Assembly: GCA_958296135.2 (NCBI GenBank) | Contig: CATQHZ020000001.1 | Location: 4,832,001 to 4,896,000, forward strand | Reading direction: 5' to 3' | DNA: 64,000 nucleotides | DNA from: an uncultured Poribacteria bacterium | GTDB lineage: Bacteria; Poribacteria; WGA-4E; WGA-3G | Shown: positions 1-64,000 of the stretch, in pieces | How positions within the stretch are numbered: the first letter of the stretch is position 1 | How the letters are laid out: every line of letters begins with the position of its first letter | Notes under the pieces: generated by a model | What the model was told of the DNA's origin: nothing | Databases searched by the model: none | The model's input: the letters and a program-made list of their open reading frames with translations, nothing else | Translations under genes and position numbers: made by a program

Positions 1-1
1 T

Positions 2-847
2 ATCAACATCACGTTGGATCCGCTGCTGATTTTCGGGATATGGAAATTTCCGAAACTGGGAGTGGCAGGTTCGGCGTATGCGACGCTCATCGGCAGAGGC
101 CTCGGCGTGAGTGTCTTGCTCTATCTCTGTTGGAGCGGCCGCGCGCCGCTCTCGCTGCGCAACGTCGAATTCCGCGCGGATTTGGTAGAAATGCTTGACA
201 TTTTACGGCTCGGCATTTATAGTTCAATGCAGGGGTTCTGGCGGCATCTGTCCCGCCTCGGGTTCCTGTGGGTAATCGGGCCGTTTGGAAAGAACGTCGT
301 CGCGGCGTATACGATTTGCATGCGGCTTCGGATTCTGGTGATGACCCCGGGGTTTGGCATCTCACACGCCGTATTACCGATGGTGGGACAGAATCTCGGC
401 GCGAACCAGATAGAACGCGCAGCAAAATCAACGCGGGTTGCGAACCTGGTTGGCGCGGCAGTGATGACGCTCATCGGCGCGATGTTCCTCTTTTTCCCGC
501 AGGTATTCATTCGGATTTTCGCGCCAGATGAACCGGACGTTGTGGACATCGGCGCGGTTTATTTACAATTTTTATCACCCACGTTCGGCTTTATCGCTTT
601 TTCATTGGTGTTCGGACGTGCCTTAAACGGTGCAGGCGATACGTTCTCGCCGATGATAATTACGCTGGCGGCGCAAATCGGTGTCGGGTTAGGGCTCGTC
701 ATCGTGTTATCGCACTTCATCGGCTTGAACGGCGTGTGGCTCGGCATCGCGCTCTCCAATGTTGTGCAAGGCATCGCCATGTGGCTCTGGTATCGCACCG
801 GCAGATGGAAGACAAAACGCGTTGTGAAAAAAAGTAGGAGAAACTAG
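2..847 (+). CDS. MATE family efflux transporter (5' end outside the window)
   Basis: Open frame from the window edge; multiple TM helices; LGVAGSAYAT, GQNLGA and GAGDT MATE motifs. Confidence 0.9.
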   Translation: MNITLDPLLIFGIWKFPKLGVAGSAYATLIGRGLGVSVLLYLCWSGRAPLSLRNVEFRADLVEMLDILRLGIYSSMQGFWRHLSRLGFLWVIGPFGKNVVAAYTICMRLRILVMTPGFGISHAVLPMVGQNLGANQIERAAKSTRVANLVGAAVMTLIGAMFLFFPQVFIRIFAPDEPDVVDIGAVYLQFLSPTFGFIAFSLVFGRALNGAGDTFSPMIITLAAQIGVGLGLVIVLSHFIGLNGVWLGIALSNVVQGIAMWLWYRTGRWKTKRVVKKSRRN

Positions 848-849
848 CA

Positions 850-1680
850 ATGGCTTACAAAGGCTACGAAAACCCTCAACTGGTAATCACCGCTGAGGCG
901 TTGAAAGACGAACTAGACAAGGAGACGTTCTGTATCGTCGATACACGGCCGACGTATGAATATATCCGCGGGCATATCCCCGGGGCACTGCACTTGGATC
1001 TGTTCGGGTTGAGTCTCACGGACACCCGCATGGAGACGTTTGATACCTTTATGGGGATGATGGCGTACCTGTTTCAGCAGCGCGGACTAGACCCGAGGAA
1101 ACCCATCGTCTGGTATGAGGACATTTCTGGGACTCGTGCCTCACGCGGCTTCTGGTTCTGTGAATACATGGGCCATACTGAGCCGCGGCTGTTAGATGGC
1201 GGTTTCAAGGCGTGGCTTGCAGCAGAGGGCCCCGTCAGTACGGCCGGTGCAGAACCGTCGGAAGTGCCGCCGTTTCCTATCCTTGCACGGCACGATACGC
1301 ACATGAACGTAGATCTGATCCGGCTGCTGCTGAACCGGGACGATTTTATCCCGTTGGATACGCGCACGCCGGATGAACACTACGGCAGAGTGGCGCGTGC
1401 CGCACGCGCCGGTGCCATCCCCGGCTCCATCCATATCGAGTGGCTCGACAACCTTGACGAAAAGGGCGCATTCAAACCAGCCGATGAACTCCGGGAGATG
1501 TACGAGGCAGTCGGCATCTCACCGGACAAGCAGGTAATGTGCTACTGACAGGGCGGCTACCGCTCTTCACAGTCCTATTTGGCGTTGCGGCTTTTGGGCT
1601 ACCCGAAAGTGAGCAACTACATCGGTTCGTGGAAAGAGTGGGGAGACCGGCTGGATTTGCCGGTCGAAGTTCCGGAGTAA
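850..1680 (+). CDS. Tandem-domain rhodanese/sulfurtransferase, probable selenoprotein (in-frame TGA 1546-1548 at the catalytic Cys position)
   Basis: GHIPGA and LLDGGFKAW motifs; reading through the TGA gives CY-U-QGGYRS...[16 protein letters not shown] to TAA at 1678-1680, the standard rhodanese active loop and C-terminal signature. Confidence 0.88.
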
Positions 1681-1694
1681 TTTCGTTGCGAATC

Positions 1695-1726
1695 TGTAAG
1701 GACGGATATAGACATCCGTCCTTACA
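1695..1726. repeat. Palindromic intergenic repeat (GTAA..GGAT-N6-ATCC..TTAC family); related copies at 42081-42112, 44191-44217, 48217-48244 and ~38234-38262
   Basis: Perfect 13-bp stem TGTAAGGACGGAT/ATCCGTCCTTACA; recurs after gene ends. Confidence 0.8.
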
Positions 1727-1740
1727 ACAGCCGCCTTACA

Positions 1741-1770
1741 TTGACATCTGCTCAGAATTTATGATAAAAT
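1741..1770 (+). promoter_or_regulatory. Sigma70-like promoter
   Basis: TTGACA-18-TAAAAT with a TG extension. Confidence 0.55.
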
Positions 1771-1831
1771 GTTGACAACAGATAGAAGATTCCCTAACAT
1801 TTGTGGGTTACTTAAAAAAAGGACTATCTTC

Positions 1832-2296
1832 ATGCCAGCAGAACGTCAATCGCTAATTAGTGTCAAAGACGTAGAAACCGCTATCGTTCATTTCGGAATA
1901 ATGGAGTCGATTTATCCCTTTCTTGTCATCGGATACGTTCTCATAAAAGGCGGGCACACGCCGCTTGAGACGCTGTTCCTCATTCTGAGGCATTTTCCGA
2001 CAGGCATGCAAATTGGGATAGGGCTCATCATCTTCAAGGAGGCAGTAGACATCATGCTATTCAGACGTTGGAGTGAAGCCAAAGCCGAATTTGCCGCACG
2101 CATCGAACAAGCAAAAACCGAAGGCAAAGCCGAAGGCAAAGCTGAAGGCAAAGCTGAAGGCAAAGCTGAAGGCAAAGCTGAAGGCAAAGCTGAAGGCGTT
2201 GCGGAACGGGACCGGCAGTGGGCGGCGTGGAATAACCGTCGCACAGCAGCGGAAGCGAAGGGCGAACCGTTTAACGAACCGCCACCGCATCCATAA
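1832..2296 (+). CDS. Small membrane protein with C-terminal (EGKA)6 repeats, resembling an Rpn-type tail
   Basis: Hydrophobic N-half; 12-bp tandem GAAGGCAAAGCT at 2120-2197. Confidence 0.6.
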   Translation: MPAERQSLISVKDVETAIVHFGIMESIYPFLVIGYVLIKGGHTPLETLFLILRHFPTGMQIGIGLIIFKEAVDIMLFRRWSEAKAEFAARIEQAKTEGKAEGKAEGKAEGKAEGKAEGKAEGVAERDRQWAAWNNRRTAAEAKGEPFNEPPPHP

Positions 2297-2386
2297 CGAA
2301 CACGGCGACGCACGCGATGTGAAGAGAACGGGGACACTGCCCCCGTTCTCTCTTGCGAAGCCCTCCCGCGGCTCTGCCTATCGTCT

Positions 2387-3589
2387 CTAAAAAAACTGTG
2401 CCGCCACTGTCTCACCCGCTTGTAACGTCACGCCCTTAGGAATCGTAATCAACCCGTTCGCTAGCACCAACGAATGGAGGATACCTGAACCTTGCGGGCC
2501 TGTCGTTCTCGCGTTCCATTCTCCATCTTCTTCGGTGAGGATAGCGCGCATATAGTTCACACGTCCATCGCTGTTGGCGACATCTTCGGCGAGCGTCGCC
2601 TTGAAAGTAGGACGCAACAACGCCGAATGCCCCGCCATCTTCAGCAGCGCAGGGCGCACGAAGAGTTCAAACACAACGAGCGAGGAGACCGGATTACCAG
2701 GCAACCCAAAAATCGGTTTTCCATCAGCGATGCCGTATGCCTGCGGTTTGCCCGGTTTCATTGCAACGCGCCAGAAGTGAATCTCACCCAATCTCTCCAA
2801 GACACTTTTGACGACATCGTATTCTCCCACCGAAACGCCGCCGCTGGTGATGAGCGCATCTGCCTGTGAAAGCGCGGCACGGAAAATCCGTTCTGTCTCC
2901 GCCTCGTCATCAGGCGCGATGCCCATGTCAATCGGGACACCGCCCGCCTCCTCAACCTGCGCATAGATGCCGTAGCGGTTGCTATCTCGGATTTTTCCCG
3001 GCTCAAGCGGTTCACCGAGTCGCGTGAGCTCATCGCCGGTTGAGACGATAGCGACGGTAGGCTTCCGATGCACCTTCACCGCCGAACAATTGAGAGAAGC
3101 AAGCATAGAAATTTCGGGGGGACGGAGATGTTTCCCCGGTTCCATCACAAGCGCGCCCCGCGTGACACTCTCCCCAGCGAAACGAACGTTTTCGTTTTCG
3201 TCCACGCCTTCAAAGATGTTGACACCCCCGTTTTGGGGGCGCGTTACCTCTTGCATGACGACAGCATCCGCGCCACTCGGCATCATCGCCCCGGTCATAA
3301 TGCGCGCCGCTTGCCCGCTACCGACAGGTTTTGTCGGCGCATCTCCTGCAGCGAGTGTCTCGACAATAGAGAGGACAGCCGGACGCGCCTCGGACGCGCC
3401 TATCACATCAGCGGATTGGACAGCGAATCCGTCCATCGCCGAATTATCAAACGGCGGGATGTCTTCGGCGGCATAGAGTGCTTCGGCCAACACATATCCA
3501 TGGCAGTCAAGGATGTCGCGTTTCTCTATAGGCAAAACGGGAATAGTGGCGAGCATCCGTTGGCGTGCTTCTTCAACAGTAAGCATCAT
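2387..3589 (-). CDS. moeA: Molybdopterin molybdenumtransferase
   Basis: PPFDNSAMDGFA, IMTGA, STGDEL, KPGKP and LPGNPVSS motifs; GGAGG RBS before ATG 3589. Confidence 0.95.
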   Translation of the reverse strand: MMLTVEEARQRMLATIPVLPIEKRDILDCHGYVLAEALYAAEDIPPFDNSAMDGFAVQSADVIGASEARPAVLSIVETLAAGDAPTKPVGSGQAARIMTGAMMPSGADAVVMQEVTRPQNGGVNIFEGVDENENVRFAGESVTRGALVMEPGKHLRPPEISMLASLNCSAVKVHRKPTVAIVSTGDELTRLGEPLEPGKIRDSNRYGIYAQVEEAGGVPIDMGIAPDDEAETERIFRAALSQADALITSGGVSVGEYDVVKSVLERLGEIHFWRVAMKPGKPQAYGIADGKPIFGLPGNPVSSLVVFELFVRPALLKMAGHSALLRPTFKATLAEDVANSDGRVNYMRAILTEEDGEWNARTTGPQGSGILHSLVLANGLITIPKGVTLQAGETVAAQFF

Positions 3590-3660
3590 GATTTTCCTCC
3601 TACCTCCCACAAGAGCACGAGGCACAGGCACTCGCGCCCCGGTGGAGAGGCAGCAATTGG

Positions 3661-4182
3661 CTAACGCCCTACCTCCCATGCCAAATGTTGGAGCTCCGGC
3701 CCGATGAGTTTCTCCCATGCCAACTGCACAGCAGCAGTAGAACCCGGCGTGGAGATAACCACCTTGCCGCGATAGACACCCGCTGTCGCGCGTGAAAGCA
3801 TGGCAGCGGCTCCAACCTGTTCATAACTGAACATCCGGAACAGTTCGCCGAAGCCAGGCAGCGTCTTCTCCAACTTGCGGTTGAGAACATCAAACGTCGT
3901 GTCGCGCGGTGCGATGCCGGTACCGCCGTTGAATAAAATGACGCGCGCATCGCTGGCCGCCATCTCATCTAAAACCGATGCTACCTGAGCCGGTTCATCT
4001 TTGATAATCTGGTATGCAACCACGCTGTTCCCTTCCGCCGATAACTGTTCTCGTAGAAAGACAGCGTTCTTGTCCGTCTCCGGCGTGCGCGTATCGCTGA
4101 CGGTGACAATCGCGACAGCGACGGCTCCCTGTTCGGTTGCCATGTCTCGATGTTGTTGTGTGCTAGTAGAACCTGTTGTCAT
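3661..4182 (-). CDS. moaB: Molybdenum cofactor biosynthesis protein B (MogA/MoaB family)
   Basis: [27 protein letters not shown] and SRATAG motifs. Confidence 0.9.
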
Positions 4183-4279
4183 TGTTAATTCCTTCTGTTC
4201 CTTTGAACCTACACAAATCGAGACAAGAGCAGAGATAACGTCTATTGCGTTACCATCTCTACCGTGTGGTTTGCAGCGA

Positions 4280-5833
4280 TTATCTCGCTGGAGGAACCCT
4301 CAAAGCACGTGACATTTCCGCTATGAAAATACCGCGTGCGCCGTTTAAATCCCTGTCACACCGATGACCGTCTGCATCAGTAATCACCTTCGCACCGCCG
4401 AGGTTCTCGACAATGTTACCTGTCCAGCTAATCGTCTTTGACGTATATGCTTCATTGGCATCAACTACAAGAACGCCATATTCCTTCGCCTTTTGCTTCA
4501 GGAACATTTTGAACTGGTAATGCGATAACGTGAGCATTTGTCGGACAGACTTTTTACGGAGCTTCCTCGCACCACGCCGTGTCATCTGCTTTGTTTCAAA
4601 CGTCGGCAGCAGGATAACGTCGTAAGTATTGACAAGGAAGTGTGCAACTTTCTTGTGTAGTTCCTTCACAAGATTACGGATGTTTACCTGAATCTTCTGT
4701 GCGCATTTTCGCAAGGTGCGCCGTAGCGGACGCTTTACTTGTGTTGCGCGGGAGTAGAGATCATCTGCATGTTGGCAGAGCCTCTGGATACGATTAATTG
4801 CATGATGTCCGAGCCAGCCGAACGCCGTTTCAGAAAACATTGTCATGAACGTCCGAACGCCAGGGTCGAGTGCTACGATATGTCCGCTTGAGTCTCGCGG
4901 TTTTGTTTTCTCGATGTAGCTGACGTTCATATAAAACCTGTCATGTTCCATGACGATGCGACTCTCTTTTACCTCAGATTCATGGTCACGTTCCGCCTTC
5001 TTGCCAGGACCTTGCGGCTTCGCTGGGAGCGTTTCTGTCATCTTCATTTCACCGAGTAAGCGGACATAAAAACCATGAGTTTTGATGAACTGCGCACACA
5101 GGTAAAACGACTTCGTGGTGTTCTTCTTCCTGCGGAACTTTACGCATTGCGGTTCACCTGTTTCCTTCCACTTTCGCCGTGCTGCAGTCACCGCTTTCTG
5201 TGCATCCATCACTGCACCGACACGGATATGTCGAGGACAATTCGATGTCCACTCAGGCAGTGTTTTTAGCAAGTCAGGCGCATAAACCTTGCGTCCTTTA
5301 TTGAATTGCTTCACCGCCTCGTTGTAGACGTAACGTGAGATACCTTCCCACCTACGGAGTCTCGCTTTCTGTGCCGTTGTGGGTAAGATTTCGATCTGCT
5401 TTGATTTCGTCACGGTAGCGTCGGAGTCCATACATCCGTGAGGAAAAGACGTGGAGAATCTCCAGCAAATCGGAAGTAAGTTCCTGTTCGGGACTGTGAG
5501 GAGTTTGGTTGAGAACCACGACTTCTCCACCGTTTTGCTCGATAAGATATCGAATGACTTCGCTGCCGAAGCGGGCGAGTCTATCCCGATGGGCGACCAC
5601 AACGCGGCGTTGATCACCGCACAGGACTCTGTCCAATATCCGCTGGAGTCCTTTTCGCTTGAAGTTGATGCCACTGCCGAAGTCTTCAATGACTTCCGCA
5701 TCTGGGAACTTTTCCTGCATGTAGGCGACTTGCGAGGCGAGGGCGTCCGCCTGCGCTTTTCCGCTGACACGGAAACCGAAGCAAATGGTAGAAATGTCTG
5801 GTTGACGTTGAGCATCAACAAACTTTTGGACAT
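4280..5833 (-). CDS. tnpB: RNA-guided nuclease TnpB, IS607 type (start uncertain: 5833 or 5431)
   Basis: Ruv[25 protein letters not shown], Ruv[14 protein letters not shown]. Confidence 0.9.
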
Positions 5834-5960
5834 CGTAACGCCGATGACCGCCTCCAGTGCGCACGCAGTCGATTTCGCCGCGTGCTTCCATCCTGCGAAG
5901 GTGCTCGATGGAAATATCCAACACCTGCGCAGCGTTTTGTGGTGACATTAGGTTATTCAT
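5352..5960 (-). CDS. tnpA: IS607 transposase (MerR-like HTH plus serine recombinase)
   Basis: [31 protein letters not shown] and FSSRMYG motifs. Confidence 0.92.
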   Translation of the reverse strand: MNNLMSPQNAAQVLDISIEHLRRMEARGEIDCVRTGGGHRRYDVQKFVDAQRQPDISTICFGFRVSGKAQADALASQVAYMQEKFPDAEVIEDFGSGINFKRKGLQRILDRVLCGDQRRVVVAHRDRLARFGSEVIRYLIEQNGGEVVVLNQTPHSPEQELTSDLLEILHVFSSRMYGLRRYRDEIKADRNLTHNGTESETP

Positions 5961-5966
5961 ACCTAC

Positions 5967-5995
5967 ATTATCCCACATTTATTCCGCTTTGTCAA
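5967..5995 (-). promoter_or_regulatory. Sigma70 promoter of tnpA, probably giving a leaderless mRNA
   Basis: TTGACA-17-GATAAT ending 6 nt before ATG 5960; no Shine-Dalgarno. Confidence 0.7.
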
Positions 5996-6057
5996 GTAAA
6001 AACGACATTTATACCGATTGACTCGGATTTTCGGGGTCTAGCACTCAACTCCTTCTC

Positions 6058-6145
6058 GTAGCGCGAGGGTTTCCTGTCCCTTTTCAATCAAAACCTGCAC
6101 CCTAACCGTAGCGCGAGGGCCGTCACGGGCACGTCTGTCCCTCGC
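6058..6145. repeat. GTAG-type REP palindromes (GTAG-[C/G]GCGAGGG...CCCTCGC); other copies at 27368-27396, 31081-31124, 34653-34680, 42125-42176, 54528-54645 and 56221-56245
   Basis: Repeated GTAG tetranucleotide followed by a GC-rich palindrome. Confidence 0.8.
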
Positions 6146-6151
6146 AAGCGA

Positions 6152-8347
6152 TTATTGATTTGGATACCCGCGCCTGAGATGTTTGGGCATCGGATAGAAA
6201 CGTCCCCCGGTCTTCTCCACCAGCGTCGCCTGAAAATCGTTGGGCATCGGATGCCCGATGACATACGCACGGATGCCAAGTGACTGACACGCCTCTATTG
6301 CGCGTTCGGGGAGATAGCTGCCGGTTGTCGGTTCATCGGTTAAGATAAGCAGAAAGCGGCTTGCATACGGGCTGAATTTCACCTTCGGCACGCCTTCTAC
6401 GATAGCATCGATGAGATGTTCATCGCCGCCGAAAGGGGCTTCCATGAGACGCTCCAGCATCGCTTCGTTGAGCGGCATCGGTGTTACCACTGCGCCGTTG
6501 ATAACCTTAATCGCATCCTTCGCCGCCGCGAAACGGATGAGCCCGATGCGATACTTTATCGGCAGAATATCCAACCGCCCGATAAGCGTGCTGAGTCCGA
6601 GCATAATCGCCTGCGATTTGCCGCCCATGCTTCGGCTGTAATCTAGCACGATGACGATGTCAACGGTAGGCTCAAACCCTTTGTTTGCGGCAACCCCCGG
6701 GGCTGCACCAGCGTAGATATTGAGCCGATTTTTGTCGCTGCGGATAGTATACATCCGGTGGTGCCGTGCGTCGTTGAGGAGCCATCTGTTGCCACGCCGC
6801 TGCGGCATCGCCGTGAGATTCGCGGAGATATTCAGACGCTCCGGGAAAATGCCGGCGTAGACGTTCAATTTATTGCCCTCTTTGCGAACGGTATAGACGC
6901 GCCGGTTCACGTTATCCGTAATCATCCACAAATCGCCTTCGTCTTTCTCCCAGATAGTCGCGCTTTCAGAGAGACGGGTATCCGCTCCCAACGAAACCCC
7001 TTTTCTCCCGAATTCGCGAAGCAACTTTTTCATCGGAATATCGCCATCTTCGAGGAAGACTTCAAATTTCGCCTCCAGGCTAAACAGTAAACTGCCGCCG
7101 TTTCGCCGAATGTCTGTGGCGATGTCGCGAAAAACTTTGAGGAACGCCTCATTTTCAACACGCGTCGTCGGCAGCGAGGCAGCAGTCCCGATATCGCCCG
7201 GGATGCGCTGCCAGAGCCCACCTGTCTCTTCCGCCAACTGCTGCTGAAAAGGTTCGGGATGCCCGAGGACATTGACGTGAATCTGCTCCAATTGATACCG
7301 ACTGAGCACCTTCGCGCGCATCGCTGTATACGCATCCTCTTTTTTCAAGCGAGTCGTCGCCGGTTCATCCGTGACGAGGATAAGATACTTATCGGCATCG
7401 GCGTGGAAATCGATGTAGCCGAGGGTATCAATGAGCGCATCCAAGGCGTGTTCTGTGCCGCTCAGCGTCGTTTTCTGCATTCGGCGGCGGAGCATGCCGA
7501 CATCCGGCATGAGGGAGCGAATCTGGAGTTGTTGTCCCTCGCGCCGCACGCTAAACTCCGCCATGCCAAAGTGATATTCCAGATTGACGTAGTCAAACGC
7601 ATCGCTCATGCTATAAAGGTTTGCAGCCACTTGCTGGATGTTATCGCGCATGCTCGCGCTCGTATCCAAAACAAAGACGACATTGACTTTGTCAAGTTCG
7701 CGCGTGCCAATAACGTGGTCTGCAATGTTTCGCAGTGCTTCGGCGAATGGGTTTGTGCTGTCCCCTTCACCCTCACCGCCGCCGCCATCTTCCCCCTCGC
7801 CATCCCCGACGGTGCCGATTTCCGACGTACCTGTGGATTCAAGCCGATGAAACCCGCTGCCGCCCTCACCTTTGACGCGCTGCCGAAAACTGTCTACGCC
7901 TGCCCCCGCTGTGCTTTGAAAGGGGCTCGCCACAGTTTCAGGGAGCGTCGCTCGGCTGTTGAAACGTTGTGCAGCCGTCGTCACTTCAGGAAGAGCCGCC
8001 GCCACATCCGACACCGCGCGCGTCGCGTTGTGCAGAAGTGCAGATTCCGATTGCAGCAGCGTTTCGTCAATCAAACTCGCGGATGCAGTCAATTTGAGGT
8101 GCTGCGGCTGTGCCTCGCTCGCGGCTTCGGCGTGCGCCGCTATCCGCTTTCGCAAAGGCTGTTTGAGCGTGCGGCGCGGTTTCTGAAGCTCCTTCTCCGC
8201 TACCAACTCTAACGCTATCGCATCTGCCACCTCGGACGGCCGATGAGTATAGAAAAAAAAGGAACCAATAATCGCAAAGCTGAGATGAACAATGCCTGAA
8301 ATGAGCAGTGCCCGCACGGAACGCGGTCGCGTAATGGAACGGTGCAT
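6152..8347 (-). CDS. Membrane-anchored protein with two vWA domains
   Basis: N-terminal TM (SGIVH); MIDAS motifs DTSAS and DYSRS; LVTDEP and LTDEP. Confidence 0.85.
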   Translation of the reverse strand: MHRSITRPRSVRALLISGIVHLSFAIIGSFFFYTHRPSEVADAIALELVAEKELQKPRRTLKQPLRKRIAAHAEAASEAQPQHLKLTASASLIDETLLQSESALLHNATRAVSDVAAALPEVTTAAQRFNSRATLPETVASPFQSTAGAGVDSFRQRVKGEGGSGFHRLESTGTSEIGTVGDGEGEDGGGGEGEGDSTNPFAEALRNIADHVIGTRELDKVNVVFVLDTSASMRDNIQQVAANLYSMSDAFDYVNLEYHFGMAEFSVRREGQQLQIRSLMPDVGMLRRRMQKTTLSGTEHALDALIDTLGYIDFHADADKYLILVTDEPATTRLKKEDAYTAMRAKVLSRYQLEQIHVNVLGHPEPFQQQLAEETGGLWQRIPGDIGTAASLPTTRVENEAFLKVFRDIATDIRRNGGSLLFSLEAKFEVFLEDGDIPMKKLLREFGRKGVSLGADTRLSESATIWEKDEGDLWMITDNVNRRVYTVRKEGNKLNVYAGIFPERLNISANLTAMPQRRGNRWLLNDARHHRMYTIRSDKNRLNIYAGAAPGVAANKGFEPTVDIVIVLDYSRSMGGKSQAIMLGLSTLIGRLDILPIKYRIGLIRFAAAKDAIKVINGAVVTPMPLNEAMLERLMEAPFGGDEHLIDAIVEGVPKVKFSPYASRFLLILTDEPTTGSYLPERAIEACQSLGIRAYVIGHPMPNDFQATLVEKTGGRFYPMPKHLRRGYPNQ

Positions 8348-8548
8348 AAGTTTTTCCTCCCAAAAAAAGCGTGTGCAGAAACGCGTATATAAAGTCTATC
8401 ATAAATTGCGAACCGATTTCAAACAGAAAATCAGCATCCGGATTTGCAGGAGGAGAAGAATTAATTTGTTGAAAAATTTCGTTTTTCATGCGATACTAAC
8501 AAAATGCCAACGAAAAACGCGGAAAAATAAAGACGATTCGCTTTTTTC

Positions 8549-8577
8549 TTGCATTTGAACGTTGAAAATGCTATAAT
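8549..8577 (+). promoter_or_regulatory. Sigma70-like promoter
   Basis: TTGCAT-17-TATAAT with a TG extension. Confidence 0.6.
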
Positions 8578-8741
8578 ATATAAAAGTGCGTTTTTTCAAC
8601 GCGCAATTGCGTGATTTGCATGCAGTACTGCTATCACACCAATTTTTATATTTTGTCCGGGCGAGAGATTTTGGGAAGCGCGCTTCTTACCCAAAGGACT
8701 TTCATCCGGATGCAACTCAATGAAAAGGAGATTTCATAGCT

Positions 8742-9461
8742 ATGAACAAATTAGCAATCTTGCTCATGATAGCCTGTGTCACTCTCACGCCGATGGCGTT
8801 CGCGCAGAATTGGCAGCCCGCGGGTGACGCATGGATTGAAAAATGGTGGGGGCTCGATCTGGTGACGGACACCGGTGGCTTCGACGACTCCGCCGCGGTA
8901 GACTACCTCTCCGAAGGAACCGGCGGCGCGATTTCCAACGCCTCCGTTTCTACGCGCGACGGTGCCGGAAAAACGGCGAACGTCATTGTCAACCTGCCCG
9001 ATAACGGCGGCGCGTTAGCCTGGTCTATCGTCACGCTGAACACGGAGGACCAGCTCAATCTGTCCACCAGCCACGGCCTCGCCGATGGCGGCGACATCAC
9101 ATGGCACGGGCTTATCGTCGTCATCTCACCCGATGACCGGCAGACGGTGATGCACCCAGCGCACGACGATTACGCGCAAATTTGGATCAATGGGGAACAG
9201 GTTTACGACAACTCCGAATGGACAGGCGGCGCACGCGAGGTAACAACACCCACCGAGATTAGCCTCCAGAAGGGCGAAAATTTCTTGCACTTCAAATGCG
9301 GCGAATCCGGCGGTGCCGATTATGTCAACCTCCGTTTTGAACCGACAGACACCGATCTCAAGATAGCACCGACGCAAGATAACCTCTTCATGGACGTCCT
9401 CACGCCGGTTGAACCGCAAGGCAAACTGGCGACGCGGTGGGCAGATATCAAGCGGCGGTAA
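8742..9461 (+). CDS. Secreted beta-sandwich protein with a Poribacteria-type C-terminal motif
   Basis: Signal peptide ending AFA; HDDYAQIWINGE; C-terminal PVEPQGKLATRWADIK; AAGGAG RBS. Confidence 0.8.
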   Translation: MNKLAILLMIACVTLTPMAFAQNWQPAGDAWIEKWWGLDLVTDTGGFDDSAAVDYLSEGTGGAISNASVSTRDGAGKTANVIVNLPDNGGALAWSIVTLNTEDQLNLSTSHGLADGGDITWHGLIVVISPDDRQTVMHPAHDDYAQIWINGEQVYDNSEWTGGAREVTTPTEISLQKGENFLHFKCGESGGADYVNLRFEPTDTDLKIAPTQDNLFMDVLTPVEPQGKLATRWADIKRR

Positions 9462-9466
9462 ATCGC

Positions 9467-9501
9467 AAAGCCCGTATCCAATCGAGGATACGGGCTTTTT
9501 T
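9467..9501 (+). terminator. Rho-independent terminator
   Basis: AAAGCCCGTATCC/GGATACGGGCTTT stem followed by a T-tract. Confidence 0.85.
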
Positions 9502-9543
9502 GTCGGCAAGGCATCAACTTTCGATAGTGCGGTAAACTTCCTA

Positions 9544-11262
9544 TCAATTCTCCGGTTCTGAAATCGTCAAGATTTTATTCACCCCCACCCGTTCCAATTC
9601 CTGCGTGAGCCCGCTCGGCCAGGTAATAGCAATCTTCTCCACGCGCTCATGTTCTCCTACCCCAAACAGCAATCGCACATCACTTCCCGATGCATAACTT
9701 GAACCGCTCTTCACCACCGCCACTTGTGTAATAGGCCGCCCAGTAGACGCGCTTTGCAAGCGCGCCGCTGTGACGCGCACCTTCGCGCCGATGCCATTGC
9801 GGTTACTCCGCGTCCCGACCAGCTTAATGCCGAGCCAATTGTGCCGATTGCCTGCTTCATTGCGGAGCAGCACGGGCCGCTGGTTAGAATTCATAATGAC
9901 AATATCCACATCGCCATCGTTATCGTAGTCAGCGGATGCCGCCGCGCGGCCGACGCGTGCTGCTAAAAAATAAGGACCGGCGTTCTCCGACACCTCTCTA
10001 TAGGTGCCATCGCCGTTGTTTCGGAAGACCTGGTCGCGTTGCGCATACGTCTCGTGGTCCTGCAGGATTTCAATGACATCTTGGGGGTGCCCATTCGCAC
10101 AGAAAATATCAAGATGCCCATCGTTATCGTAATCTAAAAAAAGGGGACTGAACCCGACAAACGGCAGTGTCGGCTGTTGCAATCCGCTCGCCACAGTCGC
10201 ATCTGTGAAGATGCCCTCCTCATTCTTATACAGCGTCGCCTTCTCTGAATTCGCGACGATGAAGTCCAGCCATCCATCCCTATTATAGTCGCCGCAATCT
10301 ACACCCATCGAACCCTCCGCGACACCGTTCTCATCATATCCACTGCCGATGAAGAGGCTTTCGTCGGTGAACGTGCCATCGCCGTTGTTTCGGTATAAGA
10401 AATTGCGGTTGGTATCGTTCGTGACGTAAATATCGGGGAACCCATCGTTATCATAATCGCACGCGAGGGCGGCCATGCCGCGTCCTTCATCGGGGTTTGT
10501 CACGCCCGCTTCCTCCGCAACATTAGTGAACGTGCCATCGCCGTTGTTTCGGTAAAGTACATCCGCCGTGCCCCTGTAGCGCCGCGGGTGTCCATAACCG
10601 ATGATGCCTTTGTAGGTTTCAACCGGCATGGATAAATCATAGATGAGATAATTGACGACGAAAATGTCCAGATTGCCATCCAGATTGAAATCGAGATAAA
10701 CCGCCGCGATGCCCCAACTTTGGTTATCAATGCCAGCGGCTTCGGTGATGTCCGTGAACGTGCCATCGCCGTTGTTTCGGTAGAGGATATCCGGTCCGAA
10801 GTTTGCGACATAAAGGTCTGCATCGCCATCGTTATCAATATCGCCTGCGGCAGCAGCCATGCCGTAGCCAGTGTCACCGGTGCCAGAGATTTCGGTGACA
10901 TCGGTGAAGCGTCCATTTCCTTCGTTACGATAGAGGACATTTCCGGGGCTGCTGGGAGGCGCGCTTTGTAAGCGCGCATGCTGCTTATCCTCTGGAATAG
11001 AGCCGCTGTTGACAAAATAGAGTTCTGCGTCGCCATCGTTATCATAATCAAAAAAGACGGCACCAGAGCCCATCGTCTCGATGATGTGCTTGTGTTCGGT
11101 TTTGCCGTTAGTGTGTTTGAAATAGATGCCAGCTTCTTCAGTGACATCAACGAAGATGGGAATGGGTGCGGCAGGAACGCGCTTGCAAAACGCGCCCACC
11201 GAGGTGAGCAGGATGAAAATAATTATCTGCAGGAACAACTGCAGGTTACGATGCTTTCGCAT
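9544..11262 (-). CDS. CRTAC1/ASPIC-UnbV family protein with FG-GAP repeats
   Basis: Repeated DYDNDG and LYRNNGDGTFTD; GIGAKV...SGSSYAS...LFG C-terminal domain. Confidence 0.92.
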   Translation of the reverse strand: MRKHRNLQLFLQIIIFILLTSVGAFCKRVPAAPIPIFVDVTEEAGIYFKHTNGKTEHKHIIETMGSGAVFFDYDNDGDAELYFVNSGSIPEDKQHARLQSAPPSSPGNVLYRNEGNGRFTDVTEISGTGDTGYGMAAAAGDIDNDGDADLYVANFGPDILYRNNGDGTFTDITEAAGIDNQSWGIAAVYLDFNLDGNLDIFVVNYLIYDLSMPVETYKGIIGYGHPRRYRGTADVLYRNNGDGTFTNVAEEAGVTNPDEGRGMAALACDYDNDGFPDIYVTNDTNRNFLYRNNGDGTFTDESLFIGSGYDENGVAEGSMGVDCGDYNRDGWLDFIVANSEKATLYKNEEGIFTDATVASGLQQPTLPFVGFSPLFLDYDNDGHLDIFCANGHPQDVIEILQDHETYAQRDQVFRNNGDGTYREVSENAGPYFLAARVGRAAASADYDNDGDVDIVIMNSNQRPVLLRNEAGNRHNWLGIKLVGTRSNRNGIGAKVRVTAARLQSASTGRPITQVAVVKSGSSYASGSDVRLLFGVGEHERVEKIAITWPSGLTQELERVGVNKILTISEPEN

Positions 11263-11469
11263 ATTGTGGAAGCGTCCTCCGAGCGTGATACGGATTCGGT
11301 AAATTTGTCAGGATTCTTATACGTGTTGGGTCCCTCTAGGTATTCTACTCTGAAGAGAAAATCTGTCAAGCAAAATCGAGAATTATTGAGTGGGTCTGGT
11401 ATCGCATCGGATAACCTGAGTCTCGTGGCACAATGCCTCTCCGGGCAGTAAAATCTCTGCACTTTTGGC

Positions 11470-11498
11470 TTGACAACAAGGTAGAAAAATGGTATCCT
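11470..11498 (+). promoter_or_regulatory. Sigma70-like promoter of the S8 protease operon
   Basis: TTGACA-17-TATCCT with a TG extension. Confidence 0.55.
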
Positions 11499-11578
11499 CT
11501 ATTCAGCCTTGGCGCGTATCCGTTCACAGTTTCTGTTGTTCGTGAAGCGGCATCGGCAAAATTGACTCAAAGGAGGAT

Positions 11579-13309
11579 TTGATGACATCTGGAAAAATCG
11601 CGCCTGCCCTGATGGTTGCCCTTAAGGACTACCAAGATGAGGGAGTGGACGGTTTGAACCGCCATCTCCGGACGTTGGGCATTCGCTACCATGTTGGGAG
11701 TCCGAAGCCGCCGCGTGCACCGGTTTTTATTGACTGCAATGAGGAAGCAAGGTTTGCCCATTTGGACAAATATAGCATTCAGGTCAACCAGCAAGTAGGG
11801 CAGATCCGGACAGCATTTTTGCCACTGGAACGTTTAGGCCGCCTTTCAGCTGAACCTGCCGTTGAGCGTATCCTGCCCTCTCGCTATCTGCATCCGATGA
11901 TGGATGTGGCATCAGCCACAGTGAATCTTCCGCAATTCCGCCAAAAGACTGGGCTGACAGGGAAAAGTGTCATTATTGGCGTGGTGGACACCGGTATTGA
12001 TACGAACCATCCAGCGTTTCGCGGCAGGATTTTGCGATTGTGGGATCAGACACTCCCGGGCCCCGGCATGCCAAACGCGCCTTATGGCATGGAATTGACA
12101 GGCAAATTTCTCGCTGTCTCTCGCGACACCGAGGGGCATGGCACTCATGTTGCAGGCATCGCAGCAGGCAGCCATGCGACATTCGGGGGGATTGCCCCAG
12201 CAGCAGCATTGGTTATCGTGAAATCCGACTTGCAGGAAGCACACGTCGCCGATGGCATCCGCTATATCTTCCAAGTCGCCCAGACGCTTGGAAGACCGGC
12301 TGTTGTGAATCTGAGCCTTGGCGGACATGGCGATGCACATGACGGCAGCGACCCTTTGTCACGAATTATTGATGCAGCATCTGGCAGCGGCAGGATTGTC
12401 TGTTGCGCCGCCGGCAACGAGGGCGATGACAATATTCACGCCCAAGCACAACTACCTCCAGATGGAAGTCCGCACACCATGCGCTTCAAGATACCTGTTA
12501 CCCATCTTCGCTCCGCTCAACTCAATGGATGGTATTCAGGACAAGACCGGCTAGAAGTGGCCGTCCAATCACCCGGCGGATTTCGGACACCCTATCAACG
12601 TGTTATAACAGCCGGGCAGCCTTCACACGCCTACGAATTGCCCGATGCACGTATCTGGATTTCCACACCGGGCCCCGATAAAGCAAACGGCTCCCATCAC
12701 TTCCTCATCACGATTTGTCCGGCTCAGGATGTAGGGGGAATATGGAAACTGTGGTTACGCGGCACCGTCATACAGAAGGGGCAAGTGGACGTGTGGGCAC
12801 TAGATGAGCGTCCACACGCAGACATGATTTTCACAGGACAGAGCGTTTCTGACAACTTGAAAATTGGTTCCCCAGGGGCAGCAGCACAGGCCATCACCGT
12901 AGCATCCTACACGACGAAAGCAGAATGGTGGGATATAGATGGGACACCGAGACAGGTAGCCTACAAACTTCACGACATTTCTGGCTTTAGCAGCGAAGGG
13001 CCGCTGCGTAACGGAGTACCCAAGCCAGAACTAGCCGCGCCCGGGGCGATGCTCACGAGTTGTCAGGCTGCTGATGCTCCTACCGCGCGCGCTCACCGGA
13101 TACAGACAGACTACAACACGTCTGCCGGGACAAGTATGGCAACACCGTTTGTCAGCGGTATCGTGGCACTGCTGTTAGAAAGAGAGCCAACACTTAATCC
13201 AGAACGTATCAAAGAACTTTTACGCGCAAACTGTTCGATCCCAGGACAACCGCCGGGCACTTTCACACCAAAATGGGGCTTCGGGGTGATTGACGTACTG
13301 AATCTCTAA
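11579..13309 (+). CDS. S8 subtilisin-like serine protease, no signal peptide
   Basis: Triad DTG, HGTHVAG, GTSMATP; AAGN oxyanion motif; large insertion in the catalytic domain as in Csp-like subtilases. Confidence 0.93.
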   Translation: MMTSGKIAPALMVALKDYQDEGVDGLNRHLRTLGIRYHVGSPKPPRAPVFIDCNEEARFAHLDKYSIQVNQQVGQIRTAFLPLERLGRLSAEPAVERILPSRYLHPMMDVASATVNLPQFRQKTGLTGKSVIIGVVDTGIDTNHPAFRGRILRLWDQTLPGPGMPNAPYGMELTGKFLAVSRDTEGHGTHVAGIAAGSHATFGGIAPAAALVIVKSDLQEAHVADGIRYIFQVAQTLGRPAVVNLSLGGHGDAHDGSDPLSRIIDAASGSGRIVCCAAGNEGDDNIHAQAQLPPDGSPHTMRFKIPVTHLRSAQLNGWYSGQDRLEVAVQSPGGFRTPYQRVITAGQPSHAYELPDARIWISTPGPDKANGSHHFLITICPAQDVGGIWKLWLRGTVIQKGQVDVWALDERPHADMIFTGQSVSDNLKIGSPGAAAQAITVASYTTKAEWWDIDGTPRQVAYKLHDISGFSSEGPLRNGVPKPELAAPGAMLTSCQAADAPTARAHRIQTDYNTSAGTSMATPFVSGIVALLLEREPTLNPERIKELLRANCSIPGQPPGTFTPKWGFGVIDVLNL

Positions 13310-13337
13310 AACCTTCACCGAAAAAGGAGAATTCCTC

Positions 13338-13604
13338 ATGAACATCCAGAAACTTGACGCGCTCCTCGCAGTCGCACTTACCGAAGTGTCTGACGCGGAT
13401 AAACGGGCCTTTCCCGTTTTTATCAACACGCTGCATGCACCCAAACCAGAGGAAGCAACTATCCTTAAAGCGTTGGGGGTACCCGGAGTCACCGCAGAGC
13501 GGCAGATATTTACCGCCACTCTCTCCGCGCACGCTGTTGCCGATTTGTCGGAACTGCCCTGGATCCAGTCGCTTAAACTTTCCAGAAAGCTGCACCTGTT
13601 GTAG
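13338..13604 (+). CDS. Stand-alone prodomain-like protein (putative protease inhibitor)
   Basis: AAGGAG RBS; aligns by eye to the N-terminal prodomain of the upstream S8 protease. Confidence 0.75.
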   Translation: MNIQKLDALLAVALTEVSDADKRAFPVFINTLHAPKPEEATILKALGVPGVTAERQIFTATLSAHAVADLSELPWIQSLKLSRKLHLL

Positions 13605-13631
13605 GACTTCACAATTGGACCCGGGAAACGC

Positions 13632-14918
13632 CTACTGCTCCCTTTTTTCCGCAGCTTTCACCAACCGAAACCCGACAAACGAAGTCTTCAAGCGCGGATA
13701 CAGATAAAACCGAAACGTCGTGCTACACCGAGGCAGCGCGTCTATCCACGAACCGCCGCGGATGACGCGCCAACTACCGACATCCGGCCCCAGCGGGTTC
13801 CGCCTCGCACTCCGAAAATAGTAGACATCGCTATACCAATCCGATGTCCACTCCCAGACGTTGCCTGCCATATCCAGCACGCCGTAATAACTCTTCCCTT
13901 TCGGAAAACTGCCGACTGGCGCGAGTTGGTTCTCATACCCATCATCAGCGGCACTCGTATTGGCATAAGGTTCCATCGCATTGCCCCAGGGCCAGGTTCT
14001 ATCGGTGTAACCGCGCGCCGCCTTCTCCCACTCCGCTTCTGTCGGAAGGCGCATCCCTTGCCATGCCGCATACGCCTTCGCATCGTGCCACGAAACACCG
14101 ACGACAGGATGATTTGGAAACTGCTTGGCACGTTCGGGCCAGGTACCGATATGCGGCAGATGCGCGAAGTTTTCCGGCGTATGTGGACGCATCGCCACCG
14201 GAAGAGCGTGCCTACTCGCCCAAAATTCGTAATACTCGGCGTTCGTCACCTCATATTTGCTGATATAATAGGCATCAAGGTAGATCTTATGCACCGGTTT
14301 TTCATCGGCGGCGCGTCTCTCGCTGCCCATCGTAAAGGTGCCGGCAGGAATTAAGATGAGGTTTTCCTCTGCTCCTACATCGTCTCTCGCGTCACTCAAA
14401 CCATCGCGAGGGACAGGCCCTCGCGCTACGGGCGTACTGTCAAAAGCCTCAGCAGAGGCAGCATCGCGGGGGACAGGCCCCCGCGCTACGGCGGCAACGG
14501 TATTGCGAGGAACAGGCCCTCGCGCTACGGGCGTACTGTCAAAAGCCTCAGCAGAGGCAGCATCGCGGGGGACAGGCCCCCGCGCTACGGGGGCCACGGT
14601 ATTGCGAGGAACAGGCCCTCGCGCCACGGGCGTACTGCCAAAAACCTCAGCCGAGGCAGCATCGCGGGGGACAGGCCCCCGCGCTACGGCGGCAACGGTA
14701 CTGCGGGGGACAGGCCCTCGCGCCACGGGCGTACTGCCAAAAGCCTCAGCCGAGGCAGCATCGCGGGGGACAGGCCCCCGCGCTACGGCGGCAACGGTAT
14801 CGCGAGAAACCGGCCCCCGCGCCACGGTGGTGAGGAAGCATAAGGTGATACCCAAAACGAATAGGATGACGAAAAGCCGCTTACTTTTCCTGTGCAGCCA
14901 TCTTTTTATAGTGTTCAT
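13632..14918 (-). CDS. FGE-sulfatase (SUMF1) domain protein with REP-derived VARGPVPR repeats
   Basis: FTMGS, EVTN, RLPTEAEWEKAARG, DMAGNVWEW, RGGSW and GFR motifs. Confidence 0.92.
   Translation of the reverse strand: MNTIKRWLHRKSKRLFVILFVLGITLCFLTTVARGPVSRDTVAAVARGPVPRDAASAEAFGSTPVARGPVPRSTVAAVARGPVPRDAASAEVFGSTPVARGPVPRNTVAPVARGPVPRDAASAEAFDSTPVARGPVPRNTVAAVARGPVPRDAASAEAFDSTPVARGPVPRDGLSDARDDVGAEENLILIPAGTFTMGSERRAADEKPVHKIYLDAYYISKYEVTNAEYYEFWASRHALPVAMRPHTPENFAHLPHIGTWPERAKQFPNHPVVGVSWHDAKAYAAWQGMRLPTEAEWEKAARGYTDRTWPWGNAMEPYANTSAADDGYENQLAPVGSFPKGKSYYGVLDMAGNVWEWTSDWYSDVYYFRSARRNPLGPDVGSWRVIRGGSWIDALPRCSTTFRFYLYPRLKTSFVGFRLVKAAEKREQ
14401..14830 (-). repeat. Intragenic array of 9 REP palindromes in about four 99-bp units
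   Basis: GTAG-CGCGAGGG-CCTGT-CCCTCGCG on the minus strand encodes VARGPVPR. Confidence 0.9.
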
Positions 14919-16104
14919 AAGCGCGATAATGCTCCTGCGCGAGGCCGTGCCTGCCGAGACTCTCGTATAACTTCGCGAGGTTCAGGTGAAAATAGGGCTG
15001 CGCGCCGTTGAGTTCAATCGCCTTCCGATAGGCACTGATTGCCTGCTGCGCATCCCCCTGCATCGCATAAGCACTGCCGAGGGTATTATAGAGCACCGCC
15101 AAGCGAGAACGGGAGGACTCGTTGGCAGGGCCAAGCAATTGGATTGCCTTCCGAGCCGCTTCCGCTGCAGGTTTCGGATAGCCGAGGTTCACGAACGCTT
15201 GGCTGAGCCCGTGATAAAAATTCGCCTCGTTCGGCGCAAGTTCAATGCATTTTTGCAACACCCGCACCGCTTCCGCATAGTTCTTTTGATAGATAAGCAA
15301 ACTCGCCAAACCAGCCCATCCCTCCAGATTCTTCGGCTCAGCGCGAGTGAGCCGAGAGAGGCGTTCATACTCAGCGTATTCCTTTTGGAGCTGCTGATAG
15401 ACGCGCATTTCTTCCCGGCCTTTCTCCCGGTTGCCCATGCGGAGATACGCCGTGCCGAGCCCATAGTGCGGCTCTGCATAACGCGCCGGACCGAATTGCA
15501 GTGCCTGCTTGAAGTTCTCTATCGCCGCCGGGTACGCCTTCAAATTGAGATAGGCCGTGCCGAGCTCCTGATAGGTGCCAGCCGCGTTCGGTTTCAGCGC
15601 GAGAGCCTGCGTTAAGGTATCGACTGCCGCCGCATAGTGCCGAAGTTTCACCTGTGCCTTGCCGAGCACCTCATACCCGCGCGCGTGCTGCGGCGACAGC
15701 GCGACAACCCGCTGCAACGGTGCCACTGCCGCCTCCCATTCGTCCATCCTAAAATGCGCAACGCCGAGGGAATAGAGGGCCTCAATGTTATCCGGCACCA
15801 ACGCCAACGAACGTTGATAGGCATCGACAGCCTTTTTCCAGAACTGTTCTTGTGCATAAGCCATGCCGAGATAGTGGTGAATTTCGTAGTGTGCCGGTTC
15901 ACTGGCGAGTGCGGCTTCAAACGCAGCAATTGCCCCTTGATTATCTCCCTGAAAGAGGCGGACAAATCCGTGTTCAACGTGCTGCACGTAAGTGCTGTGC
16001 GCGTCTGCACCGTGTCCCTCAAGCGGCCAGCATAGGCAAAGCACTGTTATTGCCAGTAGGACAGCCCTCCCTGTCGCGACTCCTGCTTTCAACCATTTTT
16101 GCAT
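14881..16104 (-). CDS. Exported tetratricopeptide repeat protein
   Basis: Many TPR units (LG..Y...A...Y..AL...P); N-terminal signal. Confidence 0.9.
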   Translation of the reverse strand: MQKWLKAGVATGRAVLLAITVLCLCWPLEGHGADAHSTYVQHVEHGFVRLFQGDNQGAIAAFEAALASEPAHYEIHHYLGMAYAQEQFWKKAVDAYQRSLALVPDNIEALYSLGVAHFRMDEWEAAVAPLQRVVALSPQHARGYEVLGKAQVKLRHYAAAVDTLTQALALKPNAAGTYQELGTAYLNLKAYPAAIENFKQALQFGPARYAEPHYGLGTAYLRMGNREKGREEMRVYQQLQKEYAEYERLSRLTRAEPKNLEGWAGLASLLIYQKNYAEAVRVLQKCIELAPNEANFYHGLSQAFVNLGYPKPAAEAARKAIQLLGPANESSRSRLAVLYNTLGSAYAMQGDAQQAISAYRKAIELNGAQPYFHLNLAKLYESLGRHGLAQEHYRAYEHYKKMAAQEK

Positions 16105-16310
16105 TGGATTCTCCTAAGGGGTTGGAGATTTGGTTAAATGTTAACCGTTATGAGAAAAAAAGTCAAGGAAATAACGTCCTTCGGCCCACATGTGCGGAAA
16201 ACCTGAAATGGATAGACAACAACTGAACGCCAAAGAGATTCGCTGTCACCGATTTAACGCCCGAATTCATCTATTATTGTGGAAACTTCGCAATTAAGAG
16301 CGGCAGTCTT

Positions 16311-16571
16311 CTAAGCAGACACAAGTTCAAACGTGACGATAGGACTGCTCAGCGCATTGCCCGCATCGCTGAGGCTCGCCGTCAGCGTTAACGTCTCACC
16401 CGCCGTGGGAAGCCACGTCGCAGAAAGCCCACTCAGCGTCAGCGTGACGGTATGCGTGTGCACCACATTGCCCGTGTCGTGTGCATCGCTGACAGCAGCC
16501 AGAACCAAGGACACGGCGAACAGCAAACCCAACACCCTCACTCCTGAAACACGCGCTCTTGAAACCTTCAT
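16311..16571 (-). pseudogene. N-terminal fragment of a secreted beta-rich protein
   Basis: Signal peptide followed by a short beta-rich stretch; similar layout to 20091-20537 (WLP/WHP ... TFEL/TFTL). Confidence 0.5.
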
Positions 16572-16583
16572 CCGTTCTCCTCC

Positions 16584-17681
16584 TTAGTCCCCGGCGGCAC
16601 CAACGGGGTGAATCAATGGCGCACCCGCTTGAATCGCTATGATATTGTTCCGCATCATGCCCATGAAATCTATGCTTGTCATGTTCTGATACACTTCCAG
16701 GGCCTTGTCGTATTGCCCCAGGTATTCGTAGCATTCCGCTAACAGGAAGTTATATTTCGGAATGCGGGCATCGAGCCGTATCGCCTTCTGGATGTAGCCG
16801 AGCGCCTCGTGCGGATGGGTTTGCCGCAGCTTCCAGGCAAGGTCGCGGAGGGCAATGGAAGAGTTCGGATCCAGCGCGAGCATCTGGCGTAACGCGGCGA
16901 GGGCTTCTTCCTTTCTGCCGAGCCTATCCAGGACGAGAGACAAGACATGGCGCGCCGCCGGGGACTTCCGATGCTTGCGAACCGCTTTCTCCGCATACTT
17001 CAACGCTAAGCCCTCAGCCATATGGTAACGCAAACAGTACTTTGCGGCCGTGAGCAGGTCAAGCCCCTCAAAGCGAATCTCGTCCCTTTTTCGATCGAGT
17101 CTTTTATATTCTGCCTCGCTCAGCGTCCCTGCCACGCGTTTCTGATCCATTTCCAGCGCAATCGCGTCCATTCGCTTGTTTTGCGACTCGGAGAATGTCA
17201 CGGCATCGGCGACGGTATCGTAGTCCCATAACTCGCCGAGACTCGGCGGATTATGGGGATCGGCAATCGGCGGCACGATGAACCAGGGCTGCCACGCCAG
17301 TTCCGGATGTTCAGCAACTTGGCGTTTGCGGGCTTCCCAGGTGGCCGCCGGGCGAATTGGGGGGTTGCGGAACAGTTCAAGTTGCCGCGCGGCCGGGATA
17401 CGTGTCAATGTCGGCCGTGGGGGGACGCGCACCGGGGGGCTGTCGGCGTGTCCGGCGTGTCCGTCCGCCGGATGCGAGTGTTCACCGGGTGCGAGTGGGT
17501 GCCGTCCGTCATCGTGCGGGTGTCCATCGTCTGTCTGCTGAGCGGCAGTCCTGGGCATCGGCTGTTCCTGTCGCTCGCCGCAGCCCGTGCAGCCGGCAAA
17601 GACAAGCCAGCTGAACGCGAACGCGCTGAGCCAGCAGCCCCAGGGTTGAGAGCGGCGTTGCAGTCTGTCTCTGATGTTCAT
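16584..17681 (-). CDS. TPR lipoprotein (type B cassette)
   Basis: Lipobox VFAG-C followed by TGCG; His/Pro linker; C-terminal TPRs; GAGGAG RBS. Confidence 0.8.
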   Translation of the reverse strand: MNIRDRLQRRSQPWGCWLSAFAFSWLVFAGCTGCGERQEQPMPRTAAQQTDDGHPHDDGRHPLAPGEHSHPADGHAGHADSPPVRVPPRPTLTRIPAARQLELFRNPPIRPAATWEARKRQVAEHPELAWQPWFIVPPIADPHNPPSLGELWDYDTVADAVTFSESQNKRMDAIALEMDQKRVAGTLSEAEYKRLDRKRDEIRFEGLDLLTAAKYCLRYHMAEGLALKYAEKAVRKHRKSPAARHVLSLVLDRLGRKEEALAALRQMLALDPNSSIALRDLAWKLRQTHPHEALGYIQKAIRLDARIPKYNFLLAECYEYLGQYDKALEVYQNMTSIDFMGMMRNNIIAIQAGAPLIHPVGAAGD

Positions 17682-18172
17682 TGTCTTTCTCCTCGGAGCG
17701 GCTCGGGTGGAGCCACAAGTGTGTTGAGTGGCTTCTGCCACAACCTTGCGGGGATGTCACTGGTTTTGGAAACCCGCTGCATCTTATTCAAAGGTATCCC
17801 CTGTTGTGGTGTTTTGTCAACAAGGTTCTGTCGGCACGTTCGCCCGAGTGGCAAAGGGAGACATGAGCGACGGAGAGTGGGCGCGGCGGCGCGGTGCAAT
17901 TGAGGCATCGCCGCGTGCGGTGTCTCCACCGGTGCCGGCGCGGGTGTGTCTGCTGCTGGCGGTGTGTGCTGCGCTGTCGGCTCGCACCCCGCACACAGCC
18001 ACACGCTAAACAGCGCAAGGCCGCAACACAGGTGGGCCAACCCACGCATCAGAAGCCTGCAGAATGGGATATTCACTAAAGCAAGCCTGAACATTTCATG
18101 TGTCGCCGCAGAAAAAGCGGTAGTGCAGCACACGAGGAAAAAGACACCAAAGAAAAACGTCATTTTCATCAT
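17678..18172 (-). pseudogene. Chimeric remnant: foreign signal peptide, type D lipoprotein leader and duplicated upstream element
   Basis: Contains a near copy of the D leader (17964-18067) fused to sequence similar to 21510-21750. Confidence 0.6.
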
Positions 18173-19194
18173 GGAATTTCCCCCGCTTCAATCAGTTCAA
18201 TGAGGTCGCGTCTGTGAGCCGAGCGGTGAATCGTCTGGGCACGCTTCAAGTATTCCAACGCCTTGTCGCCATCACCGAGTTGTAGATATGCACTTCCCAA
18301 GAGGGCAAATGCGGAACCTTGTTTAGCGTGAGGGTCTAATTGGGCAGACTTTTCGAGGTAAGGAATGGCTTCTACAATGTTGGTGCGACTCATTCCTACA
18401 CCTATGAGATTCATTCCCAATTCACGGAGGATGCGCGCAGAATCGGGTTGCATTTCCAGTAGATGGCGAAACCCTGCAATTTTTTCCGGCGTTTCGTCAG
18501 GCTGTAGGATTGTCCAGACATAGAGGGTGTTAAAGTCGTCCGGAGACGCTTCTAGTGCTTGTGCAGCAAATTCCTGGGCGTATGTTATGTCCCAATAGCC
18601 GGTCACGAAGATATACTTCGCCACGGCTAAGGCAGGCAAGTCTTCGGCGAGAATCGCAAGTTCTATGCGAGCGCGCTGCTCCTTCGTCACAGGGGTCTCG
18701 TGATTTTTAAAGTATAATACCCCTTCCTCTGTCCAGAGTAAGTGTTGGAGTTCTTCCAGGCGGCGTGCGGTTTCTCCTGGAAGCACGGGCGACGATTTCC
18801 GGGGAAAATTCTCCAAGAAGGGCGAAGTAGGATGCAGCGTGTATGCCAAGTTCGGTGTCCAGAGCAGCGGATCACCGTGATAATCCACCGGTGGGGGTTC
18901 TCCCGTTTCGGTCATGCCGGTATAGGGGTCGGTGCCCTCCGGAGGTTCCGCCCTGAGTAAGGCGGTGGGTGCCGGTGCCGGGCGTTCCTCCACACCCGGC
19001 GGCTCCGCCGGTGCGGTGGGTGGCGCGGTATGGGGTGTTTCTGCGGTAAGCGGTGTGGGCGGTGTGCGCTGCGCTGTCGGTTCACACCCCGCACACAGCA
19101 CCACGCTAAACAGCGCGAGGCCGCAACACAGGTGGGCCAACCCACGCATCAGAAGCCTGCAGAATGGAACGCCTACTAAAACCTGTCTTAACAT
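18169..19194 (-). CDS. TPR lipoprotein (type D cassette)
   Basis: Lipobox LCAG-C; Pro-rich linker; TPRs; AGGAGG RBS. Confidence 0.8.
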   Translation of the reverse strand: MLRQVLVGVPFCRLLMRGLAHLCCGLALFSVVLCAGCEPTAQRTPPTPLTAETPHTAPPTAPAEPPGVEERPAPAPTALLRAEPPEGTDPYTGMTETGEPPPVDYHGDPLLWTPNLAYTLHPTSPFLENFPRKSSPVLPGETARRLEELQHLLWTEEGVLYFKNHETPVTKEQRARIELAILAEDLPALAVAKYIFVTGYWDITYAQEFAAQALEASPDDFNTLYVWTILQPDETPEKIAGFRHLLEMQPDSARILRELGMNLIGVGMSRTNIVEAIPYLEKSAQLDPHAKQGSAFALLGSAYLQLGDGDKALEYLKRAQTIHRSAHRRDLIELIEAGEIP

Positions 19195-19237
19195 CTTATC
19201 TTCCTCCTTTGCATCGCAGCCGCTACCGCAGCGAAAA

Positions 19238-20074
19238 CTATTCCCCGGCAAACGGCAGTTGGCTGACGCGGGGCGGCAGTGACGATACCGGCACCGTCCC
19301 CGCGGCGCGCTGTTGTTCAAGCAGCCGCTCGTAATGCTCAATCCGCACGGGATCCATGAGGCCGATGTAAACAAATTGGTGGTGCGGTATCCTTTTGACA
19401 AGCACTGGAATGAGGGCGCGCTGCTCCCGCGCCTCGGCGATGCCCTTTTCATACTCACCCACCTCACAATAGAGGTGTGCCAACACCGATGTCTGGAGGA
19501 GATGTCCCTGCGCTTTCGCCACGCGCTTCCCTTCTTCCCAGACAGAAATGACAGCGAGTTTCTCGGCGCGCGTCTGCTGCGGTAAATAGGCAGCGAGCCC
19601 CCGATACAACCACGGATTGTTCGGTTCCCACCGGAGCATCTTGCGATGGACAGCTGCATGAACGGCGCTGTCGGCGGTGATTTGCAGCACGCTCAGTAAC
19701 GCCCACAGTTCTGCTTTGGTGTCCGGAATCAGTGCCGCGAGGCGTTCGGGATCTGCTGCCGCCGCGTTCAGGTGCATCGTCCACCACTCCCGATTCGCCT
19801 CAGTGATGGGTGGGCGGGTGTCGTCTGTGTCGGCTGCCACCACCGGTGCCGGGCCTACTGCCGCTTCGGACACGGGTGGGGGTGCCGGCGCATCGGGTGT
19901 CTCCACCGGTGCCGGCGCGGGTGTCTCTGCCGCCGGCGGTGGGGTGCGCTGCGCTGTCGGTTCACACCCCGCACACAGCACCACGCTAAACAGCGCGAGG
20001 CCGCAACACAGGTGGGCCAACCCACGCATCAGAAGCCTGCAGAATGGGGTATTCACTAAAACAGGTCTGAACAT
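19238..20074 (-). CDS. Helical/TPR-like lipoprotein (type D cassette)
   Basis: Same leader as 18169-19194 with a different C-terminal domain; AAGGAGG RBS. Confidence 0.75.
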   Translation of the reverse strand: MFRPVLVNTPFCRLLMRGLAHLCCGLALFSVVLCAGCEPTAQRTPPPAAETPAPAPVETPDAPAPPPVSEAAVGPAPVVAADTDDTRPPITEANREWWTMHLNAAAADPERLAALIPDTKAELWALLSVLQITADSAVHAAVHRKMLRWEPNNPWLYRGLAAYLPQQTRAEKLAVISVWEEGKRVAKAQGHLLQTSVLAHLYCEVGEYEKGIAEAREQRALIPVLVKRIPHHQFVYIGLMDPVRIEHYERLLEQQRAAGTVPVSSLPPRVSQLPFAGE

Positions 20075-20090
20075 TTCATGTGCCTCCTTC

Positions 20091-20537
20091 TCATCGCTGC
20101 CCGTGCAACTGGCTGACGCGAGGCGACACGCACGTGACTGCCACCGTCTGCCTATCGGCACTCGCCTTATAAGTCAGCCCTGGCACGGCCGGCTGGGTGT
20201 CATCAAACACCAGATCTTTTGCCGAACGCAACTGCGAACCAACATTCAGACAGTAGCCGGCGTAAGAGGAGACATCCGTGAGGGTGAAGGTGTAAGAGGT
20301 AGTCCGGTGCGCGTCTGTCTCGTTAGCCGTGCCATCAAGGGTTGCCTGAAAAGCGACGTTTGTCTCGTAGACAGGGTGCCACGTCTGCCACCACGCCAGT
20401 GAATCGTTTTTCTCAGCGGGGTTCAAGACGCAGGAGAAGCCGGGCTGCTGTGCCTGGCAGGGACACGGCAAGAACACCCAACCACTCACCGCAGCGAGAA
20501 TTAGAAGGAAGAGTAGCGGTTGTTTTTTCATTTTCAT
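20091..20537 (-). pseudogene. Probably truncated secreted protein
   Basis: Signal peptide and beta-rich segment ending in the PRVSQL junction sequence shared with the end of 19238-20074. Confidence 0.55.
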
Positions 20538-20546
20538 GTGGTTTCC

Positions 20547-21509
20547 TCAGTGGGCTCGCTTCTTTGCGAGTTCCCGCTTAATCACCGGGATATAAAGCGA
20601 GGTGCCATCAGTCGGCCCGGTGAACCTTTCACTCGCTTGAAAGTATCGGAGGGCTTTTTCATAGTCCCCTAAGGTAAAGTAGGCGCAACCCAAAACATAG
20701 ATAGCCCCGGGCCACCGGGGGTTGAGGTGATAAACCTTCTCAAGGTAGGGGATGGCTTCACGCGGTTCGGGGTGGTGATCCACCAGGTGTGTCGCTAAGC
20801 CAAAGAGGGCCCCCACCGATTCGGGACGCATCTCAAGCAAGCGGCGCCGGACGGCTTCCACCTCCACCGGTTTGTCATCCTTATTCATGCCACACCAGTA
20901 ACTCAGCGTGTCAAAGTCATCCGGATTTGCTTCGCGGGCGATGTCAAGCAGGCGTTTCGCTTCCTGTTGTAACCCGCCGATCGCTAACACAAACAGGGCG
21001 GCCGGGAGCGGCTCTAGTCCTTCTGCAAGAATCTCCGCGGTTTTTTTGTCGTAGACAGCTACTGGCATGCTGCTGCCATCTAACTGTAACTGTTCAAGGC
21101 GGCGGACTTTTTCGCCATAGATGGGATACCAGTCGCCGTTTTCGTCCACCCTAAAGAGGTGGGGGTTATTTCGGATGACATCTCGCATAGGGAACGGGGA
21201 TTCTTTTAGCACATAGTGTCCGTGCGGTCTGTGGGGCGGTGTTTCCGGGAAAACGATACTGTTACAAAAGGTGTCGGTGTCCGCCGGTGCTGCCGATTTT
21301 GTGATGCTCAGTTGTTCCGCGGCAGGGTGCCCCCTGTCATCGTGCTGCTGTCCATCGGGTGTTTGCGTCGGCGAGGCTATCGGTGTCGAGGGTTCCGGGT
21401 GCTGCCCGCAGCCCGTACAGCCGGTAAGCCCTAGCACGCAGAACGTAAAGAGGCAGAGCAACACCCTACCGGGGGAATAGCGGCGTTCTCGTCTGTCTCG
21501 CGTTTTCAC
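20547..21509 (-). CDS. TPR lipoprotein (type B cassette)
   Basis: GTG start after GAGGAG; lipobox LTG-C followed by TGCG; TPRs sharing PDDF and EAIPYLEK with 18169-19194. Confidence 0.8.
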   Translation of the reverse strand: MKTRDRRERRYSPGRVLLCLFTFCVLGLTGCTGCGQHPEPSTPIASPTQTPDGQQHDDRGHPAAEQLSITKSAAPADTDTFCNSIVFPETPPHRPHGHYVLKESPFPMRDVIRNNPHLFRVDENGDWYPIYGEKVRRLEQLQLDGSSMPVAVYDKKTAEILAEGLEPLPAALFVLAIGGLQQEAKRLLDIAREANPDDFDTLSYWCGMNKDDKPVEVEAVRRRLLEMRPESVGALFGLATHLVDHHPEPREAIPYLEKVYHLNPRWPGAIYVLGCAYFTLGDYEKALRYFQASERFTGPTDGTSLYIPVIKRELAKKRAH

Positions 21510-22556
21510 GGTATTTCTCCTCGGCGTGGCTTCAAGGGAAAGCCACAAGTCATTCACATTCATTCTCCCCCCAAAGTGAGGGGATGTCCCTATTTTTTCG
21601 GAAACTTTGCATCAGGTTTCAAAGGTATCACCGGTTGTGGTTTGTTGGCACCCCAGTGGCGTTGGCGCGTTCGCCGCGTGGGCAAGTGGAGACGTGAACC
21701 GGCGGCGGGTGGGGCGCGGCGGCGCGGTGCAATGGAGGTATCACCGCAGACGCACCGCGTCGCGCCCGGTTTCCAAGCGGTTTCCCGTTCACCGCGATGC
21801 CGCAATCACGTGCGGACTTCCATCCGGGGACAGCGGCACCACCGGGGGCGTGCCACAGCAACCACCGCCTGGTGGGGCCGCCGTCGGCGCAGCAGGCCTT
21901 ACACTCGCACAGCGGGCGCGGCAACTTCAACAAAGCCAGCACGAGGCGGTGGCACAGGGGCCAGCACCGGGACGCACTGTGGTTTCTGCGTTTGACTCTG
22001 CGCAAGGATGATACCTGCACCCAATAGGGTTAGCACGAGCATCGCTGCTATACTCCAGAAAAGGGGTTCTCGAAACTTTATTGGATTCCTCCTCTATCAA
22101 GTTATGATGCTTTCTCAACAGAAAGCAATTCCCATACGCTTTTACAAGGATACCACATTAAACCACACTCAATCAACCCATTTGCGAATCAAATAGGTAA
22201 CTTCACCTGGATACGCTGTTCTTTAGCAACAGCCCGTTCCTCCGGTTGGAGATGCGCGGGAGCCGCAAGGGAATAGGCGGTATCCGTATCAACCTGCGTC
22301 AAACGAGCACGAGGGAGCATTTTATGCGCTCATTAGGGAAGTGGAAGAAAGGGGAGAAAAGGTTACATCTTTTTTAGGAGGACATTGGAAAAATGGACGA
22401 ACCTAAAGAAGCCACGCTCGCACAGGACAGGCACCCGCACTACGAGCCACGGGTGGGTTTGTTGGCAAAACCAAACAACACCGCACAAAAATTAAAATCG
22501 ACTTGACGCAAAATACCGAATATGATAAACTTGGTTATCATTTCAAGGATTGTAAA

Positions 22557-23303
22557 ATGCGAAACATCAAACTGGTGCTGGAATATGACGGCACGAACTA
22601 CCACGGATGGCAAATCCAACCCAACCTCCCGACAATTCAGGGAGAGGTTGAAGATGCACTGACGAAATTGGCAAAGGCACCTATCCAGATTATCGGCGCG
22701 GGGAGGACAGATAGCGGTGTCCACGCCGAAGGACAAGTCGCGAATTTCCACACCGATGTGCAAATACCGACTGTCGCTTTTCAGAAGGGACTCAACACCA
22801 TTCTGCCGCGGGATATCGTCGTCTGTGAGGCGATAGAGGTACCAGCAGAATTTCACGCACGGTTTAGTGCCACCAGCCGACGGTATCGGTATACGATTCT
22901 GAATCGCGCCTATTCCTCCGCGCTGTCGCGGCACAGAAGTTATTTTCATCCGGCGGCGATTGACGTTTCGCAAGTGGACGCGCTGTGCCAAAGTCTAGTG
23001 GGGAAACGCGATTTCTCCGCTTTCCAGAAAACGGGGAGTGATAGGTTGAATCCGGTGTGCGAAATTTATGAGGCGCGTTGTTGGAAGGCGGGTGAACACG
23101 TCTATCTTGAAATTGAGGCGGATGCGTTTCTACGGGGGATGGTGCGCGCCATCGTTGGGACAGTGCTAAAATATCAGCATTGCGAGGACGCAGCGACGCA
23201 ACTTCGTCGCATTGTGGAAGCGAAAGAGCGGACAGCCGCAGGACCCGCCGTGCCTGCCCACGGGTTGTCACTTACCCATGTCAAATACAGTGGAGGGATG
23301 TAG
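22557..23303 (+). CDS. truA: tRNA pseudouridine(38-40) synthase
   Basis: YDGTNYHGWQ, AGRTDSGVHA, FHARF and FLRGMVR motifs. Confidence 0.96.
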   Translation: MRNIKLVLEYDGTNYHGWQIQPNLPTIQGEVEDALTKLAKAPIQIIGAGRTDSGVHAEGQVANFHTDVQIPTVAFQKGLNTILPRDIVVCEAIEVPAEFHARFSATSRRYRYTILNRAYSSALSRHRSYFHPAAIDVSQVDALCQSLVGKRDFSAFQKTGSDRLNPVCEIYEARCWKAGEHVYLEIEADAFLRGMVRAIVGTVLKYQHCEDAATQLRRIVEAKERTAAGPAVPAHGLSLTHVKYSGGM

Positions 23304-23660
23304 GAGGGACATCCGTGTCCCGATACCGGCAAGAAATCGAAACAGGCAGGGCGCACCTACCGGCAGACAACTTACCTATGTCAAATACTGTAGGAGGGAC
23401 ATCCGTGTCCCGATACCGGCAAGAAATCGATAACGGCAGGGCGCACCTACCGGCAGACAACTTACCTATGTCAAATACTGTAGGAGGGACATCCGTGTCC
23501 CGATACCGGCAAGAAATCGAAACAGGCAGGGCGCACCTACCGGCAGACAACTTACCTATGTCAAATACTGTAGGAGGGATGTAGGAGGGACATCCGTGTC
23601 CCGATACCGGCAAGAAATCGATACCGGCAGGGCGCACCTACCGGCAGACAACGGACAAGA
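23270..23660. repeat. 90-bp tandem array (about 4 units) of REP pairs, BIME/REPIN-like
   Basis: TAGGAGGGA at 23301, 23391, 23481 and 23571; near-identical units. Confidence 0.9.
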
Positions 23661-23708
23661 AATCGAGACCGGGAGGTCTCTCCTACCGGTATACGATGGA
23701 GGGAATTT

Positions 23709-24722
23709 ATGGATTATGCTCAAACTTTGAATGAACTTGAAACGCTTGTCACCGAAACGTTTGGGCTCTGGGAGCACAATCGCGTCGGCTTCCAGTGGCG
23801 GCACTACACATGGAACCATACGTTACGCGTACGCGCGATGGGCATGGAACTCGGCAAACGCGAAGGAGGCGACGTCAAACTGCTCGAAATCGCCGGCACC
23901 CTGCACGACATCACCAAGCGTTACGACGGTGTCATCTTAACTGACGATAACGGCCGCAGAATTCTGGACCCGAGCGGCTTCTGGCTCAACGAAACCCTCA
24001 CGCCAAGCGAACAGAATATCGTCACCGAACTTTACGATAAGCACAACCTCCACGGAAAGGTGCATCACGAATCGGGGGCAGTCATCACGCAGCACATTTT
24101 GGCGAAGTATGACTTTGAGCCGGCATTCGTTGAAGCCGCCACAGCCATCGTCTTGGCGCATCTGAAGCCGATGAATCTGACCGCGGCGGACTTCAATCTG
24201 CTGTATCGCAACATTGAGAACCAGATTCTATACGATGCCGATACCATGGATCCGAATGTCGGGTATACCGCCTTCTTCCGGAACATCCATATCCACGCGC
24301 ATTTCGCGCTACAGCGCGGCAAATTTGAACTGGAGGACTACGTGCGCAACCTGCCGCGATGGATTAATTCCAAGCAGGAATTTGTCGATAAACTGCTGAC
24401 TGCCTCCTCGCGCGAGGTAGCGCAAGCCCGACAGGACCGGAACCAGCAACTCTTTGTGCAGATGGTGGCGGAGTTGGAGGACATGGAGATAAATCGGAAA
24501 TACGGGTTACTCGGCTTAATCGAGTACTTCGTCAGTGAAACGACAGACCCGCATTTTCTAAACCAGCTCACCTATCTGCAAACCGAGTGGCTCCCACAGC
24601 GGCGGCAGTGGTTGGCTGAGGAGGAGAAAAGCGGTTCGGCACGCGACCGGGCGCAAGCAGCAATCGCTCGGGTTGATAATTTCTTAACGCTGCTCGACCG
24701 GGAACGCCGAGGGGAGATTTAA
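23709..24722 (+). CDS. HD-domain phosphohydrolase
   Basis: H(NHT)...LHDI...HH...YDAD motif. Confidence 0.85.
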   Translation: MDYAQTLNELETLVTETFGLWEHNRVGFQWRHYTWNHTLRVRAMGMELGKREGGDVKLLEIAGTLHDITKRYDGVILTDDNGRRILDPSGFWLNETLTPSEQNIVTELYDKHNLHGKVHHESGAVITQHILAKYDFEPAFVEAATAIVLAHLKPMNLTAADFNLLYRNIENQILYDADTMDPNVGYTAFFRNIHIHAHFALQRGKFELEDYVRNLPRWINSKQEFVDKLLTASSREVAQARQDRNQQLFVQMVAELEDMEINRKYGLLGLIEYFVSETTDPHFLNQLTYLQTEWLPQRRQWLAEEEKSGSARDRAQAAIARVDNFLTLLDRERRGEI

Positions 24723-24777
24723 GCAGCACAAACACCGCAAGCGCGGTTTGCAACCGCGCCTACCGGTCTGGAGGTTT

Positions 24778-25641
24778 ATGATGAACAATTTAGCAACAGC
24801 CGAACTCGGGGCACCGACAATTCCGTATCCGCCTGAGCTCTACCGTTTTGACACGGCGGCAGAAGGCATCACCGGCGGCTTTTCAGCGGTAACCGACGCA
24901 GATATTGAATACTTTCATCGGCACGGATACCTTGTCATCCACGAGGCGTTTAGTGACGCAGAAATTCAGGACGCGGTGGCGGGGATGGTTCACCTCATGG
25001 ATGGAGGGAACCCCGATTTCCGGGCAATCCAATTTGAACCGTCCCTCGTCAAGCGCAAGAATGAGATGGGACCAGACGAACGCCGCGATGCCATCCGGAA
25101 GATATTCCGGTTTGTCGACTACGAACAGCGGCTGAACGCGGTGGCGGAACATGCCGGGTTACTCGACGTGCTCAAACGGATGATGGGCGAGGCACCGGCA
25201 CTCTTTCAGGATATGGCATTGGTGAAGCCGCCGCTCTTCGGCTCGGAAAAGCCGTGGCATCAAGATTGCGCCTATTTCAATCTGCCGCGGGGGACAACGG
25301 TCGTCGGTGTATGGATCGCGCTGGACGAGGCCACGCCGGAAAATGGGTGCATGCACATCATCCCCGGTTCGCATAGCGAGGGCCCGATGATCCACTTCAA
25401 GCGGCGCGACTGGCAGATTTGCGACACGCATGTCCCCGTCGCCCGCGATACCATGGTGCCACTCAAACCGGGGGGATGTCTCTTCTGGCACGGGTTGCTC
25501 CATCACGGCAGTCCTGCGAACCAGTCTGCGCAGCGGCGGCGCGCGCTCCAGTTTCACTACAAACCCACAAGTTCCGCCGAAATCACGACACAGGAACGGA
25601 TGGCAGTTTACGGGAGTGAGGGGAAAGAGGTGGACTGCTGA
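24778..25641 (+). CDS. Phytanoyl-CoA dioxygenase family Fe(II)/2OG enzyme
   Basis: [20 protein letters not shown] and HHGS motifs. Confidence 0.92.
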
Positions 25642-25669
25642 GGAATTGACTAGAAAAAGGAGGCAGAAA

Positions 25670-26713
25670 ATGAATAACCTAAACGTTGGAATTATTGGCC
25701 TCGGCTGGGTAGCCGGGGCGCATATTGAGGCGTTCAAGGCAGTCAACGGCGCGAACGTCACCGCCATTTGCTCGCGGCGCGAGCACGATGAGACCGAACT
25801 TGCCGCGACATACGGCACGCCGCTCAAGGCAGTCACTGATTACGAAGAGATGCTCGCAGACCCGAGCATCCACATCGTTGATATTTGCACGCCGCACCCG
25901 TTTCATGCAGCGCAAGCCATTGCTGCAGCGGAAGCCGGGAAGCATCTCATCATCGAGAAACCGATCTGCCTCACCTACGACGATGCCAAAGCGATTCGCG
26001 ACGCGGTGAAAGCGGCCGGCGTGCATGTCTGCGTCTGTTTCGAGTGTCGCTACAGCGCGCATTTCACGATGATCCGCTCCGTGATTGACAACGGTTTGCT
26101 CGGCGAACTCCATTACGCCGAAGTTGACTATTACCACGGCATCGGCCCTTGGTACGGGCAATATGAGTGGAACATCAAAAAAGATTTCGGCGGTAGCACA
26201 CTGCTCACGGCGGGATGCCACGCGCTTGACGCACTGCTCTTCTTCATGGATGGCAACGTGCAGGAAGTCACGAGTTATCACACCCAATCTACCGGGCGTG
26301 ATTTCCAACCCTACGAGTATAAGACGACGAGCGTCAGTCTGCTCAAGTTTGAAGAAGGCGGGAAGATCGGGAAGGTTACCTCATGCGTTGACTGCCTGCA
26401 GCCCTATTACTTCCACATCCATCTCGTCGGAAGCGAAGGAAGCCTGCTGGACAATCGCATCTATTCGGCGAAGCTGAAAGGCATGGACAAGAGCCGATGG
26501 AGCACGCTTGAGACTTCGCTGATCGACTCGGGTGACGTGACAGACCATCCGTATGAACCGCAGTTCCAAGCGTTCATCGACAGCATCGGACAGGACAAAC
26601 CGATGCCGCTGACAGATTTTGACACCGCTTTTGAATCGCACCGCGTCGTTTTCGCGGCGGATGCTTCGGCGGAAGCGGGTGGGAAATCGGTGAAGTTGTC
26701 GGAATTCGCGTAA
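25670..26713 (+). CDS. Gfo/Idh/MocA family oxidoreductase
   Basis: [20 protein letters not shown] and GCHALD motifs; AGGAGG RBS. Confidence 0.92.
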
Positions 26714-26766
26714 ACACAGGCGGATAGAAAAATCCACCCTTTACAGGTTCATCCGGCTACAAATCA

Positions 26767-27345
26767 TCACCATTTCATGGCAGCCTCGCGATAGAGCTGG
26801 ATTTGCTCCATATTGCGAGGCACGGCGACAGGGATGGACTTGCGCTTCCGATTTGCGTCCTTGAGCACAATCGGCGCGCGCAGCATGTTCGTCATCGTAA
26901 CAATGCCGGAGTGATAGAAAACCCACATCCGCTGTTCGGTGTAAGGGTTAAGCACATACTCCGCGTTGTATGCGTCTGAAAACAAATCGTATGTTGGATA
27001 GGCGAGTTCGACGCTTCTGTCATGTCCTTGCAAAAAGAGTTTTTCTGGCGGCGGCTGCGGCGAGTAGCCGCTCAGTTTACACGCCCGAAATCGGATCGGC
27101 GCGCCCGATTTGTTCATCAAATGCAACGAGACAACGATGGCGAGACGATTCCTGCCTTGCTCGCTGTCGTCACGGTTGATGAACCATGTATCTTCCGGGA
27201 TAACCTCCACGGTCAGCCCCGGAATTTGTCGTCTCTTATGGTAGACAACCGCCAACGCAATCAGACTGGCGAGCGCGAGGAGCACCCACTGTCCGGTCGG
27301 CGTGGATAGGAATTGGAGTAATTGCTTTAACGCTTGTTGTAGCAC
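26767..27345 (-). CDS. Hypothetical membrane-anchored protein
   Basis: N-terminal TM followed by a beta-rich domain; RBS before a GTG start. Confidence 0.65.
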   Translation of the reverse strand: MLQQALKQLLQFLSTPTGQWVLLALASLIALAVVYHKRRQIPGLTVEVIPEDTWFINRDDSEQGRNRLAIVVSLHLMNKSGAPIRFRACKLSGYSPQPPPEKLFLQGHDRSVELAYPTYDLFSDAYNAEYVLNPYTEQRMWVFYHSGIVTMTNMLRAPIVLKDANRKRKSIPVAVPRNMEQIQLYREAAMKW

Positions 27346-27415
27346 ACAAGTCCCTTCTTTGATTAACGTAGGGCGAGGGAAAACCTGTCCCTCGCCTTGT
27401 TGCCGTTCGCCGGCC

Positions 27416-28027
27416 CTACCGATTGTAAGACGCGAGTTCCTTAGCGAGGGTTTCTGCGGAAATCACGCCAAGGCGGCGGATTTGCGGCGGTGAGACAGAA
27501 ATATCGTAGACGGTGGATGGCACGGGGCCCGGTGTCTTGCCCCCATCAACTACCATATCCATTTGCGATGTCAGTGCAGCACCGACTCCTTGCACAGAAG
27601 TCGCCGGCGGCTCCCCAGAGAGATTCGCGCTCGTTATCGCCATCGGCCCACCAAACTGCCGGAGGATTTGCAAAAGAAGCGGATGGTTCGGGATACGCAG
27701 CCCGACAGTGCCGCCGCCAGCAGTCAATACTGGCAGCAGGTTTTTCGCCTCAACGACGAGAGTCAGCCCGCCGGGCCAAAACTTCTCGGTGAGGTGAAAG
27801 AAGAACCCCGGCAAATTTTGCGCAACCTGATGCACATCGTCTACCGTGCCGAGAACGAGCGGAATCGGTTTCCCTGCCGGGCGTCCCTTCAATGTGTAGA
27901 GTTTTTGCACGGCCGCGGCATTAAAGGCATCTGCACCTAAGCCGTATACGGTATCGGTAGGAACAGCGACAATGCCGCCGGCTGCAAGGCAACCTGCGGC
28001 GGCTTTAATGCGTTCATGAGAATCCAC
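27416..28027 (-). CDS. tsaC: L-threonylcarbamoyladenylate synthase (YrdC/Sua5)
   Basis: PTDTVYGL, KGRP, WPGGLT, TSANLSG and PST motifs. Confidence 0.93.
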   Translation of the reverse strand: MDSHERIKAAAGCLAAGGIVAVPTDTVYGLGADAFNAAAVQKLYTLKGRPAGKPIPLVLGTVDDVHQVAQNLPGFFFHLTEKFWPGGLTLVVEAKNLLPVLTAGGGTVGLRIPNHPLLLQILRQFGGPMAITSANLSGEPPATSVQGVGAALTSQMDMVVDGGKTPGPVPSTVYDISVSPPQIRRLGVISAETLAKELASYNR

Positions 28028-28040
28028 AGCACTATCTCCT

Positions 28041-29090
28041 TCAAACGTCCACGATCGCCCCGGTTGCAGCGGCGTTGAGTGCCAACCCATCGCGCAGGCC
28101 CCGATGATATTTCTCGTAAGCAATCCCGGCAATCATCGCGCCGTTATCCGTGCAGAGGCGAATCGGCGGATAGTAGACGTTCGCGCCAATCTCAGCAGCC
28201 GCGGTTTTCAGCGACGCGCGGAGCTGGCTATTCGCGGCGACACCGCCAGTCAACGTGATTGTCTTCGCGCCCGTGGCCTTCGCAGCGCGAACTGTTTTGT
28301 AGACGAGCACGTCTACCACGGCAGCCTGAAAACTGGCGGCGATGTCTTCAAGGCGTATCCTATCGGGCCCAGAAGCACTGCCTACTGGGGGGAGCTGAAG
28401 TGTTCCAGCGCGCTGTGCCTTCTCTACAAAATAGCGAACCGAGGTTTTAATCCCACTGAAACTAAACTGATAATCGCCGCTGTTGCGCATCGGCCGCGGG
28501 AAGGCTATCGCGGTAGGGTTGCCTTTCTGCGCGAGTTCATCGATAATTCTGCCACCGGGAAAACCAAGCCCAAGATACTTCGCAATTTTATCGTAGACTT
28601 CTCCGGCCGCATCGTCTTGGGTGCCGCCCAGAACCTTGTATCTCCACCCTTCGTGAACCTCAACGAGCAGCGTATGTCCACCAGAAACGGTGAGGCAGAT
28701 GTGCGGAAACGTCAGCGCATCGTGCACCATGGAGTTCGCGTAGATATGTCCCTCAATGTGATTAATGCCGAGCAGTGGGAGGTTGTGCGCGTAGGCGAGG
28801 CTTTTCGCCGCCGCCACGCCTACAAGCAGCGCGCCGATGAGCCCAGGACGATTTGTCACCGCCACTGCATCCACGTCGCGAAACGTGACAGCCGCTTCCG
28901 TGAGTGCCTTATCAACAATGTAGTTAATCGCTTCGATGTGTTTGCGCGATGCGAGTTCCGGGACAACCCCGCCGTATTCTTCATGCGCTTTTACCTGCGA
29001 AGCGATTACGTTGGACAGCACGTCACGCCCATCGGCTACAACCGCAACCGCTGTCTCATCACATGAAGTGTCAATACCAAGGATTTTCAT
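28041..29090 (-). CDS. tsaD: tRNA N6-adenosine threonylcarbamoyltransferase
   Basis: GIDTSCDET, GGVVPELASRKH, HIEGH, SGGHT and CTDNGAMIA motifs. Confidence 0.97.
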   Translation of the reverse strand: MKILGIDTSCDETAVAVVADGRDVLSNVIASQVKAHEEYGGVVPELASRKHIEAINYIVDKALTEAAVTFRDVDAVAVTNRPGLIGALLVGVAAAKSLAYAHNLPLLGINHIEGHIYANSMVHDALTFPHICLTVSGGHTLLVEVHEGWRYKVLGGTQDDAAGEVYDKIAKYLGLGFPGGRIIDELAQKGNPTAIAFPRPMRNSGDYQFSFSGIKTSVRYFVEKAQRAGTLQLPPVGSASGPDRIRLEDIAASFQAAVVDVLVYKTVRAAKATGAKTITLTGGVAANSQLRASLKTAAAEIGANVYYPPIRLCTDNGAMIAGIAYEKYHRGLRDGLALNAAATGAIVDV

Positions 29091-29361
29091 TTTTTGTTCT
29101 GCCTAGCGGTGGTTCAACTGCCCCTGGTCAAAGACGCTAGACTTAGCAGGCCGCAGTGACGTTGTCAATTTAACTGGGTATCGGTTCTGGTACGTGTTCA
29201 TCCTCATAATTTTTGATGAACGTGCCAACCAGTTCCATCAACGGTGCTAACGTATGCCTCGCGTCTTCACCGAAAAGGAGCGAAAACGCTTCTCTTTCAT
29301 CAAAACTCTTTTTGTAAAGGGTGGATATAAACGATATCCACCCTTGTCTTAGAACTTACCT

Positions 29362-30972
29362 TCATCGCGGTTCGCGACGGAGCCCCATCCAGACGCAAAC
29401 ACACATCCCAAGGAGCACCAACGCGAAGGGCAGCCCTGTCGAGAGTGAGGCGGCTTGCAAGGCTGTCAAACCACCACCGACTAGCAGCACGATTGCGACG
29501 AGTCCTTCGGCCCACGCCCAGAATACCCGTTGCGCGACAGGTGCATCTACCTTACCGCCGGAGGCGATAGTGTCAATGATGAGCGAGCCGGAATCCGACG
29601 AAGTGACAAAAAAGACGATTGTTAGAATCATCCCCGCGCAGGAGAGCAGCATCGTCAACGGCAGTGCGTCAAACATTTTGAACAATACGAGCTCCGGTTT
29701 GTACGCTTCAACCGTCTCGGTTACGCCGGTGTAGCCCTCGGTTAGGAATTGGTGGATGGAGGTGCCACCGAAGACACTAAACCACAGCAAACAGAGTAGC
29801 GTCGGGAGGATGAGCACAAAGAACATAAACTCTCGCACGGTGCGCCCCTTTGAAATGCGGGCGATGAACGAACCGACGAACGGTGCCCAGGCAATCCACC
29901 AGGCCCAGTAGAACGTCGTCCATCCGTGCATGAACGCCTTATCTTCCCGGCCGATCCAATTACTGAGTGGCCCAGTCTTCATGACATATTCCCCGAGTCC
30001 TCCAAGCATACTCTGGAAGATGTACCGCGTTGGGCCGAGGATGAACACGGCAGCCAGCAACAGAAACGCGAGGATGATGTTGAACTGACTCAGCCGCTTA
30101 ATGCCGACGTTAATCCCGGACAACACAGAAATCATCGCTATCGTCGTAATCACGAGAATCAAGATCACCATTGTCCAGATATTCTGGGGCACGTCAAAGA
30201 GATAATTGAGCCCAGCTGTCACTTGCTGCGCCCCGAATCCGAGCGATGTTGCGAGCCCGAAGAGCCCGGCAAAGATTGCAAACGTATCAATAATGTGTCC
30301 CGGCCAGCCCCAAATCCGCTCTCCGAAGATAGGATAGAATACCGAGCGGATAGTCAGAGGTAACCCTTTATTATAGGCGAAGAACGCGAGGCCGAGGCCG
30401 ACAATAGCGTAGACTGCCCACCCGTGCAAGCCCCAATGATAAGTGGTTGTCGCTATCGCCAAGGAGGCTACCTTCTGCGTGTCGGCGGACTCCATGTCGG
30501 GCGTATTCTCCGTGGTATAGACAGTAGCTGTGTCATAAATTTTCTCTACGCCGAGCGGGGGACTCTGAAAGTAGGTAACCGGCTCAAGCACCCCAAAAAA
30601 GAGGAGCCCGATGCCGACACCCGCGGCGAAGAGCATCGCCAACCAGGTCAGATAGGAATATTCAGGCTTCGCTTCTTTCCCACCGAGGCGCACCTTGCCG
30701 AGTGGGGAAAATGCCAGTGCCAGACAAAATAGCACGACAAGATTGACGCTGAGCATGAAAAACCAGTCAAGGTTCGTCGTGAGCCATGAACGCGTACTCT
30801 TAAAGAGCTCCGTGGCGTGTTCCTGAAAAATAAGCGAACCGACAACAAAAACCACGATGGCAATACTAGAAATCACGAATACCGGTGTCAGCAGAATGTT
30901 TAGACCGAAGAGTTTCCGGTACTGCTGTTCGTCCGGTAAGCGCGGCTGTTCTCCTTCTCCGTGCTTATGCAT
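29362..30972 (-). CDS. BCCT family betaine/carnitine/choline transporter
   Basis: WLAMLFAAGVGIG, HWGLHGW and WTTFYWAWWIAWAPFVGSFIARISKGRT motifs. Confidence 0.96.
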   Translation of the reverse strand: MHKHGEGEQPRLPDEQQYRKLFGLNILLTPVFVISSIAIVVFVVGSLIFQEHATELFKSTRSWLTTNLDWFFMLSVNLVVLFCLALAFSPLGKVRLGGKEAKPEYSYLTWLAMLFAAGVGIGLLFFGVLEPVTYFQSPPLGVEKIYDTATVYTTENTPDMESADTQKVASLAIATTTYHWGLHGWAVYAIVGLGLAFFAYNKGLPLTIRSVFYPIFGERIWGWPGHIIDTFAIFAGLFGLATSLGFGAQQVTAGLNYLFDVPQNIWTMVILILVITTIAMISVLSGINVGIKRLSQFNIILAFLLLAAVFILGPTRYIFQSMLGGLGEYVMKTGPLSNWIGREDKAFMHGWTTFYWAWWIAWAPFVGSFIARISKGRTVREFMFFVLILPTLLCLLWFSVFGGTSIHQFLTEGYTGVTETVEAYKPELVLFKMFDALPLTMLLSCAGMILTIVFFVTSSDSGSLIIDTIASGGKVDAPVAQRVFWAWAEGLVAIVLLVGGGLTALQAASLSTGLPFALVLLGMCVCVWMGLRREPR

Positions 30973-31184
30973 AATTTTCTCCCTGATTTTTCCGTATCGC
31001 CGCGAAGCAAGTGCGGGAACCCCACTGCAGCGTAGCGCGGGGGATTTCTTTCGTCCTTTGGCCCCCGTGCTCGCCGGGGCAGGGCGAGGGACAAGCGTTT
31101 CGGCGTGATGCCCCTCGCCCTACGCGACTCAGCGACGGCAGCGTAAATTACCCGATTTCATTCTTCGGACGATACAGAGAAATG

Positions 31185-32498
31185 CTAGAAATAATAGCCA
31201 AAGTTCAAATTAAGACGCGTATTCCACGTATCATTTCCGTTGGCACCCAGGTCACCTACCCCAAGGAGGCTACCGTAGTCATCGCCATCGTTACCGACGA
31301 AACCGTTGCCGTTGGAAACCCCGACATCGCTATAAACATAGAGATTCCCGAAGAGCGTCCAACTTGCGCCGACAACCAACAAATGGCTGGGATTGTAGTC
31401 GGCTACCGTTTTCAGGACAGTGCTGAATTCAACATACGGCGTAACACTGTCAATCCATGAGACACCCGATGCATCGATGCCACCATAGCGCAGCGAGAGC
31501 GCGGGAATGAGTCCCTCCGAGGCGATGGGCCACGCGAAATCAAAGGCACCCATCGGAATCAAGTCTCCTGTGCCCCAAGGCGTTTCATCCGCGATGTTAT
31601 ACGCGTAATAGGAGAATTGTGAAAAGAGGGTGAAGTCCGAGAACGCGTTTTTCATGTGCGCGGAGACAGCATAGTGGTTCGCGCCATCGTCATCCACGTC
31701 GGTTCCTTTCAGCAACCCGTATTGCAGTGACGCGCCGATGTCCGCAACATCCCCCACGCTATAAATCGCGCGCAAGTTCACTTGATGTTGCTCATCAAAT
31801 CCGTTTTCACCGGCTCCCCACGCCACGACACCTTTGGCATCAGCGTGTTCTTCCCATCTGACGATGTCGTAGGTGTAGCGCGAACTCGCGACGCTGTCAC
31901 CATCCGTTTGGAATTCGCTTTGCAAGTAGTAGGCAACGTCAAGTTGCAACTTGTCAAAAGTGCTATTCCATCTTACCCCGAGGTCCATGTCATCGGCGAG
32001 TCCGACGTAATAGTGCTGGTCGAAGTACCAACTGGAAGACACGCCGTAAGCCCCCGGCCCGAAAGGCACGCGCACAATCCCGGCTTTGAGCGTTCCAAAA
32101 TCGCCGAGGTTATATCCCAACCACGCCGTATGAATCATGCTGTAGTTGTCGTACCACCGGTATTCTAATCGACTGATGATGTTCTGATAGTCCAGATCGG
32201 CGTTGAGACGGAAAATCTCAAGATCTACATCACCGATGCGTTGCCCGCGGCGATGGGGGTTATCAGCATCGCCGTAAGTGCCGTAGGCATAACTTACCCG
32301 CATCGCCCCGCCAATTTTCACGGGACTTTTCTTGGGCGGCGCAGCTGCTTCCTCCGTTGTGTCTGCTACAGCGAATGCGACGATGAGTAGCAGGCAGGCG
32401 AGGGCGATTTCGCCGATGGCGATGGCGCGCCTCGCGCTTTTGTAACCCTGGTTTGTGAAATTCAAAGGTTTTCTCCTTCGCGACCTGAGGCCGCTCAT
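31185..32498 (-). CDS. Outer-membrane porin-like beta-barrel upstream of the BCCT transporter
   Basis: Signal peptide; amphipathic strands; C-terminal NFGYYF. Confidence 0.8.
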   Translation of the reverse strand: MSGLRSRRRKPLNFTNQGYKSARRAIAIGEIALACLLLIVAFAVADTTEEAAAPPKKSPVKIGGAMRVSYAYGTYGDADNPHRRGQRIGDVDLEIFRLNADLDYQNIISRLEYRWYDNYSMIHTAWLGYNLGDFGTLKAGIVRVPFGPGAYGVSSSWYFDQHYYVGLADDMDLGVRWNSTFDKLQLDVAYYLQSEFQTDGDSVASSRYTYDIVRWEEHADAKGVVAWGAGENGFDEQHQVNLRAIYSVGDVADIGASLQYGLLKGTDVDDDGANHYAVSAHMKNAFSDFTLFSQFSYYAYNIADETPWGTGDLIPMGAFDFAWPIASEGLIPALSLRYGGIDASGVSWIDSVTPYVEFSTVLKTVADYNPSHLLVVGASWTLFGNLYVYSDVGVSNGNGFVGNDGDDYGSLLGVGDLGANGNDTWNTRLNLNFGYYF

Positions 32499-32637
32499 AA
32501 CAACTCTGTTTTAGTATACTGCAATAGGACAGACGCAGAACAAACCCCGTAGGCGCAGCTGAAAACCGCGCCTACCGAGGGAAATCGTCTATCTTGTGCA
32601 AATTAACGATGCCTGTCGGTTTTCGGTTGCAGGTTAC

Positions 32638-34629
32638 CTATCCCCGACTTCCTTCTGACATCATCACTATCATTTGGATAAGCTGCCTAAAATCGCCGAG
32701 GGTGATGAGCAATGTGGCATCAATTCCACCTTCACGTGCTTTGGCGGCGAAACCGATGCTGTAATTATCGGGGAGATTCGCCAACATTCCCGAAAACATC
32801 TGCATTGCAGCCGCATTGCCCGGGTCGCTTTGTGCCAAGAGCGGCACAAAACTTTTAATCGCGATGATGGGCGAAATCGCGAAGAAGACGTGAGTATCCG
32901 TGCCCAACTTTTTCGCCAAATGCTGATAACTGGGATGGGTAACCAATGTGGTGCCACTCCCCGCCATTCTGTCCAGCGCGTCTTTCAGTGCCTGCGGACT
33001 TTCGCCGAACGTCAAAAAGAGATGCCCTTCGGTGAAAGCGTAGTAGAAGTTTAACGTCGCCGGCATTGGGAGTGGGAGTTCTTCGGACTGCAAAACCTTG
33101 CCGAAGTTTGGAAAGCTGTAACTTTGAATCTCCACGCCGTTGTGCATCTCAGGGGTTCCGGGCTGTGAGCCTTCATACATGCCCAGCACGTTGGCAGCAT
33201 TTGGCACATTCTCCAGCACGCCTTGCATCAACTGCATAGAGCCCTGTAGTTGCGCCACAAATCCATCGGCCATGTATGCCCGCGCCGCCGGTTCATCTTG
33301 AATGCCATAGATGACAAGGTAGTCCGGGATGAAACTATTGGCGAAATTGAAGGAGAAACTCGTCTTTCCGTTCAGTGCATCAGAAAACGCGTTCAACCTT
33401 TCGACGAGCGGCGCCAGCATCGTCTGCTGTTCGGGAGTCTCTTGCGGCAAGAATTTCAGTCCGAACGTATTAAACGCAAGCAGTGCCTTTTTGCTCAGCT
33501 GCATCGCACCGCTGAAAGCGGCGTGCTCGGGTAACCCATCGAGGAGTGACAATTCGCCCGGCATCGTGCCGAGTGCCTTTTGCAACTCGCTGTCTGCTTT
33601 AAACGTCACGGAAGGCGCAATTTGCACATCGGCACCTTCAACCTGTAGCGTCAGCCGGAGTACCTTTATTTGTTCAATGAAAGCGGCCCCGCTGCCCAAC
33701 ATGTTCTTTACCATCGGCACCATGCCGGCTGATTCGGGGGCACTTTCTAGGCTGTCAATCATCTCGCCCAATTCTTTTTTAAGCCCCTCGCTCAACCGCG
33801 GCCCGATGGAGTCAAAGTCAAAGTGAGCAGCGAGTTGATTCGTGCCTGCTACAACATCGCCGAGAAACTCGGCATAATCGGCGTTCATGGTGACAGCCGG
33901 CATGTTCCTCTGATACACATCAATCGCGTTTTCACACACCGCCGCCTGCTGCGAGAAGACGAGAATATCATCTAAAATCGTGAAACTCCCGCCACCCCCG
34001 GCGGCGTTCCAATAGGTTACGCCGCTGTATTCAATAGGCGCGGTGCCTTCAGCCTCCATCGTAATCACCTGCATGATGGCCGCGGGCTCGGTTAAATGCA
34101 CGGTAGCAGAGAGAAACATCGGTTCCAGGCTCGTCAAGAAGATGGCGAAATCCCTGTTTAAATCGAGTCCGATCTCCTCCAATTCCGCAAGACGCTCGAA
34201 ACCTGCGCCGAAAGTATCGGCCAAAATGCTGGCGAGAAGCTCCGGCGGTTCCGCCATTGGCATCAAGTCTTGAGCCAGCGCATTCAGCCGAGCATCCAAC
34301 TCAGCCAAACTGGGGCAGTAAATGAGCCCTACCGTTTGTTCGGGAATAAGATGGAGCACACTCCCTTCCGGCACGGTAGGCAGGGCCACTTGCTCTTCCG
34401 GGAGATGAGAGCGGTGTGCCTCGGGTGGCGCTTCCATTTCTCCTTCAGCCGGTTCAACTTCCTTTGCCTCCGGCGATTCGCGAGTCATCGCTGCTTCCGC
34501 TTCTGCCGACTCAGCGGGTGCTGCAACGGCGGTGGGTGGTGGCGGTTCCTTCGCGCTACACCCGAAGAATATGAGTGCCGCGAAGAGTGCCAGCGCGATG
34601 AACGATAAGGGTAAACATCTCCTAGTCAT
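32638..34629 (-). CDS. Large hypothetical lipoprotein
   Basis: Lipobox IFFG-C; 663-aa ORF; AAGGAG RBS. Confidence 0.75.
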   Translation of the reverse strand: MTRRCLPLSFIALALFAALIFFGCSAKEPPPPTAVAAPAESAEAEAAMTRESPEAKEVEPAEGEMEAPPEAHRSHLPEEQVALPTVPEGSVLHLIPEQTVGLIYCPSLAELDARLNALAQDLMPMAEPPELLASILADTFGAGFERLAELEEIGLDLNRDFAIFLTSLEPMFLSATVHLTEPAAIMQVITMEAEGTAPIEYSGVTYWNAAGGGGSFTILDDILVFSQQAAVCENAIDVYQRNMPAVTMNADYAEFLGDVVAGTNQLAAHFDFDSIGPRLSEGLKKELGEMIDSLESAPESAGMVPMVKNMLGSGAAFIEQIKVLRLTLQVEGADVQIAPSVTFKADSELQKALGTMPGELSLLDGLPEHAAFSGAMQLSKKALLAFNTFGLKFLPQETPEQQTMLAPLVERLNAFSDALNGKTSFSFNFANSFIPDYLVIYGIQDEPAARAYMADGFVAQLQGSMQLMQGVLENVPNAANVLGMYEGSQPGTPEMHNGVEIQSYSFPNFGKVLQSEELPLPMPATLNFYYAFTEGHLFLTFGESPQALKDALDRMAGSGTTLVTHPSYQHLAKKLGTDTHVFFAISPIIAIKSFVPLLAQSDPGNAAAMQMFSGMLANLPDNYSIGFAAKAREGGIDATLLITLGDFRQLIQMIVMMSEGSRG

Positions 34630-34733
34630 TGTTTCGATTCTCCTTCTTTCACGTAGGGCGAGGGAAACCTGTCCCTCGCCTTGTCGTCACTTTAAGGGTG
34701 AAACGTCCATACCAATACCCACCCTTATGCGGC

Positions 34734-35831
34734 TTAGCGTCCTTGACTCTGCGTCGCAGCAACCCTTTCTTCAAAGGCATCAATTTCCGCGTTAGAGGTA
34801 AGCACGCCGATTTCTACCTCGTAGTGCCGGCGGCCGCCGGGCTCAATGAACTGTAGCGTCCCCGCTTCGCGCGCCGCCGCTCTGCCATCAACAAGGCAGT
34901 TTGAGGGCTCCAAGCCCATCACGTAAGTGCCTTCACCGCACATTTTCCACTGGACAAAGTTCGGGAACTGCGTCTTGTGGTAACGCACGGAGACACCGAT
35001 ACCTTGTCCATTGTTAAACGCACGGTTTACTAACGCCACGTGAATGTGGTTATGCACGTCCGCCTCCATCGTGTGATAGTAGACCTGCTCCTGGAAGTCA
35101 ACGGTTGGCGGTTCCCCGAAATTGTAATTGTTCAGGCTTTCGGCGGCGTGTTCGTCCCGGGGAGTTACCTGTGTCGACGGCGCAAGGAATTCGCTGCCCG
35201 CCGCGAGAATCGGGAACCCGACGTTAATATGGAAGAGGTACATGTGAGGCGAATCCTGATACCCCACGTTCTCGACAATGTCCTCAATATGCAACGTACG
35301 CGAACCTAACTCGCTCCAAATCCGCCGGGTGCGGCAGAGGTTCTCGCCTAACGCCGCCGTCTCCGTAACCTTTCCTTGTGCCCAGAGCAAATAGCGATGC
35401 CCTTCCCAGCGGCTGTCTATCCAAACGTTTTTCGCGGGAATGTGCGAGACGCGCCCATGCAACCCGAGTTCTTCATCGTCATCGTCTGAAGGCACACCGA
35501 CTTGCCGCATCCCGCAGGTTGTCAACAACCCACCGGAGAAACTGCGCAACCAGCCAAGCCCCCGCGGCTCATAATGCGCCGGATGCACATCGCCCGTGCC
35601 GGAACGCCAACAGAGCGGGATGCCTTGATATGCAGCATAAGAGATATCCAGCCCGCGGCTCGGCAGAACAGTAAAATTCAAGCCCGACCCTGTGCGGAAA
35701 TCGATAGCCTCAACGCCTTTTTCAGAACCGTCTGCCAGTTGGCACACCTTAGCATGCGCAATCTGAGAGATATCCCCAACGTGACGAAGCAGTTGTATTC
35801 TATCATACGTTGCCCCATATAGGTTTATCAA
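34734..35831 (-). CDS. Aldose 1-epimerase-like protein (DUF4432 family)
   Basis: RGLDI, GGLLTTCG, LHGR, HINVG and YVMGLEP motifs. Confidence 0.85.
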   Translation of the reverse strand: MINLYGATYDRIQLLRHVGDISQIAHAKVCQLADGSEKGVEAIDFRTGSGLNFTVLPSRGLDISYAAYQGIPLCWRSGTGDVHPAHYEPRGLGWLRSFSGGLLTTCGMRQVGVPSDDDDEELGLHGRVSHIPAKNVWIDSRWEGHRYLLWAQGKVTETAALGENLCRTRRIWSELGSRTLHIEDIVENVGYQDSPHMYLFHINVGFPILAAGSEFLAPSTQVTPRDEHAAESLNNYNFGEPPTVDFQEQVYYHTMEADVHNHIHVALVNRAFNNGQGIGVSVRYHKTQFPNFVQWKMCGEGTYVMGLEPSNCLVDGRAAAREAGTLQFIEPGGRRHYEVEIGVLTSNAEIDAFEERVAATQSQGR

Positions 35832-36029
35832 ATTAGCGTTCTCCTTTTTAAAATGTGATCTGTGGAATCAACTTTTGCCGTTTTTATGAATTATAGCATA
35901 AATGCAGAGAAAAATGCAAATCGCTGTCTAAATTTTTCTTGACTTGCTGTCTATTTTTGTGGTAAACTTAATCATTGAAAGCAATTCTCTCACGGGAAGA
36001 AGGGACATTCAAGATGGAATTTTTTATGA

Positions 36030-36347
36030 TTGCAGGAAGGAGCGTCAATTGAGATGGTAATGTCAAACCCTCAAAACACGGCGGCTCCTGCAACGACAGA
36101 AGAACCCGATATCATGCCAGATGCTATCCACGATTTAGGCGAACTCGGCTGCGGTGACCTGATTATCGCGATGCTGAAAGCCATGCGGCCCCTTGAACCG
36201 GGACAGATAGCACAAATCCGCGCAGTAGACCCGGGCGCGCCCGTGGACATCGCGGCATGGTGCAATATGAAAGGCAACGAACTCCTCGCCGATTGCTGCG
36301 GGGAAGACAACGCCTACTTTTATATCAAAAAAGGAGATAATTCCTAA
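36030..36347 (+). CDS. TusA family sulfur carrier (start may be 36053 or 36060)
   Basis: DLGELGCG...DPGA..DIAAWC motif. Confidence 0.8.
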   Translation: MQEGASIEMVMSNPQNTAAPATTEEPDIMPDAIHDLGELGCGDLIIAMLKAMRPLEPGQIAQIRAVDPGAPVDIAAWCNMKGNELLADCCGEDNAYFYIKKGDNS

Positions 36348-36706
36348 TGGCGAAACTCATGATTAGCATTACACACGCGAAGGATAACACCGACAAAGCC
36401 ACTGTCGGATTTGTCGTCGCCAACGCATCCGTCGCCTCCGGTGTGGAAACCGTGGTCTTCCTCAGCACGGAAGGCGTGTATCTCTCGCAGAACGGTTACG
36501 CCGATGACATCCACGAGGACGGCTTCGCGCCGTTGAAACAACTCATGGCGGATTTCGCCGAATTCGGCGGAACCATCTGGGTGTGCTCCCCGTGCTTCAA
36601 AAAGCGCGAACTAGATATGGACACCCTGGTCGATGCCGCCGCCATCGTCGGCGGCGCGAAAGCCGTTGAGTTCCTCACAACGGGTGGTTCCTGTATCACC
36701 TATTGA
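36347..36706 (+). CDS. DsrE/F-like protein
   Basis: VFLSTEGV, IWVCSPC and VGGA motifs; translationally coupled to the TusA gene. Confidence 0.88.
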   Translation: MAKLMISITHAKDNTDKATVGFVVANASVASGVETVVFLSTEGVYLSQNGYADDIHEDGFAPLKQLMADFAEFGGTIWVCSPCFKKRELDMDTLVDAAAIVGGAKAVEFLTTGGSCITY

Positions 36707-36889
36707 ACTCGGGCACGCGCGAGCCGGGCTCGCGACGCGACGCTGAGACGCTCCCTCCCATCGTGGAACAGATTCGCGCTATCCGCGCGGAAACCTCTCC
36801 TGGGAGGGACTCTCCATTCTTCGTAAGAGCCACCTCCTGAACGCAACGCTAGAACCGTTTCTGTAGTACGACGGTGGAAACAGACTATT

Positions 36890-37630
36890 ATGAGACAAGA
36901 AGACTTACAAGCACCCGATACCCTCCAAACACCCCACATCTGCGAAGGCGGCAACCTTGACTGCGGCTCTGGACTCCTCCTCCTCATCCGGAAATCGATG
37001 GAAGCAGTGCCAGATGGCGAAATCCTAGAGATTCGCAGCACCGAAATCAGCGTCAAGGCAGACCTGCCCGCGTGGTGCCGCATGACAGAAAACCCCTATC
37101 TGGGGTGGCGGCCCGTAACGGAACATAACAAATACTTTGTGCGCAGAGGCGAAGCGGAGCAAGATGCCGAACTCGCCTATGAACAAGCGCGAGATTACCG
37201 ATGGCAAACGCGTATCCACTGGGATGGCGGCATGCAGACGAAAGTCTTCTGCCGGAACCATTCTTGGGCGGTGGGACAACCCGCCAGTTTTGATGTCCGC
37301 GACGCTGCGCCGAGTGCAGTGGAATATGTCCTCGGCGCGCTCGGTTCTTGCCTCGCGATGGGGTTCCAGATCCGTGCTTCGCAGCAGCAGGTAGAAATCG
37401 ACGAACTCGAAATCTCGCTCAGCGGCCAGATCGATAATATCTTCGTCTTTTTGGGGACAGAGAGTGAGGGGCATAGCGGTTTTAAAGAGATTCGTGGCAC
37501 CCTCTACGTCTCTTCCGATGCGGATGATGAAGTGTTAGAGACGCTTTGGGAAGAGACGTTAGCTGCTTCGCCAGTGACGCATACGTTGACGCGAGGAGTT
37601 GAGGTTCAGGTGGAGCTGCGCGTGATTTAA
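36890..37630 (+). CDS. TusA-OsmC fusion protein
   Basis: LDCGSG and DLPAWC (TusA); PSAVEYVLGALGSC and SPV (OsmC). Confidence 0.85.
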   Translation: MRQEDLQAPDTLQTPHICEGGNLDCGSGLLLLIRKSMEAVPDGEILEIRSTEISVKADLPAWCRMTENPYLGWRPVTEHNKYFVRRGEAEQDAELAYEQARDYRWQTRIHWDGGMQTKVFCRNHSWAVGQPASFDVRDAAPSAVEYVLGALGSCLAMGFQIRASQQQVEIDELEISLSGQIDNIFVFLGTESEGHSGFKEIRGTLYVSSDADDEVLETLWEETLAASPVTHTLTRGVEVQVELRVI

Positions 37631-38161
37631 CTGGACAGACAGACGCAGGACGATACCTGATTGTGTTCTTTATTCAGAAACAGAACAACCTTGCCCTGAT
37701 TCTGAGTGCTCGTGACATAGATAGAAAGGAGAGACGTAGGCATGAAAGCAAATGAAGTTGAACAGACTACCAGCATCTCTAAAGCGCAAACCCTGGAAGC
37801 GATAGCCGAATTTTGGGATACACATAGTCTGACAGACTATTGGGATGAAACCCACGAAGTTGAATTTGAGGTGAGGATGCAGCGGCGACACCGTGTCACG
37901 CTCGCTCCTGAAATTTACGAAAAGGTTGAAACGCAGGCGCGGATGCAAGGCGTTTTACCTGAAACCCTAGTCAATTTGTGGTTAGCGGAACGGCTTCAAA
38001 GCACCAAGTAGCCGTTTCTAGGGGATTCGCATCCCCTACATCTCTTCCGATGCGGATGATGAGGTATTAGAGACGCTTTGGGAAGAGACGTTAGCTGCTT
38101 CGCCAGTGACGCATACGTTGACGCGAGGAGTTGAGGTTCAAGTGGAGCTGCGCGTGATTTA
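37504..38161 (+). repeat. About 126-bp direct repeat (37504-37629 and 38036-38161) duplicating the 3' end of the OsmC fusion gene
   Basis: Near-identical sequences with only a few A/G differences. Confidence 0.9.
37742..38011 (+). CDS. Orphan CopG/BrnA-like antitoxin
   Basis: EFWDTHSLTDY motif plus an RHH-like C-terminus. Confidence 0.75.
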   Translation: MKANEVEQTTSISKAQTLEAIAEFWDTHSLTDYWDETHEVEFEVRMQRRHRVTLAPEIYEKVETQARMQGVLPETLVNLWLAERLQSTK

Positions 38162-38397
38162 GAGGCGTGAAAATCAATTTGACTTTTTGCGTGGAAATAG
38201 GGTATAATTAACACTAACGATTCGATACAAATCGTCAGGACGGATATCGTTCATATCCGCCCGTGTCCCGAAATCCCGTTTCATGCTATGAAAGTAGATA
38301 CGATGAGGGAAAACAGGAAACTCCTAGAGCGGGCGAACGACGCGCGCAAAAAGATGCACCACCACTCCCCATCGTGCGGAATAGGCAGTTTGCAAGG

Positions 38398-39822
38398 TTA
38401 GAGGACGCTGCGTTCGCTGAGAGGGATTTTTGGTGCCACCCCCGCGAAGTAGCCCTTAATCTCGTATATCTGCAAGCATGGACACTCAAAGTCCAACGTA
38501 GGATGTTTCCATATTCCCGCACGGGATGCCTCTTTTTGCATTTCACGCGTAGGCGGTTTCGCAACTACAAAAACACCCAATTCGGCGTTCACGTTGCCCA
38601 TCGCCGTGCGGAAATCACGGACATGTCCAAGCGTATAATTGCCACCCTTGACTTGAGCAACCATCTTCCCGTAGGATTTCCGCCCACCGCTCTTACCGAG
38701 AGGAAAATTGCGAACACCATCGACTCCGCCATCCCTACCACGAGTCGCATTTCGCTGGAAATTCAGTACGTGAGCCACGCACCACTCCTCAAAGCCAAAC
38801 GGATCCTCAGATGCAAGACGAATTGCAGAAGGAAGGTCTTCGGGGGTGCCAATAATCCTCACCTCATCACGAATGTGCGGACAGAACTTCTCCACTTGTA
38901 AATTGACAGCACCAGTAGCAAGATAGGTGAGGTCAATGCCAATCCATCGACGTCCGAGGTTCTCGGCCGCAATCACGGTTGGGCCGCATCCGCAGAACGG
39001 ATCCAGAACCAAGTCACCCTCGTTACTGGAAGCTTTAAGTATACGTTCATAGAGTGCAATCGGCTTCTGCGTCGGATATCCCGTGCGTTCGATTATCAGA
39101 CGCTGCACGGGAGTGCAGTCAGACCACCAGTTGGGCATAACCTTACCTTTTGCAACCTCCTCTGCTGAATACTCTGTATTTGTTCCCCAGCCCTTGCCAT
39201 CCAATTTGCTTCCGCGCTTGTAGGGAGTCCTGACGTTGTCAACATTGAAAGTCCATGTCGAACCTTTTGTATAAAACAGAATATTGTCGGTTTTCCTTGG
39301 AAACCATCGCCGGACATTTGCGGGCGTATCATAGCACCAAACTATCTCATTCCGGAAGTTCTTCACGCCAAAGACTGCATCCATAAGCAGTTTGAGGTAG
39401 TGGCCGGCAGATGAATCGCAGTGCAGGTAGATGCTCCCAGTGGGCTTCAGCACGCGGTGCATTTCCACTAGGCGGACCCCCATCATCACTAGATACGCCA
39501 TCATCGGAGTTTCTTTGAGAAATGTCCACATTCCCATGATTGTTTCTCCCACAAGCCCGCCGACTTCCGTAATCAGCTTATCACAAGCCGTCTCCGCTGC
39601 ATGCCCCCAACCCCAAGTGTCAGAAAACGCCTTCACGAGAGTTTCGGGTTCTTTACCTTGCTCGTCGCGGAACGGCACAAAGTAATCGCGCTTGGAATTA
39701 AACGGTGGATCGGTAGCGATGATGTCCACCGCCTGGTCTGGGAGCCTCTCCATCCATTCAAGGTTGTCACCCCTAAACAAGGTGCGGTTGATAGTGCTAG
39801 GATTCAGATCCAGATTTAACAT
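38398..39822 (-). CDS. N6/N4 DNA methyltransferase with a C-terminal Mrr-like nuclease domain
   Basis: DPPF, YPTQKP and DPFCGCG motifs; C-terminal DGGVDG...QVK. Confidence 0.9.
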   Translation of the reverse strand: MLNLDLNPSTINRTLFRGDNLEWMERLPDQAVDIIATDPPFNSKRDYFVPFRDEQGKEPETLVKAFSDTWGWGHAAETACDKLITEVGGLVGETIMGMWTFLKETPMMAYLVMMGVRLVEMHRVLKPTGSIYLHCDSSAGHYLKLLMDAVFGVKNFRNEIVWCYDTPANVRRWFPRKTDNILFYTKGSTWTFNVDNVRTPYKRGSKLDGKGWGTNTEYSAEEVAKGKVMPNWWSDCTPVQRLIIERTGYPTQKPIALYERILKASSNEGDLVLDPFCGCGPTVIAAENLGRRWIGIDLTYLATGAVNLQVEKFCPHIRDEVRIIGTPEDLPSAIRLASEDPFGFEEWCVAHVLNFQRNATRGRDGGVDGVRNFPLGKSGGRKSYGKMVAQVKGGNYTLGHVRDFRTAMGNVNAELGVFVVAKPPTREMQKEASRAGIWKHPTLDFECPCLQIYEIKGYFAGVAPKIPLSERSVL

Positions 39823-40020
39823 TCGTGTCTCCTTATAGATTCATTTCTATTCGACGGTGACTCTAATGTCTCCCCCTTACCCTACGTTATATCACCTATT
39901 GAGCAAAAAGTCAAGTCTAAAAGCGAGAAAACAATCGCGCTGCGTTTTTTCTTTGACATGCAGCCGCTTTTTGTGATATACTTAAGAGTGTATCCTCGTA
40001 TGCCTCACAAAGGAGAAACG

Positions 40021-40242
40021 ATGAAGGAAGCAACCCCTGAACACCAGGACCCGGACATGCTCGACGAATACGACTTCAGCAACGGCATCCGCGGCAAATA
40101 TGCTGACAGGTTTGACGATTTTACCATCCTCGTGAAACTCGACAACGATGTCGCCAGAATGTTCCCTAATGCCAAAGCCGTTAACGAGGCTTTGCGCGCA
40201 CTGGGCAAAATCATCGCGGAGCATCAACCGAAAGCGGAATGA
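40021..40242 (+). CDS. Orphan BrnA-like antitoxin
   Basis: EYDFSNGIRGKY...VNEALR; own promoter TTGACA-18-TATACT at ~39953-39982. Confidence 0.75.
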   Translation: MKEATPEHQDPDMLDEYDFSNGIRGKYADRFDDFTILVKLDNDVARMFPNAKAVNEALRALGKIIAEHQPKAE

Positions 40243-40275
40243 GTCGCTAGCGTTAACCACGAAGAACTCCCCACA

Positions 40276-40980
40276 ATGAAGCAGGACTTGCACGAACCTG
40301 TCCGCCTCAAAGCAGAGCAGGTGTTTGAGGATTCACCCAGTCTGATGTCCGTTGACAGAGTTCACTGGTTCCTCGCTCTTTTCGATGAACTCGGCGTTGA
40401 AGTCTGGCTCGACGGTGGATGGGGTGTTGATGCCCTACTCGGTAAATGCACGCGTAACCACGGAGATCTGGACATTATGATTTCGTGGCCAGATTCAGTC
40501 CCGTTGATTGAAGCACTCTTCGCGCATGGCTTCGTTCACATCTATACCGATGACCGGAAAGAGCGAAACTTCGTGATGGGGCATCGGGCGCACGGCCTAA
40601 TTGACTTTCATGTCATCGAACGGACAGAGGGAGGCGGGGGTGTCTATGGGCCCGGGGAGATTGACTGGGTTATCGATGCATCGGAACTGAACGCTGTCGG
40701 CTTTATTGAAGGAAGAAAAGTGCGATGCCTCTCGGTTGATTACCAGGTCCGCTCGCACACGGGATACACGTTGAAAGACACAGACTTCGCTGACCTGCAG
40801 GCATTGCAGGAAAGATACGGGGTCGCGTTGCTCCCTGAACAGATTCAGGACAGCGCAACTACGAAACAGGAAAATGATGATGAAGGAGGAGGAACGCATG
40901 CAAAATCTACCCCCATTCCCTGTCACCGTTGTCGGGAGTTTGCCACGCTCACGGGCGGTCGCGAGGGCATTGCGAAATAG
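40276..40980 (+). CDS. Nucleotidyltransferase, Lnu/ANT(2'')-like
   Basis: WLDGGWGVDALLG..TR.HGDLDI motif; HTGY. Confidence 0.82.
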   Translation: MKQDLHEPVRLKAEQVFEDSPSLMSVDRVHWFLALFDELGVEVWLDGGWGVDALLGKCTRNHGDLDIMISWPDSVPLIEALFAHGFVHIYTDDRKERNFVMGHRAHGLIDFHVIERTEGGGGVYGPGEIDWVIDASELNAVGFIEGRKVRCLSVDYQVRSHTGYTLKDTDFADLQALQERYGVALLPEQIQDSATTKQENDDEGGGTHAKSTPIPCHRCREFATLTGGREGIAK

Positions 40981-42076
40981 ACAGAAAGGCCGCATCGCAG
41001 ACACCGAATTTAATAGCATCGCAGACGCAGCCGTGCTCGAAAGCCTCAAACTGCAGGAAGCAAACGGCGTGGACATCGTCAGCGACGGTGAGCAACGCCG
41101 CGACAACTTTTATTCCTTCATCACCGATTCCATCGAAGGCATCCGGCTGATGACGCTGACGGAAATGCTCGATTACGTCGAGGATAAAGCCGCCTTTGAA
41201 CAGCTCCTCAACGCACTCGATGTTCCCGCGTTTGCGCTGAAAAATCCAGTGGTTGACGGGCTCGTGGTGCGCTTCGCGCCGTTCGCGTTGAACGACTACC
41301 TGTTCCTCAAGAAACACACGAAAAAACCGATCAAGGTTACGCTTCCCGGTCCCTATCTCCTAACCCGCTCAATGTGGGTAAAGCGGCTCTCCGCCCACAT
41401 CTACCCAGATAAGGAATCCCTTGGGAAAGATGTCGTCGCGGTGCTGCGGGAAGAGGTGAAGGCACTGCAAGAAGCAGGCTGTCAATTCATTCAGTTCGAT
41501 GAGCCAGTTTTGACAGAGGTTGCGTTCACGGGACCGCATGAAACGCACAGTTTTATGTGCGCCGCGCTCTCGGAGAAGAGCAGTCCGGAAGAGGAACTCG
41601 ATTTCGCAGTGGATTTAATCAATCGCGTCGTTGACGTATTGAATAGGAATAGGAACAAGAAAGTGAAGACCGCGGTGCATGTCTGCCGCGGCAATTGGAG
41701 TCAGGAAGAAGAGGTGCTGCTGCGCGGCTCCTATGATAGACTCATTCCCTATTTTAGCCGCATGAACGTCGATCAGTTCGTGTTGGAATACGCGACAGAA
41801 CGCGCCGGGAGCATCGATGTCCTCGGCGAACTGCCAGAGGACAAGGAAATCGGGCTCGGCGTTGTCGATCCCCGCACAACAGAGGTGGAATCGGTAGATT
41901 TCGTCTTAAACAAAGTCCGAGCACTGCTCAAGCATCGGAAGCCGGAGCAGATTTATCTGAACCCAGATTGCGGCTTCGGCACCTTCGCCGATCGCCCTGT
42001 CAACACAACAGACATCGCGGCGCGAAAACTGCAGGTTATCCATGAAGCCGCAGAGATATTGCGGGCGGAGGGATAA
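40898..42076 (+). CDS. Cobalamin-independent methionine synthase II family protein (core/short MetE-like)
   Basis: VGSLPR, DGEQRR, QFDEP, HVCRGN and NPDCGF zinc ligands. Confidence 0.9.
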   Translation: MQNLPPFPVTVVGSLPRSRAVARALRNRQKGRIADTEFNSIADAAVLESLKLQEANGVDIVSDGEQRRDNFYSFITDSIEGIRLMTLTEMLDYVEDKAAFEQLLNALDVPAFALKNPVVDGLVVRFAPFALNDYLFLKKHTKKPIKVTLPGPYLLTRSMWVKRLSAHIYPDKESLGKDVVAVLREEVKALQEAGCQFIQFDEPVLTEVAFTGPHETHSFMCAALSEKSSPEEELDFAVDLINRVVDVLNRNRNKKVKTAVHVCRGNWSQEEEVLLRGSYDRLIPYFSRMNVDQFVLEYATERAGSIDVLGELPEDKEIGLGVVDPRTTEVESVDFVLNKVRALLKHRKPEQIYLNPDCGFGTFADRPVNTTDIAARKLQVIHEAAEILRAEG

Positions 42077-42192
42077 ATGCGTAACGGGCGGATAGAGACA
42101 TCCGCCCGTTACAGTACCCGACACGGCGAGGGGAACCCTCGGCGATTCGCGCTCGCCGGGTTTTCCCTCGCCCTACGGACTCGGATAATTTG

Positions 42193-43155
42193 CTACCGAT
42201 TTAACCACCCCGGCAACGAGACACCCTCAGACAATCTCCACGCGGTGAGGTAGAGCGAAGCAGTCCAGCGCACCGCCTCACGTGCCCGCTCATTCCCAAA
42301 ATCGACGAGCGCAGGCGTTGGATTCCGATAATTTTCCAGTGCATCTTCTAAGTCATAGACGTTATCCACGAGGCTATGTCCCTCTTGAATCTGCTGGAAG
42401 ATAGCCGGAAGCAACGCCTCTAATGGCGCAACCTGCTGCTCCATCGCCAGATCGGTAACCTTCAGCCCAAGCCGTTCAATCAGCGCATCAACGTTCTCAT
42501 GGATGCCCGTGCCCGGCGACGAACCGTCCGGCTTCGCGCGCCCGTTGAAATGGACTGTCAGGTGCAACGGCTGACACATATCCTGGGCATAATGCGCAAC
42601 AAACCCCGCATAGACAAGACATTTGCTCTGAATTATGGGATTGTCCGGCCATTTGCGATGCTCCTGGAAGGCGATGGCGAGACGTTCCGTCCACTCTGCC
42701 AACGCATACGGTAGCGTCCCGACGCTGTGGTATGACGTTCCGAGTTTAGCACACAGCCGGATATGCTCCCCAAGGTTATCGGCGAACGGCCTGCCTTGCA
42801 GCAACTCCACGTCGAAATAGTGTTGTGGGGACTCCGCAGCACGGGCATTCGGCGCGCTACGGTTCCTCGCAAGATCCGGGTCATAGACACCGTGCGCAAT
42901 GGCTTTTTCGGCGAAGGCTGCACGGAAAAATTCGGGCACCTCTTCCGGCAGGGCTTTCACCGATGCCTGCGTGAGGATGTCGTGTCCACCGCCCCACCAA
43001 GCCCACGCAGGCGCAGTGAACGTGAGTAGGAATAGACATAAAATGGAGAACGTAGCATGGCGAGGAACAGGCCCTCGCCCTACAGCTAACGCGGAGTTCT
43101 CTACGGCATCGCGAGGGACAGGCCCCCGCCCTAAGGTATGATGGAAATGCTTCAT
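42193..43155 (-). CDS. Secreted S1/P1 nuclease or zinc phospholipase C-like protein
   Basis: AWA-WWGGGH mature start; HYFD and HYAQDMCQPLH motifs. Confidence 0.8.
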   Translation of the reverse strand: MKHFHHTLGRGPVPRDAVENSALAVGRGPVPRHATFSILCLFLLTFTAPAWAWWGGGHDILTQASVKALPEEVPEFFRAAFAEKAIAHGVYDPDLARNRSAPNARAAESPQHYFDVELLQGRPFADNLGEHIRLCAKLGTSYHSVGTLPYALAEWTERLAIAFQEHRKWPDNPIIQSKCLVYAGFVAHYAQDMCQPLHLTVHFNGRAKPDGSSPGTGIHENVDALIERLGLKVTDLAMEQQVAPLEALLPAIFQQIQEGHSLVDNVYDLEDALENYRNPTPALVDFGNERAREAVRWTASLYLTAWRLSEGVSLPGWLNR

Positions 43156-43170
43156 AAGTCTCCTCTGTCT

Positions 43171-44121
43171 TTATAGACTCAGGTATGCGGCGGAATTCGC
43201 TTCCTGCCACAGAAATTGGAGCGCCGCAGTCTCATGCGGCTTGAACGATTCGGCGACGGTGTCCACCACAGGGCCGACTATCTCAATCTTGTCCAGATCC
43301 GCGATGCCGTAGCCCATCTCGTTCGCATAGTGGAACAGCCCGATATCCAGCGGTTCAAACCCCATCGCCTTCGCGGTGACAGCATCCGCAGCGAACACGT
43401 CGGCACTCGCAACGGCGATGCCCAAGGGAACAGAATCGGTGCCGCCGGGGCCATTCCCTTGCAACCCAACCGTGCCATCAACGATAGCAATATCCGGCCG
43501 CAAGGGACGTGATAGCCGAAGCAGATTCATATTGAGCGTCTGCGCCTCGCGCGGCAGCACCCGGTCTGCATGGCTATGATACCCGTGCACCTTAATCCGG
43601 TCTGCCTTGTGCAGCGTCCCCATAATCATGTTCTTCATCGCGAGCGTCACCACGCCAGCATCGTGCGTTTTGGCAATCGCCACCGAAATCGTGCAGGGAC
43701 AATCCAACACCAGTTTCGGCATCCGGACGGTATCGGTTTCTCGGCCAGCAAGCAACACCTCCGCCTCTTCCCACTCAGTCTCCTCATGCAAATCGACGAG
43801 GCGGATGGGAATGTCATATTCCGCCTGCAGTGCCTCATAACCGAAGACCTGGAATGCTTCACCAGAGAATTTCTCATTCGCACCCTCGGCGATGATAACC
43901 TCGGTCGGTGGGCTCGGTGTGCTGAGCAAAAAATCCAACGCACCGCGTATCGCATCCACATGCGACGAGGCGAGCTGATTCGTGCTCGAGAGGAAATTCG
44001 GTTTCAACAGCACCCGCTCACGAACGCTCGGCGTGAGTGCCTCTCGGATATTGTCCATCGCCTCAAAAACGTTAGAACGTCGTCTGCCGGTTTTGGCAAG
44101 TCCGACTTTTGTAGGTTTCAT
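43171..44121 (-). CDS. DUF362 family protein
   Basis: LKPN, IAEG, KTH, KNMIMG and GNGP motifs. Confidence 0.85.
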   Translation of the reverse strand: MKPTKVGLAKTGRRRSNVFEAMDNIREALTPSVRERVLLKPNFLSSTNQLASSHVDAIRGALDFLLSTPSPPTEVIIAEGANEKFSGEAFQVFGYEALQAEYDIPIRLVDLHEETEWEEAEVLLAGRETDTVRMPKLVLDCPCTISVAIAKTHDAGVVTLAMKNMIMGTLHKADRIKVHGYHSHADRVLPREAQTLNMNLLRLSRPLRPDIAIVDGTVGLQGNGPGGTDSVPLGIAVASADVFAADAVTAKAMGFEPLDIGLFHYANEMGYGIADLDKIEIVGPVVDTVAESFKPHETAALQFLWQEANSAAYLSL

Positions 44122-44220
44122 AAGGTAGCTCCTTGATAGGCGGATCTGACTTTTCATAAGCCCGGCCGCCCTTTACCATATCGGGAAAACGGGCAGATAG
44201 AGACATCCGCCCTTACAATA

Positions 44221-45102
44221 CTACTCTGCTAAAATAGGGCGCAGAAACCCATCATGTTTGTCTAATAACGCGATGGCATCGGTTGCATTGAGCCCCTTCG
44301 CCAACATCGCAATGGCCACTTTTGCCTTGCCATCCGCCGCCGCTAAAGCAGCTTCGGCGCGTGTCGCATCAACACCCGTGACTTCCTGAACAATGCGGAT
44401 GCTCCTGTCTACCAGTTTGGCATTGGACGCATGCACATCTACCATGAGGTTGTCATAAACCTTGCCGATTTTCACCATTGAAATCGTCGTCAACCTGTTC
44501 AAAACGAGTTTTGTCGCGGTGCCGGCTTTCAACCGGGTAGAGCCGGTCAGAATTTCCGGTCCCACCATTGGCGCAATAAAATGAGTGACAAAAGCCTTCA
44601 AAGCGTCTGGCGGTGAGACACAACAGAGGCATATCGTCGTCGCGCCGATGGCGCGCGCTTCCTTTAAAGCCCCAATGACATAAGGCGTGCGCCCGCTACT
44701 CGCGATGCCTATCAACACATCTCGCGGCGTAAGCTGCCGCTCTCGGATGGCTGCTGCACCGCGTTCCGGTTTATCCTCTTCGCCTTCCACGGCGCGGCGT
44801 AAGGCGACATCGCCGCCAGCGATAAGTCCCTGCACCCTCTCCGAATCTGTGCTGAAAGTTGGTGGGCATTCGGATGCATCCAGCACGCCGAGTCGCCCGC
44901 TTGTTCCTGCACCGATGTAAAAGAGCCGTCCGCCGTGCCGAAAGGCGGATACGATTATTTCAACTGCTTGTGCAATTGCCTCAGATTCAGCCTCTACCGC
45001 GGCGACAGCTTTCCGGTCCTCCTCGTTAAAAAGTCGAACGATTTCTTGCGTTGACTTCAGGTCAAGGGCTGCTGAGTTCGGGTTACGTTGTTCTGTAAGC
45101 AT
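44221..45102 (-). CDS. murQ: N-acetylmuramic acid 6-phosphate etherase
   Basis: GAGTSGRLGVLDASECPPTF and GPEILTGSTRLKAGTA motifs. Confidence 0.96.
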   Translation of the reverse strand: MLTEQRNPNSAALDLKSTQEIVRLFNEEDRKAVAAVEAESEAIAQAVEIIVSAFRHGGRLFYIGAGTSGRLGVLDASECPPTFSTDSERVQGLIAGGDVALRRAVEGEEDKPERGAAAIRERQLTPRDVLIGIASSGRTPYVIGALKEARAIGATTICLCCVSPPDALKAFVTHFIAPMVGPEILTGSTRLKAGTATKLVLNRLTTISMVKIGKVYDNLMVDVHASNAKLVDRSIRIVQEVTGVDATRAEAALAAADGKAKVAIAMLAKGLNATDAIALLDKHDGFLRPILAE

Positions 45103-45995
45103 TAGATGATTCGCTGCTGTGCTAACAACACCGCGCCATACGCCGGTTCGTGTTCCGGGAGCATCACGGGGACTGCCAGCAGACCGCGGAGTTCTTCAAC
45201 AAACAGCTGTTGATGCACCAGATTCCCACCACTGAGAACGATATGAGGCTGTTCCATGAATCTTAACCGTTTCATCACCACCGCCGCCGCGCAGGCGAGT
45301 TCATCTGCCGAGACGGTGACAATCTGTCTGGCACACCTGTCTCCTGTTTCCGCCGCGCTGAATACAATTTCGGCGAGTTGCGCGATAACGTCTCGGCCCG
45401 CCGCATGCACCCAGCGGATGAGTTCACTTGGTGCATCCAAACCAAGTTTTTCAAGAACCAGAGCTGTTAATGCCGTCGGTTCGGCTCTGCCATCGGCGGC
45501 GCGTGCGACAGCTTGCAGCCCTTTCAAAGCGATGTCGTAACCGCTGCCCTCATCGCCGAGGAGGTATCCCCAGCCGCCGGCGCGTGCCTCTTCGCCCTGC
45601 GCGTTGATGCCGTAGACGATGGAGCCGGTGCCGGAGATGATAATTATCCCTTCCGGCTTCCCGATGCCGCCGACAAGGGCGATATGTGCATCGTGCGTGA
45701 GGACGCGGTTTTTTCCTAGTCCTAACGCATCACAAATTCGCCCGATGACACCCCGGTCCTCGGCGCGTCCTAAGCCTGCCATTCCTAAACAGAACGCGGT
45801 GTCGCTTGTCAACGGCAAACCAGCCTGATCAAAAAGGTTTGTGATCACCTCCGCCAAAACCTCCCGCGTCTTTTCTTCGCCGACGACGTGATAATTTGAA
45901 GGCCCGGCATCGGCGCGTGCGATGCGTTCGCCGGTTTCTGTCGTTAGGATGCCGACTGTTTTCGTGCCGCCGCCATCAATTCCGATGATGTGCAT
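45102..45995 (-). CDS. BadF-type N-acetylglucosamine/N-acetylmuramic acid kinase
   Basis: GIDGGGTKT, SGTGS and GGWGYLLGDEGSG motifs; adjacent to murQ. Confidence 0.9.
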   Translation of the reverse strand: MHIIGIDGGGTKTVGILTTETGERIARADAGPSNYHVVGEEKTREVLAEVITNLFDQAGLPLTSDTAFCLGMAGLGRAEDRGVIGRICDALGLGKNRVLTHDAHIALVGGIGKPEGIIIISGTGSIVYGINAQGEEARAGGWGYLLGDEGSGYDIALKGLQAVARAADGRAEPTALTALVLEKLGLDAPSELIRWVHAAGRDVIAQLAEIVFSAAETGDRCARQIVTVSADELACAAAVVMKRLRFMEQPHIVLSGGNLVHQQLFVEELRGLLAVPVMLPEHEPAYGAVLLAQQRII

Positions 45996-46100
45996 GATGT
46001 ATCCGAATCTGCCTCATGTACTCGTCATGCTTCCCAATCCAAAACCAGGATAAGCCCGCTTCAGCAGTCCGAGCCATCCCGCTCCTGAATCTTCGCTGTA
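45996..46100 (-). pseudogene. Possible C-terminal remnant of a RelE/ParE-like toxin
   Basis: WFWIGKHDEY motif without the N-terminal part. Confidence 0.4.
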
Positions 46101-46250
46101 TGAACCTGCGCCATTCGTTTATTGTACCGTTTAACAGACGCTTTGTCAAACAAATGGAAACCGCTTGACAATTTATTGCACTTTCTGCTATCATGTAGTT
46201 TATCATGACATCCGAATATAATGCAATCCAATTTGTGGAGGCACAGCGAA

Positions 46251-47219
46251 ATGGCGAAATTCAAAACAGGCTTTCAAACGAAAATCGTGCGCAAGCAATC
46301 GTTCCGGCTCGCATGCATCATTTTCTGCGGTAGCCTTGCGTTCTTAGGTTGCTCCGAAGATGCGGCGCAATTTGAGTGGAAACAACTCAAGAGCGGCACG
46401 GAAGCACATCTCTACGGGGTGCACTTCATCGATGCGAAGCGCGGATGGGCAGTCGGCACGGAAGGCGTTGTCTTGTCCACCAAGAACGGCGGGACGAGTT
46501 GGGCATCCACCTCCATTGCGAAAAGCGCGTTGACGCAGGTGCATTTCACAACGCCGAACAACGGCTGGATTGTTAGCATCGGAACGGTGCTTTATACCGG
46601 TAGCGGCGGCATCTCGTGGAGTGCACAAGGCGTGAACACAAAGAGTGGCCTTTTAGATTTGTATTTCGTCAGCACCACAGAGGGATGGGCAGTCGGTGGA
46701 AAAGGCACAATCCTCCATACGGAAAACGGCGGCCTCCGATGGGAACATCAGCGGCGTTCTTCTGAAAACCACCTGTGGGGTATCCATTTTGTCGATAACC
46801 TGCACGGATGGAGTGTCGGCGAAGAAGGAGAAGTGCTTCATACACAAAACGGCGGTAAACAGTGGATACCCCAACAAAGTGGTGTCGAGCAGCCGCTCTT
46901 CGCTGTCCATTTCGCAAACCTAACGCACGGCTGGATAGTCGGAACAAACGGGCTCATCCTCCAGACATCCAACGGTGGACAGACGTGGCATCAGCAGAAA
47001 AACCCTGTGAAACAGAACCTGCGCGATGTGGCATTTCACAATGAGACAGAGGGATGGGCAGTCGGCGAGAAGGGGCTCATCTTGCACACCACTGACGGTG
47101 GCACGACGTGGAGCCGTTATCCTTCGCCGGCACAATATAATTTGCAGAACATCTATTTCTTGAAAAATGCGGGGTGGATTGTCGGCGCGAACGGGACTAT
47201 GCTGCGGCGTTATTATTGA
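46251..47219 (+). CDS. YCF48-like beta-propeller lipoprotein
   Basis: Lipobox FLG-C; repeated GWAVG..G.IL.T.NGG..W. Confidence 0.9.
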   Translation: MAKFKTGFQTKIVRKQSFRLACIIFCGSLAFLGCSEDAAQFEWKQLKSGTEAHLYGVHFIDAKRGWAVGTEGVVLSTKNGGTSWASTSIAKSALTQVHFTTPNNGWIVSIGTVLYTGSGGISWSAQGVNTKSGLLDLYFVSTTEGWAVGGKGTILHTENGGLRWEHQRRSSENHLWGIHFVDNLHGWSVGEEGEVLHTQNGGKQWIPQQSGVEQPLFAVHFANLTHGWIVGTNGLILQTSNGGQTWHQQKNPVKQNLRDVAFHNETEGWAVGEKGLILHTTDGGTTWSRYPSPAQYNLQNIYFLKNAGWIVGANGTMLRRYY

Positions 47220-47278
47220 AACGAAATGGCACTTCTATGACGAAAAAAAGATTTGACTTTCGTTTCCTTTCAACGATG

Positions 47279-48100
47279 TCAGTGCCGTCTCCGAGGGCGA
47301 TGCGGACGTTTGCCTCGCGTTTTTTCACCCGCCGAGCCAGGGCGATGCACGGGCACACGTTTTTTCACGCCAGCCGAACGCAATGCCGTTCTCTTATCGG
47401 CCCGCGTCACGACACCTTTGAGCCCCGTATTCATCTCAAGGCGACTTGTGATACCGTCGGCGGCAACCCACACACGTGACGAATGCTGCTTCCTCTTCCG
47501 CTTCGCAACAGCTTGAACGACATCAAAGACTCGGAGCAGGCCCGCCTGTGCCAAATCGCCACCGCTCTCCTCCATCACAAAATGAAGCTCGGTTTTGACA
47601 GGCACAAGCGATGTCACCTCAAAGATGTGATAGTGCTGTTTCTCGCCGATATCCAGGGGATGCCGGCTGAGCAACTCGCTTATCCCTGTTGGCAGACAAA
47701 GCGAAAGCAAATCGGACGGCACGGCGACTTCACAGGAAGTCGTTTCGTTGGGCGAACCAGTCTTCCGCCGAGTCCCCCGCGCCGATGTGGTTTGCTTGAC
47801 ATGCGCAACGCCTTCCCTAACGTCCACTTCTATCTCCTCAAACACGTTTTGCTTCGTCTCCGTTTTGAGCGAGTGGCGCAATGTTAAATCCAAACCGGTG
47901 TACTCAACGTGGGTGACTTCACGGTTCACACCCGCTGTACTGACGGTAGCAGGCACCTGAAGGCGAACTACCCAATCGGTTTGACTCCGAATTGCAGCCT
48001 CACCTTGGTAATCCACCCGGTCAGCGACAGCATAGATATATCCGGCGGGGATTCCCATTATCGTGAGGGTATACCAATGTTCCTGAGGGTATTGTAGCAT
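47279..48100 (-). CDS. Hypothetical protein
   Basis: Long beta-rich ORF; start uncertain; low-complexity C-terminus. Confidence 0.5.
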   Translation of the reverse strand: MLQYPQEHWYTLTIMGIPAGYIYAVADRVDYQGEAAIRSQTDWVVRLQVPATVSTAGVNREVTHVEYTGLDLTLRHSLKTETKQNVFEEIEVDVREGVAHVKQTTSARGTRRKTGSPNETTSCEVAVPSDLLSLCLPTGISELLSRHPLDIGEKQHYHIFEVTSLVPVKTELHFVMEESGGDLAQAGLLRVFDVVQAVAKRKRKQHSSRVWVAADGITSRLEMNTGLKGVVTRADKRTALRSAGVKKRVPVHRPGSAGEKTRGKRPHRPRRRH

Positions 48101-48248
48101 GGTTTTGTCGCTCTCAGTTGCGTTGTTCAAGTGTCGTTCGGGCGAGCCCAAGCCCGAATAGGACAAACTCAGATGAAGATGAAGAAAATAAATAGGTAAT
48201 TTTCTGCGATGGATACGGGCGGATATAGAAATCCGCCCTGACAACGCC

Positions 48249-49304
48249 CTATTCAGTGCTGCGCGGGAGGGAGATAGAATTCGGGACGACGATTTCGCCT
48301 GAAATAATCTGCGCCTTCAACGCTTCAACGGTGGTTAAAATCTCGTCGGATAGCACGGGTTGGTTGTGTTCATCAACAGCATAGTCAACGCCGCCCTCGG
48401 CGACACCGAAGTATCGCACGCCCATCATCAGATTGCCTTCGGTGGCTTCACGGAGAACGCCGAACACCGAATCGCCAATTTGCTTCACCATGCTCGTCAA
48501 GACGAAGCCGGGGATGAGATGGTTGCCGTTGGAATCCACCCAAATCACATATTTTTCCGCACTCTTGGCGGCTCCAATAACACCCATCCCCGCACCGCCG
48601 GCAACAGCGTAAATGACATCAACGCCGTTTGCGTATTGGGCTAACGCCAACTCTTGCGCTTTGTCGGGCTGCCTGAACCCATCTGCCTCGAGGCTGATGT
48701 ATTCTATCGAAAGCGCGGCTTCGGGATTGACGGCCTGCACACCGGCGACGTAGCCAGCCTCAAATCCATGCAGTAACGGCACATCCGCGCCGCCGACATA
48801 GCCGATTTTCCCAGTCTCCGACTTTAACGCCGCAATAGCCCCAACGAGAAAAGAGCCTTCGTTTGCCTTATAGTTAATGGCAGCGACATTCGGTTCCTCC
48901 AGCACAACGTCGACAATCGCGAAGTGCACCTCGGGGAATTCCGGGGCCACGCGCGCGAGGGGCTCACCGGTTTGGTAGCCCGCCGTTAACACCATGTCCG
49001 AACTTTGCGCGGCTTCACGCAACTGCGCATCTAACAAGGAATCATCGTCATCCATTCCAAACACCTCGGTGAGCTGAATGCCGAGCTCCGCCTCGGCGCG
49101 CTTGGCACCACTCTGGATACTGTCGCAGTAAGAACCGTCGCCAATGCAATCGCCCGGATAAAGGACAGTCACGCGCAGCGGCGCGGTATCTGACTCGGTT
49201 GGCAACTCAGTGACGATAGTCTTCTGAATGGAGTCACACCCACAGATTAACAGGAGCGCTAACCCCAGAAAGAGGTATGTTCTGAAGATACAAAAAATTT
49301 TCAC
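48249..49304 (-). CDS. BMP family ABC substrate-binding lipoprotein
   Basis: Lipobox LICG-C; EGSFLVG, DVIYAVAG and TSMVK motifs. Confidence 0.9.
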   Translation of the reverse strand: MKIFCIFRTYLFLGLALLLICGCDSIQKTIVTELPTESDTAPLRVTVLYPGDCIGDGSYCDSIQSGAKRAEAELGIQLTEVFGMDDDDSLLDAQLREAAQSSDMVLTAGYQTGEPLARVAPEFPEVHFAIVDVVLEEPNVAAINYKANEGSFLVGAIAALKSETGKIGYVGGADVPLLHGFEAGYVAGVQAVNPEAALSIEYISLEADGFRQPDKAQELALAQYANGVDVIYAVAGGAGMGVIGAAKSAEKYVIWVDSNGNHLIPGFVLTSMVKQIGDSVFGVLREATEGNLMMGVRYFGVAEGGVDYAVDEHNQPVLSDEILTTVEALKAQIISGEIVVPNSISLPRSTE

Positions 49305-49424
49305 AATTTCTCCTTTCGCGACCGGCAGGTCGCGCTTACCATTTTTCAGGTAGCACCCATCTCTGCCGATTAAAATCAGGCGACTTTGAACAGCAGGGAC
49401 GAGATGCCTCAACGTAATTCGAGA

Positions 49425-49826
49425 TTACAAGGCTTTCCATACCTTGTCCAGCCATACGGAGAAGGTGATGAGAAGCCCACCGATGAGAACCACATTTCGG
49501 ATGCGGCGGGAACATTGGTGCCACGTCCGCCTTAACCACGTCGGAAAAAACGCCTGAACGAGTGCAAGGCCGACGAGGAAGAAAGAGAACGGATGATACT
49601 GCCACGCAGCGGCAAACTCCCCTTGCGTTAGCGAGAGGCATGCACGTGTCATGCCACATCCAGGACAAGGAATGGCTGTTAGCGCGTGAAACGGGCAAGG
49701 GACAAACGACAACTCTGCCGGTGAAACGCCCCGCAAGGCAACGAAGAATCCCACAGCGGCTAAGCCAATGAGGAACAAGCGTGCGAGATGGATGTCGTTC
49801 ATACAAGCCGGGCGAAACCGTAACAT
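49425..49826 (-). CDS. DUF2752 membrane protein
   Basis: CPF...PCPGCGMTRA motif. Confidence 0.85.
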   Translation of the reverse strand: MLRFRPACMNDIHLARLFLIGLAAVGFFVALRGVSPAELSFVPCPFHALTAIPCPGCGMTRACLSLTQGEFAAAWQYHPFSFFLVGLALVQAFFPTWLRRTWHQCSRRIRNVVLIGGLLITFSVWLDKVWKAL

Positions 49827-50200
49827 TATATGCCCTTATAGAGCTTGTTAATCTGCTCTTGCTGGATTGCGATTGAGGCGATGCCCAACCCAAAAATCGC
49901 TAGCAACACACAGACAGCCGGCAAACTCGCATTTACCCACATCCCGTTGTTCGCGCGAACCTCGTTGAGGCCATTCGCCATCTTGGACTCGTAGTAGAGC
50001 GCGTAGATGCCGACGGTGAAAATCGAGAAGAAGAACCACTTCCAAAAGGAAAACTCGTCTCTTCCCAACCACGCATTGAGCATCTTTATCTGTTTGCTTT
50101 GCCAATAGAGCATATAAATACCGCAAGTCATCAGCGTCAGCAAAATGCCAACCCCGATACTCCGCACCGCGGCGGACTCTGGATAAGGATAATCCTGCAT
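49826..50200 (-). CDS. DUF4234 membrane protein
   Basis: Duplicated LT.GIY..YW motif; Q..IN C-terminus. Confidence 0.8.
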   Translation of the reverse strand: MQDYPYPESAAVRSIGVGILLTLMTCGIYMLYWQSKQIKMLNAWLGRDEFSFWKWFFFSIFTVGIYALYYESKMANGLNEVRANNGMWVNASLPAVCVLLAIFGLGIASIAIQQEQINKLYKGI

Positions 50201-50247
50201 GACAATCTCCTTTCATATCATCGCGCCCTGAGAAAAATCAGCGCGAT

Positions 50248-50523
50248 TCAAGTGAAATATTTCCGAACCCGGTGCCAGCGCAACTGCCACAGCAATTGTC
50301 GCCGCCCGATACGATGGACAAAAAGCCGCTTCCCATCCATCTTAAGGACCGGAATCAGATTTTTATATTGCGTAAACAACCCAAGATTCCGGGTGATGTC
50401 AATCTCTTCAACCTCAAACCTCGGTGCCTTCGCCACGAGGCCTTGCAGCACTGATGTTGCTTCATCACACAGCGGGCAATCCGGTTTTGTGTAGAATTGG
50501 AGTTGGATTGGTTCCATCTTCAT
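50248..50523 (-). CDS. Glutaredoxin-like protein (DUF836)
   Basis: YTKPDCPLC...IPVL motif. Confidence 0.85.
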   Translation of the reverse strand: MKMEPIQLQFYTKPDCPLCDEATSVLQGLVAKAPRFEVEEIDITRNLGLFTQYKNLIPVLKMDGKRLFVHRIGRRQLLWQLRWHRVRKYFT

Positions 50524-50598
50524 GCTTTCAGTATCGCTAGGTTTCTGATTTGACTTTGCCTTTTATCTTAACATAAATCTATAAATTAATCAAACTTT

Positions 50599-50722
50599 TT
50601 CATTGACGTAATTTTTTTGGAACTTTTTGTGACTTATGGTGTATAATATTTTCGTAAGTTCATTGACGTAATTTTTTTGGAACTTTTTGTGACTTATGGT
50701 GTATAATATCTTCGTAAGTTCA
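50599..50722 (+). repeat. 60-bp tandem duplication of a promoter-like segment
   Basis: Two near-identical 60-mers, each with TATAAT and an imperfect dyad ACTTATG..CGTAAGT. Confidence 0.85.
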
Positions 50723-50752
50723 ATATCCCTTCTCTTTGAGGTTTGTGGAGCA

Positions 50753-51166
50753 ATGTTGCGAAAACATCGGCAGGTTCTCATCGTCATCATGGGCATCGTC
50801 TACGTCTATACCGTCTGCCCGCTTCTCTGTGCAACTTTAGAACAGAAGTTGTGCCACAGCCAGCAGGCGGAGGCGCAAGCCTCTTGCTGCCAAAAGACGG
50901 AAGCAGCATCCGAAACTGAAACGCCACCCGAAAATGGCGAACTGTGCTGCATCACCGAACTGGAACTCATTCTTCCAGCAGACGATACCTTCAATAGGCA
51001 CGAACTGCCTCTCAATACGATAGGCGTGCTCAGCGAGCGCGATACCGTGATTGCGCAGGTTGTGCAGCAGACTTCTCGCGCACTCTCATTGCCGCATCAT
51101 CTCCTACATCCTGCTCCCCCGAATTATATCCTATCCCGTCGGGGGCCTCCGTCTACCCGTTCTTAA
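50753..51166 (+). CDS. Cys-rich exported leader peptide with a C-terminal RGPP arrest-type motif (DUF2946/CruR-like)
   Basis: Hydrophobic N-terminus; CPLLC, CH, CC and CC; ends SRRGPPSTRS. Confidence 0.75.
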   Translation: MLRKHRQVLIVIMGIVYVYTVCPLLCATLEQKLCHSQQAEAQASCCQKTEAASETETPPENGELCCITELELILPADDTFNRHELPLNTIGVLSERDTVIAQVVQQTSRALSLPHHLLHPAPPNYILSRRGPPSTRS

Positions 51167-51272
51167 GTCGCGCTTTTTTCGCGCGCGTCACTTTCTCTTT
51201 TAACGCACGGGTTCCTCGTTCTATGGCACCCGCGCGCTAATTTTAATGAATTACGGGTTAAACAGACGGAGG
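51146..51272 (+). promoter_or_regulatory. Putative translational attenuator (anti-SD pairing)
   Basis: CCTCCGTCT 51146-51154 is complementary to AGACGGAGG 51264-51272; ACCCGT 51155-51160 is complementary to ACGGGT 51253-51258. Confidence 0.65.
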
Positions 51273-51280
51273 AAATAAAG

Positions 51281-52303
51281 ATGCAACCCAGAAATTTCAC
51301 GCTTGAAATCAAGCACTATGTCGCCATCTTGGCGATAGTCTCCCTCGGCTTTCTCTCCCTCATCGGGATAAGCCTCGCCGAAGAATACGCTGGCCACGAT
51401 GCGCACCGCGGGCATCAGGCTCATACCGCCGCGGGCATCAATGTCATGCTGCATAGCGAACCGGAAACCGTTCAGGTGGGAACGTCAACGAAACTGACGT
51501 TCCACCTCACCGATGAAAACGGCGAACCTGTCACCGATTTGTTGGTGCATCACGCACGAGTGCTCCATATTCTCGTCGTCAGCGAGAATTTAGGTATCAT
51601 CGGACACATTCACCCCGAAGATTTTGAAGACCGGGATGTCATGGAGGAATTGGAGGGACGCTATACCGTCCACTTCACGTTCCCTGCCGCGGGCCGCTAC
51701 ATTCTCGCCATCGACGTGATGACAGCAGATGCCGAATTCGCGAAATATGTCTACGTTGAGGTCGAGGGCGAATCGAAAATGGGCGAGATGGTTCGCGATT
51801 TCCGCACGGAAAAACCTGCCTTCGGCTATACCGACGAAGGCGGGGACAGATACACAAAGGCGGTATCGGTAACCGATAGCGATTCCGACGCGGCGTATTA
51901 CGTCAAAATGGACGCACCCGACCGGATTAAAGCGGGTGAGAGCGTTCATATCGCTTACCATTTTTCGCGCGATGGGAAACCGCTCACAGACCTGGTGCCG
52001 TTTTTGGATGCACCAATGCACTTCGCAATTGTAAGCACGCGCTTGGACGGTATCATCCATACGCACGGCAGCGTGCCAGCCCCGCACGCGGGCCACAAAA
52101 TGATGCAGCAACGCAACGAACATGCAGCACATCAGAAGCCCGCATCCCGCGGTCACGAGCACCACGGCGGGCTGCCCGATACATTCGGGCCCACCGTGAA
52201 TCTGATGACAACGTTCCCGCAGTCCGGCATTTACCAAATCTTCGGGCAACTCAAGCATGAAGACCGGATTATCTGGTTGAACTTCATGGTTGAAGTGGAA
52301 TAA
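51281..52303 (+). CDS. His-rich periplasmic heavy-metal-binding protein with two Ig-like domains
   Basis: Signal peptide; HHARVLH..HIHP and MH...HTH motifs; FP..GRY and FP..GIY. Confidence 0.8.
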   Translation: MQPRNFTLEIKHYVAILAIVSLGFLSLIGISLAEEYAGHDAHRGHQAHTAAGINVMLHSEPETVQVGTSTKLTFHLTDENGEPVTDLLVHHARVLHILVVSENLGIIGHIHPEDFEDRDVMEELEGRYTVHFTFPAAGRYILAIDVMTADAEFAKYVYVEVEGESKMGEMVRDFRTEKPAFGYTDEGGDRYTKAVSVTDSDSDAAYYVKMDAPDRIKAGESVHIAYHFSRDGKPLTDLVPFLDAPMHFAIVSTRLDGIIHTHGSVPAPHAGHKMMQQRNEHAAHQKPASRGHEHHGGLPDTFGPTVNLMTTFPQSGIYQIFGQLKHEDRIIWLNFMVEVE

Positions 52304-52439
52304 TACCACCGTAGGCGCGGTTGCAAACCGCGCATACGGGAACAGTGTACCCGGGAGGCGCGCTTTGGACGCGCGCAGCAACGAAATGCACGGTTGCAAA
52401 CCGTGCCTCCCGGGGCATGACGCTGAAGGATTACAAAAC

Positions 52440-53528
52440 ATGATAAGTACACGAATTTTATTGGCACTCCTCGCCATGCAACTGATTGTTCTTCCGTACG
52501 GCTTCGCGCAAGAAAGCTGAGGCGCGTGAAGCAATCCCGCCATTCCGCGTAGCGGGATAAGTGAAGTCAGTTTGACTTCAAAGGAGACAGAAAAATTTCA
52601 GGCCGCACTCGGTATGATGCGATGGTTTGACGGACAAGGCGGACATCTCGAAGCAAAAGGGGTTTCGCCTACCGGAGAAGTGATACCTGTCCCTTTGCAC
52701 CGGCACCACGTCACCCTGAACATCCTCCGCATCGATGTTGGGTTAAAATACCAATTCAACTCCGGCTGGATGCTAGAAGCGATTGTGCCGTATGCGATTA
52801 AGGCGCAAGAGGCAACAGTGGAGAAAATTGAAGGCTATCCCATCACCGATACCGAAATGGATGCAATTTTGCGGAGCCGCGATAACCATCATCGAAGCGA
52901 AACCTACACGGGACTCCAAGACGGTGAGGTGTTGCTCGGCTACAACGCGCAAGGACTTCTCCAAAAAAGCGATGTTCTCGCCGCACGCCTCGGCACAACA
53001 GTGCCACTTGGAAGCACGGAGGCAAACCCATGGGAACTCGGTGAGAAGGGGCTGAAGCATCTCCATATCCAGTTCGGCAGCGGCACCTTTAACCCTATTG
53101 CTGAGCTCTCTTATCGCATGCGGCTCTACGGTGGACTCACCGCGAATGTGAACCTTCGCGGCAAGTTTCCGTTCTACGCAAACAGCAAAACCTATCGCGG
53201 TTCAAGGGAACTCACCTATATGGCAGGCGTGCAATACCGATTTACCGATTGGCTCTCTCTGCATGCCAGCTACCTTGGATTCTATCAATCCTATGCATTT
53301 TGGGCAGGGAAACAAGACATTAACAGCGGGCTCCGTTACAGTATTGCATCACTTGGCACTACTGTCAGAACACCTTATGATGCCACGCTGTTGCTAACCG
53401 TCGCGTTACCGTTGCAACAGGAGACGCTATACGACGACAGCAACGCGTTTTTAGACGGAACGTATGCGGAAAGCGACGCATTTGAATTCGGTCCGTTGGT
53501 TTCGTTAACGGTGCTCCACGCATTTTAA
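52440..53528 (+). CDS. Exported beta-barrel-like protein with an N-terminal UxxU (two in-frame TGA codons), probable selenoprotein
   Basis: GAAGGA RBS; signal peptide ending GFA; QES-TGA-GA-TGA-SNP continues in frame into the 52572-53528 ORF; C-terminal Phe. Confidence 0.72.
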
Positions 53529-53539
53529 GGAGATGACAG

Positions 53540-54502
53540 ATGTTTTCTCGAATTTACCGCGCCGCTAGCACAGGGACCCTCCTCGTGCTAGCACTTCTCG
53601 GAAGCATGCTTTCCCAGGGTACAGAGGCGCATGAAACAGAATGGCCGGGACAGAAACTCGCCGCCATCTTCCCGAAGGCGAAGAAATTCGTTCAACGGAG
53701 CGCGGTACTCACACCCGCGAAGAGTGCCGCCATTGAGAAGGAATTAGGCACGAAGCTTCGCGCCGAAGACCAGAAGCCGGTCTTCTACATCCCGATGAAC
53801 GACAAAAAGAAGCCGATGGGATTGGTGCTGTTCATCGACGTACTGGGACCGCGAGGCGTTATTGATGGCGCAGTCGGCCTGGATATGAAAGGCAAAGTGG
53901 TGAAGGTGGCTGTCTACAACCACAACGAATCGGATGCTGTGGTGGCAGACGCATTTCTGAATCAGTTCATCGGCACGGATATTGATAGCACTTTCAACAT
54001 TGGCGAGGACGTGACAGCCGTCGAAGGACACGAGGCCGCGTCGAAAGCCGTCGCCCTGCTCCCGAAAAAGACGCTGGCGATGAGTTACGCGCTCTTCCTC
54101 AAACGCAAACCGAAGCCGAAAAAGGCACCGCACCCTGAACCCCCAACGCCTGACATCAAAGACCTGGGGGAACTCATGATGTTGATGCTAGATGCCTATC
54201 TCGAGGTCGCGGCTTACTTTGACACCGGCGAGGACAAGGCGAAAGCCGTCGCAGCCGCTGAGCAGCTGGCCACCTATGCAAAGCGTATCTCTGACTTTGA
54301 ACCGCCAGAGAACGCCGAGCAGACAGAGGCATACGCCGCCCTGCACGGCACGTTTGTCGAAACGCTCACACAGTTTGCTGAGGCACTTGAAAAAGATGGG
54401 ATTTCTGATGAGACGCGCGCACAGTGGGAAACCATTGAGGAACTCGTCAATCAGGCGCACCACCGGTTTAGTGGGAAGGAAATCGAGCTGGAGGCGTATT
54501 AA
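53540..54502 (+). CDS. Exported FMN-binding-like domain plus helical bundle protein
   Basis: Signal peptide ending TEA-H; G..G.I...VGLD..GKV..V.V...FL.QF.G pattern. Confidence 0.7.
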   Translation: MFSRIYRAASTGTLLVLALLGSMLSQGTEAHETEWPGQKLAAIFPKAKKFVQRSAVLTPAKSAAIEKELGTKLRAEDQKPVFYIPMNDKKKPMGLVLFIDVLGPRGVIDGAVGLDMKGKVVKVAVYNHNESDAVVADAFLNQFIGTDIDSTFNIGEDVTAVEGHEAASKAVALLPKKTLAMSYALFLKRKPKPKKAPHPEPPTPDIKDLGELMMLMLDAYLEVAAYFDTGEDKAKAVAAAEQLATYAKRISDFEPPENAEQTEAYAALHGTFVETLTQFAEALEKDGISDETRAQWETIEELVNQAHHRFSGKEIELEAY

Positions 54503-54669
54503 ACCTTAATCCCGTTTCACTTTTCCATAGGGCGGGGGCCCGGCGAGCGCTAATCGCCGAGGGTTCCCCCCGCCATGCACTAACATCTCTTCATCGCGTA
54601 GGGCGAGGGCCCGGCGAGCGCGAATCGCCGAGGGTTCCCCTCGCCAAGCGTTCTACGATAATAACCATC

Positions 54670-56193
54670 ATGCGCAAAATAACCTTCATTTCCTTACTCA
54701 CACTCCTCTTCTGGGGCGGCATCGCTGAACATTCGGAAACCTTCGCTTTGCCGGCGTTCTACAAAATGTTCCGCGCCAAATATGGATGGGCAGGTGGGTG
54801 CAACGTCTGCCATTCCTCGAAAAAAGGCGGCGACACACCGAACCCCTACGGCAAGGCGTTCCTCCACAACGGCATGAATCTGTCTACCTTCACCCGCATC
54901 GAAGAGGAAGACTCCGACAAAGACGGCTTCAGCAACATCGTGGAGCTCGTCGCCCGCGCCTATCCCGGCGATGCCGCCAGCACCCCCGAAAACGTCCCGC
55001 CAGTCGCTGATGCAGACGAAACAGACGAGGAATTGGCACTCGATGACGAAAATGTCTTTAGTTTTGACGAACCGGCCGCGGAAACCGAAGAGGCAGGCGG
55101 CCTGAATCTCCTCAGCGATGCCTTCGGAAACCTCGTCTTCGGCGGCGCATTGGATATCCGCCGCATCACGCGCGGACAAGATTTACTGCCAGACCGCGGT
55201 AACTGGGACACCGGCACAACGCTCATCCACGTCGCTGAATTCGTCGTGACGACGAGTGTCGGCGAGCATATCAGCATATTGGGCGAGCAACTGTTGACGA
55301 CTTCTCCGCTTGGAACGCAGGTTGCCGATGACCACGGGTTTGTTTACGCCATCCTGACAGGGCTACCGGTTTTACCGAAGGGCGCGGCACTCAAAATCGG
55401 GCGATTTCGGCACACCTTCGGCATTGATACAAAATCGGATGCCGCCGCGAACCCACTCTACAACCTCGTCCGCAAGAATCTCGGTTTTATTTCTGACCGG
55501 GGGATGCAACTCAACGGCTACGCCGGTCCTGTATCGTATGTGCTATCCCTCGCCGATGGTCCTGATTCACTTCGCACCGTGCCGGCGGGAACTGTCTCAT
55601 CTGGGATACGCATTGGCCCGCATGGAAGCGGCGGGGGTGTGCTGAAACCGATTCGCAATAACAGCCCGCCTGTATTCTTGCATCTGAACGGAAACCTGTC
55701 GCTTTGGGGCAAACGCATCTGGCTTGGCGCGTCCTACTTCGATGGCAATAGTTATCCTTTCAATCCCATGAACGGCGATGTGAACCCATCAACACTCGTC
55801 TACAAACGCCGCGTCGGTGTCGCGACAAATTTCAAGGTGTGGCGATTTGACATTGCAGCGGAGTACTCGCGCGGCACCGATACGCAACTCCTGAAATATA
55901 CGGAAAATCCGAGCAGCGCGACGGTGGAGGGATGCTATCTGCACGCCGAACTTCCCTTGACAGAAACCCTAGACGTTCGATTAAAATATGATATATGGAA
56001 TCCGCATACGGAAGCGTATGGGACATTTGTTTTTAACCGAGAACCGGCAGACGAGGTGTGGACAACCCTCGGCGGCGCATTCACGTGGCACTTTACGGAG
56101 GGCGCGGTCGCACGGCTCGTTTACCAAATCAACAACGTTGAAAAGCCGACGCGCAGCGCGGCAATCATCCCACAGCTTTTGGTAGAATTTTAA
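54670..56193 (+). CDS. Monoheme cytochrome c fused to an outer-membrane porin (Cyc2-like architecture)
   Basis: ALPAF...CNVCH...PNPYGKAF..NG; DSDKDGFSN Ca-binding motif; beta-barrel region ending in Phe. Confidence 0.75.
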   Translation: MRKITFISLLTLLFWGGIAEHSETFALPAFYKMFRAKYGWAGGCNVCHSSKKGGDTPNPYGKAFLHNGMNLSTFTRIEEEDSDKDGFSNIVELVARAYPGDAASTPENVPPVADADETDEELALDDENVFSFDEPAAETEEAGGLNLLSDAFGNLVFGGALDIRRITRGQDLLPDRGNWDTGTTLIHVAEFVVTTSVGEHISILGEQLLTTSPLGTQVADDHGFVYAILTGLPVLPKGAALKIGRFRHTFGIDTKSDAAANPLYNLVRKNLGFISDRGMQLNGYAGPVSYVLSLADGPDSLRTVPAGTVSSGIRIGPHGSGGGVLKPIRNNSPPVFLHLNGNLSLWGKRIWLGASYFDGNSYPFNPMNGDVNPSTLVYKRRVGVATNFKVWRFDIAAEYSRGTDTQLLKYTENPSSATVEGCYLHAELPLTETLDVRLKYDIWNPHTEAYGTFVFNREPADEVWTTLGGAFTWHFTEGAVARLVYQINNVEKPTRSAAIIPQLLVEF

Positions 56194-56281
56194 CTGTTGC
56201 TACGTGGGCACCGTTTCACCGTAGCGCGAGGGCTTGTCCCTTGCCATGCCACACACAAAACCTTATTTGATTGGAGAACCT

Positions 56282-57655
56282 ATGAAAAATTGGATTTTAC
56301 TGCTCACAGGGAGCCTGTTAATCGGATGGACGCTAGCGGCGACGGCACAGGTGCAGCCGCCCCGGCGGAAACAGCGAATGTTAGTCAATACCGCTGCGAA
56401 GAAGGAGAAGACGTTCACGGTGGACATCGGCGAGAGCCTCAAAGATATTGCGAAGCGCGCGACGCAGCACTCCCAAAACTCAAAAGTGGACGTGGTGTTC
56501 GTCGTTGATGGCGGCTGGCGCATGGGCAGCGTGATTGCGGAATTGGAGAAGCACCTCGTTGAAATGCTCGGCGTAATAGAGCAGAAAACGATGGACTACC
56601 GATTCGCACTCGTCGGGTTTCAAGCGGTGCAAGGTGAACCGCGCGTCTCGCTGCATCAGTGGCAGTCAGACTACCTCGGCGTTGAAAACGCGCTGCGGGA
56701 AATACGGGTGAAATCCGGCAATAACGTTGAGTCCGGCTACGGATTAGACGCGCTCATGAAAGGTTTGAACGAATTTGAGTTCCGAACGGATATCGCCACG
56801 CAGCTCATTGTGGTGAGCAATTCGCGGATGCGCACTTCATGGCCCGAAGCAAAGGCGAAAAGCAAGGTTGCCGAGCAACTCATCGCCTTGTGCCATCAAA
56901 ACAATGTCCATCTCAACTTCATCGGCATTAGCGAAAAGGTTCAGGCGGAACTCACTGACGAAACCGGCGGCAAGTGGTATCCGGTCGATGCCACTCAGCG
57001 GCCGATGAGCGGACAACGGATTCGGAGCGGCGATACCATTGCCGACAAGGCACTGCTCCGCATCGATGGCTTGTTCAAACGCATCGCCGAAAATCTGGTT
57101 GAAAGCCGACCCGGCAAAGTGGACGTTGTCTTCGTCTTTGATTACAGCCGCAGCATGGAGCGCAAGGTAGCCGCGGCGTGTGATGGCATAGACAGGATGG
57201 TCTCCGTGTTTAACGCCGCGGGGATTGACTACCGGTTCGGGCTCATCCGATTTTGGGCCGGTATCGGCGGCGGAGAGAGCACCGTCGTTATAACCAAACC
57301 GTCGTTGGAACCGCAACAAGTGAAGTCCCTCTTCCGGCTCCCGAAAATGGGAGACGAGCATCTGCTTGATGCCATCATGGAGGGCGTTCCGAAACTTCGT
57401 ACACCGGCAGAACGCGAGTTGGTGCTTGTCATCGTCACCGATGAAACGACGAGCCAACGGACAGACAAGGGATATACCGCGGGGAAAGCGATTGCCGTGT
57501 GCCGCGGCGCGCGGGCGCGGGTTTATGTCATCGGCGGCGTTTCTTCCATGTCCAGCAAAACCCTCGGCGATAACTTCCAACGTCAAGTCGCGCAATTAAC
57601 CAAGGGCATCCACTACATTATGCCGGGTGCTACTATCGCCGACCCGAGACGGTAA
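56282..57655 (+). CDS. Secreted double vWA domain protein, paralog of 6152-8347
   Basis: DVVFVFDYSRSM and GDEHLLDAI.EGVPK shared; first MIDAS degenerate. Confidence 0.85.
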   Translation: MKNWILLLTGSLLIGWTLAATAQVQPPRRKQRMLVNTAAKKEKTFTVDIGESLKDIAKRATQHSQNSKVDVVFVVDGGWRMGSVIAELEKHLVEMLGVIEQKTMDYRFALVGFQAVQGEPRVSLHQWQSDYLGVENALREIRVKSGNNVESGYGLDALMKGLNEFEFRTDIATQLIVVSNSRMRTSWPEAKAKSKVAEQLIALCHQNNVHLNFIGISEKVQAELTDETGGKWYPVDATQRPMSGQRIRSGDTIADKALLRIDGLFKRIAENLVESRPGKVDVVFVFDYSRSMERKVAAACDGIDRMVSVFNAAGIDYRFGLIRFWAGIGGGESTVVITKPSLEPQQVKSLFRLPKMGDEHLLDAIMEGVPKLRTPAERELVLVIVTDETTSQRTDKGYTAGKAIAVCRGARARVYVIGGVSSMSSKTLGDNFQRQVAQLTKGIHYIMPGATIADPRR

Positions 57656-57691
57656 TTTTGTAGCGGCGCAACAAACTGAACGAGTTTGCTA

Positions 57692-58660
57692 TCATTCCTC
57701 CGCGGCCTTTTTGGCATGGATGGCGATGAGCGCGAAACAGGTAGACTGCAAGTTGGCTGTCGGGCCGCTGAGCTCTACCGGCGTATCGCTGACGAAACCG
57801 CCATCGGCTTGCCGCGCTTGGATTAAATAGTTGATGGCGACGCGACGCGTATTGAGCGGGTCCGCCCCCGCGGCGAGTGCCATAATCGCCGCGGCAGTTA
57901 CCTCCGCATCGCTCGGCTGCCCCTTGTATCTCCCGAACCCGCCATCGTGGTTCTGCATCTGCTTCATCCATGCGATTTGTGCATCAATGTTGAAGATAGG
58001 AGCCAAGCCTTGCAACACCCACGCTGTCACAAAAACGTCTGAACGGGGACTCGGATACAGCGACCAGCCCCCATCGGCGTTAATCCGTCCCGACAGCCAG
58101 TGGCACCCTTTAGCAAGCCACGGAATGTCTTCGTCATTCGGATTGAACCCGCGCTCAAATTTTAAATCGAGCCTTTTAAACCCCGCGAGGATGGCAGCGG
58201 TATAGAGGACGTTACTGGGGCTCCTTGCTTCTCGTCCCCAACTCCCAACCGGGTTTTGCGCGGCTCTCAGCCAGCGGAGCCCTTTGAAGCGCGCGTCCGC
58301 GTCTGTCTCGGCAGCAGCCAAGGCGATAACAGCAAAGATCGTGTGTGCAGTGTTGTTATTCCAACTGCCGTTCTCGTGTTGCGCGTGCCGCAGGTACGCA
58401 ACACCCCGACGGATAACCTGCGAACCGGTGCCCCACCCAGCATCGATTAACGCCCGGATTGCGAACGCGGTAATTTCCACATCGCTCTCGCCGGCTGGTA
58501 CAAGCGGCCACCCGCCATCGCGATTTTGATGCCGGACAATGAACGCCTTTGCGTCATTTATCGTCTCGTAGAGCGGCGGAGCCTCGGCAAAGGCGTGCGT
58601 TATGCAGAAGACTAACAGCAACACCGTGAGTCTGCTTTTGTGATTTTTCATCTCTTCCAC
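57692..58660 (-). CDS. Prenyltransferase/squalene oxidase repeat protein
   Basis: Repeated Q..DGGW/F units; signal peptide. Confidence 0.85.
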   Translation of the reverse strand: MEEMKNHKSRLTVLLLVFCITHAFAEAPPLYETINDAKAFIVRHQNRDGGWPLVPAGESDVEITAFAIRALIDAGWGTGSQVIRRGVAYLRHAQHENGSWNNNTAHTIFAVIALAAAETDADARFKGLRWLRAAQNPVGSWGREARSPSNVLYTAAILAGFKRLDLKFERGFNPNDEDIPWLAKGCHWLSGRINADGGWSLYPSPRSDVFVTAWVLQGLAPIFNIDAQIAWMKQMQNHDGGFGRYKGQPSDAEVTAAAIMALAAGADPLNTRRVAINYLIQARQADGGFVSDTPVELSGPTANLQSTCFALIAIHAKKAAEE

Positions 58661-58733
58661 CTCCTCATGATTTTCCGCAGTGCCTCAGGACGGTTTCGTG
58701 ATGAGCAGCACCACACATTCTGGAGAACCACAT

Positions 58734-59864
58734 TCAGACAGATGTATGCGGTTCAATAACCACTTTGTAAACGCCTGCTTGCCCGAGCATGTCAAGGCCG
58801 GCTTCCAACTGATGCAACGGCAGGTGATGCGTGATGAGTTCCTGCAACGGCGCACGCGTTCGCTGGAGGAAATCCAACGCTGTCTGAAACTGGATTTGCG
58901 GATATGCCCATACGCCGCAGATATCCACGTCTTTGTTGCAAATTTGGTGCGGCCGCACGCGCGTATCGCCGGAATCGGTGTAATGCCCGACTTCCACGAC
59001 TTTCCCGCCGCGCCGAACGACATCCAAGGCTTCGGAAAAAACCGCAGGGATTCCCGCGCACTCCATAGCAATATCCACGCCGACACCATCTGTGAGTGCC
59101 TGAATCTGTTCCACGCGCTCTTCAGCGGTAGTCTCGGCGACGCTGATTGTCACATCGGCCCCCATCCGCTTTGCCATCTCCAAGCGGCTACCAACCACAT
59201 CTGTGGCGATGATAGTCCCAGCACCGCTACCCCGCAACACCGCGATAACCAGCAAACCAATCGGACCACAGCCGAGCACCGCGACGCGGCTCCCGATGCC
59301 GAACCCATCGCCGATATGCGGAAGCCCCGGCGAAAAAGCGCGTTCAACGGCGCGCGTTGCAACCGCTACCGGCTCCGTCAACACCGAAATCCCCATCGGA
59401 ATACTGTCCGGAATTTTGTAGACCCAGGAGTTCCCGTGAATGTAGGTATATTCTGAAAATTCGCCTGTCAGATAGGGCGCGTTTTCGCAGTTGCTAAACC
59501 CATAAATCGTGCGGCCGGTGCAGAGCGTCGGGCGGCCGGGGACCCGGAGGCAGTAATAGCATCTACCGCAGTTTTTAGAGCCCGGCACGACGGTAACCCG
59601 GTCGCCCGATGTAATGGGGCCACCCATAACATTCATTGTTTTGTTTGCATGCTGCCCTATCTCCGCCACGGTGCCAACGACTTCGTGCCCGGGAATCACT
59701 GGAAATTTCAGTGCCGTGTGGCCGAGATACATGTGCTTATCGCTGCCGCAAATGCCAACGTTATCGACTTGCAGCAGAAAAGCGTCAGCTGTCGGTGTCG
59801 GTTTCTCAAATTCGCGGATTTCTATTTGCCCCGGTTGGAGCATTACCGCCGCTTGGACTTGCAT
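58734..59864 (-). CDS. Zinc-binding alcohol dehydrogenase (MDR family)
   Basis: GICGSD, GHE, CGRCYYC..C and GCGPIG motifs. Confidence 0.93.
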   Translation of the reverse strand: MQVQAAVMLQPGQIEIREFEKPTPTADAFLLQVDNVGICGSDKHMYLGHTALKFPVIPGHEVVGTVAEIGQHANKTMNVMGGPITSGDRVTVVPGSKNCGRCYYCLRVPGRPTLCTGRTIYGFSNCENAPYLTGEFSEYTYIHGNSWVYKIPDSIPMGISVLTEPVAVATRAVERAFSPGLPHIGDGFGIGSRVAVLGCGPIGLLVIAVLRGSGAGTIIATDVVGSRLEMAKRMGADVTISVAETTAEERVEQIQALTDGVGVDIAMECAGIPAVFSEALDVVRRGGKVVEVGHYTDSGDTRVRPHQICNKDVDICGVWAYPQIQFQTALDFLQRTRAPLQELITHHLPLHQLEAGLDMLGQAGVYKVVIEPHTSV

Positions 59865-60052
59865 AGTTCAGTCCCCTTTCGGATGGTAAGGGCGGCCATG
59901 GCTATGAAAAGTTATAGCCGCCCAATTGGCTGAAGTCATACCAAATGACGTTGATGCGTATCACCTCTGTCGGGAAACCAGTTCGCCCGATCTGGCCCGT
60001 TCAGGGTGCGGCGCACGCATCCCGAACTATTTGATTCATTTGATATCATATC

Positions 60053-61246
60053 TCATTTTGCCCAGAGAGGCAGCAGCACCCTCGTTAACTTCGCGAGGCT
60101 CTCCAAATTGTGCGCCGGGAGAAAATAATCTACGTAAGGCAACGCCGTGCGGATGCCTCGACAAATCGGTTGATACCCCTCACTGCCGAGCAACGGATTG
60201 AGCCATATCAGCCGATGGGCATGCCGGTGGAGCATCTCCATCGCGCGGCGGAGCACCGCCGCATCGCCCCTATCCCAGCCATCGCTGATAAGAATGACAA
60301 CTGAACGGTAAGCAGAGAACGAAGGCGCGAACTGCCGATAAAACGCCAGCAGACTTTCGCCTATTTTCGTCCCACCAGCCCAGTCCTGCACGATGTTTGC
60401 TACCTCATTCAACCCCTCCGCTAATCCCTTGCGGCGGAGGAGTCCGGTGATGTTCGTCAAGTGCGTGCTGAAGACTGCCACCTCCACCTCTCGCAGTTCC
60501 TGTTGCATCCCGTAGATAAATTGGATGAGGAACTTGGCGTAGCAATCCATGGAGCCGCTCACGTCGCAGAGCAGGAGGATTTTCGTCTTTTTAATTTTCT
60601 GCCGTCTCCGAATGAGTTCCAGCGGTTCACCGCCGTGTGCGAGGTTTTTTCGCCAACTTTGCCGGAAATCGATCGTGTGTCCTTTGCCGCCTGTCACCTT
60701 TCTGCGGCTCAGTTTTGTGGCGAGGAGAGCCGCCAATTTGGCGATAATCTCCCGCGCCGCCTCCATATCCGCCTCCGTGAAATCGCTAAAATCCTTCCGA
60801 GTTAGCACTTCCTCCGCGCTATAAGCGATAGCATCCTCGTCTGTCCCTTCTTCGTCCGAGTCTTCCTCGAAATCAAGCCATTGCTCAATGATGTTCTCTT
60901 CGTCGGCTTCGTCGGCGAGCTCTTGCAGGGATAGCGGTTCGGGTGCTTCGCCTTCGGTATCGACAGCTTGGAATTCGGGGCGTGGGTATCGCCAGAAGAG
61001 GTTGAACGCCGTGTCAAACGTCTCCCGGTCAGCCGCTGTCGCGATGAGGTTCGTGCGCGCCGCGTGATAAAACGCCTCACGCTGGCTGATGTCAATCAGC
61101 GGCACGCTCCTGCACCAGCTGAGTTGATTGGTGGTGCTGACGTTCACGCCCATCTGGCGTAGCAGGCGGCAGAAGTCAGTGATTTGTTGGAGGAGAACCC
61201 GGTGTTCCCAGCTCTCTGATTGTAGAAGAGTGTGCTGATTGCTCAT
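60053..61246 (-). CDS. CoxE-type vWA domain protein
   Basis: DVSGSM, FSTHL, WAGGTKIG, SDGWD and WLNPL motifs. Confidence 0.9.
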   Translation of the reverse strand: MSNQHTLLQSESWEHRVLLQQITDFCRLLRQMGVNVSTTNQLSWCRSVPLIDISQREAFYHAARTNLIATAADRETFDTAFNLFWRYPRPEFQAVDTEGEAPEPLSLQELADEADEENIIEQWLDFEEDSDEEGTDEDAIAYSAEEVLTRKDFSDFTEADMEAAREIIAKLAALLATKLSRRKVTGGKGHTIDFRQSWRKNLAHGGEPLELIRRRQKIKKTKILLLCDVSGSMDCYAKFLIQFIYGMQQELREVEVAVFSTHLTNITGLLRRKGLAEGLNEVANIVQDWAGGTKIGESLLAFYRQFAPSFSAYRSVVILISDGWDRGDAAVLRRAMEMLHRHAHRLIWLNPLLGSEGYQPICRGIRTALPYVDYFLPAHNLESLAKLTRVLLPLWAK

Positions 61247-62187
61247 CGGCTGGCTCCCCGTTTTTCTACGCACGCGACGAACTTATCTAACTGTTCAGAG
61301 ACGCTGTCAAACATCGTGCAGACCTGCCTCGCGTTCCTTAATGTTTTTTTACGCTTAATCTCAAAGAGATAACTATTATTGAACCGGTGGCGAAACCTTA
61401 AAATCGGATGCAATTTTTCAGCAGTTTCCGGCGAGATTACCGGTGGACGGGACAGGTGTGCTTGCGTCATTTGCACCAGCAAGGCTTTCTGCCAATCTTC
61501 TCCTTTCGGCACACGCCCATCAATTTCCCGAGCGACGCGCCGGAAGATATTCTCCAGTCCCGAGTAGAAACGAGAAATACTGAGGGCAATCATGCCGACA
61601 GACTCTGTCCTGTATTGAACAGGAATCTCTTCTATATTTTCGAGACATTTCATCTGAGTGACAGCTCGTTCCATTTTCGCGCGTTCATCGGCGATGCGCT
61701 GGAGCAGTTTTCGCCGACTCACTTCGTAGGGTGCCTCCGGTGTCATCAGGTGGGATTTCCACATCTCCGTAGAACCTGTTTCCCCGATTTGAATCGGCAC
61801 CGCTTGGCTCTCTATCCGCTCGCGGAAACGCCCTTTACAACTGTCGAAATCGACGAGATCTACCTTGAACTCGGGGCTCAAATAGTAGACATCGTAAGCC
61901 GCCCTCAGATACGCGCTATTGGAAAGCCCCCAGACGGCGATGTCAATATCCGACCCTTTGGAGAACCAATCGCGCTCGGCGAGCGAACCGAACACTGCAA
62001 CGCGCGTCGCACCGAAGTCTTCATAAAGCATCGCCGCCACCCGATACGCTGTCTGCCACGCACGCTGCAGCAACGCCTCATCCACTTGCCGAGAGCGAAA
62101 GTGTGCGTCAAGACGTTCGCGGTATGCCGCCAGTTCCGCCGGCGATAACTCTTTCGCAGTGCGATGAGTATCTGTTGATTGATGCAT
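61243..62187 (-). CDS. Fused minimal nucleotidyltransferase and HEPN (MntA-HepT-like) protein
   Basis: FGSLA..SDID motif; FYSGLENIF and RFRH..Y in the HEPN part. Confidence 0.82.
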   Translation of the reverse strand: MHQSTDTHRTAKELSPAELAAYRERLDAHFRSRQVDEALLQRAWQTAYRVAAMLYEDFGATRVAVFGSLAERDWFSKGSDIDIAVWGLSNSAYLRAAYDVYYLSPEFKVDLVDFDSCKGRFRERIESQAVPIQIGETGSTEMWKSHLMTPEAPYEVSRRKLLQRIADERAKMERAVTQMKCLENIEEIPVQYRTESVGMIALSISRFYSGLENIFRRVAREIDGRVPKGEDWQKALLVQMTQAHLSRPPVISPETAEKLHPILRFRHRFNNSYLFEIKRKKTLRNARQVCTMFDSVSEQLDKFVACVEKRGASR

Positions 62188-62373
62188 GGTAAAAATCTCC
62201 TTGGAAAATAGGATACCATGAAAACGGTTGGAAATGCAAGAAAAAAAGAGAGGCTCGCAGCGTTGCGAGCCCCTCTATCGGGACCAGCGGAGATATACAG
62301 AGACCTTTAATTGTCCTGTATCTGTGTTGCGAGCCCCTTTATCGGGCCCCGAGGTCTTTCCTACTGGGCCCGG

Positions 62374-62610
62374 CTATGCCGGCAGCGCGCGGAATTTTCC
62401 TGCCACTTTCACAACGACAGGAAATCCCTCAAAAGTCGTTTCACTTTTGAGTCTCCGCGTGATAGGAGAATCGGCATCTGCTACGTAGGCATGCAACGCG
62501 TCGGAATCCGCGATGCGGCCGATGCCTATGCCGACGAAACCTTCTTCGGAACGATAACGTGCTCCGAAGTGTTTCTTTGCCTCAAAAATCGCTTTCATAA
62601 GGCTACCCAT
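62374..62610 (-). CDS. Small protein, copy 2 (protease prodomain-like)
   Basis: Highly similar to 63047-63292. Confidence 0.7.
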   Translation of the reverse strand: MGSLMKAIFEAKKHFGARYRSEEGFVGIGIGRIADSDALHAYVADADSPITRRLKSETTFEGFPVVVKVAGKFRALPA

Positions 62611-62911
62611 TTGTCAAGGGCTTAGGGACTGCGTGCTCTTGTAGGTAATCCACCAGCGATTGCGCGGAGGCCGGAAGCGTCGCATCATCATAGATGACAG
62701 AGATTGCCAAGTCATCACCCTCAATCGTGATGCGGTACTGCTGGAGATCCCGGCCCGACTTAGAGAAAAACTCTCCCGAGGTCGAAATCCCACTTGCATT
62801 AGCGATTTGCTCCAATTCTTGGGCCGTGTCCGGGGCAAGCCCTTCGGTATCAAGTTCACACGCCTTGAGCATCCCCATAAAACCGCCTGACTGAACAAAA
62901 CTGATTTTCAT
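62603..62911 (-). CDS. Emfourin-like (protealysin/M4) protease inhibitor
   Basis: I.F..SGGF.G...LDT..L...D..QY.ITI...V..DD..P pattern. Confidence 0.8.
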   Translation of the reverse strand: MKISFVQSGGFMGMLKACELDTEGLAPDTAQELEQIANASGISTSGEFFSKSGRDLQQYRITIEGDDLAISVIYDDATLPASAQSLVDYLQEHAVPKPLTNG

Positions 62912-63046
62912 TCGCTTCCCTCCGCATATACACAGGATATCCGTCTCCTGTAGGTGCGCGCTCACGGTCGCGAGGCTTTCTAGCGCAGACCGCGGCTTTT
63001 CAAAAAGCGCGAGGTTCGCCGCTTGCGAGCCCCTCTATTGGCCGGG

Positions 63047-63292
63047 TTATGCAGGAAGCGCGCGCACCTTTCCCATCACTTCCACAACGATAGGAAATCC
63101 CTCAAAAGTCGCTTCACTTTTGAGTTTCTGCGCGACGGGAGAATCGGCTCCTGCCACATAAACCCGCAAAGCCTCGGAATTTGCGGCGCGGCCAATGCCT
63201 ACGCCGACAAAACCTTCTTCGGAACGATAACGTGCTCCGAAGTGTTTCTTTGCCTCAAAAATCGTTTTCATGACTTTATTCCTCTTGTCCAA
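63047..63292 (-). CDS. Small protein, copy 1 (protease prodomain-like)
   Basis: FVGVGIG...LRVYV...PIVVEVMGKVRAL; overlaps the protease stop. Confidence 0.7.
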   Translation of the reverse strand: MDKRNKVMKTIFEAKKHFGARYRSEEGFVGVGIGRAANSEALRVYVAGADSPVAQKLKSEATFEGFPIVVEVMGKVRALPA

Positions 63293-63998
63293 CGACAGTT
63301 ACGCCGTAGTGTTGGAGAACTAGCTTTATGGGATTTGCGATAGTTATCTCGCCATCCTCTGATCCAGCAAAGAGCAAGGCAACCGGATCACGTGTCTCAG
63401 CATCCACAATGAGTGAACCAGAGTCACCACTTTGGGAGAAGAAACCTGAAGAACCCTTGTTCTTTACCACAATCTGGTTTTCAAACCATGCCCGAAGGTT
63501 TTGAGTACCGTCCCCATAATTTACCCAGAAGTCCCCGCTAATATCCGATACGACACCGGTCGTGTGCCCTGTTGTTCGACCATACTTTCGGACGGTTTGA
63601 CCCTCCATGGCCGTTCGCGGCGTAGAGTTAAGTCTTCCAATATCAATAATCTCTGGTGAGACGACATCTTGGTTACAGTCTCCAACCAATGCTATCGCTG
63701 CATCGATATCGTTAGACCTTCCGGTGAAATTAATCTCTTGGTACGGTTCAAGAGTCGCAATCCTATCATCAGGGAGCGTTCCACCATCCGCTGAGCCGGG
63801 TTGAATCACCGGATCCCCTTCTCTCGCGGCATTACTGTTAGCCAACACATGGTTGTTACTCAAGATGTAGTGATTCCCATCTCTTTCAACAAGGCACCCG
63901 AGTGTTCCTGCCGTAACGTCTGGGTGTCCAGCAGAAACACCACATGGAGTCGGACGGTGTAGATCTCGGTAAGCAACAATCTGACCTACTGCGACAAC
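63276..63998 (-). CDS. Trypsin-like (S1, Nal1-like) serine protease (5' end outside the window)
   Basis: AGTLGC, LSNNHV, IDAA, GRTTG and GDSGS triad motifs; frame open to the window edge. Confidence 0.9.
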   Translation of the reverse strand, partial: VVAVGQIVAYRDLHRPTPCGVSAGHPDVTAGTLGCLVERDGNHYILSNNHVLANSNAAREGDPVIQPGSADGGTLPDDRIATLEPYQEINFTGRSNDIDAAIALVGDCNQDVVSPEIIDIGRLNSTPRTAMEGQTVRKYGRTTGHTTGVVSDISGDFWVNYGDGTQNLRAWFENQIVVKNKGSSGFFSQSGDSGSLIVDAETRDPVALLFAGSEDGEITIANPIKLVLQHYGVTVVGQEE

Positions 63999-64000
63999 AT

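Follow-up and report, generated by a model that had tools for sequence, protein, structure and literature searches.

The window is a 64,000-nucleotide stretch from an uncultured Poribacteria bacterium. It contains five co-oriented open reading frames, g1 to g5, all on the + strand and all recovered as the preliminary description of this DNA had given them. Each has a basic and then hydrophobic N-terminus, which, read by eye as an export signal, agrees with the earlier statement that all five products are exported. The genes and their flanking features are:

50248..50523, − strand: divergent glutaredoxin-like gene (DUF836, CPLC), Pfam Glrx-like at 8.8e-17
50599..50718, + strand: 60-bp tandem duplication upstream of g1, two copies, 98% identical, spacing 60
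50753..51166, + strand: g1, 137 aa, ending in ...SRRGPPSTRS
51281..52303, + strand: g2, 340 aa, His-rich
52440..53528, + strand: g3, 362 aa if both in-frame TGAs are read as selenocysteine (Sec)
53540..54502, + strand: g4, 320 aa
54670..56193, + strand: g5, 507 aa, with CNVCH at residues 44-48
54799-54813, + strand: heme c site CNVCH of g5
56234..57655, + strand: double-VWA exported protein downstream of g5, VWA at 7.3e-13

The genes g1, g2, g4 and g5 form a conserved operon whose gene order is fixed across Poribacteria genera. That order is found in 35 of 52 close loci, and a g3-family gene lies between g1 and g2 in 12 of the 52. Forty-seven of these loci begin with g1; the remaining five are cut at contig ends or partial. 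The preliminary description had held that a lack of synteny in relatives would count against its operon; these four genes are syntenic in relatives, so that objection does not apply to them. In 16 of the 52 close loci the gene following g5 is the double-VWA gene, a possible further member of the operon. The glutaredoxin-like gene is present and divergent, as had been described, but it lies outside the conserved system: it is kept as a neighbour only within the same genus, where loci L069 and L091 are one region of genome G002 represented twice.

Position 50599, at which the finding starts, is the first base of the 60-bp tandem duplication, a feature absent from the preliminary description. The duplication is possibly a doubled promoter, because each copy contains TTGGAA-N19-TATAAT. 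A sigma-70 scan with spacers of 16-18 did not list these elements, since their spacer lies outside that range.

The g1 product is Cys-rich, with a conserved VCPLxCA in its hydrophobic N-terminus, one more Cys and two CC pairs. R130-G-P-P133 lies four residues before the stop. The C-terminal RxPP leader motif noted earlier proved invariant: R(G/A)PP is found throughout an alignment of 15 sequences of 27-82% identity (14 RGPP, 1 RAPP) and in 48 of the 48 loci that hold g1. The accompanying assignment to the DUF2946 leaders failed. No DUF2946 or other Pfam match was found at E≤0.1, g1 is not among the PF11162 matches of the genome at E≤10, and its Cys-to-RGPP spacing is 63 residues, compared with about 45 in the DUF2946 rule; g1 is thus ruled out as a detectable DUF2946 member by both HMM and spacing. 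The g1 family was found only in Poribacteria (24 matches).

The end of g1 and the g1-g2 intergenic region are predicted to pair as follows:

51146..51160, + strand: 5' arm of the predicted leader helix, Pro-Pro-Ser-Thr-Arg codons CCUCCGUCU and ACCCGU
51253..51272, + strand: 3' arm of the predicted leader helix, ACGGGU ... AGACGGAGG, including the g2 Shine-Dalgarno GGAGG (51268-51272)

The Pro-Pro codons (CCUCC) of g1 are themselves the predicted anti-Shine-Dalgarno for g2. The predicted fold of the leader in the window has an MFE of -53.8 kcal/mol (z -2.81), a stability matched by 1 of 200 shuffles. Leader helix 1 is 83% paired, versus 33-47% in slid controls, and helix 2 just 59%. Pairing of the Pro-Pro codons with the Shine-Dalgarno occurs in the MFE structure of 32 of 33 g1-to-g2 loci. 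Most of it simply follows from the presence of CCUCC and GGAGG in AU-rich RNA: when everything between the two was shuffled, 453 of 640 controls (71%) still paired at five or more positions. The flanks alone add support, with at least seven pairs in 21 of the 33 loci versus 24% of controls. Where a g3-family gene follows g1 the pairing is mostly missing (0 pairs in 8 of 12 loci). We infer that the g1 leader regulates the operon.

The g2 product has two tandem YtkA/CtaK-like domains, with His-rich stretches at its N- and C-terminus. It matches PF13115 at 32 bits (cut-off 25.9), has an internal repeat (E 6e-7) and conserves GHxHPE and IHTHG motifs across 48 sequences; the nearest Atlas cluster is YtkA (score 0.95). 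YtkA is the same protein as CtaK, and the domain also occurs in the YcnJ copper importer (PMC13344008).

The g4 product is exported and has two domains, the first FMN_bind-like and the second a four-helix domain resembling cytochrome b562. The FMN-like character reported earlier survives as a resemblance, but the match is below the Pfam cut-off, as is that to b562, and the flavin-attachment Thr is absent. M213, M216 and H307 are invariant in the b562-like domain (49 sequences). The predicted mature N-terminus starts at invariant His31, and A30, H31 and P36 are invariant in 18 sequences, two of them distant.

As had been proposed, g5 encodes a fusion of a monoheme cytochrome c with a porin of about 16 strands. 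A signal peptide is followed by the CNVCH-bearing domain, the calcium-loop-like motif DSDKDG, an acidic linker with a conserved VFSFD, and the barrel (residues 152-506 in the model). Confidence in this model is modest (pLDDT 60.7; the N-terminal 130 residues are below 50). A complex of g4 with g5 was modeled with an ipSAE of 0.70, the best of three controls giving 0.00; 58 of 80 solved complexes attain this value, as do 2 of 110 mismatched pairs. The runs agree on at least 88% of their contacts, and the partner has a pLDDT of at least 81. The g4 protein is therefore predicted to dock into the g5 barrel. In other phyla separate genes encode the porin part and the cytochrome part, and across phyla the g4-like domain and these parts remain adjacent.

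The architecture of g5 (signal peptide, one CXXCH, porin of about 16 strands, length 507) is that of Cyc2 as defined in PMC8406198. Five residues ahead of their CXXCH, both g5 and distant relatives of it have F-(R/E/K)-x-(K/Q)-Y, an arrangement similar to the published Cyc2 motif FAR[Q/K][T/Y]-x5-CXXCH. The label Cyc2-like thus holds for the architecture and, in part, for one of two published motifs; the published AxPxFAR is broken by three residues in g5, which lacks the PXL motif at +4. None of 86 g5 homologues is named Cyc2 in any source. If g5 did act as Cyc2 does, dissolved Fe(II) would be oxidised by it at the outer membrane, and the electrons would travel via g4 into the respiratory chain, either to supply energy or to detoxify. 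We consider this highly improbable, as the leader is Cys-rich and the neighbours are of copper or thiophilic-metal type, not iron type.

The Sec codons of g3 and the hairpins that follow them are:

52518-52520 and 52527-52529, + strand: UGA codons read as Sec, residues 27 and 30
52534..52558, + strand: SECIS-like hairpin A, 94.4% of cells paired, two pairs with compensatory change
52562..52580, + strand: SECIS-like hairpin B, UGAAGUCA-GUU-UGACUUCA, 96.3% paired, three pairs with compensatory change

The UGA pair lies three residues past the likely signal-peptide cut, in the context Q-E-S-U-G-A-U-S-N-P, and hairpin A begins 5 nt past the second UGA. The position of the pair is kept in 30 of 30 loci of relatives (28 UGAU, 1 UVAU, 1 CGAU), which goes far beyond chance. 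TGA is otherwise an ordinary stop, ending 15 of the 44 window ORFs of at least 250 aa. A g3 match is present in 37 of the 41 genomes of the order, nearly always with in-frame TGA, and full-length homologues have CPAC, CAAC or CAGC at this site. The metagenomic family comprises 27 UxxU, 18 CxxC and 3 CxxU forms (48 N-termini read, from 73 loci). The covariation score of hairpins A and B was reached by none of 500 shuffles, and slid controls pair at 32-56%. The genome carries selA, selB, selD and tRNA-Sec. Judged by these sequence features, g3 is a genuine two-Sec (UxxU) selenoprotein with Cys homologues, in agreement with the earlier reading of the TGA pair. The predicted structure is likewise the barrel that had been suspected, an outer-membrane β-barrel of about 12 strands (pLDDT 86.3, pTM 0.84). 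The His residues H69, H89 and H151 (HxHIQFG) are invariant, and one homologue bears a C-terminal HMA domain. No NCBIfam model matches g3. Its family of outer-membrane barrels is widespread and appears to be undescribed.

The description of this seleno-barrel as a part of the operon has to be revised, for g3 is an accessory. No g3 copy of any kind is present in 35 of the 52 close loci; elsewhere the family is found on its own or after an HMA-thioredoxin gene. Since the operons of most relatives run without a copy, g3 may act independently. It could even be a passenger that landed by chance between g2 and g4, the operon proper being g1-g2-g4-g5. The order in the window is shared by none of the other close loci, the 20 best g3 orthologues in relatives all lack g1, g2, g4 and g5 within 5 kb, and g3 is 72-74% identical to its nearest relatives, versus 85-89% for g2, g4 and g5. 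We regard this passenger reading as rather unlikely, although deserving of some weight. Only 11 nt separate the end of g3 from g4, and the g3 family has entered the operon at least twice, at two positions: in 12 loci a CxxU paralogue follows g1, and here the UGAU copy follows g2. Operon-linked copies read C-P-A-U in 16 of 16 readable N-termini, a 17th locus being cut at a contig end. The stand-alone g3 is moreover decayed in this genome (G000), with three deletions at the locus syntenic with that of G002.

The metal context was read from domain families and from the neighbourhoods of distant relatives, from which we infer the identity of the metal. In a Nitrospirota MAG an RND pump and a YHS-bearing P-type ATPase flank the split g5/g4 module, and in a Myxococcales MAG the module directly precedes a multicopper oxidase. 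Copper-type neighbours occur at 2 of 8 distant loci, the others being short or uninformative. The Poribacteria locus itself has no CopA, CusCBA or multicopper oxidase. Among 89 ORFs flanking 24 g3-family loci, HMA was found in 16, thioredoxin in 15, and MerT, P-type ATPase and RND in two each. The metal theme of the preliminary description is upheld by this context, which speaks for copper or some other thiophilic metal and not for iron. The idea that selenium couples metal binding to electron transfer found no support.

The same hardware could serve to detoxify mercury or silver, or in the redox uptake of manganese or iron, the Sec/Cys pair of g3 then acting as a Hg(II)-type ligand. The g3 family has HMA-thioredoxin as its most frequent neighbour, MerT and pyridine-nucleotide disulfide oxidoreductase genes adjoin some members, NCBIfam describes the UxxU HMA family as a putative mercuric-type metal binder, and g5 relatives are also present in the Mn-oxidising Ca. 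Manganitrophaceae. The HMA, thioredoxin and MerT neighbours are as compatible with mercury as with copper. The YtkA/CtaK domains, the multicopper oxidase and YHS-type P-ATPase neighbours and the CutF/CruR-like leader favour copper, and neither merA nor merR is present at the locus in the window. Another metal is on balance unlikely.

The reading preferred here, to which we give an even chance of being right, is that a sponge symbiont uses this operon at its cell envelope to handle copper or some other soft, redox-active metal. The g1 peptide would be exported co-translationally, its Cys cluster sensing metal outside the cytoplasm, and the ribosome would pause at the invariant R-G-P-P, four codons ahead of the stop. 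As the Pro-Pro codons are the predicted anti-Shine-Dalgarno, a ribosome paused there would free the g2 ribosome-binding site, by analogy with SecM and CutF; a mechanism that depends on Rho, like that of CruR, is just as possible. The g2 protein may carry the metal through the periplasm by means of its two YtkA/CtaK-like domains and His clusters. The N-terminal segment and FMN_bind-like domain of g4 would dock into or onto the g5 barrel, and the heme c of g5, perhaps with a heme b in the b562-like domain of g4, could move single electrons between periplasm and cell surface, changing the metal redox state, Cu(I)/Cu(II). The g3 protein would come from a separate, widespread family of small plugged barrels with CxxC, CxxU or UxxU in the first mature residues, whose genes normally adjoin an HMA-thioredoxin gene, and might be a point at which a thiophilic metal ion crosses the outer membrane or is handed on. 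With the stand-alone copy decayed, a divergent intact copy would now lie inside the operon.

The closest known leaders are the DUF2946 proteins CutF of Rhodobacter capsulatus and CruR of Bordetella pertussis, whose published mechanisms use the same parts. Like them, g1 is the first gene of a metal-related operon and has an export signal, a conserved Cys cluster and an invariant R-x-P-P within a few residues of the stop; as in cutF-cutO, the predicted intergenic RNA structure takes in the next gene's ribosome-binding site. Unlike them, g1 does not match PF11162, belongs to a family found only in Poribacteria, has CPxxC in a hydrophobic segment and two CC pairs instead of one CXXC or CxxxC, spaces Cys and RxPP by about 63 residues rather than 45, and has its anti-Shine-Dalgarno inside the Pro-Pro codons themselves.

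The g5 protein resembles Cyc2 of iron oxidisers in its signal peptide, single CXXCH near the N-terminus, basic/aromatic motif five residues ahead of the heme site and C-terminal porin of about 16 strands. It differs in its lack of a reported detectable sequence match and of PXL, its extra calcium-loop-like DSDxDG and long acidic linker, its constant FMN_bind-like partner, its division into separate porin and cytochrome genes in other phyla and its copper-type context. As in MtrAB-type porin-cytochrome complexes, part of a periplasmic redox partner is predicted to lie within the lumen of the barrel, but the barrel is far smaller, g5 has one heme c instead of ten, and the protein that enters it is FMN_bind-like, has a b562-like domain and is not of the heme c type.

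In structure the g3 model comes closest to the 12-strand plugged channels COG4313 (Pput2725) and FapF (E 6.5e-11 to 2e-10, target TM 0.62-0.72), at 10-14% sequence identity. To our knowledge the N-terminal CxxC/UxxU and invariant His of g3 are not known from those families. The UxxU metal-binding selenoprotein of HMA type (NCBIfam NF041115) likewise has Sec-x-x-Sec in place of the CxxC of a metal-binding motif, with Cys forms in other organisms; it is a small soluble HMA-fold protein, whereas g3 is predicted to form a barrel in the outer membrane and to carry the pair at the N-terminus of the mature protein.

The preliminary description had proposed a metal-uptake and redox operon of five co-oriented genes. 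Five plus-strand open reading frames, g1 to g5, do lie between 50753 and 56193, so the observation was confirmed, while its interpretation was borne out only in part. The proposed stretch began at 50599, where a 60-bp tandem duplication also begins. The features are as follows.

50599-50718, just upstream of g1: 60-bp tandem duplication in perfect register, 98% identical
50753-51166, plus strand: g1, Cys-rich leader, 137 aa, C-terminal ...SRRGPPSTRS, with GGAG four bases before the ATG
51281-52303, plus strand: g2, His-rich YtkA-like protein, 340 aa
52440-53528, plus strand: g3, predicted UxxU barrel, 362 aa only with the TGAs at 52518-52520 and 52527-52529 decoded
53540-54502, plus strand: g4, FMN_bind-like protein, 320 aa
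54670-56193, plus strand: g5, cytochrome-porin, 507 aa, CNVCH at residues 44-48
56234-57655, plus strand, directly after g5: exported double-VWA protein (Pfam search)

A glutaredoxin-like gene (Pfam Glrx-like, 8.8e-17) is divergent from g1. Each copy of the 60-bp repeat holds TATAAT, with TTGGAA 19 nt 5' of it. A promoter and terminator scan, whose totals were close to the shuffled expectation, found no convincing plus-strand terminator inside the operon. The stop codon is TAA in all six plus-strand genes. TGA terminates 15 of the 44 long open reading frames of the window and is therefore not a general sense codon there, which rules out its reading as Trp or Gly under an alternative genetic code.

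The operon is conserved, but mostly without g3. A scan for g5 relatives in one genome per species gave 60 loci, 52 of them close (by title, 50 Poribacteria and two 'uncultured bacterium'). The order g1-g2-g4-g5 occurs in 35 of the 52; one, in the same-genus genome G002, has this order with the VWA gene after g5 and the glutaredoxin-like gene upstream; 12 have a g3-family gene between g1 and g2; and four are partial or cut at a contig end. The gene order of the window was seen in none of the 52. Genes g2, g4 and g5 are mutually adjacent in other genomes, most operons of relatives lack a g3-family gene, and the best g3 orthologues in 20 relatives have no other operon gene within 5 kb. The synteny expected of a five-gene operon thus holds for g1-g2-g4-g5, which is well supported as the core operon, and fails in most relatives for g3.

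Product g3 had been described as a selenoprotein with a UxxU motif. The decoded read-through is a signal peptide followed by Q-E-S-U-G-A-U-S-N-P. A word-indexed protein search found 362 homologues; among the best 120 of these, query coverage is only 84-91%, the window's own product excepted, because the called reading frames begin downstream of the TGA pair. A six-frame search matched 37 of 41 same-order genomes, the window's own included. Nearly all the top matches contain two TGAs, and a second set contains one. Read through, 28 of 30 g3 loci give ...AQES-UGAU-SNPAIPRGG..., one gives UVAU and one CGAU, so the in-frame UGA is conserved in relatives with conserved coding sequence on both sides. 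In a HMMER search of 1.84 billion representatives there were 391 matches at E<=0.001, and the full-length ones have Cys at both Sec sites just after the signal peptide (CPACSNP, CAACGNP, CAGCRNP). A metagenome scan of the family with a narrow g3 alignment (A5) found 73 loci; the 48 readable N-termini, which leave out 25 short or truncated loci, comprise 27 UxxU, 18 CxxC and three CxxU.

Two SECIS-like stem-loops follow the TGA pair. Hairpin A (52534-52558) is 94.4% paired with two compensatory pairs, and hairpin B (52562-52580) is 96.3% paired with three. Their covariation score was reached by none of 500 shuffles, and slid controls paired at 32-56%. An inner alternative of hairpin A is 88.9% paired, against 94.4% for the outer form, and was rejected. 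The genome has selA, selB, selD and tRNA-Sec, all above cut-offs, with tRNA-Sec adjoining selB. Conserved UGAs, Cys homologues, stem-loops and Sec machinery together cover every computational criterion for a bacterial selenoprotein, and by these criteria the assignment of g3 as a selenoprotein is very secure, as had been claimed from its TGA pair.

Two related observations concern other proteins. The selD gene (G000:C1:2864299-2865270 of the window's own genome, outside the window) contains one in-frame TGA, and the selenophosphate synthetase of this genome is thus probably a selenoprotein also. The database g3-family proteins P0175 and P0164 have Trp exactly at the Sec sites of their relatives (DSWGAWSNP, ACSLWSNP), which suggests that some pipelines translate TGA with a code that reads it as Trp.

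The structural part of the earlier claim, that g3 is a barrel, agrees with the predicted model. In the AlphaFold model, which is confident (pLDDT 86.3, pTM 0.84), residues 52-361 form a barrel of about 12 strands, and confidence is low for the first 25 residues of the mature protein, which carry the Sec pair. Among PDB folds it is closest to FapF (E 6.5e-11) and to the COG4313 channel Pput2725 (E 2e-10, target TM 0.72), with FadL and TodX next. A PcoB/CopB-like fold, a candidate from recall, was absent from the top Foldseek matches and was dropped. No Pfam or NCBIfam model matches the family: PF13557 (Phenol_MetA_deg, COG4313) matches few g3 homologues, and weakly, and does not match g3 of the window, although the COG4313 fold match is good. 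In the family alignment H69, H89 and H151 are invariant and H150, H207, H209 and Q211 nearly so, and the conserved His and Gln residues include those of the motif HxHIQFG(T/S)GTF(D/N)P.

The neighbours of the g3 family were taken as two reading frames per side at 24 of the 73 metagenomic loci, chosen for having flanks (89 reading frames). HMA domains occur in 16 of the 89 and thioredoxin domains in 15; two each have MerT, E1-E2 ATPase, RND and pyridine-nucleotide disulfide oxidoreductase. The usual arrangement is a single frame of about 220 aa, immediately upstream and on the strand of the barrel gene, that fuses HMA to thioredoxin. One g3 homologue itself carries a C-terminal HMA domain (5e-11). 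We therefore interpret the g3 family as a passage through the outer membrane, or a hand-off point there, for a thiophilic metal. At four loci with UxxU barrels (L173, L190, L211 and L215) the upstream frame in the position of the HMA-thioredoxin fusion is called at 168-171 aa, compared with about 220 aa at CxxC loci; these shorter frames may be cut by an in-frame TGA and so represent a second selenoprotein. In the accessible text of a 2026 review of prokaryotic selenoproteomes, the UxxU families are Prx-like, HMA-type NF041115 and FmdB; the GSU2204/MtrB-PioB type is the one barrel selenoprotein of the outer membrane that it lists, and a UxxU barrel of the g3 type is not among the families. Our literature searches found no published description of a UxxU outer-membrane barrel or of the g1-g2-g4-g5 operon.

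In G002, g3 stands alone, following an aldo-keto-reductase-like gene. The window's own genome has a syntenic locus with flanks 82-86% identical, where the stand-alone g3 (L224, G000:C1:628500-637000, approximately 4015-4650) has decayed by three deletions, which include the N-terminus with its signal peptide and Sec pair. The g3 of the window is only 68-73% identical to this remnant and 72-74% identical to the best database proteins (best 120 of 362), and it is therefore not a recent local duplicate. The operon-linked paralogue of the other loci reads Q-E-S-C-P-A-U-S-N-P in all 16 readable N-termini (a 17th locus is cut at a contig end), a motif that differs from that of the window copy. A g3-family gene has therefore entered the operon at least twice, in two different places; such repeated entry argues for a functional link with the operon, although most relatives have no g3-family gene there.

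Of the 12 loci with the CxxU barrel paralogue, 11 have the VWA gene after g5. Where there is no barrel, the VWA gene is present only in G002, to which may be added L103, L135 and L137, where barrel status is unreadable since they are cut upstream of g4 or g5. This co-occurrence may simply track phylogeny.

The product of g1 resembles the leaders of the DUF2946 family, to which its RGPP motif had been likened. Fifteen g1 sequences (27-82% identity) have VCPLxCA in the N-terminal segment, one further Cys and two CC pairs. All 15 have, as judged by eye, a basic N-terminus followed by about 20 hydrophobic residues, as in an export signal, and an invariant S-x-R-(G/A)-P-P ends 2-4 residues before the stop. 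R(G/A)PP is present in all 48 loci holding g1. DUF2946 proteins are marked by an export signal, CXXC, a RAPP motif that stops three residues short of the C-terminus, and 45 +/- 2 residues between the Cys motif and RAPP (PMC9426467, as far as its text was available). The export signal and the C-terminal RAPP-type motif are shared by g1, but the spacing from C66 to R130 is 63 residues and there is no HMM match to the family. Its conserved Cys residues, with a CPxxC inside the hydrophobic stretch, a lone Cys and two CC pairs, form another pattern than the CXXC or CxxxC metal motif that DUF2946 proteins have in their mature part. No Pfam family matched g1 at E<=0.1, g1 is not among the four PF11162 (DUF2946) matches of the genome at E<=10, and none of its 24 database homologues has a precomputed Pfam domain; the only one of the 24 named by source is labelled Poribacteria. 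The likeness to DUF2946 leaders thus stands for the motif and fails for the PF11162 model and the 45-residue spacing, and on its sequence g1 is not a member of the family. A weak PF11162 match elsewhere in the window (approximately 21891-22049, E 0.02) lies in an Arg-rich low-complexity frame and was dismissed as noise.

The RNA around the end of g1 could couple its translation to that of g2. The segment CCUCCGUCU (51146-51154, the P-P-S codons) pairs with AGACGGAGG (51264-51272), which contains the g2 Shine-Dalgarno sequence, and in the window ACCCGU pairs with ACGGGU in the leader helix; the fold has an MFE of -53.8 kcal/mol (z -2.81). Five or more such pairs are present in the MFE fold at 32 of the 33 loci with a short g1-to-g2 spacer, a result weaker than it looks because 453 of 640 controls, in which the sequence between the CCUCC and GGAGG cores was shuffled, still pair. 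Only longer pairing is enriched: at least seven pairs form in 21 of the 33 loci but in 24% of the controls. Helix 1 of the leader reaches 83% pairing in the alignment, with four compensatory pairs, compared with only 59% for helix 2. CCU encodes the first Pro in 32 of the 33 short-spacer loci, compared with six of the 12 in which the CxxU g3 paralogue follows g1, a preference that is only a hint because the genomes are related. The stem-loop of CutF covers the next gene's ribosome-binding site (bioRxiv 10.1101/2025.02.05.636593; PMC9973294; both in the parts available). In a similar switch of the SecM/CutF kind, a ribosome paused at the RGPP of g1 would uncover the start site of g2. Control through the g1 leader could possibly be Rho-dependent instead. 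The proposed arrest mechanism is plausible.

The g2 product matches the YtkA-like family (PF13115) with 32 bits against a cut-off of 25.9, with only residues 50-89 aligned. It consists of two related domains (internal repeat, E 6e-7) with the conserved motifs GHxHPE and IHTHG, and its nearest ESM Atlas cluster is a YtkA cluster (score 0.95). In the available text of PMC13344008, YtkA is now called CtaK and is implicated in CuA assembly, and a YtkA domain also forms the C-terminal part of the copper importer YcnJ. Sequence searches of the PDB with g2, g4 and g5 returned nothing at E<=0.1.

For g5 a relationship to Cyc2 had been put forward. Cyc2 proteins have a signal peptide, one CXXCH, a 16-strand porin, AXPXFAR[Q/K][T/Y] at -5 and PXL at +4 (PMC8406198, available part), and the length criterion is at least 365 aa. 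The 507-aa g5 product shares the architecture, with a signal peptide, a single CXXCH (heme site C44-H48, H48 nearly invariant) and a porin. Its model is of modest confidence overall (pLDDT 60.7); the barrel, at residues 152-506, has 16 long and two short strands (pLDDT 70-88), and its best fold matches are the general porins OmpU, Omp38, OprP and AlgE. The sequence before the heme site, ALPAF-YKM-FRAKY-GWAGG-CNVCH, matches the Cyc2 motif partially, with an insertion, and a distant homologue reads FERQY-x5-CAACH. PXL is absent at +4, where g5 has CNVCH-SSKK-GGD. The cytochrome-porin architecture of the earlier claim is thus retained, and membership in Cyc2, judged by these motifs, is unproven. 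The N-terminal domain has a partial match to the NCBIfam GEGP diheme protein model (58.7 bits, far under the cut-off of 300) and a weak match to Temptin_C. The 86 database homologues are mostly close; three distant fused ones retain CAACH and DSDGDG, and three others lack the cytochrome domain.

The description of g4 as FMN-like holds in so far as it has an FMN_bind-like domain. The match to FMN_bind (PF04205) is 17.4 bits against a cut-off of 22, and that to cytochrome b562 (PF07361) is 16.3 bits against 30; a distant g4 relative barely reaches the FMN_bind cut-off (22.2 bits). In FMN_bind domains the flavinylated Thr belongs to an SGAT motif, and the corresponding stretch of g4 is VEGHEAAS, so the flavin-attachment motif is replaced. 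In the helical domain M213, M216 and H307 are invariant in 49 sequences. Cytochrome b562 has Met and His heme ligands, and this conservation fits heme ligation of that type. An ESM Atlas search with g4 returned only its own cluster. The C-terminal b562-like domain of g4 recurs with 57-65% identity at G000:C1:4992293-4992673 and in similar places in relatives; in each genome searched it ends there an open frame of about 500 aa, in a gene other than g4.

The pairing of g4 with g5 is well supported by synteny, and modelling suggests a complex. A model of g5 (20-507) with g4 (30-320) has an ipSAE of 0.70, compared with 0.00 for the best of three controls; the 0.70 mark is reached by 58 of 80 solved complexes and two of 110 mismatched pairs, a calibration that is only rough because our own alignments were supplied. 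The runs have at least 88% of contacts in common, with partner pLDDT of at least 81. The modelled interface joins g4 residues 30-41 and the FMN_bind-like domain to the conserved VFSFD linker (127-134) and barrel residues of g5. In g4, A30, H31 and P36 are invariant in 18 sequences, two distant ones included. Cleavage by signal peptidase after T-E-A would leave a mature N-terminal His, and a copper site of the histidine-brace type is therefore possible.

A split form of the module occurs in eight loci outside the Poribacteria, with, in this order, a porin gene, an FMN_bind-like gene and a fusion of a small cytochrome c to a second FMN_bind-like domain. By title these are Myxococcales (two), Kofleriaceae, Nitrospirota, Ca. 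Manganitrophaceae (two), Omnitrophota and an unclassified 'bacterium'. The Nitrospirota module is flanked by an RND pump on one side and on the other by a P-type ATPase that has two YHS domains, and one Myxococcales module has a multicopper oxidase directly after it and an RND pump nearby; the remaining distant loci are short or uninformative. In the distant split modules the gene immediately before the porin gene, which it overlaps by 4 nt, encodes a membrane protein of about 250 aa that bears His and has several hydrophobic segments (L144:5183-5935; also P0350 and L147:3639-5630); in two records this protein is apparently fused to the porin in a single frame.

The best-supported picture is a system for handling copper, or another soft metal, at the outer membrane. 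It would consist of a translational leader, a carrier in the periplasm and a small porin-cytochrome unit with its docked partner, to which the genome of the window would have added a recruited seleno-barrel. Copper is a plausible metal; we infer it, as we do which way the electrons flow and the sign of the regulation. A fuller reading takes the operon as an undescribed outer-membrane copper redox conduit. In it the mature N-terminal His of g4, whose invariance extends to the Nitrospirota and Myxococcales relatives, would provide a copper site resembling a histidine brace, threaded into the lumen of the monoheme cytochrome-porin. The selenium-tipped UxxU 12-strand barrel would pass or hand off Cu(I) across the outer membrane, and the switch would be a new family of RGPP arrest peptides outside DUF2946, in which the Pro-Pro codons also act as the anti-Shine-Dalgarno sequence of the next gene. 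That all four parts hold together we consider rather unlikely.

The crossing and processing of copper and soft metals at the bacterial outer membrane are poorly known. If this reading is true, the UxxU/CxxC barrels, which are widespread in marine metagenomes, would be the first selenocysteine-using outer-membrane channel dedicated to thiophilic metals; the g3 family is in any case a predicted two-Sec outer-membrane barrel that matches no NCBIfam or Pfam model. The cytochrome-porin and its conserved docking partner, with copper genes as neighbours, span at least four phyla, a caution against taking each heme-porin fusion in metagenomes for an iron oxidase. In sponge symbionts the locus points to a dedicated trait for handling metals. 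As a putative second, independent family of RxPP leaders, g1 would extend the CutF/CruR principle beyond DUF2946, Proteobacteria and Bacteroidota. The system as a whole would work like CutF and CruR with a miniature porin-cytochrome added, and differs from them in that its leader lies outside DUF2946.

Follow-up and report, generated by a model that had tools for sequence, protein, structure and literature searches.

An outer-membrane barrel family of Poribacteria with a predicted U-x-x-U motif at its mature N terminus

Does a pair of in-frame TGA codons, placed directly after a signal peptide, specify two selenocysteines in an outer-membrane protein, and if so, what would they be for? The question is raised by a gene (P0001) in the window, the whole 64,000-nt stretch of Poribacteria DNA analysed here, which the initial annotation had read as encoding a double-Sec motif on an outer-membrane protein. 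The gene and its 5' features are as follows.

52440..53528, + strand: barrel gene P0001, 362 codons plus TAA, translated with TGA as U
52425..52430, + strand: GAAGGA, Shine-Dalgarno-like, read from the sequence
52440..52508, + strand: predicted signal peptide of 23 aa, ending G-F-A, with a predicted mature start Q-E-S-U-G-A-U
52518..52520, + strand: first TGA, codon 27 (predicted Sec27), conserved among homologous rows
52527..52529, + strand: second TGA, codon 30 (predicted Sec30), conserved among homologous rows

Translated with TGA as U, P0001 consists of a signal peptide, a U-G-A-U motif and a beta-barrel, in that order. The start proposed earlier, an ATG at 52440 with a ribosome-binding site and a 23-aa signal peptide, agrees with what we find: GAAGGA, 9 nt upstream, would serve in ribosome binding, and residues 1-23 (MISTRILLALLAMQLIVLPYGFA) look like a signal peptide by rule of thumb, their hydrophobic core and the small residues at -1/-3 being kept across 65 aligned homologues. 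The peptide is probably removed after G-F-A, so that the mature N-terminal stretch would read Q-E-S-U-G-A-U-S-N-P. The two TGAs, spaced as in CxxC, are seen directly, as is the long frame after them, which is open for 332 more codons past the second TGA and ends at TAA 53526-53528. The table-11 ORF list does split the gene, as had been pointed out, into 52290..52520 and 52572..53528, the latter starting at TTG. Homologues align to residues 1-362, across both TGAs, and the Cys-containing ones are contiguous over the same span. Positions 52440-53528 of the window are in all likelihood a single intact, functional selenoprotein gene.

Conservation of the TGA pair and exchange with cysteine

P0001 has a match in 54 of 61 related genomes, and the family is often present in two copies per genome among these 61 Poribacteria-related genomes; in the source genome, a decayed second copy lies at C1:632519-633145. 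Near-full-length matches span four families of the order, with identity down to 32%, and a hand count of their in-frame TGAs (n=87) gave two in 66 matches, one in 20, three in one and zero in none. We translated 67 motif-bearing sequences and counted codons on the 66 distinct rows. Codon 30 is TGA in 66/66 rows and codon 27 in 51/66, with TGT or TGC (Cys) in the remaining 15, although related sequences are not independent of one another and the counts therefore exaggerate how many independent observations there are. Cys is thus the sole alternative in the Poribacteria rows, where the CxxU paralogues make up 15 distinct rows.

More distant relatives extend this pattern. A profile search returned 490 proteins at E<=1e-3; among the 150 matches listed, 17 cover the N terminus, and 15 of the 17 have C-x-x-C at the motif site. 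The other two (P0165 and P0166, also among the matches listed) show W where the Sec positions align, which most likely reflects a gene caller reading TGA as Trp. In distant full-length homologues, from Bacteroidota and others, the place of U-x-x-U is taken by C-x-x-C-x-N-P, and this motif is invariant in a wide alignment of the Cys forms; judged by alignment, the predicted U-x-x-U is the selenium version of a motif invariant in the wider barrel family. Some distant forms read A-C-A-x-C, and we considered a lipoprotein reading of these but set it aside, as the closer forms and P0001 have no lipobox. In the tree, CxxC forms fall outside the Poribacteria clade (SH-aLRT 100), within which UxxU is widespread and CxxU needs three label changes. 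U-P-A-U forms also occur outside Poribacteria, in two Acidobacteriota loci and one marine genome. The initial annotation had looked to homologues for CxxC, UxxC or TGA pairs, and had named non-Cys residues at these sites, or TGAs lost in relatives, as evidence against its reading; what we found were CxxU paralogues, distant CxxC forms and TGA pairs kept in relatives.

RNA structure and decoding of the TGAs

Two stem-loops lie just 3' of the second UGA, inside the coding sequence, where bacterial selenoproteins have their SECIS elements.

52534..52558, + strand: proximal stem-loop, 3' arm GCGGGAT at 52552-52558, two possible 5' arms
52562..52580, + strand: distal stem-loop, UGAAGUCA-GUU-UGACUUCA, starting 32 nt past the second UGA

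Both had been proposed as hairpins from the window alone, as ATCCCGC/GCGGGAT and TGAAGTCA/TGACTTCA (52562-52580), and both are conserved with covariation, far beyond chance. Across the 66 distinct sequences, 90.9% of cells in the two helices together can pair, compared with 24-55% when partners are slid, and both-side changes occur at 6/14 pairs. A single-sequence fold also yields both hairpins. In the distal helix, 94.9% of cells are paired, with both-side changes at 4/7 pairs, and the loop is GTT in 58/66 rows and GGT in 4/66. The proximal 3' arm can pair in two registers, one with a long loop (5' arm ATCCCGC, 52534-52540; 11-nt loop; pairing in 85-88% of cells) and one with a short loop (5' arm ATTCCGC, 52542-52548; GUA triloop; 74-86% of cells), and compensatory changes are present in both. 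The Acidobacteriota forms have a proximal stem CCCUCC/GGAGGG at the same position as in the window and a distal stem GGAGCCG/CGGUUCC, which differs in sequence but keeps the GUU loop. When compared for a rule of one hairpin per UGA, UxxU and CxxU rows alike keep both hairpins, with insert-bearing rows blurring the compared columns. A third pairing that had been suggested, of 52501-52509 with 52524-52532, does form in the window but is not a conserved feature: it holds in 76% of cells, a level that shuffles reach in 80/500 cases, and its two central pairs fail in 33/66 and 43/66 rows.

It should be noted that RNAalifold, run on the whole 67-row alignment, predicted only two trivial pairs and neither hairpin; the support given here comes from pair counts on named structures, used in its place. 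Rfam gave no match in the window or the hairpin region. The coding sequence itself is constrained over the same stretch: mean third-position entropy at 4-fold sites is 1.11 bits in codons 27-48 (n=6) versus 1.74 bits elsewhere (n=44, minimum 1.15), that is, synonymous variation is suppressed after the TGAs. The median fold z-score of the 72 nt past the second codon is -2.2 for UxxU (n=50) and -2.3 for CxxU (n=15) sequences, and -1.15 for CxxC sequences (n=15). A bSECISearch-type model places a G within the first two loop positions and the apical loop 16-37 nt from the UGA. The GUA loop of the proximal short register, about 19 nt from the second UGA and 28 nt from the first, falls within this range, whereas the distal GUU loop, with some 40 nt between it and the second UGA, is slightly outside it in the window gene but lies at 33-35 nt in the forms from Poribacteria and Acidobacteriota that diverge most. 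Other Sec genes of the source genome have spacers of 11-18 nt, shorter than the roughly 40 nt of the distal loop. With their compensatory changes and the synonymous-site constraint, the two hairpins are well-supported candidates for the SECIS elements that the initial annotation envisaged.

The source genome encodes what Sec decoding would need: tRNA-Sec (78 bits), SelA (518 bits), a SelB gene adjoining that of tRNA-Sec, and selD, which has a TGA of its own. The presence of selA, selB, selC and selD, proposed earlier as a check, is therefore established. TGA is otherwise an ordinary stop, terminating 15 of the window's 44 ORFs that reach 250 aa or more and ending several barrel genes in relatives. 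Conserved in-frame UGAs, Cys-aligned homologues, a downstream stem-loop and the complete machinery together suggest that selenocysteine is very probably inserted at the UGAs of P0001, and with the barrel model described below they uphold a double-Sec motif on an outer-membrane protein.

Other accounts of the TGAs fare poorly against these data. A variant code or near-cognate readthrough that turns the UGAs into Trp, Gly or Cys might be suspected from the W in P0165 and P0166, but it is very improbable given the common use of TGA as a stop (15/44 long ORFs in the window, and barrel genes of relatives), the full Sec machinery, homologues with Cys rather than Trp or Gly, and a conserved downstream structure of the kind that Sec decoding needs. 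That the gene is a pseudogene with nonsense mutations, as its split under table 11 and the decayed second copy could hint, is scarcely credible when the TGAs recur in 66/66 and 51/66 rows, across four families and in other phyla too, with Cys as the only alternative, a remaining frame that is intact and conserved at the protein level, and constrained synonymous sites past the TGAs. Nor do we give any real weight to two genes, a short leader peptide up to the first TGA and a barrel starting from an internal TTG or ATG: public callers do predict proteins of about 302 aa from an internal Met (query coverage 84-91% among the 120 matches listed), but such a barrel would lack a signal peptide, and the segment from the TGAs to the internal Met is conserved in frame and, in all the CxxC homologues, runs on unbroken from the signal peptide.

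The barrel, its gene company and a possible metal role

The following features bear on what the predicted selenoprotein might do.

52596..53525, + strand: beta-barrel domain, residues about 53-361 (AlphaFold2 model and Foldseek)
50696..51166, + strand: neighbouring gene for a Cys-rich membrane protein (tblastn; no Pfam/NCBIfam match)
51281..52303, + strand: neighbouring gene, product His-rich and exported, YtkA-like domain (Pfam PF13115 at 32 bits, cut-off 25.9)

The AlphaFold2 model of P0001 (mean pLDDT 79.6, pTM 0.77) has as its best Foldseek matches FapF (E 2.6e-12), the COG4313 channel 4rl8_C (E 9.4e-10; TM 0.54/0.70) and FadL/TodX (about 1e-9). These matches support the outer-membrane barrel of the initial annotation, and the model suggests one of the FapF/COG4313/FadL kind with roughly 12 strands, a number that comes from the fold match and not from a strand count. 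N-terminal residues 21-48 have pLDDT under 50-60, and their placement relative to the barrel is of low confidence. Six His are invariant in the barrel (His69, His89, His150, His151, His207 and His209). P0001 has no match in Pfam (above cut-off) or NCBIfam (E<=0.1). PF13557 in particular does not match P0001, and a distant homologue scores 18.3 against its gathering cut-off of 22, below that threshold; a precomputed PF13557 label stands on two close homologues.

For the Cys forms, we searched related loci with the four closest of them as query. An HMA-containing neighbour is encoded in 20/20 non-Poribacteria loci, mostly directly upstream; Pfam confirms its HMA plus thioredoxin architecture in 4 loci and motifs do so in 8, and the exported HMA-thioredoxin gene precedes the Cys-form barrels. 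In locus L083 the order is ArsR, MerT-HMA, HMA, an HMA-Pyr_redox protein, HMA-Trx and the barrel. The HMA-Pyr_redox protein appears MerA-like by its domains; the locus is a full mer operon holding a Cys-form barrel. Locus L088 encodes a P-type ATPase with HMA, and one CxxC barrel, P0133, is itself fused to an HMA domain (43 bits). Within Poribacteria, CxxU paralogues adjoin genes for YHS-like, OEP and CusB-like (4 HMBD) proteins, i.e. Cus-type efflux, and an MsrP-like molybdopterin oxidoreductase gene is found near 21 CxxU loci. Homologues of the 50696..51166 gene lie directly upstream of CxxU paralogues (tblastn), clustering places it in 38/61 Poribacteria loci, and homologues of the 51281..52303 gene lie downstream of some CxxU paralogues. 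In the neighbouring genus-level group, metal genes are absent from the surroundings of the UxxU orthologues, which are flanked by an aldo-keto reductase gene on one side and, on the other, by a gene whose sequence alone suggests a solute-binding protein. A conserved stretch upstream of these other-genera orthologues, considered as an RNA element, turned out to be the 3' end of the aldo-keto reductase gene in another frame, and Rfam has no match there. The source genome also encodes GMTUxxC HMA domains; a search of it for the HMA-Trx partner gave only weak thioredoxin-domain matches with the query used, and in a MerA family search all matches were below the family cut-off. Gene company thus suggests that the wider barrel family belongs to systems handling soft metals of the Hg/Cu/Ag type, and for P0001 itself we lean, with some reserve, towards a metal role.

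Alternatively, U-x-x-U and C-x-x-C could form a redox centre instead of a metal ligand, a diselenide/dithiol switch that either controls gating of the channel or is serviced by the thioredoxin half of the HMA-Trx protein. Redox motifs typically show CxxC spacing, the partner conserved upstream in non-Poribacteria loci contains a thioredoxin domain with WCGPC, and the MsrP-like gene near the CxxU loci fits as well. However, the HMA-Trx partner always has an HMA domain too, P0133 is fused to HMA alone, the operons are of the mer, P-type ATPase and Cus-like kinds, and the six invariant His suggest metal ligation. A redox centre therefore seems to us the less likely role, with a modest chance of being correct, and the roles are not mutually exclusive.

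Our best reading of the gene, which we hold to be likely as a whole, is as follows. SelB and tRNA-Sec most likely decode UGA codons 27 and 30, directed by the structured mRNA just downstream, namely the proximal stem-loop with its two registers and the distal stem-loop with its GUU triloop. The product would be exported, its signal peptide removed and the barrel placed into the outer membrane, leaving Q-E-S-U-G-A-U-S-N-P as a flexible mature N terminus. There the U-x-x-U pair, probably with the six invariant His, could bind a thiophilic metal ion or hand it on, either in the lumen of the channel or at its periplasmic mouth. In its most specific form, which we offer as speculation and think rather doubtful, the two stem-loops would act as a tandem SECIS inserting two Sec 9 nt apart, and the pair would be a bis-selenolate site of very high affinity for Hg/Cu/Ag capture or hand-off that makes the HMA-thioredoxin partner unnecessary in Poribacteria. 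Each UGA might have its own hairpin or SelB loading site, or the register might shift, with the shared 3' arm re-pairing with the second 5' arm as the ribosome advances.

If these predictions hold, P0001 represents a new selenoprotein family of the sponge-associated Candidatus Poribacteria, found in most sampled lineages and truncated in public gene calls (among the matches listed). It appears new in the literature that we searched by terms, in which supplementary tables may list it under a generic name. Neither Pfam nor NCBIfam has a model for outer-membrane barrels whose mature N terminus carries C-x-x-C-x-N-P. The Cys forms are tightly linked to an HMA-thioredoxin protein that is itself exported, and they lie within clusters of the mer, P-type ATPase or Cus-like kinds, which suggests that Hg/Cu handling has an outer-membrane component not mentioned in the mer review searched; if the tandem SECIS and capture reading were true, it would add an outer-membrane step of soft-metal traffic that the literature searched, as far as its text was available, does not describe. 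Two UGAs three codons apart with two conserved hairpins would also offer a natural test of SelB on closely spaced Sec codons.

Comparison with known systems

The initial annotation invoked SelL, a soluble UxxU selenoprotein of thioredoxin fold known from eukaryotic and marine sources. The likeness holds for the U-x-x-U spacing and a possible diselenide but not for the fold: P0001 is modelled as a membrane barrel (AlphaFold/Foldseek) with the motif in an unstructured N-terminal tail, and SelL is only an analogy because of this difference. The best structural matches, COG4313/Phenol_MetA_deg (PF13557), FapF and FadL/TodX, share only 10-14% sequence identity with it. In these channels an N-terminal segment acts as a plug; they are known for taking hydrophobic or peptide substrates and, unlike the P0001 family, lack a CxxC. 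The copper-resistance barrels PcoB/CopB of the outer membrane, like the P0001 family, are encoded within metal-resistance clusters, but their N-terminal regions are Met/His-rich and not known for CxxC/UxxU, and P0001 has no match to CopB in Pfam.

An N-terminal CxxC is also a feature of MtrB. GSU2204 of the MtrB-PioB family (NF041027) is an outer-membrane beta-barrel selenoprotein (PMC13188914), in which it resembles P0001. It differs in carrying a single Sec, in a barrel that is much larger, and in its cytochrome/electron-conduit context; NF041027 does not match P0001 (NCBIfam, E<=0.1). Reviews list Sec forms of the MerT/CopZ and P-type ATPase metal sites (PMC13188914; PMC9312934), and NCBIfam has a model for an HMA-type UxxU metal-binding (seleno)protein, NF041115. 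P0001 would share with them the replacement of the Cys of a CxxC soft-metal site by Sec, up to the double U-x-x-U, but it has neither the HMA fold nor a match to NF041115, and its motif would sit on the N-terminal tail of a barrel in the outer membrane.

Gene layout and selenocysteine decoding

The region 52440-53528 is a single gene and a real feature, encoding the protein P0001. Direct reading and translation bore out the initial annotation, which had described a start codon, a pair of in-frame TGAs and an open frame beyond them: GAAGGA at 52425-52430 precedes the ATG at 52440, the TGAs lie at 52518-52520 (codon 27, UGA1) and 52527-52529 (codon 30, UGA2), and 332 further codons follow in frame, up to a TAA at 53526. 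Residues 1-23, MISTRILLALLAMQLIVLPYGFA, resemble a signal peptide. Under translation table 11 the gene is split into 52290..52520 and 52572..53528.

Features in the window
52318-52330, 52391-52403 and, on the minus strand, 24744: CGGTTGCAAACCG repeats
52440-53528, plus strand: the gene under study (signal peptide, U-G-A-U motif, barrel)
53540-54502: FMN_bind-like and four-helix protein, preceding the next gene
54670-56193, plus strand: gene for a 507-aa protein (signal peptide, CNVCH haem-c motif)

The selenocysteine (Sec) machinery, whose presence the initial annotation had proposed as a check, was found in full: tRNA-Sec (78 bits), SelA (518 bits), a SelB gene directly adjoining tRNA-Sec, and a selD that carries its own UGA (...KCAG-U-ASK...). 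TGA is an ordinary stop here, as 15 of the 44 long ORFs in the window end in it. We are highly confident that the gene codes for two Sec residues. SelB would bring Sec-tRNA to both UGAs, and cleavage of the signal peptide after G-F-A would leave the two Sec as residues 4 and 7 of the mature protein. With the UGAs as early as codons 27 and 30, unsuccessful decoding would cost only the signal peptide.

The organism makes wide use of Sec in soft-metal sites. Elsewhere in the genome (G000:C1:3124283-3125128), the metal site of three out of four tandem HMA domains includes an in-frame TGA (GMT-U-G-x-C), and another TGA-bearing HMA lies within a 527-aa frame (G000:C1:3466067-3466246); each Sec-HMA is followed 17-18 nt downstream by a GUGCA-GGN-UGCAC hairpin. 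It should also be noted that the spacer just upstream of the barrel gene holds two copies of a hairpin motif, CGGTTGCAAACCG (stem CGGTT/AACCG, loop GCA), which the genome carries in 36 copies, where fewer than three would be expected (11-mer core), and which appears to be a dispersed, REP-like intergenic repeat.

Conservation of the TGA pair and exchange with cysteine

A word-indexed protein search returned 362 relatives. The 120 listed are all 290-327 aa long and cover only 84-91% of the query, and hence lack the N terminus; the few that are named are called 'hypothetical protein, Candidatus Poribacteria'. Such shortened public entries are the pattern expected from gene callers at a conserved stop. 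When 60 related genomes and the window's own were searched in six frames, 54 of the 61 gave a match to the gene, with identities down to 32%. Counted by hand, 66 of 87 near-full-length matches have two in-frame TGAs, 20 have one, one has three and none has zero. In the orthologue at L022 (genome G024) a third in-frame TGA replaces the conserved Trp of MMRWFD, owing either to an error in sequencing or to a nonsense mutation of recent origin.

Retrieval and translation of 66 loci and two fragments gave 67 sequences with the motif, every one of which reads Q-[ED]-[SA]-(U/C)-x-A/G-U-S-N-P. Conservation of the TGAs in relatives, which the initial annotation had made a test of its reading, is strong: among the 66 distinct rows of the 67-row alignment, codon 30 is TGA in 66 and codon 27 in 51, the others being TGT (10) or TGC (5), so that the single-TGA copies encode C-P-A-U, C-G-A-U or C-S-A-U. 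The Cys homologues predicted at the Sec sites also exist, both as these CxxU rows (15/66) and as CxxC forms. A profile search of 1.8 billion representatives yielded 490 matches at E<=1e-3; among the 150 listed, 17 cover the N terminus, and 15 of those have C-x-x-C-x-N-P (for example CPACSNP, CAGCRNP and CAACGNP). The other two, public gene calls P0165 and P0166, align W to Sec (DSWGAWSNP, DACSLWSNP), most likely from the use of a TGA=Trp code in translation; mistranslated selenoproteins of the barrel family would therefore stand in the database. Cysteine is the sole alternative to TGA at the Sec sites. The wide family, at 24-48% identity, keeps these residues invariant: the two Cys/Sec, N32, P33, H69, H89, H150, H151, R152, E154, D161, H207, H209 and W288.

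In a tree made with the motif columns excluded, the CxxC forms fall outside a Poribacteria clade (SH-aLRT 100), all four families of which contain UxxU. The CxxU form requires three changes, one in a paralogue clade of 14 rows and two in single rows nested beside UxxU sisters; since the tree was built by a quick method and midpoint-rooted, it can only suggest the direction of Sec/Cys change. Outside Poribacteria, U-P-A-U forms were found in two Acidobacteriota loci and one marine genome.

RNA structure downstream of the TGAs

The mRNA structure after the TGAs is conserved. Both hairpins named in the initial annotation, proximal (52534-52558) and distal (52562-52580), form in the single-sequence fold; a third pairing proposed there is not conserved. 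Across the alignment the two helices together are paired in 90.9% of cells, against 24-55% with slid partners, both partners have changed in 6 of their 14 pairs, and the observed covariation score was not reached by any shuffle. RNAalifold on the whole alignment predicted neither hairpin, and Rfam had no match to the region. The distal hairpin is the stronger, with 94.9% of cells paired, compensatory changes (A-U to G-C, C-G to U-A) in 4 of 7 pairs, and a loop of GTT in 58 of 66 rows and GGT in 4. Some distal-stem changes alter the peptide (EVSLTS to EVGSTS), an outcome expected of selection on RNA. The proximal element has two about equally supported registers sharing the 3' arm GCGGGAT: a long one (5' arm 52534-52540, 11-nt loop) and a short one (5' arm 52542-52548, triloop) that begins 10-14 nt past the second UGA.

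Third-position entropy at conserved four-fold codons averages 1.11 bits in codons 27-48 (n=6) and 1.74 bits in the rest of the gene (n=44, minimum 1.15). Median fold z-scores for the 72 nt after the motif are -2.2 for UxxU, -2.3 for CxxU and -1.15 for CxxC genes; both helices are retained in CxxU copies. Among the Acidobacteriota, the stems of UxxU genes are rewritten to CCCUCC/GGAGGG and GGAGCCG/CGGUUCC, encoding other amino acids, with stem positions and the GUU loop unchanged. In the genome's other Sec genes (selD and several GMTUxxC HMA domains) the stem has 5-6 bp, carries a GGN triloop and lies 11-18 nt past the UGA; by this measure the short proximal register suits UGA2 and the long one UGA1, whereas the distal hairpin is unusually distant. 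The tandem-UGA, two-hairpin arrangement is unusual.

The barrel, its gene company and known systems

The proposal of an outer-membrane barrel agrees with the structural model: AlphaFold2 (65-row alignment) predicts a beta-barrel for P0001 (mean pLDDT 79.6, pTM 0.77), with low confidence at N-terminal residues 21-48, and in Foldseek the barrel best matches FapF, the COG4313 channel 4rl8 and FadL/TodX, sharing 10-14% identity with them. Pfam gave only a sub-threshold OMP_b-brl match, and NCBIfam matched neither Sec nor Cys forms. The Sec pair would sit at the periplasmic mouth or within the lumen, and may bind a thiophilic metal jointly with the invariant histidines. A second, decayed copy (G000:C1:632519-633145), in three pieces in different frames and 66-73% identical to P0001, lacks the N-terminal motif.

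The barrel family lies in metal-system neighbourhoods. Outside Poribacteria an HMA-containing gene neighbours the barrel in 20 of 20 loci; where the barrel match begins at locus position 6001 (16 loci), the HMA gene starts 667-1023 nt upstream of the barrel in 15. The neighbour encodes an exported protein that combines an HMA domain (GM[ST]CxxC) with a thioredoxin domain (WCGPC), an architecture confirmed by Pfam in L083, L088, L110 and L105 and by motif in 8 loci; no NCBIfam model scored above cut-off. This HMA-Trx fusion pairs with CxxC or UxxU barrel genes in Bacteroidota and Acidobacteriota (L083-L099, L105, L110). L083 (ArsR, MerT-HMA, HMA, HMA-Pyr_redox protein, HMA-Trx, barrel) is a complete mer-type operon, its HMA-Pyr_redox protein being MerA-like by domains. 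L088 contains a P-type ATPase with HMA, ArsR-like regulators recur in 8 loci and CsoR-like genes, read from sequence, in 7, and one CxxC barrel carries a fused HMA domain.

Among 61 Poribacteria loci (60 retrieved and the window), the motif is CxxU in 34, UxxU in 20 and unlocated in 7. Neighbours of the CxxU paralogues include a Cys-rich membrane protein (38 loci), a YHS-like His-rich protein (25), an OEP outer-membrane factor (24), an MsrP-like gene (21) and a CusB-type adaptor with four HMBD repeats (18). Three of the neighbour families, Cys-rich, YtkA-like His-rich and FMN_bind-like, also accompany the UxxU gene of the window. In a neighbouring genus-level group, UxxU orthologues are flanked by an aldo-keto reductase gene and one that, judged by sequence alone, encodes a solute-binding protein. 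Searches of the window's own genome gave no HMA-Trx homologue with the query used and no MerA above cut-off. The Cys-rich protein (L113:5382-5822; window 50696-51166), encoded directly upstream of CxxU barrels in the 38 loci, has CPxLC in a transmembrane helix followed by CH, CC and CC motifs, and matches neither Pfam nor NCBIfam. The 507-aa protein partially matches GEGP diheme proteins (NF041762; 58.7 bits, cut-off 300), and its long C-terminal part may be a barrel.

From the gene company within and outside Poribacteria we therefore lean towards a soft-metal role for the family; that the Sec/Cys pair serves primarily in redox chemistry is, on the same company, a distinctly less probable reading, and the two roles are compatible.

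Sec in CxxC metal sites is already known from UxxU HMA proteins (NF041115) and from Sec forms of MerT and P-type ATPases (PMC13188914, PMC9312934), and the Haft preprint describes Sec pairs in a transporter. Also on record is an outer-membrane barrel selenoprotein of the MtrB/PioB family, with one Sec (PMC13188914). In the available text of these two reviews (PMC13188914, PMC9312934), only the Prx-like, HMA-type and FmdB families are linked to UxxU, and only MtrB/PioB to 'outer membrane'; that of the GOS paper gives UxxU in a Prx-like family only, and that of a mer review mentions neither an outer-membrane barrel nor an HMA-Trx partner. Literature searches on Poribacteria with selenocysteine, and on selenoproteins with outer membrane, beta-barrel or SECIS, gave nothing on the barrel family, which supplements may list under a generic name. 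We conclude that the gene stands for a new selenoprotein family, one of a known kind, whose barrels belong to an uncharacterised outer-membrane family with metal associations.
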